DNA of 64,000 nt, from assembly GCF_057098645.1 (NCBI RefSeq), contig NZ_CM169472.1; one strand, given 5' to 3'. The translations under genes and the position numbers were made by a program. Of this stretch, positions 1 through 64,000 are shown one piece after another. Below the pieces are notes generated by a model that worked only from the letters and a program-made list of their open reading frames with translations, searched no databases and had not been told where the DNA came from. Numbering within the stretch: the stretch's first letter is position 1; the number at the start of each line of letters is the position of its first letter.

Positions 1-780
1 GTAAAAGCCTCTTTTGCATTACAGGGCGCACACCTTCTCTCGTGGAAACCTGCGGGTGAAGAAGAAGTTCTGTGGTTGAGCAACAACACACCGTTCAAAA
101 ATGGCATCGCTATTCGCGGTGGCGTACCGGTTTGCTGGCCGTGGTTTGGTCCGGCGGCACAACAAGGCCTGCCTGCGCACGGTTTTGCCCGCAACCTGCC
201 GTGGACGCTGAAATCACATCGTGAAGATGCTGATGGCGTAGCGCTGACTTTTGAATTGACACAAAGCGAAGAGACGAAAAAATTCTGGCCGCACGACTTT
301 ACGCTGTTAGCGCATTTCCGCGTGGGTAAAACCTGTGAAATCGATCTTGAAGCACACGGCGAATTTGAAACCACCTCTGCCCTGCATACCTACTTTAACG
401 TGGGTGATATCGCTAAGGTAAGCGTCAGTGGGCTGGGCGATCGCTTCATTGATAAAGTAAATGACGCGAAAGAAGATGTACTGACCGACGGTATTCAGAC
501 CTTCCCTGACCGTACCGATCGCGTGTATCTGAATCCGCAAGATTGCAGCGTGATTAATGATGAAGCGCTGAATCGTATTATCGCCGTAGGCCACCAGCAT
601 CATCTGAACGTTGTAGGCTGGAACCCGGGACCGGCGCTTTCAGTTAGCATGGGCGATATGCCGGATGATGGCTACAAAACATTTGTTTGTGTAGAAACGG
701 CTTACGCTTCAGAAACGCAAAAAGTGACCAAAGAGAAACCTGCACATCTGGCGCAATCCATTCGCGTTGCGAAACGTTAA
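1..780 (+). CDS. yeaD: Glucose-6-phosphate 1-epimerase-like protein YeaD, 5' end outside window
   Basis: Frame is open from base 1 with no stop; ORF track 76..780 is the internal Met; product recognised as YeaD. Confidence 0.85.
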   Translation, partial: VKASFALQGAHLLSWKPAGEEEVLWLSNNTPFKNGIAIRGGVPVCWPWFGPAAQQGLPAHGFARNLPWTLKSHREDADGVALTFELTQSEETKKFWPHDFTLLAHFRVGKTCEIDLEAHGEFETTSALHTYFNVGDIAKVSVSGLGDRFIDKVNDAKEDVLTDGIQTFPDRTDRVYLNPQDCSVINDEALNRIIAVGHQHHLNVVGWNPGPALSVSMGDMPDDGYKTFVCVETAYASETQKVTKEKPAHLAQSIRVAKR

Positions 781-789
781 TTTGCGTTA

Positions 790-826
790 ATGTTGTGTGC
801 CGGGTGCGATGCATCCGGCACGTATC
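790..826. terminator. Palindromic stem-loop between convergent yeaD and yeaE, likely bidirectional terminator or REP-like element
   Basis: GTGCCGG...CCGGCAC inverted repeat directly after the yeaD stop; no strong T-run. Confidence 0.35.
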
Positions 827-830
827 AACA

Positions 831-1144
831 TCACACCATATCCAGCGCAGTTTTTCCTTTTGGTGCCGGATACGCTTTGTCCAGCATGGCTAATTCCGCT
901 GACGAAAGTTCGACCTCAAGCACAGCCGCATTCTGTTGGACATGGGCAATCGTGGCCGCTTTTGGAATCGCCATCACACCCTGATGGCTGATTACCCACG
1001 CCAACAATACTTGTGCCGCGCTGATATTGTGAGCATGTGCAATTTCGTTGACTACCGCGTTTTTTAACAGTCCATTGCGCAACCGCCCGGCCTGGGCTAA
1101 CGGACTGTAAGCCATCACCGGCATCTGCTGTTGCTGGCACCAGG
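831..1144 (-). pseudogene. yeaE: yeaE 3' fragment (aldo-keto reductase), separated from its 5' part by the IS insertion
   Basis: ORF 831..1217 matches the YeaE C-terminus from WCQQQQMPVMAYS onward; the upstream part of that ORF reads into IS sequence. Confidence 0.85.
1138..1144. repeat. Target-site duplication CACCAGG, left copy
   Basis: The same 7-mer flanks both IS ends (1138..1144 and 3785..3791); the reconstructed yeaE reading frame needs only one copy. Confidence 0.75.
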
Positions 1145-1346
1145 TGCAAAATGGCATCTGAATCGATCGCAGTTTGGCATTCGAATCGATCATGATTTGG
1201 CATCCATCTCCGATCACAGTTTGGCATCACAATCGATCACGATTTGGCATGCTTCCGATCATTGATTGGCATCCTGCCAGTCACTCCGGGAATTAACTCT
1301 TTTCACCACAGTCTCCATTGCCGTGTTTAAACCAGTGGAGACGTCA

Positions 1347-2912
1347 ATGTCCAGAAAGAGAAAATCCAGGAGCACTATGGAAACCTGTTTTAAGATCCTT
1401 CAGCTCAAGTTCGACAAGAAGCTGACTAACCGTTGTATCGGACTGACGTTACACATCAGCGCCTCAACCGTTTTTGAGGTTCTTGCCCGCTTCAAAGCCT
1501 CTTCTCTGTCATGGCCATTACCTGCTGATATATCCCATGACACGCTGGAGAAACTCATTTTTCCGCCCAAAGACACCTTTGCATCAGAGCTTGTAATGCC
1601 TGACATGTTGTACTTCGATACGGAAATGAGAAAACCAGGTGTGACGCGGCAACTGTTGTGGATGGAATACAAGGCACAGGCGGGTAACAAAGCGATGGGA
1701 TACTCGCACTTCTGCCGTTGCTACCGGGAGTGGAAAAAAACGCGACGTCTCTCCATGCGCCAGGAGCATCGTGCCGGCGAAAAGCTTTTTATCGACTTCT
1801 GTGGTCCTACGGTTCCTGTTATTAATCCGGACACCGGTGAGATACGCCGCGTGGCAATCTTCGTGGCCGTAATGGGGGCGTCCAACTATACCTACGTTGA
1901 AGCGTGCGAAGGTCAGGACATGATGTCATGGTTAAATGCCCACAGCCGTTGCCTGACCTTCCTGGGCGGCGTACCGAAGCTGCTCATCCCCGATAACCTC
2001 AGAAGCGCAGTGAAAAAGGCCGATCGATATGAGCCTGTCATCAACGACAGTTATCAGGCACTGGCTGAGCACTATGGCACGGTTATCATCCCGGCCCGAC
2101 CACGCAAACCTAAAGATAAACCAAAAGCAGAAAACGGCGTCCTCATCGTTGAACGATGGCTTCTTGCCCGCATCCGTAATGAAACCTTCCACACGCTCAG
2201 GGCGCTGAATGCGCGCCTTAGGGAGTTACTGACAGACATGAATAACCGGCCAATGAAGGGGTACGGCAATCAAACCCGTGCAGAACGCTTCCGCATACTG
2301 GATGCGCCAGCACTCTCTCCGCTGCCTCTGGCACCTTATGAATACACGGAATACAAAGCTGTGAAGGTTGGCCCTGACTACCACGTTGAATATGCCCGTC
2401 ACTGGTACTCCGTTCCACACGAACTGGTCGGTCAGCGTCTGTCACTGAAGGCGGGGCAGTCGGTGGTACAGCTCTGGCACAAGGGGCAGTGTGTGGCGCA
2501 ACATCCGCGCAGCACACATGAATATAAACACACAACCAATCCGCTTCACATGCCAGAGCGCCACCGGCAGCACGGGACATGGACACCGGAACGCCTGATC
2601 GAGCAGGGAAAACGTACGGGCCCGTCCACAGGCCGGGTGGTTGAATCCATGCTGAAGGCAAAACCCCATCCGGAACTGGCTTATCGTGCAGTTCTGGGGC
2701 TGCTGGCACTTCAGAAAAAATACGGCCCGGAACGGCTGGAAAAGGCCTGTTACGTTGCCCTGCACTATAACGCCCCTGACAGACGCTTTATCGACAATCT
2801 GCTGCGTCACCATCGGGAGAACCTGGAGCTTCCATTATCCCGCCAGGGCGAACAACATCCGGCATATGCTTCAGAGCATGAAAACCTGCGTGGTCCGGGC
2901 TACTACCACTGA
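1347..2912 (+). CDS. istA: IS21-family transposase IstA (521 aa)
   Basis: ORF 1266..2912; preferred start ATG 1347 (MSRKRKS) preceded by GGAG; the longer ORF-track start lies inside the terminal repeats; family assignment rests on the two-gene layout and repeat architecture. Confidence 0.8.
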   Translation: MSRKRKSRSTMETCFKILQLKFDKKLTNRCIGLTLHISASTVFEVLARFKASSLSWPLPADISHDTLEKLIFPPKDTFASELVMPDMLYFDTEMRKPGVTRQLLWMEYKAQAGNKAMGYSHFCRCYREWKKTRRLSMRQEHRAGEKLFIDFCGPTVPVINPDTGEIRRVAIFVAVMGASNYTYVEACEGQDMMSWLNAHSRCLTFLGGVPKLLIPDNLRSAVKKADRYEPVINDSYQALAEHYGTVIIPARPRKPKDKPKAENGVLIVERWLLARIRNETFHTLRALNARLRELLTDMNNRPMKGYGNQTRAERFRILDAPALSPLPLAPYEYTEYKAVKVGPDYHVEYARHWYSVPHELVGQRLSLKAGQSVVQLWHKGQCVAQHPRSTHEYKHTTNPLHMPERHRQHGTWTPERLIEQGKRTGPSTGRVVESMLKAKPHPELAYRAVLGLLALQKKYGPERLEKACYVALHYNAPDRRFIDNLLRHHRENLELPLSRQGEQHPAYASEHENLRGPGYYH

Positions 2913-2928
2913 CAGAAGGAACAACAGT

Positions 2929-3684
2929 ATGAGTGATAACCTGTTAAACAAACTGACCCAACTGAAACTCCCGGCGATGGCCGGGAGCCTGATACGGCAG
3001 CGGGAAACGCCTCAGACCTACGACGAACTGTCGTTCGAGGAAAGGCTGACGCTGCTGGTTGATGACGAGCTTCTGAGCAGGGAAAACAGCCGTGTGGCAC
3101 GGTTGAGAAAAAATGCCGGCCTGAAATACCAGGCAACACCGGAAGGGCTGCGCTATCCGGCCTCAAGAGGTCTGCGGGCTGAACAGATGAGAGAACTGCT
3201 GAACGGCCACTACATAACCCACAGGAAAAACCTGCTGATAACCGGTCCGACAGGATGTGGCAAGAGCTGGATAGCCAATGCGCTGGGCGAACAGGCATGT
3301 CGACAGAAACACAGCGTCCGGTACTGTAGAACCGGGCGATTACTGGAACAACTGGCTCAGGGACGTGTTGATGGCAGCTGGCTGAAATATCTGAAACAGT
3401 TGCAAAAAATACAGGTTCTAATCCTGGACGATCTGGGGCTGGAACAGTTAAGTAACGCCCAGTGTAATGACCTTCTGGAGCTCATAGAGGATCGTTACGG
3501 ACAAAGCAGCACGATAGTGGTAAGCCAGTTCCCGGTAGATAAATGGCATGGTCTGATGGAGAACCCAACAACAGCAGATGCCATCCTGGACAGACTGGTA
3601 CATAACTCACACCGAGTGGTCCTTCAGGGAGAGTCACTGAGGAAAAATCCCCCGGTAGTGGAAAGCAGCGAAAAAACGCGTTAA
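2929..3684 (+). CDS. istB: IS21-family helper ATPase IstB (251 aa)
   Basis: Walker A GPTGCGKSW and DExx-like LILDDLG motifs; ATG 2929 preceded by AAGGA, 16 nt after the istA stop; ORF-track upstream extension overlaps istA and is not used. Confidence 0.85.
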   Translation: MSDNLLNKLTQLKLPAMAGSLIRQRETPQTYDELSFEERLTLLVDDELLSRENSRVARLRKNAGLKYQATPEGLRYPASRGLRAEQMRELLNGHYITHRKNLLITGPTGCGKSWIANALGEQACRQKHSVRYCRTGRLLEQLAQGRVDGSWLKYLKQLQKIQVLILDDLGLEQLSNAQCNDLLELIEDRYGQSSTIVVSQFPVDKWHGLMENPTTADAILDRLVHNSHRVVLQGESLRKNPPVVESSEKTR

Positions 3685-3784
3685 AAAGCGGTAGAAAAAG
3701 TTAAGTTCCCGGTTGATCGAATGGATGCGAATCGCTGATCGGACTTCGATGCCAATCCGTGATCGAATAGAGCGGAATACGCAC

Positions 3785-3791
3785 ACCAGGG
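3785..3791. repeat. Target-site duplication CACCAGG, right copy
   Basis: Identical to 1138..1144. Confidence 0.75.
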
Positions 3792-4331
3792 GAGTAGATC
3801 GTACTCAATCCCTCGTGAACCGAGATGGTAAAGCACCTGATTAGTGGCACACTGATTTCCCCCCGGCAGCTGCCAGAGTTCCTGCATATCAGCATAATCA
3901 AGGTTAGAAACGCCCCAGCGGCGGATTTTTCCCTGGGCGATCAATTTTTCCATCGCTGCGACAGTCTCTTCAAAAGCGAAACGGCCAGACCAGTGTAATA
4001 AGTAGAGATCGAGATAATCAGTATTGAGACGGCGTAAACTGGCTTCGCATGCATTTATCGCTTTTTGCCCGCCAGCATTCCACGGATAGACTTTAGAGAC
4101 GAGAAAGACGTTATCGCGCAGACCGGTTAATGCTTCCCCAACCACCTTTTCGGCACCGCCATCGGCATACATTTCGGCGGTATCAATGAGGGTTAAACCG
4201 AGCTCAATGCCCGCGCGTAGTGCAGCAACTTCTGTTTTGCGCTGACTGGCATCTTCGCCCATATACCATGTTCCCTGCCCTATGGCTGGCAGTGAGACAT
4301 CGCCACTAAATTGAATCATTTTTTGTTGCAT
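3785..4331 (-). pseudogene. yeaE: yeaE 5' fragment (aldo-keto reductase N-terminal about 182 codons)
   Basis: ORF 3681..4331 matches YeaE from MQQKMIQFSG to LLPWC, then continues into IS-derived sequence. Confidence 0.85.
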
Positions 4332-4364
4332 TGTTTCCTCCCAGGTATTGCACCACCGTAATGC

Positions 4365-4390
4365 AAAACAGGGCGTGACGCCCTGTTTTT
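4365..4390. terminator. Stem-loop with flanking A/T runs downstream of mipA
   Basis: AAAACAGGGCGTGACGCCCTGTTTTT. Confidence 0.55.
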
Positions 4391-4420
4391 ATGCACAAAA
4401 TGCCCTGGAAAGATGCATTA

Positions 4421-5167
4421 TCAGAATTTGTAGGTGATCCCGGTAGAAATCAGGCCAGTCCAGGATTTATCCACCATCGGGCTGTCAGTAACTTCATCAG
4501 ACAGACGGGTGTAGCGCGCGGTACCGTAAACACTCCAGTCGCCGAGGAAGTTGTAGCTGGCGCTCAGCTCCAGGTAAGGGCTCCAGCTGTCGTTCGGGTT
4601 ATAGCCACGCAGACCGCTGCGAGCGGACTCTTTGCGCGATACGCCATAATAGTATTCGTTCTGGTTTTCGCTGTTCCACTGCACACCAATACCCGGAGTC
4701 ACGGTCAGGCCACCGTTGGTGTAACGATACAACCAGGCCATATCCCAGACGATGCCGTTGCTGTTATCCAGGGTATCGCCAGCCAGGGTGGTACGCAGGT
4801 AACCGTACTGGGTAAAGTGAGCATAAGACAGACCAGCCATCATGGTGCTCTTACGGTCATCCAGGTGACGCATTTGGTGATCGCCACTGTCTTTAGCTTT
4901 GAAGTAAAGCGGCGACCAGTAAGCGGTAATTGAAAGTTTATCCGTTGCGTCATTCCACAGGTAGTAACCACCACCTAAGCCACGGAACCAGAAGTTATCG
5001 CCTTCATAGTTGATTACCGGTACTGGGTAAACATCGGTATCGTAATCTTTATATGGGTGTTCAACGACACCTACGCCTGCGCCCAGGGAAAATTTACCTT
5101 CAGCGTGCGCTACGCCTGCAGACGTTGCGATAAGCACTCCAAGTGCCAGAAGTTTGAGTTTGGTCAC
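4421..5167 (-). CDS. mipA: MltA-interacting outer-membrane protein MipA
   Basis: 248-aa ORF with signal peptide and beta-barrel-like sequence; recognised as MipA. Confidence 0.9.
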   Translation of the reverse strand: MTKLKLLALGVLIATSAGVAHAEGKFSLGAGVGVVEHPYKDYDTDVYPVPVINYEGDNFWFRGLGGGYYLWNDATDKLSITAYWSPLYFKAKDSGDHQMRHLDDRKSTMMAGLSYAHFTQYGYLRTTLAGDTLDNSNGIVWDMAWLYRYTNGGLTVTPGIGVQWNSENQNEYYYGVSRKESARSGLRGYNPNDSWSPYLELSASYNFLGDWSVYGTARYTRLSDEVTDSPMVDKSWTGLISTGITYKF

Positions 5168-5483
5168 AATTAATCATTCCTTAAACAAATGTTTAGCGGG
5201 CGACAAAGTTTACCCGTCAATACATCGAAACCCAACCTTTTTACGTTTTCATTTTTTAAAGTAACTGTTTAATTTTCCTGACGCGGATGACACCGCGCTT
5301 ACAGCCAAATGAATTTAGCGTTACTGGCGAGCCTGGTCTTTACATTAATTATGCAAAATTTATGGATGAGTTGTTGATATGCCATTGAAATTAAGAAAGC
5401 CGTGTAGGCAAGTTTTCCATTTGCCATCTACGCTTAATTTTGAAGGTGTATCACCGGGCACGTTGTTCTCATCGTCGATAAAA

Positions 5484-5499
5484 TGGCATGAGAGTTGCT
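5484..5499 (+). promoter_or_regulatory. Candidate sigma-54 promoter (-24 TGGCAT / -12 TTGCT) upstream of yeaG
   Basis: TGGCATgagagTTGCT about 105 nt upstream of the yeaG ATG; matches the GG-N10-GC spacing. Confidence 0.4.
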
Positions 5500-5602
5500 G
5501 TGTTTTAGCAAGAGACGTCGTTCAGTTTACCTCTTCCGGGAGCCTCTACTATTCATATGAACGGCTCTTAACCTGTGCTAAAAAACGAAAGGACGGCATA
5601 CC

Positions 5603-7537
5603 ATGAATATATTCGATCACTATCGCCAGCGATATGAAGCTGCCAAGGACGAAGAGTTCACACTGCAGGAGTTTCTTACCACTTGTCGGCAAGATCGCAG
5701 TGCTTATGCCAACGCGGCTGAGCGGCTATTGATGGCTATCGGTGAGCCTGTCATGGTCGATACAGCCCAGGAACCCAGACTTTCTCGACTCTTTTCTAAC
5801 CGGGTCATTGCACGTTATCCGGCGTTTGAAGAGTTTTACGGCATGGAAGACGCGATTGAACAGATTGTCTCTTATCTGAAACACGCGGCTCAGGGGCTGG
5901 AAGAGAAGAAACAAATCCTGTATCTGCTGGGGCCTGTGGGTGGGGGTAAATCATCGCTTGCTGAGCGACTGAAATCATTAATGCAGCTCGTACCGATTTA
6001 TGTATTGAGCGCCAACGGTGAGCGTAGCCCGGTCAACGATCATCCGTTCTGTCTTTTCAATCCGCAGGAAGATGCGCAGATTCTGGAAAAAGAGTATGGC
6101 ATTCCTCGCCGTTATCTCGGCACCATCATGTCGCCGTGGGCGGCAAAACGTCTGCATGAATTTGGTGGCGATATTACTAAGTTCCGGGTAGTGAAGGTCT
6201 GGCCGTCCATTCTGCAACAAATTGCTATCGCCAAAACAGAGCCCGGTGATGAGAACAACCAGGACATCTCCGCGCTGGTAGGGAAAGTCGATATTCGTAA
6301 ACTCGAACACTACGCGCAGAATGACCCAGACGCCTATGGCTATTCCGGCGCACTGTGCCGCGCCAACCAGGGGATCATGGAATTCGTTGAGATGTTTAAA
6401 GCACCGATTAAAGTGCTGCATCCCTTGTTAACCGCCACTCAGGAAGGTAACTACAACGGGACGGAAGGTATCTCCGCCCTGCCGTTCAACGGGATTATTC
6501 TTGCCCACTCGAACGAGTCCGAATGGGTCACTTTCCGTAATAACAAAAACAACGAAGCCTTCCTCGATCGTGTTTACATCGTGAAGGTGCCGTATTGCTT
6601 GCGCATTTCCGAAGAGATCAAAATCTACGAGAAATTGCTTAATCACAGTGAATTGACTCACGCCCCATGCGCCCCTGGCACGCTCGAAACACTGTCACGT
6701 TTTTCCATTCTTTCGCGCCTGAAAGAGCCAGAAAACTCCAGCATTTATTCAAAGATGCGGGTTTATGATGGCGAAAGTCTGAAAGACACCGATCCCAAAG
6801 CCAAGTCGTATCAGGAATATCGTGACTACGCCGGTGTCGATGAAGGGATGAACGGTCTGTCGACGCGTTTTGCGTTTAAGATCCTCTCCCGCGTGTTCAA
6901 CTTCGATCATGTAGAAGTGGCGGCAAACCCGGTCCATCTGTTCTACGTCCTGGAACAGCAGATCGAGCGCGAGCAGTTCCCACAAGAGCAGGCAGAACGC
7001 TATCTGGAGTTCCTGAAAGGTTATCTGATCCCGAAATATGCCGAGTTTATTGGCAAAGAGATCCAGACGGCCTACCTTGAATCCTATTCCGAATATGGGC
7101 AAAACATTTTCGACCGTTATGTTACCTACGCGGATTTCTGGATTCAGGATCAGGAGTATCGCGATCCGGATACCGGGCAGCTGTTTGACCGCGAGTCTCT
7201 TAACGCCGAGCTGGAGAAAATCGAGAAACCGGCGGGGATCAGTAATCCAAAAGATTTCCGCAACGAGATTGTTAACTTCGTACTGCGCGCCAGAGCCAAT
7301 AACAGCGGACGCAATCCGAACTGGACCAGCTATGAAAAACTGCGCACGGTTATCGAGAAGAAAATGTTCTCCAATACCGAGGAGCTGTTGCCGGTTATCT
7401 CGTTTAACGCCAAAACGTCAACCGACGAGCAGAAGAAACACGACGACTTTGTCGACCGTATGATGGAAAAAGGCTACACCCGTAAACAGGTGCGTTTACT
7501 GTGCGAATGGTATTTGCGTGTACGTAAATCGTCTTAA
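5603..7537 (+). CDS. yeaG: PrkA-type serine protein kinase YeaG
   Basis: 644-aa ORF with P-loop GPVGGGKSS; recognised as YeaG. Confidence 0.9.
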   Translation: MNIFDHYRQRYEAAKDEEFTLQEFLTTCRQDRSAYANAAERLLMAIGEPVMVDTAQEPRLSRLFSNRVIARYPAFEEFYGMEDAIEQIVSYLKHAAQGLEEKKQILYLLGPVGGGKSSLAERLKSLMQLVPIYVLSANGERSPVNDHPFCLFNPQEDAQILEKEYGIPRRYLGTIMSPWAAKRLHEFGGDITKFRVVKVWPSILQQIAIAKTEPGDENNQDISALVGKVDIRKLEHYAQNDPDAYGYSGALCRANQGIMEFVEMFKAPIKVLHPLLTATQEGNYNGTEGISALPFNGIILAHSNESEWVTFRNNKNNEAFLDRVYIVKVPYCLRISEEIKIYEKLLNHSELTHAPCAPGTLETLSRFSILSRLKEPENSSIYSKMRVYDGESLKDTDPKAKSYQEYRDYAGVDEGMNGLSTRFAFKILSRVFNFDHVEVAANPVHLFYVLEQQIEREQFPQEQAERYLEFLKGYLIPKYAEFIGKEIQTAYLESYSEYGQNIFDRYVTYADFWIQDQEYRDPDTGQLFDRESLNAELEKIEKPAGISNPKDFRNEIVNFVLRARANNSGRNPNWTSYEKLRTVIEKKMFSNTEELLPVISFNAKTSTDEQKKHDDFVDRMMEKGYTRKQVRLLCEWYLRVRKSS

Positions 7538-7637
7538 CAACCCTGGCCCGGTACACATGCTACCGGGCCTACAACGACAGCGAACCGTGGGCCAGAGAAA
7601 TGGCAACACAGGCGTAGCATACAGTTGGCAAATGTAG

Positions 7638-8933
<1,296 letters not shown>

Positions 8934-8937
8934 AACT

Positions 8938-8970
8938 ATCAGCCGGGTCATTATCGCCTGGCTGATTTTT
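8938..8970 (+). terminator. Rho-independent terminator after yeaH
   Basis: ATCAGCCGGG...CCTGGCTGAT hairpin followed by TTTTT. Confidence 0.6.
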
Positions 8971-9079
8971 AGCTTACTGTAAATTATCTCATTTATTACA
9001 TACATTAGCTTACAATCGCTTTAAATATGACAGCATAACCTTTACATAATTTAGTTCCAGAAAACAATCATTCGGAAAA

Positions 9080-10555
9080 ATGATTCAGTCAACACGTATT
9101 TCCATGGGGTTATTCTTTAAATATTTTTTATCGTTAACGAAAATTGATCTTGGTCAAAACTATATATCTCTGCCATCAATAAAATCCAGCACTCACATTG
9201 TTCTCCTTTTTATGGTTTCTATGGGTACACAAAAATTAAAAGCTCAAAGCTTTTTTATTTTCAGTTTATTGCTGACGTTAATTTTATTTTGCATTACTAC
9301 CTTATATAACGAAAACACAAATGTAAAACTCATCCCACAGATGAATTACCTGATGGTTGTTGTGGCTTTGTTTTTCCTTAACGCCGTCATTTTTCTTTTC
9401 ATGTTAATGAAATATTTCACTAACAAACAAATTTTACCAACACTCATTTTAAGCCTTGCATTTTTAAGTGGCCTTATCTATTTAGTTGAAACCATTGTAA
9501 TTATCCATAAACCAATTAACGGCAGTACACTGATCCAGACAAAGTCGAATGATGTTTCTATTTTCTATATTTTCCGCCAACTCAGTTTTATTTGTTTAAC
9601 CTCGCTGGCGCTCTTTTGTTATGGCAAAGACAACATCCTGAACAATAATAAGAAAAAAACGGCAATCCTGTTGCTGGCGCTGATCCCTTTTTTATTTTTT
9701 CCCGTTCTGGCACACAATCTGAGCAGTTATAACGCTGACTATTCTTTGTATGTCGTCGATTACTGTCCTGACAACCATACTGCGACCTGGGGAATCAACT
9801 ATACAAAAATATTGGTTTGTCTGTGGGCATTTTTACTGTTCTTTATTATCATGCGTACACGATTAGCCAGCGAACTATGGCCATTAATAGCATTATTATG
9901 TCTGGCATCGCTATGCTGCAACTTACTTCTACTGACTCTGGATGAGTATAATTACACCATCTGGTACATCAGTCGCGGGATTGAAGTCTCCAGTAAACTG
10001 TTTGTTGTGTCTTTTCTGATTTATAACATTTTTCAGGAGCTGCAACTCTCCAGCAAACTGGCAGTTCATGATGTGCTGACCAATATTTATAATCGGCGCT
10101 ACTTTTTCAACAGCGTAGAGTCATTATTGTCGCGACCTGTTGTTAAGGACTTTTGTGTCATGTTGGTTGATATTAATCAGTTCAAACGCATCAATGCCCA
10201 ATGGGGACATCGTGTGGGTGATAAAGTGCTGGTATCAATTGTCGATATTATCCAGCAAAGCATCCGCCCCGATGATATTTTAGCGCGACTGGAGGGTGAG
10301 GTGTTTGGCTTGCTATTTACCGAACTCAATAGTGCCCAGGCAAAAATCATTGCGGAACGTATGCGTAAAAATGTCGAACTCCTGACCGGCTTTAGTAACA
10401 GATATGATGTTCCTGAACAAATGACCATCAGTATTGGCACTGTTTTTTCAACGGGTGACACGCGTAATATCTCGCTTGTCATGACGGAAGCAGATAAAGC
10501 CTTACGCGAAGCGAAAAGCGAGGGGGGCAACAAAGTGATTATTCATCATATTTAA
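9080..10555 (+). CDS. yeaI: Membrane GGDEF-domain protein with degenerate active-site motif (EGEVF)
   Basis: 491-aa ORF; AT-rich multi-TM N-terminus; RLEGEVFGLLF where GGDEF is expected. Confidence 0.85.
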   Translation: MIQSTRISMGLFFKYFLSLTKIDLGQNYISLPSIKSSTHIVLLFMVSMGTQKLKAQSFFIFSLLLTLILFCITTLYNENTNVKLIPQMNYLMVVVALFFLNAVIFLFMLMKYFTNKQILPTLILSLAFLSGLIYLVETIVIIHKPINGSTLIQTKSNDVSIFYIFRQLSFICLTSLALFCYGKDNILNNNKKKTAILLLALIPFLFFPVLAHNLSSYNADYSLYVVDYCPDNHTATWGINYTKILVCLWAFLLFFIIMRTRLASELWPLIALLCLASLCCNLLLLTLDEYNYTIWYISRGIEVSSKLFVVSFLIYNIFQELQLSSKLAVHDVLTNIYNRRYFFNSVESLLSRPVVKDFCVMLVDINQFKRINAQWGHRVGDKVLVSIVDIIQQSIRPDDILARLEGEVFGLLFTELNSAQAKIIAERMRKNVELLTGFSNRYDVPEQMTISIGTVFSTGDTRNISLVMTEADKALREAKSEGGNKVIIHHI

Positions 10556-10735
10556 GTGCAAAAATATTCAGAGCCATGCTTTTTGCGTGGCTTTTGCATA
10601 CAATTTATTACTATTACCCCTAAATTTCCCCTCCCCAGCGGCGCAGAGATGAGTATAATTAGCGCCCCTGTGCCAGGCCGCAATCGAACTTTATCTGGTT
10701 TTCTCGTTTCACTAACCGAAGGAGTGCCATTTATC

Positions 10736-12226
10736 ATGAAATTGCACCATAGAATGCTCCGGCATTTTATCGCCGCAAGTGTCATTGTGCTGACATCTTC
10801 CTTCCTTATTTTTGAACTTGTCGCCAGCGACAGAGCAATGAGTGCCTATCTGCGCTATATCGTGCAGAAAGCAGACTCCTCCTTTCTTTATGATAAGTAT
10901 CAGAATCAGAGTATTGCCGCGCATGTGATGCGCGCTCTCGCTGCTGAGCAGTCGGAAGTGTCGCCAGAACAGCGGCGCGCCATCTGCGAGGCTTTTGAGT
11001 CTGCCAATAATACCCATGGCTTAAACCTGACTGCCCATAAATACCCGGGCTTACGCGGCACACTACAAACCGCATCCACTGACTGCGACACAATTGTGGA
11101 AGCTGCAGCACTATTACCCGCTTTTGATCAGGCAGTGGAAGGCAACCGCCACCAGGATGATTACGGTTCAGGTCTTGGGATGGCCGAAGAGAAATTTCAC
11201 TATTATCTCGATCTCAATGACCGCTATGTCTATTTTTATGAGCCGGTTAATGTTGAATACTTTGCGATGAATAACTGGTCCTTCCTGCAGTCAGGAAGTA
11301 TTGGCATCGATCGCAAAGATATTGAAAAGGTATTTACCGGGCGTACCGTATTGTCGAGCATTTACCAGGATCAGCGTACTAAACAGAACGTGATGAGTTT
11401 GCTGACGCCGGTGTATGTTGCAGGGCAGCTAAAAGGGATTGTGCTGCTGGATATTAACAAAAACAATCTGCGGAATATCTTTTACACTCATGACCGCCCT
11501 CTCCTCTGGCGTTTTCTCAATGTCACGCTAACCGATACAGATTCGGGGCGCGACATTATCATCAACCAGAGCGAAGATAATCTGTTCCAGTATGTCAGTT
11601 ACGTCCATGACTTACCGGGCGGCATTCGTGTCTCGTTATCCATTGATATTCTTTACTTTATCACGTCTTCGTGGAAAAGCGTTCTGTTCTGGATTTTGAC
11701 GGCGTTAATTTTGCTGAATATGGTGCGGATGCACTTCCGCTTATACCAAAATGTGTCGCGAGAAAATATTAGTGATGCGATGACTGGACTGTATAATCGC
11801 AAAATTTTAACCCCTGAACTGGAGCAGCGGTTGCAGAAACTGGTGCAATCCGGTTCTTCGGTGATGTTTATTGCAATTGACATGGACAAGTTAAAGCTAA
11901 TAAATGACACCCTCGGTCATCAGGAAGGGGATTTAGCGATTACGTTGTTAGCTCAGGCGATTAAACAGTCGATTCGTAAAAGTGATTATGCCATCCGACT
12001 CGGTGGCGATGAATTCTGCATCATTCTTGTCGATTCGACGCCGCAAATTGCATCACAACTGCCTGAACGTATCGAAAAACGTCTGCAACATATCGCGCCG
12101 CAGAAAGAGATCGGCTTCTCTTCCGGTATTTACGCGATGAAAGAAAACGATACGTTACATGATGCGTATAAAGCTTCCGATGAGCGTTTATATGTCAATA
12201 AGCAGAACAAAAACAGCCGTTCATGA
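10736..12226 (+). CDS. yeaJ: Diguanylate cyclase YeaJ (intact GGDEF)
   Basis: Start ATG 10736 (MKLHHRML) after AAGGAG gives 496 aa; RLGGDEF present; ORF-track start 10556 is an upstream extension. Confidence 0.85.
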   Translation: MKLHHRMLRHFIAASVIVLTSSFLIFELVASDRAMSAYLRYIVQKADSSFLYDKYQNQSIAAHVMRALAAEQSEVSPEQRRAICEAFESANNTHGLNLTAHKYPGLRGTLQTASTDCDTIVEAAALLPAFDQAVEGNRHQDDYGSGLGMAEEKFHYYLDLNDRYVYFYEPVNVEYFAMNNWSFLQSGSIGIDRKDIEKVFTGRTVLSSIYQDQRTKQNVMSLLTPVYVAGQLKGIVLLDINKNNLRNIFYTHDRPLLWRFLNVTLTDTDSGRDIIINQSEDNLFQYVSYVHDLPGGIRVSLSIDILYFITSSWKSVLFWILTALILLNMVRMHFRLYQNVSRENISDAMTGLYNRKILTPELEQRLQKLVQSGSSVMFIAIDMDKLKLINDTLGHQEGDLAITLLAQAIKQSIRKSDYAIRLGGDEFCIILVDSTPQIASQLPERIEKRLQHIAPQKEIGFSSGIYAMKENDTLHDAYKASDERLYVNKQNKNSRS

Positions 12227-12268
12227 TAACCTTCTGTGGTTGTTTGCTTGTAATCTCAGGAGCATGAA

Positions 12269-12772
12269 ATGACTGAAATGGCTAAAGGAAGCGTGACGCA
12301 TCAGCGGTTAATCGCTTTATTATCACAAGAAGGTGCAGACTTCCGCGTCGTTACCCATGAAGCGGTAGGTAAATGTGAAGCGGTGTCAGAAATTCGTGGC
12401 ACCGCTTTAGGCCAGGGGGCTAAGGCACTGGTATGTAAAGTCAAAGGCAATGGCGTAAATCAACATGTTCTGGCGATCCTCGCTGCGGATCAACAGGCCG
12501 ATCTGAGCCAACTCGCCAGCCATATAGGCGGATTACGCGCTTCGTTGGCCAGCCCGGCGGAAGTCGATGAACTCACAGGCTGTGTCTTCGGCGCGATCCC
12601 CCCTTTCAGCTTCCATCCAAAACTCAAACTGGTTGCCGACCCCCTACTCTTCGAACGATTTGATGAAATCGCCTTCAATGCAGGCATGCTGGATAAATCC
12701 GTTATTTTGAAAACCGCGGATTATTTGCGCATTGCGCAACCAGAACTGATCAATTTCCGCCGCACTGCGTAA
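12269..12772 (+). CDS. yeaK: YbaK/ProX-family aminoacyl-tRNA deacylase YeaK
   Basis: 167-aa ORF recognised as YeaK. Confidence 0.85.
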   Translation: MTEMAKGSVTHQRLIALLSQEGADFRVVTHEAVGKCEAVSEIRGTALGQGAKALVCKVKGNGVNQHVLAILAADQQADLSQLASHIGGLRASLASPAEVDELTGCVFGAIPPFSFHPKLKLVADPLLFERFDEIAFNAGMLDKSVILKTADYLRIAQPELINFRRTA

Positions 12773-12877
12773 CTAGCCTGTCCGTTCAATAAGCAGAACG
12801 GACAAAACCAGCACAACAGCAATGGCAAAAAACGATGACGTGATAATCAGTGTCTCGACGAACATTTGATCGTTCAT
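12773..12877 (-). CDS. yoaI: Small membrane protein YoaI (34 aa)
   Basis: Hand translation of the minus strand gives [34 protein letters not shown]; below the ORF-track length cut-off. Confidence 0.75.
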
Positions 12878-13046
12878 AGCATGCCCCCGGGAGATAGCTG
12901 TTTTCACGTTATTGTTAGCGTGCACAAATGGCAGTTTGATGACAGTTCGCCTGATTTTTTATGCAAAAAACGTAAAGATTTTCTACTTCCTTCCTGCAGC
13001 AAGCGTAAAGTAAGCAGGCTTATTATTTTTTGGCAAGGAAACCACG

Positions 13047-13493
13047 ATGTTTGATGTCACTTTGCTGATCCTGCTCGGGTTAGCTGCGCTGGGCTTTATC
13101 AGTCATAACACCACTGTCGCCGTTTCAATTCTGGTGTTGATCATTGTCCGCGTCACACCGTTAAGCACCTTTTTCCCGTGGATTGAAAAACAGGGGCTAA
13201 GTATCGGGATAATCATTCTGACGATTGGCGTTATGGCCCCCATCGCCAGCGGGACGCTACCGCCCTCAACCTTGATTCACTCGTTTCTGAACTGGAAATC
13301 GCTGGTGGCAATTGCAGTAGGCGTTATTGTCTCCTGGCTGGGTGGGCGCGGCGTGACGTTAATGGGCAGCCAGCCGCAACTGGTTGCTGGGCTGCTGGTG
13401 GGCACTGTTTTAGGCGTAGCGCTGTTTCGCGGCGTACCGGTTGGCCCGCTTATTGCCGCGGGTCTGGTTTCGCTGATTGTGGGGAAACAGTAG
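13047..13493 (+). CDS. yeaL: UPF0756 inner-membrane protein YeaL
   Basis: 148-aa hydrophobic ORF recognised as YeaL. Confidence 0.85.
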
Positions 13494-14271
13494 TTAATCC
13501 CGCAATATATCGGCCTGGCGTTTGCCCCAGGCCTTTCTTAAACATAGTAATAAAGGCCGTTGTTGAATCATACCCCAGCGTATGAGCAACTTTCTGTACA
13601 GTATCGCCTTTCACTAATCCCTGAAGCGCCATAATCAGCTGTAACTGCTGACGCCACTGGCGAAAACTCAACCCCGTCTCTTTTACTATCAGTCGGGCAA
13701 GATTGCGTTCACTCATCGCAAAAAAGCCAGCCCATTGCCCCAATGACCCCCACTCGACGGGCTCTTTCGCCATCATCTCCACCATCGTGCGGATTTTAGG
13801 ATGAGAAGAAACGGGCAAGTGCAGCTGTTGTTGTGGCTGCTGAGGGAGTTCATCAAACAGGACCTGAATTAATCTGCGGGTCATCGGCTCAGCACGCTGA
13901 GTCGTAGTCCTGTTTGCCAGGGTTAAAATCAATTCCCGGCATAAGGGCGATATTTTCAATGTGCAACATGTTGTCGGCATTGTCACTGCGCTGGGTTCGA
14001 TAAACAGAAAACAGAGTTCAGCGTTAGCTGTCACTTGATTGCTATGCTTCACCCCGCCCGGTATCCAAACCGCATATTGTGGCGGCACCATCCACAAAGC
14101 ATTTTCCACCGTACAGGTAATTGCACCATGTAATGCCAGTATCAGCTGTCCTTTGCGGTGCTGATGTACAGGACTGGTTAACTCATCCGTTCCGGCGTGA
14201 ATACAAAATGCGACCGCGGCTTCATGGTGTCGGTCGGGTTCATAGCCATTGAGATTCAACCTGTGCATCAT
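13450..14271 (-). CDS. yeaM: AraC-family transcriptional regulator YeaM (NimR)
   Basis: 273-aa ORF with C-terminal AraC HTH; divergent from yeaN; 3' end overlaps yeaL. Confidence 0.85.
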
Positions 14272-14367
14272 TTTGTCCGAATATAGCGATAATTTGTCAT
14301 TTTAGCTTGATTCAACATAACAATAAAAACGGTAAGGTACAGCCTCGTTTGTAACAATGAGAAGCAT

Positions 14368-15549
14368 ATGACCTGTTCAACTTCATTAAGCGGCAAAAAC
14401 AGGATTGTCCTTATCGCTGGCATTCTGATGATTGCCACTACATTACGCGTCACCTTCACCGGCGCTGCACCGTTACTCGATACGATTCGTTCCGCTTACT
14501 CGCTGACGACTGCGCAAATCGGCTTATTGACCACCCTGCCATTATTGGCCTTTGCGCTAATCTCACCTTTGGCCGCCCCGGTGGCGCGACGTTTTGGTAT
14601 GGAACGTAGCCTGTTTGCCGCGTTACTTTTGATCTGTGCTGGTATCGCAATTCGCTCTCTCCCTTCGCCTTACTTATTATTTGGCGGTACAGCGGTCATT
14701 GGCGGTGGGATTGCATTAGGCAATGTCTTACTGCCAGGATTAATTAAACGCGATTTCCCTCATTCCGTCGCCAGACTTACCGGCGCATATTCCCTGACAA
14801 TGGGAGCTGCGGCGGCACTGGGATCGGCTATGGTAGTGCCGCTGGCTTTGAACGGTTTTGGCTGGCAAGGCGCGTTGCTCATGCTGATGTGTTTTCCTCT
14901 GCTGGCTCTTTTTTTATGGCTGCCACAGTGGCGAAGCCAACAACATGCAAATTTGAGTACTTCACGCGCCTTACATACTCGGGGTATCTGGCGTTCGCCG
15001 CTTGCCTGGCAGGTAACATTGTTTCTTGGGATCAACTCACTGGTCTATTACGTGATTATTGGCTGGCTTCCGGCGATCCTCATCAGTCACGGCTATAGCG
15101 AAGCACAGGCGGGTTCACTGCATGGTTTGCTGCAACTAGCCACAGCAGCTCCCGGTTTGCTGATCCCGCTTTTCTTACATCATGTGAAAGATCAGCGTGG
15201 TATTGCAGCGTTCGTTGCCTTGATGTGCGCAGTGGGCGCGGTTGGGCTCTGCTTTATGCCAGCGCACGCGATCACCTGGACTCTGCTTTTCGGTTTTGGT
15301 TCCGGCGCAACAATGATACTGGGGTTGACGTTCATTGGTCTTCGGGCAAGTTCTGCGCATCAGGCGGCGGCACTCTCGGGGATGGCACAATCCGTCGGGT
15401 ATTTGCTGGCAGCCTGTGGGCCGCCGCTGATGGGTAAAATACACGATGCTAACGGTAACTGGTCTGTACCACTGATGGGTGTTGCCATGCTTTCACTACT
15501 GATGGCGATTTTCGGACTTTGCGCCGGAAGAGACAAAGAAATTCGCTAA
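14368..15549 (+). CDS. yeaN: MFS transporter YeaN (NimT)
   Basis: 393-aa 12-TM ORF recognised as YeaN. Confidence 0.85.
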   Translation: MTCSTSLSGKNRIVLIAGILMIATTLRVTFTGAAPLLDTIRSAYSLTTAQIGLLTTLPLLAFALISPLAAPVARRFGMERSLFAALLLICAGIAIRSLPSPYLLFGGTAVIGGGIALGNVLLPGLIKRDFPHSVARLTGAYSLTMGAAAALGSAMVVPLALNGFGWQGALLMLMCFPLLALFLWLPQWRSQQHANLSTSRALHTRGIWRSPLAWQVTLFLGINSLVYYVIIGWLPAILISHGYSEAQAGSLHGLLQLATAAPGLLIPLFLHHVKDQRGIAAFVALMCAVGAVGLCFMPAHAITWTLLFGFGSGATMILGLTFIGLRASSAHQAAALSGMAQSVGYLLAACGPPLMGKIHDANGNWSVPLMGVAMLSLLMAIFGLCAGRDKEIR

Positions 15550-15603
15550 TATCCGGTGCTATAGTGACGTGACAAATCATGCGTGAAAGGGAGAACAAAC
15601 ACG

Positions 15604-15951
15604 ATGAATATTCAGTGCAAACGCGTTTATGATCCGGCAGAACAGAGCGATGGTTATCGCATACTGGTCGACCGCCTCTGGCCGCGCGGTATCAAAAAAA
15701 CCGATTTAGCCCTTGATGAGTGGGATAAAGAAATCACGCCGTCAACGGAACTGCGCAAAGCCTTTCACGGCGAAGTCGTCGATTTTGCAACCTTTCGCGA
15801 GCAATATCTTGCAGAACTGGCGCAACACGAGCAAGAAGGAAAGCGGCTGGCGGACATCGCCAAAAAACAGCCGCTGACCCTGCTCTACTCAGCAAAAAAC
15901 ACCACGCAGAACCATGCGCTGGTGCTGGCCGACTGGCTACGTAGCTTGTGA
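15604..15951 (+). CDS. yeaO: DUF488 protein YeaO
   Basis: ATG 15604 (MNIQCKRVYD) after GGGAGA gives 115 aa; ORF-track start 15583 is a GTG extension. Confidence 0.85.
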   Translation: MNIQCKRVYDPAEQSDGYRILVDRLWPRGIKKTDLALDEWDKEITPSTELRKAFHGEVVDFATFREQYLAELAQHEQEGKRLADIAKKQPLTLLYSAKNTTQNHALVLADWLRSL

Positions 15952-15972
15952 TTTTAGTACAGCATCCGGCGG

Positions 15973-16227
15973 TTATTTTTCACCAGCCGGATGGTCCCGT
16001 CGCCACAATGCCCATTCATCAATCGTTTCACCGCCCGGTAATTTGCAATTGTTGCTGACCCCTTGCGCTGTCTGCACTGGAATGAGCGTCCCGCCCTTCT
16101 GCTGGCAATAGACCGACGCCGGATTTGCCATACCAATCTGCGGCGGTTTAGGTGCATCTGGCTGAGAAGGGGTTGAACAACCAGCCAGGACCAGCAAGCA
16201 AGGCAGAACAAAACTGATAATTTTCAT
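15973..16227 (-). CDS. yoaF: Lipoprotein YoaF (DUF333)
   Basis: 84-aa ORF with lipobox LAGC. Confidence 0.85.
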   Translation of the reverse strand: MKIISFVLPCLLVLAGCSTPSQPDAPKPPQIGMANPASVYCQQKGGTLIPVQTAQGVSNNCKLPGGETIDEWALWRRDHPAGEK

Positions 16228-16409
16228 TTATTGATCTCACATATTTATCCAAGCTTAGAGTATCGCGGTATCGTTTTGTTTTGCAGCACTATTTTTATTA
16301 CATTCACTCAAAACATATTACGTCTTGTTTCATCTTTGTTGATGATGTTTTATCATGCCTGCAAAGATTAAATAATCAGCACTTACCCGCCGTATCCTGG
16401 AGTTGTTCC

Positions 16410-17435
16410 GTGTCAGATCAGATTATCGCCCGCGTCTCGCAATCCCTTGCCAAAGAACAGTCACTGGAAAGTCTGGTCCGACAGCTTCTGGAGATGCTGG
16501 AAATGGTCACTGATATGGAATCAACCTACCTGACCAAAGTGGATGTCGAAGCGCGCCTGCAGCATATTATGTTTGCCCGTAACAGCCAGAAAATGCACAT
16601 CCCGGAGAATTTTACCGTCTCGTGGGATTACTCGTTATGCAAACGCGCCATTGATGAAAACTGCTTTTTCAGCGATGAAGTCCCTGACCGTTGGGGCGAC
16701 TGTATTGCGGCACGCAATCTTGGCATCACCACATTTCTGAGCACGCCAATTCACTTACCGGATGGATCATTCTATGGCACGCTTTGCGCCGCCAGCAGTG
16801 AGAAGCGCCAGTGGAGTGAACGCGCGGAACAGGTTTTACAGTTATTCGCCGGACTGATTGCACAATATATTCAAAAAGAGGCACTGGTTGAACAGCTGCG
16901 CGAAGCCAATGCTGCGCTGATTGCGCAATCGTATACCGACTCGTTAACCGGGCTACCGAATCGGCGGGCGATTTTTGAAAATCTGACGACGCTGTTTTCC
17001 CTCGCCCGGCATCTTAACCATAAGATAATGATCGCGTTTATCGATCTGGATAACTTCAAATTAATCAATGATCGTTTTGGTCATAATAGTGGCGATCTGT
17101 TTCTCATTCAGGTTGGCGAGCGCCTTAATACGCTCCAGCAAAATGGCGAAGTTATTGGTCGTCTCGGTGGTGATGAGTTTTTGGTTGTTTCACTAAACAA
17201 CGAGAATGCGGATATTTCGTCGCTGCGAGAACGTATTCAACAGCAAATACGTGGAGAATATCACTTAGGTGATGTTGATTTGTATTATCCCGGTGCCAGT
17301 CTTGGCATAGTAGAAGTCGATCCTGAAACGACCGATGCAGACAGTGCCCTGCATGCTGCCGATATCGCGATGTATCAGGAGAAAAAACACAAACAGAAAA
17401 CACCTTTTGTCGCGCATCCAGCGCTACATTCCTGA
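16410..17435 (+). CDS. yeaP: GAF-GGDEF diguanylate cyclase YeaP
   Basis: GTG start 16410 after GGAG gives 341 aa; RLGGDEF present; ORF-track start 16281 is an upstream extension. Confidence 0.85.
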   Translation: MSDQIIARVSQSLAKEQSLESLVRQLLEMLEMVTDMESTYLTKVDVEARLQHIMFARNSQKMHIPENFTVSWDYSLCKRAIDENCFFSDEVPDRWGDCIAARNLGITTFLSTPIHLPDGSFYGTLCAASSEKRQWSERAEQVLQLFAGLIAQYIQKEALVEQLREANAALIAQSYTDSLTGLPNRRAIFENLTTLFSLARHLNHKIMIAFIDLDNFKLINDRFGHNSGDLFLIQVGERLNTLQQNGEVIGRLGGDEFLVVSLNNENADISSLRERIQQQIRGEYHLGDVDLYYPGASLGIVEVDPETTDADSALHAADIAMYQEKKHKQKTPFVAHPALHS

Positions 17436-17467
17436 GGCGTATTCACATCCTTTTGATTGGTGATAAC

Positions 17468-17566
17468 ATGCGAATCGGTATTATTTTTCCGGTTGTAATC
17501 TTCATTACAGCGGTCGTATTTTTAGCATGGTTTTTTATTGGCGGCTATGCTGCCCCGGGAGCATAA
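17468..17566 (+). CDS. yoaK: Small membrane protein YoaK (32 aa)
   Basis: Hand translation gives MRIGIIFPVVIFITAVVFLAWFFIGGYAAPGA; absent from ORF track. Confidence 0.7.
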   Translation: MRIGIIFPVVIFITAVVFLAWFFIGGYAAPGA

Positions 17567-17568
17567 AG

Positions 17569-17643
17569 ATGAAAAAAACAACGATTATTATGATGGGTGT
17601 GGCGATTATTGTCGTACTCGGCACTGAGCTGGGATGGTGGTAA
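17569..17643 (+). CDS. yoaJ: Small membrane protein YoaJ (24 aa)
   Basis: Hand translation gives MKKTTIIMMGVAIIVVLGTELGWW; starts 2 nt after the yoaK stop. Confidence 0.7.
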   Translation: MKKTTIIMMGVAIIVVLGTELGWW

Positions 17644-17664
17644 CGTCACCTCTAAAAAATAGCA

Positions 17665-17688
17665 AAGGCTGCCTGTGTGCAGCCTTTG
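17665..17688. terminator. Bidirectional stem-loop between yoaJ (+) and yeaQ (-)
   Basis: AAAGGCTGC-ctgtgt-GCAGCCTTT. Confidence 0.55.
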
Positions 17689-17701
17689 TGCAATTTAAGC
17701 G

Positions 17702-17950
17702 TTAACTTTTAATCTTCCTGTAGATAAATAGCACGACAATCGCACCAATAACGGCAACCACGAAGCTGCCAAAATTGAAGCCATCAACTTTACCAAAGCC
17801 AAACAGCGTGCTGATCCATCCGCCGACTACGGCACCGACTATCCCCAGCAGGATAGTCATAAAGAATCCACCACCATCTTTACCTGGCATGATCCACTTC
17901 GCCAGAATACCGGCAATAAGCCCAAAAATAATCCATGACAGAATGCCCAT
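17702..17950 (-). CDS. yeaQ: GlsB/YeaQ/YmgE-family small membrane protein YeaQ
   Basis: 82-aa Gly-rich two-TM ORF. Confidence 0.85.
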   Translation of the reverse strand: MGILSWIIFGLIAGILAKWIMPGKDGGGFFMTILLGIVGAVVGGWISTLFGFGKVDGFNFGSFVVAVIGAIVVLFIYRKIKS

Positions 17951-18097
17951 TGTTTCCTCACTTATCTGTTTTGCATTAGCGGGTTAGTCGCTGATAAAAA
18001 GCATAGCACAACATCGGGAGGGCAAGATTTGTGACGAGCATCACGGAGGATTTTTTTGCGATGGCGCAGAAATTGCGCCATCAACGATCAGTGATAA

Positions 18098-18280
18098 TTA
18101 CCAACCACAAACATCATGTTCGTTTTCCGTGTCATAAGAACGTACGGTATTCACCAGATCTTTTATCACTTCAGCCGCCTCTTCTGGCACCAGCAAAGTC
18201 ATCGGCGTCTCTGTTTCATAATCGACAGAAACGCCATTGCTGTTATTGGTGACGGTCACGGTATACGTTGCTTTGCTCAT
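18098..18280 (-). CDS. yoaG: DUF1869 protein YoaG
   Basis: 60-aa ORF, 3 nt downstream of yeaR on the same strand. Confidence 0.8.
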   Translation of the reverse strand: MSKATYTVTVTNNSNGVSVDYETETPMTLLVPEEAAEVIKDLVNTVRSYDTENEHDVCGW

Positions 18281-18283
18281 GAT

Positions 18284-18643
18284 TCATTTCCCGTTATGAA
18301 TGACTTTCCGTTGTTGCGCACCTTCCATCAGGACTTCAGGAGCCACGAAGAAGTCAATATTGAAATAAGTATCGTCAGTCATGGCTTCAATGTTGTGCCA
18401 CTTTTCTGGAGGGAACACCGCGAACTGCCCCGCTTCGATAAGGATCACCTGATCAGGCTCTGCACTGTGTTCATCAGCGTAGCCGAGATATTTGACCGCC
18501 CCATGCATAACGGAAAGGCGTGGGTAAACCCCCGGGCGCGTTCCTTTATCAAGATGACGTTCGAATATTCCGGCAGGCGCAGTTTGTTTATTCCAGAAAG
18601 GCGTTGAGCGCGTATGAATATAATTCTGTGGGATTTGCAGCAT
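18284..18643 (-). CDS. yeaR: DUF1971 protein YeaR
   Basis: 119-aa ORF recognised as YeaR. Confidence 0.85.
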   Translation of the reverse strand: MLQIPQNYIHTRSTPFWNKQTAPAGIFERHLDKGTRPGVYPRLSVMHGAVKYLGYADEHSAEPDQVILIEAGQFAVFPPEKWHNIEAMTDDTYFNIDFFVAPEVLMEGAQQRKVIHNGK

Positions 18644-18815
18644 CCTTTTCCCTCCTTCGGTGAATGCGCTGAAAACGGTTTATTCCAGCCGTTTCAGGGT
18701 ACGCCTGATAATTTGCATTTTAAATACCATTTATTGGTTACTTTTTAGCACCATATCAGAGAAGAATCAGGGAGGATTATAGATGGGAAGCCCGCGACAA
18801 CGCGGGCTGAAAGCA

Positions 18816-19523
<708 letters not shown>

Positions 19524-19580
19524 TTAGAAAGGAGAAAATCAGGTTTTAACCTGATATCAACCCGATAATTGAATCATTAA

Positions 19581-20504
19581 TCAGGCATGCTCCAGTGAAA
19601 AATTCGGGTAGTGCTCGGCAAAATACTGGCGTAAAAATTCTACCGTTATCCGCACTTTCGCTGACGTCGCCAGCCTTGAAACATAAACGGCCCAGACGTT
19701 CGCTGGCTGGTAATATTCCGGTAGCACTTGCACTAAATGACCACTGGCAATGTTTTCGCTAACATCCCACCAGGAACGCAAAGCAATCCCCTGCCCATCG
19801 AGACACCACTGATGGACAATTTCTCCATGATTAGACGACAGTGGGCCGGTGACTTTAATCGCATGGTGGCCTTCTTTATTGCGTAATTGCCAGACACCAA
19901 AAGGATGATCGCGCTCTTTAATGACCAGGCACGGCAATGCAGAAAGATCGGTTAAATGTTTCGGCGCGCCATGTTGCGCAATAAATTCCGGCGACGCGCA
20001 GAGAATGCGGTAATTGGTCGCCAGTTTGCGGGCGATTAAATTAGGGGCGATGTCATCGCCAATGCGAATATCGAGATCGACACCTTCATTGACCAAATCG
20101 ACCAGCCGGTCTTCCACATCAAAACGTAATTCCAGTTGCGGATACGCCTTCGCCAGCGCTGATAACGCCGGAGCCACCACCTGTCGTCCAAAACCAAAGC
20201 TGCTGATAATACGCAGCATCCCCTGTGGCACCTGACGCACGTCAGAAAGTTCGTCCATCATCTGACCGACATCCTGCAAAATCCGCTGCGCCCATTCATA
20301 AATCCGCTCTCCTTCTTCGGTAATGGTGACGCGGCGGGTGGTGCGGTGTAACAACACCACGTTTAGCGTTTGCTCCAGCAAGGCGATGCGCTTGCTGACG
20401 AACGCCGGTGAAACGCCCAGTTCTTCCGCCACGGCGGCAAAACCAGCCCGGCGAGCCACCAGCATAAAGACGCGCAAATCATTCAGCAGCGGTAAATTAT
20501 TCAT
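19581..20504 (-). CDS. dmlR: LysR-family regulator DmlR
   Basis: Start at MNNLPLLNDL gives 307 aa; divergent from dmlA. Confidence 0.85.
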   Translation of the reverse strand: MNNLPLLNDLRVFMLVARRAGFAAVAEELGVSPAFVSKRIALLEQTLNVVLLHRTTRRVTITEEGERIYEWAQRILQDVGQMMDELSDVRQVPQGMLRIISSFGFGRQVVAPALSALAKAYPQLELRFDVEDRLVDLVNEGVDLDIRIGDDIAPNLIARKLATNYRILCASPEFIAQHGAPKHLTDLSALPCLVIKERDHPFGVWQLRNKEGHHAIKVTGPLSSNHGEIVHQWCLDGQGIALRSWWDVSENIASGHLVQVLPEYYQPANVWAVYVSRLATSAKVRITVEFLRQYFAEHYPNFSLEHA

Positions 20505-20609
20505 GATTCGTGTTTTATGTTTCACCAGTTACGGGGATTAATTCCTTTTCAGTCAATTATAGGATGGTGATGTTGTCAATTTTGATGGTCAGGAAGTGAG
20601 AACCCAATA

Positions 20610-32286: not shown

Positions 32287-32631
32287 ATGACTATCGTTCG
32301 TATCGATGCTGAAGCCCGCTGGTCTGATGTAGTAATCCACAACAACACGCTCTACTACACTGGTGTACCGGAAAACCTCGACGCCGATGCCTTTGAGCAA
32401 ACCGCCAACACGCTGGCGCAGATTGACGCCGTGCTGGAAAAACAGGGCAGCAATAAATCGAGCATTCTGGATGCCACCATTTTCCTGGCCGATAAAAACG
32501 ACTTCGCGGCGATGAATAAAGCGTGGGATGCCTGGGTTGTCGCGGGTCATGCGCCGGTGCGCTGCACGGTACAAGCGGGTTTGATGAACCCGAAGTATAA
32601 AGTTGAAATTAAGATTGTGGCTGCGGTGTAA
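32287..32631 (+). CDS. yoaB: RidA/YjgF-family protein YoaB
   Basis: Start at MTIVRIDAEA gives 114 aa; tandem ATG at 32284 is an alternative; GAGGA upstream. Confidence 0.8.
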   Translation: MTIVRIDAEARWSDVVIHNNTLYYTGVPENLDADAFEQTANTLAQIDAVLEKQGSNKSSILDATIFLADKNDFAAMNKAWDAWVVAGHAPVRCTVQAGLMNPKYKVEIKIVAAV

Positions 32632-33052
32632 GCTTTATCGAAGCAAAATAAGTCAGACGATAATTTATCGATAATACTGGTCGGTTTTACATAAATCGAC
32701 CAGAGAATAAGATATTACTGTTGATGCTTCTGCTAATTCATTATTTATTTTTATAATTTCAATTTTATCTATAAAACTAACTATATAAATAAACATAACC
32801 ATGCCGTTGTGTTCGCCCTTTGATTAGCAACTCTGGTTTTCTTTCTTAGCTGAACAATCTGGTTATAGCGTGCGGACTGACCGTTAATTTTCTCCATCTT
32901 ACTGGATAACACACCATGAGCTGCTACCTTTAAAACACCTGAATGTCAACAGGTTAACTCGTGCCATATCGTTATAATCCCTTTGATATTAGATGCAAAT
33001 TAAGGTCATATATAGCCTTATCGATAACATGGTTAATTTTAAGGATAAGAAT

Positions 33053-33352
33053 ATGCCTGCTGTAATAGATAAAGCCCTGGATTTCATTGGTGCCATGGAT
33101 GTATCAGCGCCAACACCAAGTTCGATGAATGAAAGCACGGCGAAGGGAATCTTTAAATATTTAAAAGAACTGGGAGTACCCGCGAGTGCCGCTGATATTA
33201 CGGCGCGAGCTGACCAGGAAGGCTGGAACCCTGGGTTCACGGAAAAAATGGTTGGATGGGCAAAAAAAATGGAGACAGGTGAACGCTCTGTGATTAAAAA
33301 TCCTGAGTACTTTTCAACATATATGCAGGAAGAACTAAAAGCACTGGTCTGA
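33053..33352 (+). CDS. yoaC: DUF1889 protein YoaC
   Basis: Start ATG 33053 (MPAVIDKALD) after AAGGA gives 99 aa. Confidence 0.8.
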   Translation: MPAVIDKALDFIGAMDVSAPTPSSMNESTAKGIFKYLKELGVPASAADITARADQEGWNPGFTEKMVGWAKKMETGERSVIKNPEYFSTYMQEELKALV

Positions 33353-33471
33353 GTTAAATTTATATCAGCATAAATGGGTCAGGACGCTTTTAATCACATA
33401 TAAAAAGCGTCCTTTTTCTCACAATCAAATAATCATCGGCTTCTATAACGAAATCGATACGGATTAGTGTG

Positions 33472-33651
33472 TTACTCGTCTTCATCCTCAAAACGCGCCA
33501 CGATTCGCTCGCCGGAGTGGTTGGCACGCAGCTCTTCTGCCACCAGCGCGATTGCCTGGCCGCTGCTCATCCCTTGTGCCATCAGTTCCTGGATCCGCTC
33601 GACAGCTTTTTGCTGCTGTTCATGGGTGAGTGAAGGTAAACCTGCAAACAT
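33472..33651 (-). CDS. yoaH: UPF0181 protein YoaH (59 aa)
   Basis: Hand translation of the minus strand gives [59 protein letters not shown]; the ORF track lists only the antisense ORF here. Confidence 0.8.
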
Positions 33652-33724
33652 TGTTAACTCCTGCTAAATTGTTGGCGCTAATTATTTCATGCTACCCGGC
33701 ACATAGCCAGTAGAGTCAGGACTG

Positions 33725-35086
33725 ATGAAGACGTTATCTCCCGCTGTGATTACTTTACCCTGGCGTCAGGACGCCGCTGAATTTTATTTCTCCCGCTTAA
33801 GCCACCTGCCGTGGGCGATGCTTTTACACTCCGGCTATGCCGATCATCCGTATAGCCGCTTTGATATTGTGGTCGCCGAGCCGATTTGCACTTTAACCAC
33901 TTTCGGTAAAGAAACCGTTGTTAGTGAAAGCGAAAAACGCACAACGACCACTGATGACCCGCTACAGGTGCTCCAGCAGGTGCTGGATCGCGCAGACATT
34001 CGCCCAACGCATAACGAAGATTTGCCATTTCAGGGCGGCGCACTGGGGTTGTTTGGCTACGATCTGGGCCGCCGTTTTGAGTCACTGCCAGAAATTGCGG
34101 AACAAGATATCGTTCTGCCGGATATGGCAGTGGGTATCTACGATTGGGCGCTCATTGTCGACCACCAGCGTCATACAGTTTCTTTGCTGAGTCATAATGA
34201 TGTCAATGCCCGTCGGGCCTGGCTTGAAAGCCAGCAATTCTCGCCGCAGGAAGATTTCACGCTCACTTCCGACTGGCAATCCAATATGACCCGCGAGCAG
34301 TACGGCGAAAAATTTCGCCAAGTACAGGAATATCTGCACAGCGGTGATTGCTATCAGGTGAATCTCGCCCAGCGTTTTCATGCGACCTATTCTGGCGATG
34401 AATGGCAGGCATTCCTTCAGCTTAATCAGGCCAACCGCGCGCCATTTAGCGCTTTTTTACGTCTTGAACAGGGTGCAATTTTAAGCCTTTCGCCAGAGCG
34501 GTTTATTCTTTGTGATAATAGTGAAATCCAGACCCGCCCGATTAAAGGCACGCTACCACGCCTGCCCGATCCTCAGGAGGATAGCAAACAAGCAGAAAAA
34601 CTGGCGAACTCAGCGAAAGATCGTGCCGAAAATCTGATGATTGTCGATTTAATGCGTAATGATATCGGTCGTGTTGCCGTAGCAGGTTCGGTAAAAGTAC
34701 CAGAGCTGTTCGTGGTGGAACCCTTCCCTGCCGTGCATCATCTGGTCAGCACCATAACGGCGCGACTACCAGAACAGTTACACGCCAGCGATCTGCTGCG
34801 CGCAGCTTTTCCTGGTGGCTCAATAACCGGGGCTCCGAAAGTACGGGCTATGGAAATTATCGACGAACTGGAACCGCAGCGACGTAATGCCTGGTGCGGC
34901 AGCATTGGCTATTTGAGCTTTTGCGGCAACATGGATACCAGCATTACTATCCGCACGCTGACTGCCATTAACGGACAAATATACTGCTCTGCGGGCGGTG
35001 GAATTGTCGCCGATAGCCAGGAAGAAGCGGAATATCAGGAAACTTTTGATAAAGTTAATAAGATATTACGCCAACTGGAGAAGTAA
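33725..35086 (+). CDS. pabB: Aminodeoxychorismate synthase component I PabB
   Basis: 453-aa chorismate-binding-family ORF. Confidence 0.9.
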   Translation: MKTLSPAVITLPWRQDAAEFYFSRLSHLPWAMLLHSGYADHPYSRFDIVVAEPICTLTTFGKETVVSESEKRTTTTDDPLQVLQQVLDRADIRPTHNEDLPFQGGALGLFGYDLGRRFESLPEIAEQDIVLPDMAVGIYDWALIVDHQRHTVSLLSHNDVNARRAWLESQQFSPQEDFTLTSDWQSNMTREQYGEKFRQVQEYLHSGDCYQVNLAQRFHATYSGDEWQAFLQLNQANRAPFSAFLRLEQGAILSLSPERFILCDNSEIQTRPIKGTLPRLPDPQEDSKQAEKLANSAKDRAENLMIVDLMRNDIGRVAVAGSVKVPELFVVEPFPAVHHLVSTITARLPEQLHASDLLRAAFPGGSITGAPKVRAMEIIDELEPQRRNAWCGSIGYLSFCGNMDTSITIRTLTAINGQIYCSAGGGIVADSQEEAEYQETFDKVNKILRQLEK

Positions 35087-35089
35087 GAC

Positions 35090-35668
35090 GTGGAATACCG
35101 TAGCCTGACGCTTGATGATTTTTTATCGCGCTTTCAACTTTTGCGCCCACAAATTAACCGGGAAACCCTAAATCATCGTCAGGCTGCCGTGTTAATCCCC
35201 ATCGTCCGTCGACCGCAACCGGGGTTGTTGCTGACTCAGCGTTCAATTCATCTGCGTAAACACGCTGGACAAGTGGCATTCCCTGGAGGTGCAGTCGATG
35301 ACACGGACGCATCAGTTATCGCCGCCGCGCTGCGCGAAGCTGAAGAAGAGGTTGCTATACCGCCTTCCGCCGTTGAAGTTATCGGCGTGCTGCCGCCCGT
35401 CGATAGCGTAACTGGCTATCAGGTAACCCCAGTGGTCGGCATTATCCCGCCCGATCTGCCGTATCGCGCCAGTGAAGATGAAGTCTCGGCGGTGTTTGAA
35501 ATGCCGCTCGCCCAGGCATTACATCTGGGTCGTTATCACCCTTTAGATATCTACCGCCGTGGCGATTCACATCGGGTATGGCTGTCCTGGTACGAACAGT
35601 ATTTTGTATGGGGAATGACCGCAGGCATAATTCGTGAGCTGGCGCTGCAAATTGGTGTGAAACCCTGA
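35090..35668 (+). CDS. nudL: Nudix CoA pyrophosphatase NudL
   Basis: 192-aa ORF with Nudix box (REAEEEV). Confidence 0.9.
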
Positions 35669-35851
35669 CTATACTTATCTTTACATCTACAAAACACTAC
35701 TTGAGACAATCATCGCAATATTAGTTAAATCGCGTTTTTTGATTAGTTTAATTCATGTGAATAGTTAAGCCAGTCGCCGCGTTCCCTCTTACACTATGCG
35801 CTGTTATTAGTTCGTTACTGGAAGTCCAGTCACCTTGTCAGGAGTATTATC

Positions 35852-37216
35852 GTGATTAGTCTATTCGACATGTTTAAGGTGGGGATTGGTCCCTCATCTT
35901 CCCATACCGTAGGGCCTATGAAGGCGGGTAAACAGTTCGTCGATGATCTGGTCGAAAAAGGCTTACTGGATAGCGTTACTCGCGTTGCCGTGGACGTTTA
36001 TGGTTCACTGTCGCTGACGGGTAAAGGCCACCACACCGATATCGCCATTATTATGGGTCTTGCAGGTAACGAACCTGCCACCGTGGATATCGACAGTATT
36101 CCCGGTTTTATTCGCGACGTAGAAGAGCGCGAACGTCTGCTGCTGGCACAGGGACGGCATGAAGTGGATTTCCCGCGCGACAACGGGATGCGTTTTCATA
36201 ACGGCAACCTGCCGCTGCATGAAAACGGTATGCAAATCCACGCCTATAACGGCGATGAAGTCGTCTACAGCAAAACTTATTATTCCATCGGCGGCGGTTT
36301 TATCGTCGATGAAGAACACTTTGGTCAGGATGCTGCCAACGAAGTGAGCGTGCCGTATCCGTTCAAATCTGCCACCGAACTGCTCGCGTACTGTAATGAA
36401 ACCGGCTATTCGCTGTCTGGTCTCGCTATGCAGAACGAACTGGCGCTGCACAGCAAGAAAGAGATCGACGAGTATTTCGCGCATGTCTGGCAAACCATGC
36501 AGGCATGTATCGATCGCGGGATGAACACCGAAGGTGTACTGCCAGGCCCGCTGCGCGTGCCGCGTCGTGCGTCTGCCCTGCGCCGGATGCTGGTTTCCAG
36601 CGATAAACTGTCTAACGATCCGATGAATGTCATTGACTGGGTAAACATGTTTGCGCTGGCAGTTAACGAAGAAAACGCCGCCGGTGGTCGTGTGGTAACT
36701 GCGCCAACCAACGGTGCCTGCGGTATCGTTCCGGCAGTGCTGGCTTACTATGACCACTTTATTGAATCGGTCAGCCCGGACATCTATACCCGTTACTTTA
36801 TGGCAGCGGGCGCGATTGGTGCATTGTATAAAATGAACGCCTCTATTTCCGGTGCGGAAGTTGGTTGCCAGGGCGAAGTGGGTGTTGCCTGTTCAATGGC
36901 TGCTGCGGGTCTTGCAGAACTGCTGGGCGGTAGCCCGGAACAGGTTTGCGTGGCGGCGGAAATTGGCATGGAACACAACCTTGGTTTAACCTGCGACCCG
37001 GTTGCAGGGCAGGTTCAGGTGCCGTGCATTGAGCGTAATGCCATTGCCTCTGTGAAGGCGATTAACGCCGCACGGATGGCTCTGCGCCGCACCAGTGCAC
37101 CGCGCGTCTCGCTGGATAAGGTCATCGAAACGATGTACGAAACCGGTAAGGACATGAACGCCAAATACCGCGAAACCTCACGCGGTGGTCTGGCAATCAA
37201 AGTCCAGTGTGACTAA
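35852..37216 (+). CDS. sdaA: L-serine dehydratase 1 SdaA
   Basis: 454-aa ORF recognised as SdaA. Confidence 0.9.
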
Positions 37217-37346
37217 TACTTCTTACTCGCCCATCTGCAACGGATGGGCGAATTTATCCCCGCTTTCTCGTCTGCTGTAATATTCCCCACTACACTTCCA
37301 GTGTTGCGTCAGGCGTTTGTCGCCATACGCTTACAGGGTGGCCCGC

Positions 37347-38945
37347 ATGCAAAAAGCACAACGGATCATTAAAACCTATCGCCGTAATCGAATGATTGTT
37401 TGTACGATTTGCGCACTCGTTACGCTCGCTTCGACCCTGAGCGTGCGATTTATTTCACAGCGTAACTTAAATCAACAACGGGTAGTACAATTCGCCAATC
37501 ACGCTGTAGAGGAATTAGATAAAGTACTGCTTCCCCTACAGGCAGGTAGCGAAGTCTTGCTTCCGCTGATTGGTCTGCCCTGCTCTGTCGCCCATTTGCC
37601 ATTACGTAAACAGGCGGCAAAACTACAAACTGTGCGATCCATTGGCCTGGTGCAAGACGGCACACTTTATTGCTCCAGCATTTTTGGTTATCGCAATGTG
37701 CCCGTCGTGGACATTCTGGCTGAACTTCCTGCACCGCAACCACTTTTACGCCTGACGACCGACCGTGTCCTGATTAAAGGCAGTCCGGTTTTGATTCAAT
37801 GGACGCCTGCAGCGAGCAGTAGCAATGCTGGGGTCATGGAGATGATTAACATCGACTTACTGACGGCAATGCTCCTTGAGCCACAACTGCCGCAAATCAG
37901 TAGCGCCAGCCTGACGGTGGACAAACGGCATTTGCTCTATGGTAATGGGCTGGTAGATTCCCTTCCGCAACCTGAAGACAATGAAAACTATCAGGTTTCT
38001 TCGCAACGCTTTCCTTTTACCATTAACGTTAATGGTCCGGGGGCTACGGCGCTGGCATGGCACTATCTTCCAACACAATTACCGCTGGCGGTGCTGCTAA
38101 GTTTACTGGTGGGCTACATCGCCTGGCTGGCGACCGCTTACCGGATGAGCTTTTCCCGCGAAATCAATCTGGGCCTGGCGCAACATGAGTTCGAATTGTT
38201 CTGTCAGCCTTTGCTTAATGCGCGCAGCCAGCAATGTATTGGTGTAGAGATTTTGCTGCGCTGGAACAATCCGCGTCAGGGCTGGATTTCACCGGATGTG
38301 TTTATTCCTATCGCGGAAGAACATCATTTAATTGTGCCACTGACCCGCTATGTGATGGCAGAAACCATTCGTCAGCGCCATGTTTTCCCGATGAGTAGTC
38401 AGTTTCATGTTGGCATTAACGTCGCACCCAGCCATTTTCGCCGTGGTGTGCTGATAAAAGATCTCAATCAGTACTGGTTTAGCGCTCACCCGATTCAGCA
38501 ACTGATCCTCGAAATCACCGAACGCGATGCCTTACTGGATGTTGATTATCGGATTGCCCGCGAGCTACATCGTAAAAACGTCAAACTGGCGATTGATGAC
38601 TTCGGCACCGGCAACAGTTCATTTTCCTGGCTTGAAACATTACGTCCTGACGTGCTGAAAATTGATAAGTCATTTACCGCAGCTATAGGTTCTGACGCGG
38701 TTAACTCGACGGTGACCGATATCATCATCGCGCTGGGGCAAAGACTGAATATTGAACTGGTGGCGGAGGGCGTGGAAACGCAAGAACAGGCGAAGTATTT
38801 GCGCCGTCATGGCGTGCATATTTTGCAAGGGTATTTGTACGCACAGCCGATGCCGCTACGTGATTTCCCCAAATGGCTGGCGGGCAGCCAACCGCCGCCC
38901 GCCCGGCATAATGGACATATCACGCCCATTATGCCGTTACGTTAA
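37347..38945 (+). CDS. yoaD: CSS-motif EAL-domain c-di-GMP phosphodiesterase YoaD
   Basis: Start at MQKAQRIIK gives 532 aa; periplasmic CSS motif and C-terminal EAL domain. Confidence 0.85.
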   Translation: MQKAQRIIKTYRRNRMIVCTICALVTLASTLSVRFISQRNLNQQRVVQFANHAVEELDKVLLPLQAGSEVLLPLIGLPCSVAHLPLRKQAAKLQTVRSIGLVQDGTLYCSSIFGYRNVPVVDILAELPAPQPLLRLTTDRVLIKGSPVLIQWTPAASSSNAGVMEMINIDLLTAMLLEPQLPQISSASLTVDKRHLLYGNGLVDSLPQPEDNENYQVSSQRFPFTINVNGPGATALAWHYLPTQLPLAVLLSLLVGYIAWLATAYRMSFSREINLGLAQHEFELFCQPLLNARSQQCIGVEILLRWNNPRQGWISPDVFIPIAEEHHLIVPLTRYVMAETIRQRHVFPMSSQFHVGINVAPSHFRRGVLIKDLNQYWFSAHPIQQLILEITERDALLDVDYRIARELHRKNVKLAIDDFGTGNSSFSWLETLRPDVLKIDKSFTAAIGSDAVNSTVTDIIIALGQRLNIELVAEGVETQEQAKYLRRHGVHILQGYLYAQPMPLRDFPKWLAGSQPPPARHNGHITPIMPLR

Positions 38946-38948
38946 CGC

Positions 38949-40505
38949 TTACTCATCTTCATCGTGCGCCGGTTGCTCTTTAACAATGCGAACCAGATCA
39001 ACACGATAATCATTGGCTTCAATGATGGTGATATGCAGTGGCCCTACATCAATCACATCGCCCACACGGGGAATGTGACCATTTGCCGAGATCACGAGGC
39101 CCGCGACCGTCGCGATATCATCGTCATCGGCAAGGTGCTCAACATCAAGCGCCTGCTGCAAGGCATGCAAATCTGTACCGCCTTTTACCAGCCAGCCGTC
39201 ACCATCAGTAATGATTTCCGGCGTTTCGTCAGCGTCCGGGAATTCACCCGCAATGGCTTCCAGCACATCCAGCGGCGTGACCAGACCTTGTACCACACCA
39301 AACTCGTTGGTCACGATAACAAAGCTCCCGCGAGCACGACGCAGCACGCCCAACAGGTTGATCGGATCGAGGGTTTCCGGGACGATAATCGCCGGAGACG
39401 CCGAAGCAATCGCCGCCACATCAACGCCCTCTTCCAGCGCCACCAGCAGTTCTTTAGCACGTACGATTCCGATGATTTCATCCAGTTCACCGCGACATAC
39501 CGGGAACAGGCTGTGCGGTGAGGAGAGCAGCTGCTCGCGGATTTCATCGACCCCGAGATTAGCGTCAACCCAGCTTATTTCACCGCGCGGCGTCATGATC
39601 CCGCGCAGAGAACGCGACGCCAGCGTCAGTACGCCGTTAATCATGTAACGTTCTTCTTCGGCAAATGCACCTTCCGGGATCGGCATCGGCATCGGGTTAT
39701 CGGCATCGTGCTGAACATTGGCCTGACGTTTCCCGCCCATCAAACGCAGGATGGCATCGGCAGTACGCGCTCGCAGCGGCAAAGTCGACTGGTGACGAAT
39801 AAAGTTGCGACGCGCAATCTGGTTAAACACTTCGATGATGATCGAGAAGCCAATCGCGGCATACAGGTAACCTTTCGGAATGTGGAAACCGAAACCTTCT
39901 GCCACCAGACTCAGACCAATCATTAACAGGAAGCTCAGACAGAGCACCACCACCGTGGGGTGCTGGTTAACAAATCGCGTCAGCGGTTTGGATGCCAGCA
40001 ACATAACCGCCATCGCAATCACTACCGCCGCCATCATCACCGGCAGATGGTTAACCATCCCTACTGCAGTAATTACCGCATCCAACGAGAAGACGGCGTC
40101 AAGGATGACAATCTGTGTGACGACCACCCAGAAACTGGCGTAGCCTTTACCGTGGCCGGAATCATGATCGCGGTTTTCCAGCCGTTCATGCAGTTCGGTT
40201 GTTGCTTTGAACAGCAAGAATATCCCCCCGAACAACATAATCAGGTCGCGTCCGGAGAAGGAGAAATCCATGACGGTAAATAGCGGTTTGGTCAGCGTGA
40301 CCATCCATGAAATCAGCGACAGCAGCCCCAGACGCATAATCAGCGCCAGTGATAACCCCAGTAAACGCGCTTTATCGCGTTGTTTTGGCGGCAGTTTGTC
40401 AGCAAGAATGGCGATGAAGACCAGGTTATCGATACCCAGCACAATTTCGAGAACAACAAGCGTGAGTAGCCCCGCCCAAATTGAGGGGTCCATTAAGAAT
40501 TCCAT
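38949..40505 (-). CDS. yoaE: TerC-family / CBS-CorC membrane protein YoaE
   Basis: 518-aa ORF recognised as YoaE. Confidence 0.9.
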
Positions 40506-40967
40506 GACAAGCTCCTGCTTAAGGAATAGCTATTCGACGCCAGAAATAATGCAGGCGTAACGACAAAATGCAAACGAAAGGTGCGGCATAGAGTGCCAGA
40601 AAGGCAGGCGTTAAAAGGCCTGATGCTGAAATGACGTCGGTGACGATCCATACTGCGGGCTACTGCCCTATACTCCATGGTTGTTAAACGGGAGTTTAAC
40701 ATATCAGAGACGCCTCTGATTTGGCAAAGATTTACCTTCCTTTGCAAACGAATGTGACAAGGATATTTTACCTTTCGAAATTTCTGCTAATCGAAAGTTA
40801 AATTACGGATCTTCATCACATAAAATAATTTTTTCGATATCTAAAATAAATCGCGAAACGCAGGGGTTTTTGGTTGTAGCCCTTATCTGAATCGATTCGA
40901 TTGTGGACGACGATTCAAAAATACATCTGGCACGTTGAGGTGTTAACGATAATAAAGGAGGTAGCAA

Positions 40968-41939
40968 GTGACCATTGCTATTGTTATAGGCACACATGGT
41001 TGGGCTGCAGAGCAGTTGCTTAAAACGGCAGAAATGCTGTTAGGCGAGCAGGAAAACGTCGGCTGGATCGATTTCGTTCCAGGTGAAAATGCCGAAACGC
41101 TGATTGAAAAGTACAACGCTCAGTTGGCAAAACTCGACACCACTAAAGGCGTGCTGTTTCTCGTTGATACATGGGGAGGCAGCCCGTTCAATGCTGCCAG
41201 CCGCATTGTCGTCGACAAAGAGCATTATGAAGTCATTGCAGGTGTTAACATTCCAATGCTCGTGGAAACGTTAATGGCCCGTGATGATGACCCAAGCTTT
41301 GATGAACTGGTTGCGCTGGCAGTAGAAACAGGCCGTGAAGGCGTGAAAGCACTGAAAGCCAAACCGGTTGAAAAAGCCGCGCCAGCACCCGCTGCCGCAG
41401 CACCAAAAGCGGCTCCAACTCCGGCCAAACCAATGGGACCAAACGACTACATGGTTATTGGCCTTGCGCGTATCGACGACCGTCTGATTCACGGTCAGGT
41501 CGCCACCCGCTGGACTAAAGAAACCAATGTCTCCCGTATTATTGTTGTTAGTGATGAAGTGGCTGCGGATACCGTTCGTAAGACACTGCTCACCCAGGTT
41601 GCACCTCCGGGCGTAACAGCACACGTAGTTGATGTTGCCAAAATGATTCGCGTCTACAACAACCCGAAATATGCTGGCGAACGTGTAATGCTGTTATTTA
41701 CCAACCCAACAGATGTAGAGCGTCTCGTTGAAGGCGGCGTGAAAATCACCTCTGTTAACGTCGGTGGTATGGCATTCCGTCAGGGTAAAACCCAGGTGAA
41801 TAACGCGGTTTCGGTTGATGAAAAAGATATCGAGGCGTTCAAAAAACTGAATGCACGCGGTATTGAGCTGGAAGTCCGTAAGGTTTCCACCGATCCGAAA
41901 CTGAAAATGATGGATCTGATCAGCAAAATCGATAAGTAA
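40968..41939 (+). CDS. manX: Mannose PTS EIIAB component ManX
   Basis: GTG start 40968 after AAGGAGG; 323 aa with Ala/Pro-rich linker. Confidence 0.9.
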   Translation: MTIAIVIGTHGWAAEQLLKTAEMLLGEQENVGWIDFVPGENAETLIEKYNAQLAKLDTTKGVLFLVDTWGGSPFNAASRIVVDKEHYEVIAGVNIPMLVETLMARDDDPSFDELVALAVETGREGVKALKAKPVEKAAPAPAAAAPKAAPTPAKPMGPNDYMVIGLARIDDRLIHGQVATRWTKETNVSRIIVVSDEVAADTVRKTLLTQVAPPGVTAHVVDVAKMIRVYNNPKYAGERVMLLFTNPTDVERLVEGGVKITSVNVGGMAFRQGKTQVNNAVSVDEKDIEAFKKLNARGIELEVRKVSTDPKLKMMDLISKIDK

Positions 41940-42001
41940 CGTATTGTGTTGATTATCACTCAGTTTTCACACTTTAGTCTTACGTAAACAGGAGAAGTAC
42001 A

Positions 42002-42802
42002 ATGGAGATTACCACTCTTCAAATTGTGCTGGTATTTATCGTAGCCTGTATCGCAGGTATGGGATCAATCCTCGATGAATTTCAGTTTCACCGTCCGCTA
42101 ATCGCGTGTACCCTGGTGGGTATCGTTCTTGGGGATATGAAAACCGGTATTATTATCGGTGGTACGCTGGAAATGATCGCGCTGGGCTGGATGAACATCG
42201 GTGCTGCAGTTGCGCCTGACGCCGCTCTGGCATCTATCATTTCTACCATTCTGGTTATCGCAGGTCATCAGAGCATTGGTGCAGGTATCGCACTGGCAAT
42301 CCCTCTGGCCGCTGCGGGCCAGGTACTGACCATCATCGTTCGTACTATTACCGTTGCTTTCCAGCACGCTGCGGATAAGGCTGCTGATAACGGCAACCTG
42401 ACAGCGATTTCCTGGATCCACGTTTCTTCTCTGTTCCTGCAAGCAATGCGTGTGGCTATTCCGGCCGTCATCGTTGCGCTGTCTGTAGGTACCAGCGAAG
42501 TACAGAACATGCTGAATGCGATTCCGGAAGTGGTGACCAATGGTCTGAATATCGCCGGTGGCATGATCGTGGTGGTTGGTTATGCGATGGTTATCAACAT
42601 GATGCGTGCTGGCTACCTGATGCCGTTCTTCTACCTCGGCTTCGTAACCGCAGCATTCACCAACTTTAACCTGGTTGCTCTGGGTGTGATCGGTACTGTT
42701 ATGGCAGTGCTCTACATCCAACTTAGCCCGAAATACAACCGCGTAGCCGGTGCGCCTGCTCAGGCTGCTGGTAACAACGATCTCGATAACGAACTGGACT
42801 AA
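42002..42802 (+). CDS. manY: Mannose PTS EIIC component ManY
   Basis: 266-aa membrane ORF. Confidence 0.9.
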   Translation: MEITTLQIVLVFIVACIAGMGSILDEFQFHRPLIACTLVGIVLGDMKTGIIIGGTLEMIALGWMNIGAAVAPDAALASIISTILVIAGHQSIGAGIALAIPLAAAGQVLTIIVRTITVAFQHAADKAADNGNLTAISWIHVSSLFLQAMRVAIPAVIVALSVGTSEVQNMLNAIPEVVTNGLNIAGGMIVVVGYAMVINMMRAGYLMPFFYLGFVTAAFTNFNLVALGVIGTVMAVLYIQLSPKYNRVAGAPAQAAGNNDLDNELD

Positions 42803-42805
42803 CAG

Positions 42806-43666
42806 GTGAGCGAAATGGTTGATACAACTCAAACTACCACCGAGAAAAAACTCACTCAAAGTGATATTCGTGGCGTCTTCCTGCGTTCTAACCTCTTCCA
42901 GGGTTCATGGAACTTCGAACGTATGCAGGCACTGGGTTTCTGCTTCTCTATGGTACCGGCAATTCGTCGCCTCTACCCTGAGAACAACGAAGCTCGTAAA
43001 CAAGCTATTCGCCGTCACCTGGAGTTCTTTAACACCCAGCCGTTCGTGGCTGCGCCGATTCTCGGCGTAACCCTGGCGCTGGAAGAACAGCGTGCTAATG
43101 GCGCAGAGATCGATGACGGTGCTATCAACGGTATCAAAGTCGGTTTGATGGGGCCGCTGGCTGGTGTAGGCGACCCGATCTTCTGGGGAACCGTACGTCC
43201 GGTATTTGCAGCACTGGGTGCCGGTATCGCGATGAGCGGCAGCCTGTTAGGTCCGCTGCTGTTCTTCATCCTGTTTAACCTGGTGCGTCTGGCAACCCGT
43301 TACTACGGCGTAGCGTATGGTTACTCCAAAGGTATCGATATCGTTAAAGATATGGGTGGTGGCTTCCTGCAAAAACTGACGGAAGGGGCGTCTATCCTCG
43401 GCCTGTTTGTCATGGGGGCATTGGTTAACAAGTGGACACATGTCAACATCCCGCTGGTTGTCTCTCGCATTACTGACCAGACGGGCAAAGAACACGTTAC
43501 TACTGTCCAGACTATTCTGGACCAGTTAATGCCAGGCCTGGTACCACTGCTGCTGACCTTTGCTTGTATGTGGCTGCTGCGCAAAAAAGTTAATCCGCTG
43601 TGGATCATCGTTGGCTTCTTCGTCATCGGTATCGCTGGTTACGCTTGCGGCCTGCTGGGACTGTAA
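42806..43666 (+). CDS. manZ: Mannose PTS EIID component ManZ
   Basis: GTG 42806 gives 286 aa; alternative ATG at 42815. Confidence 0.9.
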   Translation: MSEMVDTTQTTTEKKLTQSDIRGVFLRSNLFQGSWNFERMQALGFCFSMVPAIRRLYPENNEARKQAIRRHLEFFNTQPFVAAPILGVTLALEEQRANGAEIDDGAINGIKVGLMGPLAGVGDPIFWGTVRPVFAALGAGIAMSGSLLGPLLFFILFNLVRLATRYYGVAYGYSKGIDIVKDMGGGFLQKLTEGASILGLFVMGALVNKWTHVNIPLVVSRITDQTGKEHVTTVQTILDQLMPGLVPLLLTFACMWLLRKKVNPLWIIVGFFVIGIAGYACGLLGL

Positions 43667-43682
43667 GACTGTTGTACACTAC

Positions 43683-43707
43683 CGGGGCCTTTTGGCCCCG
43701 TTTTTTT
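43683..43707 (+). terminator. Rho-independent terminator after manZ
   Basis: CCGGGGCC-tttt-GGCCCCG followed by TTTTTTT. Confidence 0.75.
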
Positions 43708-43720
43708 ATCTGGAGGATTA

Positions 43721-44179
43721 ATGACAATCACGGACCTGGTACTGATTCTTTTCATCGCCGCACTCCTGGCCTTCGCGATCTACGATCAGTTCATCATGCC
43801 CCGCCGTAACGGCCCCACCCTGCTGGCAATTCCTTTGCTCCGGCGTGGTCGCATCGATAGCGTTATCTTCGTCGGATTGATTGTCATTCTTATCTATAAC
43901 AACGTCACGAATCATGGCGCGCTAATAACAACATGGTTATTAAGTGCACTGGCTCTGATGGGTTTTTATATATTCTGGATCCGCGTTCCGAAGATCATCT
44001 TTAAACAAAAAGGTTTTTTCTTCGCCAATGTCTGGATTGAATATAGCCGAATCAAAGCGATGAACTTGTCGGAAGATGGCGTGTTGGTGATGCAATTAGA
44101 ACAGCGTCGGCTGTTAATCCGCGTTCGAAATATCGACGATCTGGAAAAAATTTATAAGCTTCTCGTATCAACTCAATAA
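43721..44179 (+). CDS. yobD: UPF0266 membrane protein YobD
   Basis: 152-aa ORF recognised as YobD. Confidence 0.85.
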
Positions 44180-44195
44180 CTTATGAATTTAGCCA

Positions 44196-44236
44196 AAGCT
44201 ATGTTTAGTGTATTTTTAATAATCAGACATAGCTTA
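44196..44236 (+). promoter_or_regulatory. Inverted repeat AGCTATGT...ACATAGCT upstream of mntP, candidate MntR operator
   Basis: Half-sites resemble the MntR box (AAACATAGC/GCTATGTTT) as recalled; spacing is wider than canonical. Confidence 0.35.
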
Positions 44237-44374
44237 GGCTATATTATCTCTTCCCTTATTTGTTAATTATATTAACGTTTCATTGATATATAAATCTAAA
44301 TGAAAATCGTTATCAATAAAGCAATGAAATAATATATTCCAACAGTTGTTTTATATTCTCAAAATATGTTAAGG

Positions 44375-44500
44375 TTGCGCCCTCATTTGGGGAGTAGCCG
44401 ATTTCCAGATTCCGGAAATGTACGTGTCAACATACTCGTTGCAAAACGTGGCACGTACGGACTGAAGACTTTCAGTCAGGCGAGACCATATGCACATCAA
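44375..44500 (+). ncRNA. yybP-ykoY family Mn2+ riboswitch in the mntP leader
   Basis: Signature TTGGGGAGTAG at 44388..44398 and a downstream GAGAC..CATA element, about 220 nt upstream of the mntP ATG; boundaries approximate. Confidence 0.6.
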
Positions 44501-44608
44501 TCGCTATGCCTGCATGAACGCGAAAACCCATCGCGGCTTGTTGTTCATGTATGCATGTTTGCTGGGGGCGATGATGTGTTTTATGGATATCCCGGTCAGG
44601 ACGTTGTC

Positions 44609-45175
44609 ATGAATATCACTGCTACTGTTCTTCTTGCGTTTGGTATGTCGATGGATGCATTTGCTGCATCAATCGGTAAAGGTGCCACCCTCCAAAAACC
44701 GAAATTTTCTGAAGCATTGCGAACCGGCCTTATTTTTGGTGCCGTCGAAACCCTGACGCCGCTGATCGGCTGGGGAATGGGCATGTTAGCCAGCCGGTTT
44801 GTCCTTGAATGGAATCACTGGATTGCGTTTGTGCTGCTGATATTCCTCGGCGGGCGAATGATTATTGAGGGTTTTCGTGGCGCAGATGATGAAGATGAAG
44901 AGCCGCGCCGTCGGCACGGTTTCTGGCTACTGGTAACCACCGCGATTGCCACCAGCCTGGATGCCATGGCTGTGGGTGTTGGTCTTGCTTTCCTTCAGGT
45001 CAACATTATCGCGACCGCATTGGCCATTGGTTGTGCAACCTTGATTATGTCGACATTAGGGATGATGGTTGGTCGCTTTATCGGCTCAATTATTGGGAAA
45101 AAAGCGGAAATTCTCGGCGGGCTGGTGCTGATCGGCATCGGCGTCCAGATCCTCTGGACGCACTTCCACGGTTAA
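44609..45175 (+). CDS. mntP: Manganese efflux pump MntP
   Basis: Start ATG 44609 ([10 protein letters not shown]) gives 188 aa; ORF-track start 44366 reads through the leader. Confidence 0.9.
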
Positions 45176-45981
45176 TAAGAACGCTGCCAGAGGTGAATAT
45201 TAAAGTCCGTCTGGCAGTCGAACACTTCTTTTGCTGCCAGTGTTTGCCAGACTTCTGGCTTCGCACGCCAGGCAAACGGCGTCATCTGCAATAATGCGAC
45301 GGCTTCATCACCGCGAAGACGCATCGGATAACACAACTCATCACTCTGCTGTAATGTAAAACCTTCCAGTTGTTCTGCATGAGGTGCATGAAGATGTACT
45401 TCATTGTAAATCAGCCCCTTCAGCTCCATCAAATGTCGCGGTCCCGGCGTGGCAGTAATGACCCAGCCGCCGGGCTTCACTACTCGTGCTAATTCTTCTG
45501 CTTTACACGGCGCGTAAATACGTATTATGGCGTCCATACTGGTATCGGAAAACGGCAAACGGTGGCTGGAAGCGACACAAAGAGTGACCTGCGGATAGCG
45601 TTTCGCCGCCGCTTTTATCGCTACCTTCGAAACATCCAGACCAAACGTGGTGATTTCGGGCAACGCATCGGCAAATGCGTGTGTGTAATACCCTTCACCA
45701 CAGCCAATATCCAGCACCGCCGTGGCCTTTTCATCAAGCCGTTCCCGCAGTTGGGCGACAATTGCATCACGCAGCGGCTGATAATGTCCGGCATCTAAGA
45801 ATGCGCGGCGTGCTTGCATCATTTCCGCGCTGTCGCCCGGATCACGGGACCGTTTATGCTGAACGGGCAGCAGATTGACATACCCTTCTTTCGCCATATC
45901 AAACTGATGTCGTTGGGGACAGATATAGCTGTTTTTTTCACGCGAAAGAGGCTGATGGCAAAGTGGACAGGAAAACGACAT
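45172..45981 (-). CDS. rlmA: 23S rRNA m1G745 methyltransferase RlmA
   Basis: 269-aa ORF with N-terminal Cys4 zinc motif and SAM-binding DIGCGEG. Confidence 0.9.
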
Positions 45982-46075
45982 GACAACTCCGGCAGGATAC
46001 TAAAGGCCGCAAGTGTAACGCGAATCACGCGGCGGGCAAATATCCGAACGCCAGGAGCGAAGATAAAGCATAGTA

Positions 46076-46102
46076 AAAAGCCTCGCATTCGACGAGGCTT
46101 TA
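46076..46102 (-). terminator. Rho-independent terminator after cspC
   Basis: AAAGCCTCG...CGAGGCTTT with a T-run on the minus strand. Confidence 0.65.
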
Positions 46103-46146
46103 TAGCGAGATTGAAGCGTATTCACACTTCAGATCAGTGGATTCGA

Positions 46147-46356
46147 TCAGATAGCTGTTACGTTAACAGCTGCCGGACCTTTCTGGCCGTCCTGAATTTC
46201 GAACTCAACGTTCTGACCTTCAGCCAGAGTTTTGAAGCCATTACCCTGGATAGCGGAGAAGTGTACGAACACGTCTTTGCTGCCATCAGCAGGAGTAATG
46301 AAGCCAAAACCTTTAGACTCGTTGAACCACTTAACCTGACCTTTAATCTTTGCCAT
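46147..46356 (-). CDS. cspC: Cold-shock-domain protein CspC
   Basis: 69-aa ORF with [15 protein letters not shown] motif. Confidence 0.95.
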
Positions 46357-46368
46357 TTGAAAAATTCC

Positions 46369-46512
46369 TTAGATTGTTTTCTTCGCCCGCAGGCATAACA
46401 TAGATAAAACTGACACATTACTGCATGAGGCACCAATATAAGGCTCGGCAGAGAAGCGGTATTCAACGTCAACGTGTTTACTCAGGACTTCTTTACTGAA
46501 AATGCCACACAT
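46369..46512 (-). CDS. yobF: Small protein YobF (47 aa), upstream of cspC
   Basis: Hand translation gives [47 protein letters not shown]; the ORF track shows only a longer overlapping frame. Confidence 0.7.
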
Positions 46513-47180
46513 AAACAGAACTGTACCTCGTTTAACCCGAAATCTGTTATCACATACAACGTTAATTATGGCAAGCCATTTTTAAACATGTCTCGATCAG
46601 ACGCACAAATCTCGATACGTCTTCCACTTTTTTTGCACACTTATGCAACGGAATACGCGCCGATATATCATTGTGCTTAACCTTGCCAGTTCAGGCAGAT
46701 ACTTAAACTGGCGTAGTTTCTAACATAGTTCAATAAGTTCAGTTGTTCCAGGCCAGTGGGAGAAGTTATTACATAGTGCGTGCAATATCACATTTTCTGC
46801 TATGCAATGAATAAAAAGTTATATCACTTTTTCTCATAAAACAGGCAGTTAACGGCTATCAATCACCCCAAAGAGAAGTCAATCCCAAAGGTATTGGAAA
46901 TTTAAAATAAGAAAAAATGATGAATAAGCAAAAAAATCAAGAGAGAAACGTTTCGCTAATAAATAATACCACGCTTAATCACAAATCCGATGTAAACATC
47001 CTAATAAATTAATGAGGAAAATATCTTTTTCTGATATCCCGTTACGCAAATAAATAATATGATAATTATTTGAAGTCAGACCAGAGTTTTAATTTGAAGC
47101 AGTTGCACCATGACAGTGCGTATAATCAGGATGAATTGAGTAACCCTTCAACGACGGGGTTACTCAAGATTGAGGAAGGA

Positions 47181-47468
47181 TTATCGTTCGGCGACCAGGC
47201 GAATAATATCTTCGTCTTCAACCGATTTTTGACTCTCAATGGTCTTTTTATCTGCTTTCTCTGGTTCGTTTGCTTCGCACAAACGACGTAACAGTGCATT
47301 TTGACGTTTTTGCTGATCCAGCAACGCCTCAAGCAGTTCAATCTGTTCGTTAGTCCGAGAACTGGCACGATTAATAAAAAACCACAAGATGAGCCCGATA
47401 AGAAGAACCACCACCGATACAACCAAAGACGCAATGTTCATCACGCCTGAATTTACAACTTCGTTCAT
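47181..47468 (-). CDS. yebO: Small membrane protein YebO
   Basis: 95-aa ORF recognised as YebO. Confidence 0.8.
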   Translation of the reverse strand: MNEVVNSGVMNIASLVVSVVVLLIGLILWFFINRASSRTNEQIELLEALLDQQKRQNALLRRLCEANEPEKADKKTIESQKSVEDEDIIRLVAER

Positions 47469-47542
47469 TTCACCACCTCTGAGTAGAGGCGCTATTCTAC
47501 CACTGCTGGAGAGGAAGAAAATCTAGTGCTGAAAAAATGATA

Positions 47543-47686
47543 TCACCACGGGATAAACTGGTTAATGGCACAAATTCCGCTGAAAAATTGCACATCCTGA
47601 TCGCACATCATGTTGAATACCTGCGCCCAAAGCAGCAAGCAAGCCAACACCACGACAACCAGAACGACCCATCGAAACTTTTTCAC
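47543..47686 (-). CDS. mgrB: PhoQ-inhibiting small membrane protein MgrB (47 aa)
   Basis: Hand translation from a GTG start gives [47 protein letters not shown]; absent from ORF track. Confidence 0.8.
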
Positions 47687-47844
47687 TCCAATCTCCGTTT
47701 CACCTACCTTATGTCATTAAACTAGCATGCGTTAGTTAAACAGCGCCTAACTATGTCGATATTCGTGCTTTTTCGGAATGAGTCGCTTGCTTCAGCGCAT
47801 ATTGCCGCTACGATTAAGCGAACATAAAAAGAGAAGAGGTTGTA

Positions 47845-48084
47845 ATGCGATTCATCATTCGCACAGTTATGCTGATAGCACTGGTATGGATAGGATTATT
47901 ACTCAGCGGATATGGCGTTTTGATTGGAAGCAAAGAGAATGCCGCAGGATTAGGTTTGCAATGTACCTATCTGACTGCCAGAGGCACCAGCACGGTACAA
48001 TACTTGCACACTAAAAGTGGTTTTTTGGGGATAACAGATTGCCCGCTGTTACGCAAAAGCAATATCGTGGTCGATAATGGTTAA
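47845..48084 (+). CDS. yobH: Small secreted/membrane protein YobH
   Basis: 79-aa ORF preceded by AGAGGT. Confidence 0.8.
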   Translation: MRFIIRTVMLIALVWIGLLLSGYGVLIGSKENAAGLGLQCTYLTARGTSTVQYLHTKSGFLGITDCPLLRKSNIVVDNG

Positions 48085-48227
48085 GGGCAATAAATAACCA
48101 GATTCTCACTCCTGAGTAAAATACTCTTATAGCAAGCGCGTTTAATATAACGCCACCTTCAACTTTATTTTTCTCATGCTAAATAAAGAACCTGTCTGTT
48201 TGATATTCCGACAGGTTCTTACTCTCA

Positions 48228-49019
48228 TCAGAACGGATAGTCGTGATAACCCATTTGGGCAGAAATTTTGCGCGCTGCGGTATGCAACATTGCGACATAT
48301 TCCTGTAAACGCTCTTCAGAGAAACGCAACGTCGGGAAGGAGATGCTCAAACCGGCAATGACCACGCCAAAGCGATCAAATACCGGTACCGCAATGCATC
48401 GCAGCCCTTCTTCCTGCTCTTCGTTATCTTCGCCATACCCCTGCTCGCGCACCTGGTCCAGAACGGGTAATAACGCTTCTGTACTGGTGATGGTCCGCTC
48501 GGTACTGCGTTTATACTCCACGCCCTCAAGAATTTGCTTCACTTCATCGCGATCGCGCCATGCTAGCAGTACCTTACCAATCGCGGTGCTGTACAGCGGA
48601 TTACGACGCCCAATCCGTGAATACATGCGCAAATTGTACATAGAGTCAATTTTGTGAATGTAAACAATACTGTCTTCGTCCAGTGCGCCGAGGTGGATAG
48701 TTTCTTTGGTCAGGCGGGAGATCTCACGCATCTGGATATCTGCGCTACGAATTAAATCGACGTTTTGTAACGCGCGAGCGCCCAGTTCAAACAATTTCAG
48801 GGTCAGGGAATATTTCTCCGACTCCCCTTCCTGCGCCACATAACCTAAGGTTTTCATGGTCTGTAAAAAGCGATAAACGGTGCTTTTTGACATCATGACG
48901 CGCTGCGACAGCTCGGTTATCCCTATTTCGCGCTCTTCACCCAGCGCCTGCAAAATGCCAAAAACTTTTAGCACGGAAGATACAGAATCAGGCTGTTTAT
49001 CCAGATCTGCGTTAGCCAT
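48228..49019 (-). CDS. kdgR: IclR-family regulator KdgR
   Basis: 263-aa ORF recognised as KdgR. Confidence 0.9.
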   Translation of the reverse strand: MANADLDKQPDSVSSVLKVFGILQALGEEREIGITELSQRVMMSKSTVYRFLQTMKTLGYVAQEGESEKYSLTLKLFELGARALQNVDLIRSADIQMREISRLTKETIHLGALDEDSIVYIHKIDSMYNLRMYSRIGRRNPLYSTAIGKVLLAWRDRDEVKQILEGVEYKRSTERTITSTEALLPVLDQVREQGYGEDNEEQEEGLRCIAVPVFDRFGVVIAGLSISFPTLRFSEERLQEYVAMLHTAARKISAQMGYHDYPF

Positions 49020-49195
49020 TTATCACCTCATTGCGAGTGTTTTATAAAAATCAGAACTGTTTTTTATTATAATTTCGCACCAGGGTGGTCGCAATCCATC
49101 TTTTGCCGGTTAGTTACAATTCTGCGACATCCACCGTGAATATCAGTGCTAGAATCATACCCCTGTTGATTATTCACCAAAGATTTAAAATTCCT

Positions 49196-50569
49196 ATGCC
49201 AAAAGTTCAGGCCGACGGCCTGCCATTGCCCCAGCGATACGGTGCGATATTAACCATTGTGATTGGTATTTCGATGGCTGTCCTTGACGGCGCAATCGCC
49301 AACGTCGCCTTGCCAACAATCGCCACGGACCTTCATGCCACGCCGGCCAGTTCCATCTGGGTAGTGAACGCCTATCAAATCGCCATTGTCATCTCCCTGC
49401 TCTCGTTTTCGTTTCTGGGCGATATGTTTGGCTATCGACGTATTTATAAATGCGGTCTGGTCGTTTTTCTGTTGTCTTCACTGTTCTGCGCCCTTTCTGA
49501 TTCGCTGCAAATGCTCACCCTTGCGCGTGTCATACAAGGTTTCGGCGGTGCAGCGTTGATGAGCGTAAATACCGCACTTATCCGCCTGATCTATCCACAA
49601 CGTTTTCTGGGTAGAGGGATGGGCATAAACTCGTTTATTGTTGCCGTCTCTTCTGCTGCCGGGCCGACAATTGCTGCAGCAATCCTCTCCATCGCATCCT
49701 GGAAATGGTTATTTTTAATCAACCTACCGTTAGGTATTATCGCCCTGCTTCTGGCGATGCGTTTTCTGCCACCCAATGGTTCTCGCGCCAGTAAACCCCG
49801 TTTCGACCTGCCCAGCGCCGTGATGAACGCGTTAACCTTCGGCCTGCTTATCACTGCGTTGAGTGGTTTCGCTCAGGGGCAATCGCTGACGTTAATTGCT
49901 GCGGAACTGGTGGTAATGGTTGTTGTTGGTATTTTCTTTATTCGCCGCCAGCTTTCTCTTCCCGTACCGCTGCTACCGGTGGATTTACTGCGTATCCCGC
50001 TGTTTTCACTTTCTATTTGCACATCTGTTTGCTCTTTCTGCGCACAAATGCTGGCAATGGTTTCCCTGCCCTTTTACCTGCAAACCGTGCTCGGGCGTAG
50101 TGAAGTCGAAACAGGTTTACTTCTGACACCGTGGCCGTTAGCAACGATGGTGATGGCTCCGTTGGCAGGCTATTTGATTGAACGCGTACATGCAGGATTG
50201 CTGGGTGCTTTAGGATTATTCATCATGGCTGCGGGGCTTTTTTCCCTGGTTCTGCTGCCCGCGTCACCTGCGGATATCAATATTATCTGGCCGATGATCT
50301 TATGTGGCGCTGGATTTGGCTTGTTCCAGTCACCCAATAACCACACCATTATTACCTCCGCTCCTCGCGAACGTAGCGGTGGAGCCAGTGGCATGTTAGG
50401 AACGGCTCGTCTACTGGGTCAGAGTAGCGGCGCGGCGCTGGTGGCGCTGATGCTAAATCAGTTTGGAGATAATGGTACACACGTCTCGCTGATGGCTGCG
50501 GCTATTCTGGCAGTGATTGCTGCCTGTATCAGTGGGTTACGTATCACTCAGCCAAGATCCAGGGCATAA
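49196..50569 (+). CDS. yebQ: MFS transporter YebQ
   Basis: Start ATG 49196 (MPKVQADGLP) gives 457 aa. Confidence 0.85.
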   Translation: MPKVQADGLPLPQRYGAILTIVIGISMAVLDGAIANVALPTIATDLHATPASSIWVVNAYQIAIVISLLSFSFLGDMFGYRRIYKCGLVVFLLSSLFCALSDSLQMLTLARVIQGFGGAALMSVNTALIRLIYPQRFLGRGMGINSFIVAVSSAAGPTIAAAILSIASWKWLFLINLPLGIIALLLAMRFLPPNGSRASKPRFDLPSAVMNALTFGLLITALSGFAQGQSLTLIAAELVVMVVVGIFFIRRQLSLPVPLLPVDLLRIPLFSLSICTSVCSFCAQMLAMVSLPFYLQTVLGRSEVETGLLLTPWPLATMVMAPLAGYLIERVHAGLLGALGLFIMAAGLFSLVLLPASPADINIIWPMILCGAGFGLFQSPNNHTIITSAPRERSGGASGMLGTARLLGQSSGAALVALMLNQFGDNGTHVSLMAAAILAVIAACISGLRITQPRSRA

Positions 50570-50599
50570 AAAAAGCGCGTCGAGCAGGACGCGCTTTTT
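50568..50599. terminator. Bidirectional terminator between yebQ (+) and htpX (-)
   Basis: AAAAAGCGCGTC-gagcag-GACGCGCTTTTT. Confidence 0.7.
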
Positions 50600-50614
50600 A
50601 GTATTTACTTCATA

Positions 50615-51496
50615 TTACTTCAGGTATTCACCCGTACGCAGAGCTTCAATACGTTTATCCAGCGGCGGGTGAGTCATAAACAACTCACTGAGCGATTTCG
50701 ACTTACCGTTAATGCAGAAAGCCATCATGCTGGTTGCTTCTTGCGGTTCATAGCTGGTTTTCAGGCGCTGCAGCGCGGCAATCATTTTCTCGCGACCAAC
50801 CAGTTTTGCCGAACCGGCATCAGCATGGAATTCACGATGACGCGAGAACCACATGGTGATAATGCTCGCCAGAATACCAAACACCAGTTCCAGAACCGTT
50901 GCAACCGCAAAGTAGATCAGCGGGTTGCCGTTGCTCTCTTCACCTTCATCACGATTTCCGCCCATAAAACCCGCGGCAAGCTGCGCCAGAATACGGGAAA
51001 TAAAGATAACGAAGGTATTCACCACGCCCTGAATCAGCGTCATGGTGACCATATCGCCATTGGCGATGTGGCTGATTTCGTGAGCAATTACCGCCTCGGC
51101 TTCATCCGGGCTCATGTTCTGCAGCAAACCGGTGCTGACAGCAACCAGAGAGGCATCACGGCGCGCACCGGTTGCAAAAGCGTTGATGTCCGGCGCATGG
51201 TAGATAGCCACTTGCGGCATAGCGATCCCCGCCTGACGAGCCTGGGTTGCTACAGTATTGACCAGCCAACGTTCCCTTTCGTTACGCGGTTGCTCGATCA
51301 CTTCCCCGCCAACAGATCGTAATGCCATCCATTTGGACATCAGAAGCGAAACGAAGGAACCACCAAAACCGAACAGCAAGGCCATGATCATCAGCCCCTG
51401 AACGCTGCTCGACTGTATCCCTGTCAGGCTCAGTACCAGCCCGAAAACGACCATTACGGCCAGGTTCGTTAGCAGGAAGAGCGCGATTCGCATCAT
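50615..51496 (-). CDS. htpX: Membrane zinc metalloprotease HtpX
   Basis: 293-aa ORF with HEISH motif. Confidence 0.9.
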
Positions 51497-51687
51497 AATT
51501 TTCTTTTTACCTCAGTTTAACAAAACGCAATATGCGATACCCACATCGTATGGGTTACGCGACTATTTTCAAGTCTGGATAGTGCGTAAGTCACCAGAAA
51601 GACACAACTTTACATTTTGTAGCATCTGATTTACGGCATCTTGCCGCTGTTAAAAAATCAGGCACAATTTCTTGTGCCTGATTGATA

Positions 51688-53736
51688 TTACTTGACGGGT
51701 GCGGGTTGTTCCGCGGGTCTGGCTTTTTCAAGCTTCGCCAGATCGAGTGCGATATTCACCGTCTCATCCAGATAAGGATCCGGCTCCTGGTAATCTTTCG
51801 GTAGATCATCCAGTTTCTTCAACTCCGGTTTACCTTCGCGTTTAAAGCGTTCGTTCAAACGCGCCAGACGCGTCGCATCATCTTCATTATTCTCTTTCTC
51901 ACGCACAGCGTAATTCAGAGAAACGATATTGCGCTTGTCCTTCATAGCGTTGAAGCGCGCGATATCCTTCATGATGTTCTGGAACTCAGGATCTTTCGCG
52001 ATACGCGCATTATGTTCCTTCAGTAGCTCCGGTTCAAAGGCCGTTAAATCTCCTGATTTCACATAAGTCGCGGCATCAATGCTATCCCACGGCAGCGCGT
52101 TATCTTCGAATTTCTCACCCGTTTCCGTTTCTTCATTACCCGTCGGCATGATGATGTCTGGCGTTACGCCTTTACGTTGCGTACTGCCACCGTTAACGCG
52201 ATAGAATTTCTGGATCGTGTACTGCACAGAACCCAGCGCTGGCCATTCAGGACGTAACATCTGATCGTAAATACGGTTCAATGAACGGTATTGCTGAACG
52301 GTGCCTTTACCAAACGTCGGTTCACCCACAACCAGCGCACGACCGTAATCCTGCATTGCCGCGGCAAAGATTTCTGAAGCCGAAGCACTGAAGCGGTCAA
52401 CCAGTACCACCAGCGGGCCTTTATAGAAAACCTGTCCGTCGGTATCGCTGTCTTCACGAACTTTACCGTTGTTATCACGGACCTGAACAATAGGACCCGC
52501 AGGAATAAACAGACCTGAGAGCGATACCGCTTCGGTCAACGCCCCACCGCCATTGCTACGCAGGTCGATGATCACACTGCTGACATTCTGTTTTTCCAGT
52601 TTCTGCAGTTGTACTTTGACATCGTCTGTCAAACCCACATAGAAGCCCGGAATATCCAGTACGCCGACTTTCTCTTTACCGACGGTCTTCACCGACATCT
52701 TAACCGCGCGGTCTTCGAGACGAATACGTTCACGGGTCAATGTTACAGTGCGGGTCTTGGTCCCTTTACCAGCAGGTAAAATTTCCAGACGAACTTTACT
52801 GCCCTTCGGCCCTTTAATTAAGGCAACCACATCATCAAGACGCCAGCCAATCACGTCAACCATCGGCTTGCCTGTTTGACCAACACCGACAATTTTGTCA
52901 CCAACGCTGATAGCTTTACTCTTCGCTGCCGGACCACCTGCCACCATCGAATTGATAACGGTGTAGTCATCATCCATTTGCAGCACTGCGCCAATACCTT
53001 CCAGCGACAAACTCATTTCAGTGTTGAACTGTTCGGTATTACGCGGGGAAAGATAGTTGGTATGCGGGTCGATTTCACGCGCAAACGCCGTCATTGCCAG
53101 CGAGAAAACATCTTCGCTGTTGGTTTGCGCCAGACGACGAATGGCAAATTTGTAGCGGCGTGTCAGGGTTTCACGAATTTCTTTATCCGTTTTTCCTGTC
53201 AGCTTCAGACTTAACTCGTCGAATTTGACTTTACTGTCCCACAGCGCGTTCAACTCAGCCTCGTTTTTCGGCCAGGGCGCTTTGCTGCGGTCAAGGTTAT
53301 AAGTGTCGTTGCCGGTGAAATCCATCGGCTTTTCCAGTACCGACAAAGCGTACTGGTAACGTTCAAAACGACGCTTTTGCGCCAGATTGTAGAGATCGTA
53401 GAAAACGTCGAGTTTGCCTGAACGCAGTTCATCGCCTAACTCGGTTTTCTTTTTCGCGAACTGTTCAACATCGCTTGCCAGCAGCACGTTGTGGCTGTAA
53501 TCGAGCAGATTCAGGTAGCGGTCAAAGATTTTGGCCGAAAATGCCTGATCGAGGTCGAACTGGCGATAATGAGAACGGGTGAAGCGCGACGTTACGCGCT
53601 CACTCACCGTCGCATGCTGCGTCTCTTCCTTTAATACCGGAATTTGATCAGCACGCGTGATATCTTCTACAGCGAAGGTCTGGCCTGCTATTGCAAGCAG
53701 GCCAGCTAACGCGGTAAGCCTAAAAAACATGTTCAT
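51688..53736 (-). CDS. prc: Tail-specific periplasmic protease Prc
   Basis: Start at MNMFFRLTAL gives 682 aa; ORF-track start 53784 is an upstream extension. Confidence 0.9.
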   Translation of the reverse strand: MNMFFRLTALAGLLAIAGQTFAVEDITRADQIPVLKEETQHATVSERVTSRFTRSHYRQFDLDQAFSAKIFDRYLNLLDYSHNVLLASDVEQFAKKKTELGDELRSGKLDVFYDLYNLAQKRRFERYQYALSVLEKPMDFTGNDTYNLDRSKAPWPKNEAELNALWDSKVKFDELSLKLTGKTDKEIRETLTRRYKFAIRRLAQTNSEDVFSLAMTAFAREIDPHTNYLSPRNTEQFNTEMSLSLEGIGAVLQMDDDYTVINSMVAGGPAAKSKAISVGDKIVGVGQTGKPMVDVIGWRLDDVVALIKGPKGSKVRLEILPAGKGTKTRTVTLTRERIRLEDRAVKMSVKTVGKEKVGVLDIPGFYVGLTDDVKVQLQKLEKQNVSSVIIDLRSNGGGALTEAVSLSGLFIPAGPIVQVRDNNGKVREDSDTDGQVFYKGPLVVLVDRFSASASEIFAAAMQDYGRALVVGEPTFGKGTVQQYRSLNRIYDQMLRPEWPALGSVQYTIQKFYRVNGGSTQRKGVTPDIIMPTGNEETETGEKFEDNALPWDSIDAATYVKSGDLTAFEPELLKEHNARIAKDPEFQNIMKDIARFNAMKDKRNIVSLNYAVREKENNEDDATRLARLNERFKREGKPELKKLDDLPKDYQEPDPYLDETVNIALDLAKLEKARPAEQPAPVK

Positions 53737-53755
53737 GCCTGGCCCGGCCTCCGTT

Positions 53756-54454
53756 TCAGAACACCAGGTGTTCTGCGCGCACAATCAAAGACATACCCGA
53801 ATTCAGCTGGACGCGGACGCCGTCTTTGGTGATTTCTAATACGGTGGCATCCATCGCGTTTTGACCCGCTTTCACCTTCAGGGCTTGTCCGACAGTCAGA
53901 GCTGAAATGTCAGAAACTGGGGTGTGCTGTTCTTCGCGAGGTGCTTTTGCTGTTTTTGGCGCTTTCTCTACCGGCTTTTGCGCACGAGGTTTACGTTCAG
54001 CGCCTTCTTTGCGGCGTGGCGTGGTCGGACGTGGCTTGCGTTCGCGACGCGGTGCGTCTTCTTTCTCACCAGCAGCTGCGGCAGCTTCGCGTTTTTTCGC
54101 TTGCTGTTCAGCACGCTGTGCCTGAACACGCGCTTTCGCTTCTTCAAGCTGCTTGCGAGCATGCTCTACATGTTGCTCGTCCAGCTCACCGCATGGGTTG
54201 CCGTCAAGATCGACACGTGTTGCGCCGGGTTTAACACCGTAAAGATAACGCCAGCTCGAAGTGTAGAGACGTAAAGCGGATCGTAATTGCGTTTTGCTCA
54301 GGTTCATTTCCCCGGCAACACGATCGACCAAATCCTGAAAAATACCGATTTTCAGCGGACGCGCTTCACCTTCCGCACTGAAACAGTGGGGAAAACGTTC
54401 GGCCAGAAACGCGATTACTTCTTTACTGCTATTCAACTTAGGTTGATTTTCCAT
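53756..54454 (-). CDS. proQ: RNA chaperone ProQ
   Basis: 232-aa ORF with FinO-like N-domain and Ala/Lys/Glu/Arg-rich linker. Confidence 0.9.
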
Positions 54455-54550
54455 GAAATTTCCTGATTACAACGGACGTAGCCAACAAGCGCAGGCATGA
54501 ACAGGCGTCATTATAATGACGCTATCAGTAAATGCTACGTTATCCGTTGA

Positions 54551-64000: not shown

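Follow-up and report, generated by a model that had tools for sequence, protein, structure and literature searches.

Tandem predicted MntR operators upstream of a yybP-ykoY manganese riboswitch at the mntP gene of an Escherichia coli chromosome

The region preceding mntP in the window (the whole stretch of DNA analysed here, 64,000 nucleotides or 64 kb) is almost certainly the native regulatory region of this Mn2+ exporter gene, with MntR operators located upstream of a riboswitch. Dual control of mntP by MntR and a riboswitch is already known and has been described since 2011-2015, with later refinements concerning alkaline pH, Rho and co-transcriptional folding. The binding of MntR and Fur was reportedly mapped in Waters 2011 and Dambach 2015, and the 5' UTR of K-12 mntP (yebN) is likewise said to have been described as a Mn2+ riboswitch in Dambach et al. 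2015. The gene is a textbook example of a metal exporter placed under both a metalloregulator and a metal-sensing riboswitch, and the copy in the window carries essentially the K-12 sequence. The original prediction of two-layer Mn control (transcriptional and riboswitch) stands with regard to the MntR operators and the riboswitch, both as published, but it counts too few layers, as Fur, H-NS and Rho are published participants as well.

Judged from its sequence matches, the window is E. coli chromosome. A 601-base region around the mntP leader was matched in 5,422 of the 5,426 complete E. coli genomes, with O145:H28 strains closest at 99.8% identity; the yobD-mntP spacer is likewise present in 5,422 of 5,426, and the leader is 99% identical to that of K-12 MG1655. 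In the RefSeq annotation the gene order is yoaE, yoaL, manXYZ, yobD, mntP, rlmA and cspC/E, with the yobD stop codon at 44177-44179. The start of mntP had been claimed at ATG 44609 rather than at the beginning of a 269-aa ORF (44366..45175 in the ORF listing), and both the 188-aa RefSeq product and the Pfam Mntp domain agree with this claim. The longer ORF was rejected as the mntP product, being a mechanical artefact that arises because the listing extends to the first ATG upstream (RefSeq start 44609, 188 aa). The features discussed below are as follows, in window coordinates:

44185..44206, no strand assigned: predicted MntR operator 1, an imperfect palindrome with the core TTAGCCAAAGCTAT at 44189-44202, one mismatch to ATAGC-N4-GCTAT
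44225..44246, no strand assigned: predicted MntR operator 2, a perfect palindrome with the core ATAGCTTAGGCTAT at 44229-44242
44296..44314, plus strand: Fur-box-like element CTAAATGAAAATCGTTATC, agreeing with 14 of the 19 positions of the consensus GATAATGATAATCATTATC
44345..44382, plus strand: conserved block GTTGTTTTATATTCTCAAAATATGTTAAGGTTGCGCCC, putatively the promoter, nearly invariant in 14 Enterobacteriaceae
44384..44492, plus strand: predicted yybP-ykoY Mn2+ aptamer, four-way junction (RF00080, 42.0 bits, E = 5.7e-10; covariation)
Within the aptamer: P1, 44384-86 with 44490-92; P1.1, 44388-90 with 44486-88; P1.2, 44397-99 with 44479-81
Within the aptamer: L1, 44391-96 plus 44482-85; L3, 44427-36
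Within the aptamer: P2, 44401-06 with 44414-19; P3, 44420-26 with 44452-58; upper P3 helix, 44437-40 with 44445-48; P4, 44460-66 with 44471-77
44486..44608, plus strand: expression platform, comprising the anti-P1.1 helix, the Escherichia/Citrobacter hairpin, the platform hairpin and AGGA
44486-44505 with 44567-44586, plus strand: anti-P1.1 helix, including CCAUA with UAUGG
44506-44556, plus strand: hairpin specific to Escherichia/Citrobacter, from leader comparison
44561-67 with 44590-96, plus strand: platform hairpin from RNAalifold, 7 pairs, 3 of them compensatory
44598-44601, plus strand: Shine-Dalgarno-like AGGA, with the platform hairpin ending just 5' of it
44490..44612, plus strand: 40-codon ORF in the leader, probably no gene, annotated in RefSeq as 'hypothetical protein' in O145 strains
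44609..45175, plus strand: mntP coding sequence, Mn2+ exporter, 188 aa (RefSeq annotation; Pfam Mntp PF02659, E = 1.7e-55)
40493-40651, minus strand: yoaL, 52 aa (Pfam YoaL, 9.5e-41), overlapping the start of yoaE

For the transcriptional layer, reference operators were taken from the promoter regions of K-12 mntH (aaaacATAGCCTTTGCTATgtttc) and mntS (cagatATAGCACAGGCTATattat, plus a second site adjoining it), in both of which the common core ATAGC-N4-GCTAT is found with 0 mismatches. Upstream of mntP the same core occurs with 0 mismatches as cagacATAGCTTAGGCTATattat at 44229-44242 and with 1 mismatch as tgaatTTAGCCAAAGCTATgttta at 44189-44202. Operator 2 is the sole perfect core within the 64-kb window, and together with its flanks (CAGACATAGCTTAGGCTATATTAT) it is near-identical to the mntS operator CAGATATAGCACAGGCTATATTAT. 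Cores with at most one mismatch number four in 64 kb where 1.44 are expected, a weak excess by itself; because the one-mismatch motif is not rare, the support for operator 1 comes from adjacency and conservation. Of 14 Enterobacteriaceae leaders, 13 have operator 2 with a perfect core, and operator 1 is found with at most one core mismatch in 10 of the 12 Enterobacteriaceae leaders other than the window and K-12. In most Enterobacteriaceae both keep a constant distance to the aptamer, while the intervening DNA varies; neither was found in the leaders of Providencia or Arsenophonus. Both sites are predicted to be MntR operators conserved across Enterobacteriaceae, with centres 40 bp apart and roughly 150 and 190 bp upstream of the putative transcription start.

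Both 8-mers that had been read as an MntR-like palindrome (AGCTATGT, 44197-44204; ACATAGCT, 44227-44234) are present and match the mntH/mntS motif, but they do not constitute one operator: the pair corresponds to the inner halves of two sites, the right one of operator 1 and the left one of operator 2. Two adjacent ATAGC-N4-GCTAT palindromes were preferred over a lone operator with a spacer of 22 nt, which was rejected. Published regulators of mntP are MntR, as an activator, and Fur (PMC11647493; PMC8632737), with MntR-dependent induction reported as well in PMC9603457, and two tandem conserved operators would fit cooperative, high-threshold activation.

The same inverted repeat might instead be viewed as an RNA hairpin that terminates or stabilises the yobD transcript, rather than as protein-binding DNA. 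Its arms extend to 19 nt (44186-44204 and 44227-44245), are 89% complementary and enclose a loop of 22 nt, the repeat begins 7 nt past the yobD stop codon, and weak hairpin-type Rfam matches were obtained on both strands (mir-282 at 27 bits, far under its gathering score of 55). Such a role is nevertheless very unlikely, as each 19-nt arm is itself palindromic and matches the MntR operators of mntH and mntS, a property unnecessary for a hairpin, and as the half-sites are conserved across genera while the spacer between the sites is not. In addition, the stem is A+U-rich with no T-run after it and was not flagged by the terminator scan, and MntR-dependent activation of mntP has been published (PMC11647493). 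The reading as two MntR operators is therefore preferred.

The DNA upstream of the promoter is AT-rich (G+C 22-27%). Amid this divergent AT-rich DNA, the block TAAATGAAAATCGTTATCAA (44295-44314) is nearly invariant across Enterobacteriaceae and covers the Fur-box-like element. No site in the window was found at up to 3 mismatches from the Fur consensus, and ten sites, including 44296-44314, score at least 14/19, so that the score alone is not distinctive; the element is a conserved, putative Fur site, the Fur regulation of mntP itself being published. The block at 44345-44382 probably holds the promoter, with a -10-like TAAGGT at 44370-44375 and TG just before it, although the assignment of this hexamer is of low confidence. 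We infer a transcription start at about 44383, since this position fits the published transcript numbering (A11 in L1 and A48 in L3) as well as the lengths given for folding of the platform helix (~175 nt) and for switching (~205 nt) (PMC12153347). A simple sigma-70 consensus scan did not pick the 44345-44382 block, and the matches that it did return were rejected as the mntP promoter, as they disagree with the published numbering. According to a review, MntR and Fur activate by displacing H-NS from the AT-rich region (PMC8632737), and both the operator distances (~150 and 190 bp) and the 22-27% G+C fit this view.

For the leader itself, a yybP-ykoY signature with conserved downstream elements had been claimed before ATG 44609, and the analysis bears this out. 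The signature TTGGGGAGTAGC occurs once in 64 kb, at 44387-44398 (0.17 matches at up to one mismatch in shuffled sequence), and is followed by GTCAACATAC at 44426-44435 and GAGACC at 44482-44487. The aptamer lies 117 nt upstream of mntP, i.e. in the 5' leader of a metal-exporter gene. Both L1 strands (5' GGGGAGUAG at 44389-44397 and 3' GAGACC) and the L3 loop GUCAACAUAC at 44426-44435, in which an adenosine coordinates Mn2+ (PMC12153347), are invariant in the alignment of 16 Enterobacterales. From the K-12 aptamer there is one difference, the P4 loop base G44467 (T in K-12).

The predicted four-way-junction fold is supported by strong covariation. The structure (P1, P1.1, P1.2, P2, P3 with its upper helix, and P4) was written on the E. 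coli sequence and its pairs were counted. Across 16 Enterobacterales leaders, standard pairs occupy 96.3% of cells, as compared to 25-45% in slid controls, and compensatory changes are seen in 18 of the 33 aptamer pairs. A search for the exact pattern GGGGAGTAGC, N12-42, GTCAACATAC in one genome per species recovered at least 120 loci, with an mntP homologue ~170-225 nt downstream in 35 of 121 aptamer matches (among the matches listed). A covariance model built from the 16-leader alignment was then used to align 100 matches from diverse phyla. Among 99 diverse sequences 94.1% of cells pair, versus 32-45% with the partner slid, and 944 cells show changes on both sides, in an alignment that is fitted to the model and consequently favours the structure. 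With filters off, a search of the entire window with this purpose-built model gave 44376-44498 as the sole match. In Paraburkholderia sediminicola, two RF00080 aptamers (77.1 and 70.5 bits; 1512-1979 of the fetched record) were observed back to back on opposite strands, one of them leading into an mntP homologue, which amounts to a divergent pair of Mn2+ riboswitches.

For the expression platform, the MFE folds of all eight leaders considered (the window, K-12 and six non-Escherichia orthologues) have P1.1 open and the anti-P1.1 helix formed, the P1.1 3' strand and the bases that follow it (44486-44505, CCAUAUGCACAUC...) being paired with 44567-44586 (...GAUGUGUUUUAUGG). In 16 species this helix is 91.1% paired with 6 compensatory pairs, versus 25-53% when slid; CCAU and AUGG are invariant in the 16 leaders, and the fifth position of CCAUA and of UAUGG is kept in 12 and 15 of them, respectively. 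The helix was specified by hand, as RNAalifold on the platform gave the short hairpin only. This platform hairpin crosses the anti-P1.1 helix, and the two therefore do not coexist as nested structures. Co-transcriptional probing of the K-12 leader places folding of the platform helix at ~175 nt and an alternative pairing of the P1.1 switch helix at ~205 nt, at which length L1 and P1.1 stay intact only with Mn2+ (PMC12153347). With +1 at ~44383, a length of ~175 nt reaches the 3' end of the hairpin at 44506-44556 and UAUGG emerges at ~205 nt, and the anti-P1.1 helix is consistent with the published probing. When P1.1 was enforced in ViennaRNA folds, the Shine-Dalgarno region was still paired in some species, and simple thermodynamic folding alone does not, in these models, reproduce the ON state.

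The ~50-nt hairpin at 44506-44556 was found only in the leaders of Escherichia and Citrobacter, those of Enterobacter, Lelliottia, Pluralibacter and others being without it. Rho-dependent termination occurs in the leader and the early mntP coding sequence and is partly relieved by Mn2+ (PMC11647493), and the hairpin could make the leader a Rho or pausing substrate in Escherichia/Citrobacter alone; its candidate roles may include pausing, Rho loading or merely an extension of the anti-P1.1 helix. Nested within it is a terminator-like hairpin (44519-44535), after which comes GCTTGTTGTT. As a separate observation, the L1 bases AGUAGC (44393-44398) are perfectly complementary to GCUACU (44621-44626) in mntP codons 5-6 and pair with them when the leader and the early coding sequence are folded together (MFE); most Enterobacteriaceae retain GCTAC, which could simply reflect Ala-Thr codons.

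The 40-codon ORF in the leader begins at an ATG in the 3' strand of aptamer P1, and its stop codon overlaps the mntP ATG as ATGA, the 1-nt insertion of this allele relative to K-12 being what extends a short leader ORF up to the start of mntP. If it were translated, P1 formation, being Mn2+-dependent, would gate initiation, and ribosomes that terminate on the ORF would re-initiate at mntP and keep Rho off the leader. A translated leader peptide that couples ribosomes to mntP in this manner would agree with the existence of the ORF and its ATGA overlap, with its RefSeq annotation and the presence of its exact sequence on at least 1,000 E. coli contigs, with the use of an overlapping leader peptide, YoaL, by the neighbouring yoaE (PMC12421838), and with the action of Rho on the mntP leader (PMC11647493). 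It is highly improbable all the same. In K-12, where the riboswitch works (PMC12153347; PMC11647493), the ORF is frameshifted and truncated by a 1-nt deletion relative to the window. Outside Escherichia none of the leaders has the ATG, which is replaced by ATAG or ATTG, ~50 nt of the ORF body is missing, and the frame across the conserved platform differs between genera, such that neither start codon nor frame is conserved. Upstream of the ORF there is no good Shine-Dalgarno sequence, its product has no Pfam match, and the literature search returned no publication connecting a uORF with mntP. With the K-12 frameshift, the non-conservation and the lack of a family match against it, the 40-aa ORF was rejected as a real gene and probably reflects an artefact of annotation, although a lineage-specific function retains a small chance. 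There is only a slender chance that an extra, strain-specific control layer exists here, be it a uORF gated by Mn2+-dependent P1 or a Rho/pausing hairpin confined to Escherichia/Citrobacter.

For the Rfam assignment, the scan of the whole window at gathering score gave four matches and none to RF00080: the overlapping sRNA pair SraC/RyeA and SdsR/RyeB (62020-62164, plus and minus strands), a cspA-type thermoregulator leader on cspC/cspE (46072-46532, minus strand) and sroD (26937-27022, minus strand). A permissive E-value scan of 44100-44700 placed RF00080 at 44381-44477 (E = 5.7e-10), its 42.0 bits falling short of the gathering score, 45. The original prediction had named the lack of an RF00080 match above threshold as its refutation; taken literally such a match is lacking, by 3 bits, but the test is too strict and the result is not evidence of absence, as the gathering cut-off is a curated annotation threshold and not a biological feature. 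The shortfall arises mainly because the alignment to the 177-position Rfam 15 model carries a ~70-position deletion in the final hairpin; it also breaks off at 44477, leaving the 3' L1/P1 strand (AGGCGAGACCAU) uncovered. The cut-off is passed (45.4-61.4 bits) by orthologous mntP leaders of Citrobacter, Pluralibacter, Lelliottia, an Enterobacter, Mixta, Providencia and Arsenophonus, which makes the shortfall a feature of the threshold rather than of the element. Together with the covariation and the near-identity to K-12, these orthologues are the reason why the sub-threshold score is not taken as a refutation. That the aptamer is a decayed, non-functional relic, as the missing match at gathering score and the equally sub-threshold orthologous leaders of E. 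albertii and E. cloacae might suggest, is exceedingly improbable, as the conserved L1 and L3 bases are all intact, all helices pair and covary, the low score is largely the effect of the model deletion and the omitted 3' strand, and a single loop base separates it from the K-12 aptamer, which is experimentally Mn2+-responsive and has been crystallised (PMC12153347; PMC11647493; PMC9603457).

By its sequence, then, the leader element is a yybP-ykoY Mn2+ riboswitch, with Mn2+ binding and switching taken from the published K-12 sequence. In K-12, the mntP 5' UTR acts on translation as a yybP-ykoY Mn2+ riboswitch, crystallised in the apo form (PDB 4Y1M; PMC12153347), and its Mn2+ response is also described in PMC9603457 and PMC11647493. 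Neither of the two RefSeq records examined annotates a riboswitch at the mntP leader. A validated, crystallised riboswitch that lies 3 bits under the Rfam cut-off in Escherichia indicates that 'no hit above threshold' is unfit as a refutation.

A mechanism can be proposed in which both layers contribute. At the level of transcription, the sequence elements identified here, namely two tandem MntR operators sharing their motif with mntH/mntS, an adjacent Fur-like box and an AT-rich stretch upstream of the promoter, would be bound by Mn2+-MntR and Mn2+-Fur, relieving H-NS silencing, with MntR binding and the role of H-NS taken from the literature (PMC8632737). At the level of translation, the roughly 226-nt leader would open with the yybP-ykoY four-way-junction aptamer. 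The aptamer fold and the alternative helix come from the present analysis, while Mn2+ binding, the direction of regulation (Mn2+ turns translation on) and the role of Rho come from published work. Mn2+ bound between loops L1 and L3 would hold the P1.1 switch helix shut, and mntP would be translated. When Mn2+ is lacking, the P1/P1.1 3' strand would be captured by the platform strand, opening the aptamer core and keeping translation low, and untranslated mntP transcripts would then be cut short by Rho. The geometry by which the ribosome-binding site would be hidden, the promoter hexamers and the identity of the Fur site are the putative parts of this scheme.

Compared with other MntR targets, mntP shares with mntH and mntS the ATAGC-N4-GCTAT inverted repeat, and with mntS also the arrangement of two neighbouring sites, which however are spaced 40 bp centre to centre at mntP and 19 bp at mntS. 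MntR represses mntH and mntS from sites near the promoter, whereas it activates mntP from sites ~150 and 190 bp upstream, reportedly by countering H-NS (PMC8632737). The mneP and mneS genes of B. subtilis resemble mntP in that the exporter is activated by Mn2+-MntR via several boxes upstream, and full induction takes all of them (review, PMC8632737); unlike mntP, mneP belongs to the CDF exporter family and has three boxes and no riboswitch, and the likeness is drawn at the level of arrangement.

Among riboswitches, the closest counterpart is that of K-12 mntP, with the same locus, four-way junction, P1.1 switch helix and platform as in the window. The window allele differs by an extra C in the platform hairpin (44523-44529 region) and a few substitutions, changes that turn a short leader ORF into the 40-codon ORF abutting mntP. 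The E. coli alx element (PRE), which lies outside the 64-kb window, is likewise a translational yybP-ykoY riboswitch controlling a Mn2+ exporter (PMC12153347; PMC9603457). In contrast to mntP, its junction is three-way and its L3 divergent, its response to alkaline pH runs through elevated Mn2+, and its target is a TerC-family rather than an MntP-family protein (PMC12153347).

The adjacent yoaE had been described as TerC-family and free of a yybP-ykoY motif in its leader, and both statements are upheld: Pfam finds TerC, CBS and CorC domains in YoaE, and neither Rfam at E <=10 nor the purpose-built model with filters off detected a yybP-ykoY motif in the yoaE leader. Published work describes YoaL as a leader peptide for mgpA (yoaE) with a link to Mg2+ (PMC12421838); control of this TerC-domain transporter next to mntP therefore lies with a peptide rather than a yybP-ykoY aptamer. 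A small-ORF overlap at a metal-transporter start that recalls yoaL/yoaE is also seen in K-12, where ypeD (2188-2277 of the fetched mntH-region record) overlaps the mntH start codon and contains the mntH MntR operator core (2224-2237). Like the mntP leader, YoaL/yoaE represents upstream control of a cation-transporter gene, with a small ORF overlapping the start of the main gene; the mechanism there is peptide-based and Mg2+-linked, whereas at mntP it is an RNA aptamer.

Follow-up and report, generated by a model that had tools for sequence, protein, structure and literature searches.

The yobF-cspC operon of Escherichia coli K-12 (b1824-b1823) is a stress operon whose organization, promoters, small-RNA regulators and status as a hotspot of adaptive mutation have already been published. 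Its promoters appear in the literature as yobFp1, yobFp2 and cspCp8, the yobF leader is a target of the small RNAs OxyS and CyaR, and the mgrB and yebO genes upstream of it have been described as a polycistron. Loss of function of yobF-cspC is repeatedly selected in ageing E. coli colonies; in Salmonella, cspC-null mutants grow faster on succinate, and loss of rbsR and loss of cspC each unlock growth on this substrate. The locus matters because CspC is a global RNA chaperone affecting stress responses and virulence, and the control of the cspC transcription level is poorly understood. The other described systems closest to parts of this locus are the cspA thermoregulator, translated upstream ORFs and leader peptides, the H-NS-bound upstream regions of proU and bgl, and the operator of rbsD.

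The window, by which we mean the whole stretch of 64,000 nucleotides that was analyzed, carries what we take, with a probability of roughly 80%, to be this known operon together with a composite upstream control region. A 1401-bp query (window 46100-47500) was 100% identical to E. coli O145 RM9872, and the locus was found in 5411 of 5426 complete E. coli genomes. Features lie on the minus strand unless stated otherwise. The cspC coding sequence (46147..46356) encodes the 69-aa cold-shock-domain RNA chaperone, and the RefSeq annotations of O145 and K-12 agree on it; the ORF is identical to b1823 by position and sequence, its cold-shock domain places it in the CspA family, and nearly all of the 80 Enterobacteriaceae loci compared encode a 100% identical protein. 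Conservation at its codon positions 1, 2 and 3 is 0.999, 1.0 and 0.899, the usual coding pattern. In O145, PGAP names the cspC copy ‘cspE’. An intrinsic terminator follows cspC at 46075..46103, a GCCTCG...CGAGGC hairpin and then a T run. The yobF ORF (46369..46512; 47 aa, Pfam DUF2527/DUF2627) also forms most of the 182-nt cspC leader in the shorter transcript. YobF matches PF10736 (DUF2527, a 38-position model) over residues 1-38 with E = 1.7e-30 and a score of 105 bits (cut-off 25), and all 74 YobF homologues contain this domain. The upstream neighbor, yebO (47181..47468), is co-transcribed with mgrB and ends in a hairpin with a perfect 11-bp stem and a 10-nt loop and no T run after it (47136..47167), at the place where relatives have a hairpin of other sequence. 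The initial annotation was correct in naming yobF and cspC as an operon, and both the sequence and the RefSeq annotations of O145 and K-12 confirm its 47-aa yobF, the stop codon of which lies exactly 12 nt before the cspC ATG; its remark that yobF had escaped the list of ORFs is plausible, yobF being shorter than the 60-aa default ORF cut-off.

Transcription starts upstream of yobF

The supplement of Kim 2012 lists a K-12 start at 1905641 (249 reads, 26-nt UTR), which corresponds to window position 46538, and another at 1905817 (107 reads, 202-nt UTR), which corresponds to 46714. The same table has no entry between 1905818 and the yebO gene, and it covers K-12 in a few laboratory conditions, in which a repressed promoter would stay invisible. 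It also holds weak internal cspC starts within yobF, in the cspCp8 region (46468..46485; entries 1905571, 1905578 and 1905588, with 7-11 reads each). As has been shown in K-12, transcription should come mainly from the proximal promoter P1 (46538..46574), which combines a -35 element TTGCCA (46574-46569) with an extended -10 TGTGATAAC whose -10 element occupies 46551-46546, starts at a G at 46538 and gives a 26-nt leader. The promoter TTGCCA-17-GATAAC of the published sigma-70 genomic SELEX occurs once in the window, at 46574-46546, and the P1 sequence is invariant in 21/21 close relatives and nearly so across 80 species. The second start, likewise shown in K-12, would come from the distal promoter P2 (46714..46750; -35 TGGAAC at 46750-46745, -10 TATGTT at 46727-46722), which starts at 46714 and gives a 202-nt leader. 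This promoter-like site is present in all 21 Escherichia, Salmonella and Citrobacter sequences and was found in that clade only. Salmonella start-site and transposon coordinates appear to fit a distal start some 200 nt ahead of yobF. Our promoter scan returned P1 and P2 as the only promoter-like sites common to all 21 close relatives.

Several further elements surround these promoters. An overlapping alternative proximal promoter (GAGACA-18-CATAAT, 46565..46594) has a predicted start near 46558; a published Salmonella yobF::sfgfp fusion primer starts at the position matching GTTGTATG, and we infer that the two are linked. Upstream of P1, the block GATTTGTGCGnCnGATCGAGACAyGTTTAAAAATGGC (46575..46612), conserved in 80/80 species, is probably an upstream A-tract element or a factor site. 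The footprint GCATAAnTGTGC (46635..46646), some 100 bp ahead of the P1 start, recurs without a shift in position in 44 of 79 loci, and a clade-conserved footprint, TTTATgCATTac..aGCAt-AAAAaGTGATAT (46783..46815), is found 70-100 bp upstream of the P2 start. A direct repeat related to this last footprint was also detected. The sigma-70 genomic SELEX table notes several promoters within a ‘670 bp spacer’, and binding peaks have been reported for sigma-S near 46665 and for sigma-54 near P1. A sigma-54 reading of CTGGAAC at P2 was rejected, the -12 GC being present in some Citrobacter, absent in E. coli and not conserved; several CRP-like TGTGA half-sites were also set aside for their poor second half-sites and wrong spacing to the promoters. 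A sigma-S in vitro run-off study obtained signal from a spacer probe labelled ‘-f’ and from an ORF antisense to cspC, which leaves room for plus-strand transcription.

The cspC leader and the A/T-rich spacer

The yobF segment does not evolve like a gene with freer third positions. Conservation at codon positions 1, 2 and 3 is 0.997, 0.983 and 0.982 in codons 1-26 and 0.917, 0.930 and 0.932 in codons 27-47, without codon periodicity. Across species the ORF is anywhere from 24 to 56 aa long and the frame of its 3' part differs, while the ATG codons of yobF and cspC remain 153-163 nt apart. A GCC-N4-GGC hairpin (46385..46394), located in the 3' end of yobF directly ahead of the cspC ribosome-binding site, is found in 78/80 species, with the loops TGCG, TTCG, CGCG, CACG, TACG and TGTG and in three yobF frames; its closing pair covaries through five standard pair types, and it aligns with the GCC-GAAA-GGC hairpin of the cspA model. 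The yobF region as a whole gave a fold z of +1.06 and a covariation term of -0.52, and its near-invariance leaves covariation uninformative either way. Because the codon positions are equally conserved and both frame and length vary, yobF looks constrained as the leader of cspC, and a possible further reading is that it acts mainly in cis on cspC rather than as an independent protein-coding gene. The RNA-level cis element beside cspC would be the yobF segment rather than the A/T-rich tract, with the 182 nt between the P1 start and the cspC ATG probably constrained as nucleotides and carrying the small hairpin before the ribosome-binding site. YobF has been reported as a protein that accumulates; because the protein is reported to be made, the nucleotide constraint may add to a function of YobF instead of replacing it. 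Nucleotide-level conservation also suggests that mutations scored as ‘yobF’ act in cis on cspC expression.

Between yobF and yebO lies a spacer of 668 bp (46513-47180) with no annotated feature in K-12 or O145. Its GC content is 35.6%, falling to 29.2% at 46800-47100, compared with 49.7% for the whole window; about 420 bp of it (46715..47135, 32% GC), upstream of both mapped starts, is fast-evolving and a reported H-NS target. The longest ORF candidates, of 31 aa (plus strand), 68 aa (plus strand, antisense to yobF) and 73 aa (plus strand, antisense to yebO), had no match in a Pfam search, and the description of some 670 bp of A/T-rich non-coding DNA without a convincing ORF is borne out. The spacer is a general property of the family: at least 488 bp of non-coding DNA precede yobF in 74/77 Enterobacteriaceae species measured, with a median of 38% GC for positions -500 to -100. 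A blastn comparison of 80 species found shared sequence reaching no further upstream than about 100 nt before yobF; this profile misses the short island around the box described below in distant genera, which a direct motif scan detects, and short conserved footprints are present within the fast-evolving tract.

The proposal of a long structured 5' UTR proved mostly wrong. The mapped starts lie at -26 and -202 only, with none listed upstream of -202; at most 202 of the 668 bp is leader. A start maps just upstream of yobF and the A/T tract carries no mapped start, as the initial annotation had foreseen for the case that its own proposal failed, and the footprints are the part of that case that did not hold. 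Prediction of RNA structure gave the proposal no support either: the 202-nt leader folds slightly better than its shuffles (z = -1.64, covariation term -0.3) and the distal 466 nt no better (z = -0.30). These 466 bp would be something other than leader, comprising the hairpin at the 3' end of mgrB-yebO and about 420 bp of fast-evolving A/T-rich DNA. Binding of nucleoid proteins, the other suggestion made for this DNA, is plausible given its composition and the single ‘HNS’ flag that the sigma-70 genomic SELEX table attaches to the spacer, and we think that the tract is probably a platform for H-NS that carries short factor-binding footprints. The small RNAs that had been suggested are not indicated, with no Rfam family above noise and no terminator in the spacer, and no conserved small-RNA promoter on either strand.

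Other explanations of the spacer have to be weighed against this one. A long structured 5' UTR of yobF-cspC that takes up the whole spacer, or the greater part of it, would agree with the conserved length of the spacer, with the existence of the 202-nt leader and with the match of the Rfam cspA thermoregulator model RF01766 at 46072-46532 (136.9 bits, gathering score 78), which shows that cold-shock genes can carry structured leaders; yet this match owes its score mainly to the coding region and reaches only 20 nt beyond the yobF ATG on the upstream side, a direct alignment between the cspA 5' UTR and the yobF region gives a score of 17 where shuffles average 16.0 (sd 2.2), and the distal sequence has no start listed upstream of 46714, no better fold than shuffles, no conserved promoter-like site and no conservation beyond its footprints, all of which makes this the most improbable reading that we considered. 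That the spacer conceals an unannotated small RNA or small protein gene is very unlikely. The 31-aa plus-strand ORF at 46917-47012, which spans the box and has related ORFs in several Citrobacter species, was rejected: it is missing in 3/21 close relatives and in another frame in 4, is shifted in frame by a poly-T length polymorphism within E. coli, and has neither a ribosome-binding site nor a Pfam match. The sigma-S run-off signal and the sigma-S peak speak for a hidden transcript; against it stand the missing Rfam family, terminator and conserved promoter, and a small-ORF ribosome-profiling supplement with no entry whose coordinates begin with 19076 to 19081, which covers most of the spacer. 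Finally, the distal tract could be leftover DNA without function, for example the trace of a lost gene, that only chance and A/T-biased mutation have kept. A 331-aa metallo-beta-lactamase-fold gene lies between yebO and yobF in about 36 of the 77 species, Enterobacter hormaechei retains a 20-aa remnant of it, and most of the tract evolves fast. Nevertheless, the E. coli spacer was rejected as a scar of this gene when tblastn found no remnant there, the species that bear the gene retain about 510 bp of non-coding DNA before yobF, and short blocks, among them a 16-nt box, stay the same from genus to genus between flanks that vary, a pattern that indicates selection; we consider a mere leftover quite unlikely. 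None of these explanations, the preferred one included, accounts for the persistence of a non-coding spacer of at least 488 bp in 74/77 species. A long A/T-rich gap beside a gene, the locus cautions, is not evidence for a long leader.

The RbsR-type box

The locus, although otherwise known, yields one new regulatory lead that can be tested, a conserved repressor-type box far upstream of yobF. The box, a LacI-family operator-like palindrome of RbsR type, AGCGAAACGTTTCTCT (46942..46957; as search pattern, AGCGAAACGTTTCKCT), is identical to the K-12 rbsD operator TCAGCGAAACGTTTCGCTGA at 15 of 16 core positions. The next best match to this operator in the 64-kb window reaches 12/16, none of 5000 shuffles of the spacer reached 14/16, and the upstream regions of purH, add and udk give at best 11/16, below the spacer box. 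The box is invariant in divergent E. coli strains and in 15 of 20 Escherichia, Salmonella and Citrobacter relatives, the other 5 having one substitution, and its core CGAAACGTTT is kept in 60/79 species, some 390-470 bp ahead of yobF. Just 5' of the box there is always an A/T-rich -10-like hexamer (TATTAT, TAATAT or TTATTT). A conserved module of about 60 bp adjoins the box, and none of the explanations considered here accounts for this module. C and G at half-site positions -6 and -5 mark RbsR sites, while PurR sites have GC and Cra sites TG. PurR and Cra are less likely than RbsR as the factor at this box, which has CG at these positions. The P2 start lies 235 bp and the P1 start 411 bp downstream of the center of the box, and the promoter scan of the 21 close relatives found no conserved promoter next to it. 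In the accessible sources that cite the RbsR genomic SELEX study, the targets named are rbsD, purHD, add and udk, and yobF is not among them. Genome-wide site searches, we assume, commonly scan a limited distance upstream of start codons, and the box may have been missed because it lies about 440 bp from the yobF ATG. On sequence criteria, it is a conserved and previously unreported candidate repressor-type site.

Beside the box, other genera carry an inverted repeat TGCCTC-N5-GAGGCA, and this repeat and TTTCATTATTTTGGTGCA are both absent in E. coli. Only the outer TGC/GCA of the repeat are fixed; it was rejected as an RNA hairpin, its inner pairs often being C-A or C-T and its mismatches not compensatory, and it is more likely a DNA site. 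The repeat and TTTCATTATTTTGGTGCA resemble the NtrC box TGCACCAnnnTGGTGCA, but with mismatches at the most conserved NtrC positions, and this is taken as no more than a resemblance.

An RbsR-type operator of the LacI family would be among the footprints of the A/T tract. The proposal that the box is a working site, through which RbsR or a close LacI-family relative tunes yobF-cspC from a distance, as a companion to a yobF that is mainly a cis leader, is tentative, and we hold it to be possible rather than probable. Such a factor could counter H-NS, block read-through from mgrB-yebO or gate a cryptic distal promoter. If the proposal is true, it would connect the level of the RNA chaperone CspC with the availability of ribose or nucleosides, and the succinate phenotypes of Salmonella rbsR and cspC mutants would gain a mechanistic thread. 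An alternative is that the box marks a third, normally repressed promoter, from which derepression by ribose would produce a leader some 430 nt in length or else a transcript of its own and make the tract a leader conditionally. The close match to the rbsD operator and the -10-like hexamer, placed as at rbsD, agree with this idea, as does a TTGAGG-17-CATTAT sequence just downstream of the box in other genera, and standard start-site maps would overlook a repressed promoter. E. coli, however, has no acceptable -35 element there and its equivalent of the downstream -10 is CTTATT, without the essential A; the promoter scan also found no conserved site at this place and the accessible sources on RbsR targets name other genes, so that we regard a third promoter as unlikely.

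Comparison with known systems

The cspA thermoregulator resembles the region in its GCC-N4-GGC hairpin before the ribosome-binding site and in its terminator, both of which align with the window. The score of the RF01766 match comes mostly from the homologous coding region, the UTR part of that alignment contains many non-standard pairs, and homology of the cspA 5' UTR with the yobF region was rejected, the small hairpin excepted. Unlike the cspA leader, that of yobF-cspC holds a translated ORF, and it is predicted to fold no more stably than shuffled sequence. cspC is reported to be expressed at 37 C rather than cold-induced. With translated upstream ORFs and leader peptides, yobF shares its short length, its end close to the main gene, the conservation of nucleotides rather than codons and a variable length and frame; it differs from them in having no evident attenuator, regulatory codon run or coupling mechanism. 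The A/T tract has the low GC content (29-32%), the fast evolution and the published H-NS flag of the H-NS-bound regions upstream of proU and bgl, where the outcome is silencing, whereas yobF-cspC is well expressed, with 249 and 107 start-site reads.

The operator of rbsD and the box share the C and G at half-site positions -6 and -5. They differ in the right half-site, which in the box is mismatched at one position in E. coli and degenerate in other genera, and in their surroundings: the nearest start codon is some 440 bp away from the box, and no known promoter overlaps it. The closest system of all is the yobF-cspC operon of K-12, with which the window shares gene content, gene order and spacing. 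The K-12 and O145 spacers show 13 differences, all at 46716-47018 and none in 46513-46715, and the published K-12 start sites and promoter hexamers are unchanged in the window with the exception of a single base, which precedes the P2 start by 2 nt. The window shows no substantive difference from K-12 and represents the O145 allele of the same locus.

Genomic context and conservation of the spacer

The yobF-cspC locus is already known, and 5411 of the 5426 complete E. coli genomes carry it; our 1401-bp query (window 46100-47500) is E. coli DNA, with 100% identity to the O145 strain RM9872. On the minus strand, mgrB (47543-47686) and yebO (47181-47468) are followed by a 668-bp gap (46513-47180), yobF (46369-46512) and, 12 nt further on, cspC (46147-46356). 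NCBI's pipeline names this last gene cspE in O145 and in the majority of E. coli genomes, but its position and the K-12 annotation both mark it as the orthologue of cspC. The gap has no annotated feature in K-12 or O145, its GC content is 35.6% (29.2% in 46800-47100) against 49.7% for the whole window, and its three longest ORFs gave no Pfam match, so that the initial annotation was correct in placing a gene-free, A/T-rich gap at the yobF-cspC locus.

To follow the gap across Enterobacteriaceae, 80 loci were fetched, one genome per species. In a blastn comparison, the sequence conserved by all 80 begins only about 100 nt ahead of yobF and continues from there. The gap takes two forms, one of about 590-970 bp and one of about 1540 bp with an extra gene for a 331-333-aa metallo-beta-lactamase-fold product directly after yebO. 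About half of the sampled species carry this gene (L003, L038 and about 34 other loci, at roughly 1470-2475); E. coli, Salmonella, Citrobacter and Klebsiella are without it, Enterobacter hormaechei (L072) retains a 20-aa C-terminal remnant, and no remnant was found in the E. coli gap. The non-coding DNA before yobF is at least 488 bp long in 74 of the 77 species measured and is A/T-rich across species (median 38% GC). Between O145 and K-12 the gap shows 13 differences, every one within 46716-47018.

Promoters, leader and bound proteins

The K-12 genome-wide start-site table in the supplement of Kim 2012 gives yobF starts at 1905641 (249 reads, 26-nt leader) and 1905817 (107 reads, 202-nt leader), together with three weak starts within yobF assigned to cspC, and lists no other start before yebO. 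The two yobF starts correspond to window positions 46538 and 46714. Ahead of the former lies the proximal promoter P1, TTGCCA-17-GATAAC, which occurs once in the window (46574-46546), is known from genomic SELEX (selection of binding sites in vitro) with the sigma-70 holoenzyme and has an extended -10 element, TGT preceding its -10. The distal promoter P2, TGGAAC-17-TATGTT (46750-46722, minus strand), lies ahead of 46714. P1, P2 and an alternative overlapping P1 are the only promoter-like sites kept in 21 of 21 Escherichia, Salmonella and Citrobacter sequences; a recent paper uses the names yobFp1, yobFp2 and cspCp8. For Salmonella 4/74 we infer a distal start some 200 nt ahead of yobF, which fits a published start coordinate and three transposon positions, and the alternative proximal start is where the primer of a published Salmonella yobF::sfgfp fusion begins. 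Aligned within this clade, the gap consists of separate conserved blocks amid freely varying sequence. These are P1 with 40 nt upstream, GCATAAnTGTGC (46646-46635; also in 44 of 79 loci), GATATAT (46669-46663), P2, a stretch 70-100 bp upstream of P2, and about 46905-46988, centred on AGCGAAACGTTTCTCT.

With the yobF starts mapped at 46538 and 46714, the leader takes up no more than 202 bp of the 668-bp gap, and the A/T-richest part of the gap lies upstream of all mapped starts. Fold z-scores against shuffles were +1.06 for the transcript from the proximal start, -1.64 for the 202-nt leader and -0.30 for the distal 466 nt, where the yebO 3' hairpin (47136-47167) is the sole robust structure; the consensus fold of the 202-nt leader over 14 species had a covariation term of -0.3. 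The interpretation given in the initial annotation is supported in part. A 202-nt leader exists, while the long structured 5' UTR that had been proposed finds no support in the starts or the fold scores. The case that the initial annotation named as refuting its reading, a start adjoining yobF with the A/T tract untranscribed and unconserved, largely holds.

Hidden small RNAs in the spacer, also suggested earlier, are not supported, an Rfam scan of the gap having returned no significant match. The one real Rfam match is the cspA thermoregulator model (46072-46532, 136.9 bits), which takes in coding region and stops 20 nt before the ATG of yobF; when the cspA 5' UTR was aligned directly with the yobF region, the result did not rise above shuffles. 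Known small RNAs elsewhere in the window are sroD (26937-27022) and the SraC/RyeA and SdsR/RyeB pair on opposite strands (62020-62164). The manganese riboswitch yybP-ykoY (RF00080; 44381-44477, plus strand) lies upstream of mntP, a gene known to be under riboswitch control, and is missing from the default Rfam scan because it scores 42 bits, slightly below the gathering score of 45. A short hypothetical ORF in RefSeq overlaps the mntP start.

Nucleoid-protein binding at the gap is plausible, since a sigma-70 study flagged H-NS there, along with several holoenzyme peaks. A sigma-S holoenzyme peak is reported near 46665 and a sigma-54 holoenzyme peak near P1, and under nitrogen limitation yobF-cspC mRNA drops in an rpoN-dependent manner. 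Among the templates that a sigma-S in vitro run-off study lists as preferentially transcribed by the sigma-S holoenzyme are a 'forward' yobF-yebO spacer probe and the CFT073 ORF c2230, antisense to cspC (window 45814-46398, plus strand), which hints at antisense transcription across cspC-yobF. In ageing colonies the operon is also a mutational hotspot, for insertion sequences as well as for point mutations.

An RbsR-type operator-like box

The block centred on AGCGAAACGTTTCTCT (46957-46942, minus strand) resembles the rbsD operator. The K-12 rbsD control region includes TCAGCGAAACGTTTCGCTGA, which serves the ribose repressor RbsR as operator, and the box agrees with its 16-nt core at 15 of 16 positions. 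The second-best match within the 64-kb window reaches 12/16, and none of 5000 shuffles of the gap attained 14/16. Sequences upstream of the reported RbsR targets purH, add and udk gave a best match of 11/16. Among 20 clade relatives, 15 have exactly this box and the remaining five carry a single substitution; the most divergent of the sampled E. coli alleles also keep it unchanged, although the length of the adjoining poly-T varies in them. This tract (46925-46937, minus strand) has 6-8 T among E. coli strains and varies in Citrobacter species too. In a motif scan, 60 of 79 species had the box core CGAAACGTTT between -390 and -470 relative to the ATG of yobF, with the left half-site well kept and the right half-site degenerate.

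An E. coli-specific direct repeat, with copies 91 bp apart and 90% identical, comprises CGTTTCGCTAATAAATAATA (46949-46968), which takes in the right half of the box, and CGTTACGCAAATAAATAATA (47040-47059), which is not conserved in E. albertii. Upstream of K-12 rbsD, a weaker RbsR-like TGTAAAACGTTTCGAG (11/16; 343-358 of the fetched region, L083) is found some 80 bp ahead of the known operator.

Other observations speak against a simple operator role. The nearest mapped start is 235 bp away from the box, the 21-sequence clade scan found no conserved promoter adjoining it, and the secondary sources consulted do not name yobF among the RbsR targets. Both rbsR-null and cspC-null mutants of Salmonella are reported to acquire fast growth on succinate; in the authors' scheme RbsR acts upstream of RpoS, whereas the effect of CspC does not depend on RpoS, which argues against RbsR acting only via cspC. 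We put real binding of an RbsR-family protein at the box, with an effect on the yobF-cspC operon, at roughly three in ten, and regard the conserved box as a modest, testable lead.

Across the fetched loci (L003-L082, about -470 to -390), a conserved module some 60 bp long comes after the box core, consisting of a TGC-N11-GCA inverted repeat and then GTCAT-N8-TTTCATTATTTTGGTGCA; it is largely decayed in Escherichia and Salmonella (window copy 46890-46960). The inverted repeat showed no covariation, so that a DNA site is more probable here than an RNA hairpin. The TTTCATTATTTTGGTGCA element resembles an NtrC half-site.

Conservation of yobF ahead of cspC

Conservation by codon position was scored over 80 aligned sequences (79 fetched loci and the window). 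Values at positions 1/2/3 were 0.999/1.0/0.899 for cspC, 0.997/0.983/0.982 for yobF codons 1-26 and 0.917/0.930/0.932 for codons 27-47, so that the usual coding signature is present in cspC but not in yobF, whose three codon positions are equally conserved. The yobF ORF is 24, 38, 43, 46, 47 or 56 aa long depending on the species, the reading frame of its 3' part differs among loci (L003-L082, at 3001-3160), and the Pfam model of YobF spans just 38 residues. Despite these changes in length, the distance from the yobF ATG to the cspC ATG keeps to 153-163 nt.

On this pattern of conservation, yobF looks constrained as RNA or DNA and not only as protein, and we infer selection on the 182 nt from the proximal start to cspC as nucleic acid; any function of the YobF protein would be additional. 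Possible reasons for such selection are promoter-proximal signals, pairing sites for OxyS and CyaR (published for the yobF leader), the internal cspC starts and a hairpin. Larger pairings in this nearly invariant region, such as that of the yobF ribosome-binding site with GUGCCUC, are predicted. The non-coding style of yobF conservation is likewise a modest, testable lead.

The hairpin, GCC-N4-GGC, lies directly ahead of the cspC ribosome-binding site in 78 of 80 species; its loop is variable, it falls in three reading frames across species, and its closing pair occurs as five standard pair types. In the cspA model, the GCC-GAAA-GGC hairpin aligns with this hairpin of yobF.

Follow-up and report, generated by a model that had tools for sequence, protein, structure and literature searches.

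MgrB is a PhoP-induced inner-membrane peptide of 47 amino acids (aa) that interacts with PhoQ and acts as its feedback inhibitor, and deletion of mgrB strongly increases PhoP-regulated transcription (PMC2789325). In Klebsiella, chromosomal colistin resistance arises mainly by disruption of mgrB by insertion sequences (IS) (PMC8829026). A stretch of 64,000 nucleotides (nt) of Escherichia coli DNA (NCBI RefSeq assembly GCF_057098645.1, contig NZ_CM169472.1), which we call the window, carries both mgrB and an IS element, and we asked if the gene, its promoter and the feedback loop they serve are in their wild-type state.

Reading frame and protein of mgrB

The coding region and the only base by which it differs from its closest references are located as follows.

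47543..47686, minus strand: mgrB coding sequence, 47 codons, GTG start at 47686..47684, TGA stop at 47545..47543
47591, minus strand: Val32 GTA>GTG, synonymous; the one base of the 376-bp locus that differs from K-12 and O145 (alignment column 254)

The open reading frame (ORF) at 47543..47686 contains neither a frameshift nor a premature stop, and in the ORF list its GTG is the first ATG, GTG or TTG past the upstream in-frame stop, so that no longer form exists. The product scores 66.3 bits against the Pfam family MgrB (PF13998, cut-off 27) and 89.9 bits against the NCBIfam equivalog NF007635 (cut-off 40), the latter match covering residues 1-47 of 47. Short ORFs are common by chance, 44 of at least 20 aa overlapping the 2.3 kb around mgrB, and a Pfam search with the ORFs that overlap the gene itself (62 aa and 36 aa on the plus strand, 36 aa on the minus strand) gave no family match. 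As PF13998 and NF007635 are matched far above their cut-offs and the overlapping frames belong to no Pfam family, mgrB is not a chance ORF. Rfam has no family within or adjoining mgrB, and the PDB holds no relative of MgrB by sequence. The protein has a basic N-terminus (MKKFR), one hydrophobic, presumably transmembrane stretch (W6-F24) and a tail ending in W, the boundaries of the transmembrane region and of the periplasmic tail being taken from PMC8404706.

We aligned the gene with its references, as had been proposed in a preliminary description of the DNA. At the protein level MgrB is 100% identical to b1826 of E. coli K-12 and to MgrB of the O145 strain RM9872. In K-12 MG1655 the RefSeq annotation places b1826 ('PhoQ kinase inhibitor') as a 144-nt coding sequence at 1908623..1908766, and the alignment shows that it likewise starts with GTG, as does a published mgrB cloning primer, GTGAAAAAGTTTCGATGGGT (PMC10746255). 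The 376 bp from the start codon of yebO to that of yobH align with K-12 without a gap and differ only at 47591. The preliminary description, which had proposed an intact 47-aa mgrB with a GTG start, is thus borne out by the ORF list, the family matches and the K-12 alignment, and the role as PhoQ feedback inhibitor that it gave to the product agrees with published work (PMC2789325) and with the identity to the K-12 protein. Its remark that the gene is easy to miss no longer holds, as all E. coli records among the matches listed carry mgrB in their RefSeq annotation.

For a comparison across species we searched one genome of each species with a degenerate DNA pattern encoding CDQDVQFF; the mgrB loci obtained (L003-L122) gave 110 distinct full-length genes, 104 of them in register and six encoding 48-aa forms. 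Alanine scanning has identified K2, K3, W20, F24, C28, D31, F34, G37, C39 and W47 as important for PhoQ inhibition and, depending on the assay, also Q22 (PMC8404706); all 11 residues are present here. W20, Q22, C28, D31, F34, G37, C39 and W47 are invariant in the 110 sequences, although positions 28-35, and with them C28, D31 and F34, are constrained by the search pattern and count less. The degenerate codons among them vary synonymously (Trp has a single codon), and invariant residues with synonymously varying codons show selection on the mgrB frame.

These data also bear on the question if the real product is read from another frame, such as the 62-aa plus-strand ORF at 47537..47725, or is a shorter form starting at Met26 or Met27. 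Mechanically defined ORFs do overlap mgrB on both strands, and its own frame holds in-frame ATG codons at positions 26 and 27. The substitution pattern over the 110 species, however, with invariant residues and variable third positions, fits the mgrB frame, no overlapping ORF matches a Pfam family, K2 and K3 at the N-terminus and W20 in the transmembrane stretch are conserved and needed for function (PMC8404706), and an almost invariant GGAG stands 6 nt before the GTG. We regard a different or shorter product as scarcely credible and treat the 47-codon frame as the gene.

Genomic setting and the IS21-family element

The gene order yobF-yebO-mgrB-yobH-kdgR is shared with K-12 and O145, and the neighbours of mgrB are confirmed by profile (Pfam YebO for yebO, Pfam YobH for yobH). 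The whole window aligns colinearly with K-12 1863955..1925081 (identity about 98.8-99%), and over the 20 kb surrounding mgrB the identity to E. coli O145:H28 genomes is about 100%. The DNA therefore comes from an E. coli of that lineage, and a Shigella origin, which the name ISSso4 of the IS element might suggest, was rejected. Of the 65 K-12 genes mapped on the window two are damaged, yeaE by the IS element that splits it and yeaV by a nonsense codon; mgrB is intact. This is the norm in E. coli: at least 80% of the 144-nt gene is found in one piece in 5,422 of 5,426 complete genomes, and the 1.1-kb mgrB locus is in one piece in 5,408. What the window holds here is a textbook gene in wild-type form, one that is annotated universally.

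The IS element lies close to the start of the window.

1145..3783, plus strand: IS21-family element, ISSso4-like, with istA and istB; complete; splits yeaE

Its proteins contain the Pfam domains rve and Mu-transpos_C_2 (IstA) and IstB_IS21 (IstB), and over 1140..3784 there is 100% identity with a copy, named as ISSso4 family, whose istA and istB are intact in the RefSeq annotation. The ends are of the TG...CA type (TGCAAAA...ACGCA), a 20-nt repeat occurs five times at the left end and has inverted counterparts at the right end, and a 7-bp target duplication, CACCAGG, flanks the element at 1138..1144 and 3784..3790. The interrupted gene, yeaE, encodes methylglyoxal reductase. The element occurs at this yeaE site in no complete E. 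coli genome of our collection; in strain CDF6 a copy sits between yeaE and mipA instead. An apparently intact IS21-family element had been described 46 kb from mgrB; the element is indeed complete and its distance is 43.8 kb. It poses no particular risk to mgrB, which it does not touch.

Several further features of the window were observed alongside. In yeaV, a putative transporter gene in the K-12 annotation, the nonsense codon arises from TAC>TAA relative to K-12 at 23215..23217, and its 5' end includes 224 bp (21847..22070) that are absent from K-12, with an upstream ATG at 21943; the K-12 gene may therefore be 5'-deleted and the copy in the window 3'-truncated. At the dmlA start (20607..20612) the first of two tandem ATGs is mutated (ATGATG>ATAATG), which is probably harmless as the second remains. 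A Mn2+ (yybP-ykoY) riboswitch upstream of mntP (44381..44477, plus strand) scores 42 bits against an Rfam gathering score of 45, so that a default Rfam scan misses it. The Rfam cspA thermoregulator model matches 46072..46532 on the minus strand with 136.9 bits, spanning cspC and yobF and reaching just upstream of the latter, and the gap between yobF and yebO consists of about 670 bp of AT-rich, apparently non-coding DNA. Known small RNAs are located at 62020..62164 (the overlapping antisense pair SraC/RyeA and SdsR/RyeB) and at 26937..27022 (sroD).

PhoP boxes and promoter elements

The preliminary description had found no canonical PhoP box in 47700..47750 and had proposed a motif scan of the DNA upstream of mgrB. 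Scanning with the consensus KGTTTA-N5-KGTTTA yielded TAGTTAGGCGCTGTTTA at 47737..47753 on the minus strand, with two mismatches. Thus the canonical form is indeed absent, but a box exists; it had been missed because its distal repeat is non-canonical and because it runs 3 nt beyond the inspected interval. In the 64-kb window the same scan gives 34 sites with up to two mismatches and 211 with up to three, and as 34 sites match equally well or better the consensus match is weak evidence when taken alone. The best matches, with one mismatch each, are TGTTTAAGGAATGATTA at 5171..5187 (minus strand), directly upstream of the mipA start codon, and TGTTTAGTGTATTTTTA at 44202..44218 (plus strand), between yobD and the mntP leader, both of them candidate PhoP boxes by consensus only.

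Since the strict scan does not discriminate, we used a phylogenetic footprint, for which 111 distinct 140-nt regions upstream of mgrB from Enterobacteriaceae were aligned. The elements are listed below from distal to proximal, with the number of sequences, out of 111, that carry the respective base.

47769..47785, plus strand: probable second PhoP box, TTTTTC-GGAAT-GAGTCG, reverse orientation, degenerate in E. coli
47737..47753, minus strand: main PhoP box in direct orientation, TAGTTA-GGCGC-TGTTTA, separated by 12 nt from the -10 hexamer downstream
47752..47748, minus strand: distal half-site core AGTTA (A 90, G 111, T 108, T 94, A 111)
47747..47743, minus strand: spacer between the half-sites, 5 nt, variable
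47741..47737, minus strand: proximal half-site core GTTTA (111 for each base; the preceding base is G in 80 and T in 25)
47736..47725, minus strand: gap between PhoP box and -10 hexamer, exactly 12 nt, one helical turn
47727..47726, minus strand: TG of the extended -10 (T 108, G 109), followed by C
47724..47719, minus strand: -10 hexamer TAnnnT, here TAGTTT (T 102, A 111, final T 111)
47712, minus strand: predicted transcription start, A (95), 7 nt past the -10 hexamer, giving a 26-nt leader
47696..47693, minus strand: Shine-Dalgarno sequence GGAG (111, 108, 107, 111), 6 nt before the GTG

Zwir et al. 2012 (PMC3335776) analysed the promoter of yobG (mgrB) in Salmonella enterica with DNase footprints and by S1 mapping. 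Its main box, ACAGTTACTCCTGGTTTAA, homologous to the box at 47737..47753, is in direct orientation, belongs to submotif S2 and lies 12 nt from a TAATTT -10; what is termed 'architecture II' also includes a reverse-oriented second box, GTTTTTAGGAATGATTCAC (PMC3335776). The yobG row of Table 1 in that study ends with 12/31/26 (PMC3335776), the last number of which we read as an S1-mapped leader of 26 nt. The predicted start at 47712 in the window, a likely one, would give a leader of this length.

The counterpart of the second Salmonella box in the window is CTTTTTCGGAATGAGTCGC at 47768..47786 (plus strand). Its ATTCC and AAA portions are conserved in about 90% or more of the 111 sequences, and the TTTTT.GGAAT part is retained family-wide whereas the other half is degenerate in E. 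coli. The site at 47769..47785 is probably a second PhoP box; the conserved block could instead, or in addition, be part of a divergent yobH promoter.

A generic sigma-70 scan detected no promoter for mgrB, which is the outcome to expect when a promoter depends on an activator and lacks a -35 element. Its sole match, at 47565..47537, was rejected as mgrB promoter because it lies inside the 3' end of the gene and would serve yebO, if anything. This sequence on the minus strand, TTAACC-17-TATCAT with an upstream TG in the last mgrB codons, is located about 70 nt before yebO and may be the promoter of that gene, and a hairpin, CCTCT-ACTC-AGAGG, is found directly upstream of the yebO ribosome-binding site.

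That the locus depends on PhoP, and that its product has the known membrane topology and inhibits PhoQ, we infer from publications on K-12, whose protein and promoter are identical and for which inhibition of the PhoQ kinase through binding and induction by low Mg2+ via PhoP are established (PMC2789325, PMC8404706). On this view the locus would operate as follows. PhoQ, sensing low Mg2+ or cationic peptides, would phosphorylate PhoP, and phospho-PhoP would bind to 47737..47753 in place of a -35 element, recruiting RNA polymerase to the TG-extended -10 at 47719..47727. The resulting short transcript with its leader of about 26 nt would be translated from the GGAG/GTG initiation site into a 47-residue inner-membrane peptide, its N-terminus inside and its C-terminus in the periplasm, and this peptide would bind to PhoQ and suppress its kinase activity, closing the negative feedback loop.

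An intact ORF might still belong to a silent or non-functional gene, either through a private substitution or through a defect elsewhere, for instance in phoPQ, which would leave the loop open. The two genes of phoPQ are outside the window, and the exact 144-nt allele is rare, with two records at 100% identity among the matches listed (5,423 records matched). The private substitution, however, is the synonymous change in Val32, GTG is natural at this codon in 14 of the 110 sequences from other species, and promoter, Shine-Dalgarno sequence and leader are identical to those of K-12. We hold a silent or non-functional gene to be very improbable and conclude, with a probability of roughly 97%, that this is a wild-type mgrB locus with working PhoQ/PhoP feedback in an E. 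coli close to the O145:H28 lineage. The sequence itself offers nothing that contradicts this reading.

Start codon, resistance context and known systems

GTG is the start codon throughout the 110 distinct full-length genes for MgrB from Enterobacteriaceae. As columns +1 to +6 of the promoter alignment are an appended GTGAAA anchor, this count was taken from the extracted genes instead. At synonymous A/G sites in the same genes 30-43% of the sequences are polymorphic, as given by codon.

K3: AAA 66, AAG 38
Q22: CAG 76, CAA 34
Q33: CAG 63, CAA 47
K43: AAA 67, AAG 28

In clinical Klebsiella a change of the initial mgrB codon from GTG to GTA has been associated with a loss of MgrB function (PMC9334626), and the start of Klebsiella mgrB has been noted as GTG (PMC6101004). 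These reports document the GTG for K. pneumoniae itself; together with the GTG of the sampled genes, which come from other Klebsiella species and Raoultella among others, they rule out an ATG start for Klebsiella mgrB. The invariance suggests selection for GTG over ATG, with counts that ignore shared ancestry. Tentatively, and with slightly less than even odds in our estimation, the GTG may be under purifying selection because this sub-optimal codon and the invariant GGAG set the rate of MgrB translation and thereby the gain of the PhoQ/PhoP loop; if so, an ATG variant of mgrB would over-damp PhoQ/PhoP signalling.

It had also been stated that mgrB disruption causes colistin resistance in related Enterobacteriaceae. 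This applies to Klebsiella (PMC8829026). In E. coli itself, what has been documented on loss of mgrB is mainly tolerance to trimethoprim (PMC8355897, PMC8483737), and for colistin resistance in E. coli only two MgrB missense changes have been reported, their effect being unproven (PMC8829026). In laboratory-evolved E. coli silencing IS insertions fall between the PhoP box and the mgrB start codon (PMC8483737, PMC10746255); the corresponding segment of the window, 47687..47736, is uninterrupted. As the strain keeps normal negative feedback of PhoQ/PhoP, no mgrB-based derepression is expected, neither of PhoP-dependent lipid A modification nor of folA-linked trimethoprim tolerance. The importance of the finding is small beyond correct annotation; its by-products are exact coordinates for the promoter elements and a family footprint that explains why a strict PhoP consensus scan misses the box.

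Compared with K-12 MgrB (YobG, b1826; NP_416340.1) the locus has the same 47-aa protein, GTG start and neighbours, and the 159-bp promoter and intergenic region as well as the downstream spacer agree base for base; it differs in one synonymous base, Val32 GTA>GTG at 47591. With mgrB of Klebsiella pneumoniae it shares family, length of 47 aa, GTG start and feedback role, whereas in Klebsiella inactivation by IS elements or point mutations is common and gives colistin resistance (PMC8829026). The resemblance to Salmonella yobG extends to the promoter: in each the first repeat of the direct box is non-canonical (xAGTTA) and the second canonical, a weak TAnnnT -10 follows at 12 nt, the leader has 26 nt, as read from the table for Salmonella and as predicted here, and a second box, a probable one in the window, lies in reverse orientation about 30 nt further upstream. 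They differ in the -10, TAATTT in Salmonella and TAGTTT here, in the spacers, and in the second box, TTTTTA-GGAAT-GATTCA in Salmonella as compared to TTTTTC-GGAAT-GAGTCG in the putative E. coli box. Judged by its sequence elements, the layout of the mgrB promoter in the window matches the footprinted 'architecture II' of Salmonella.
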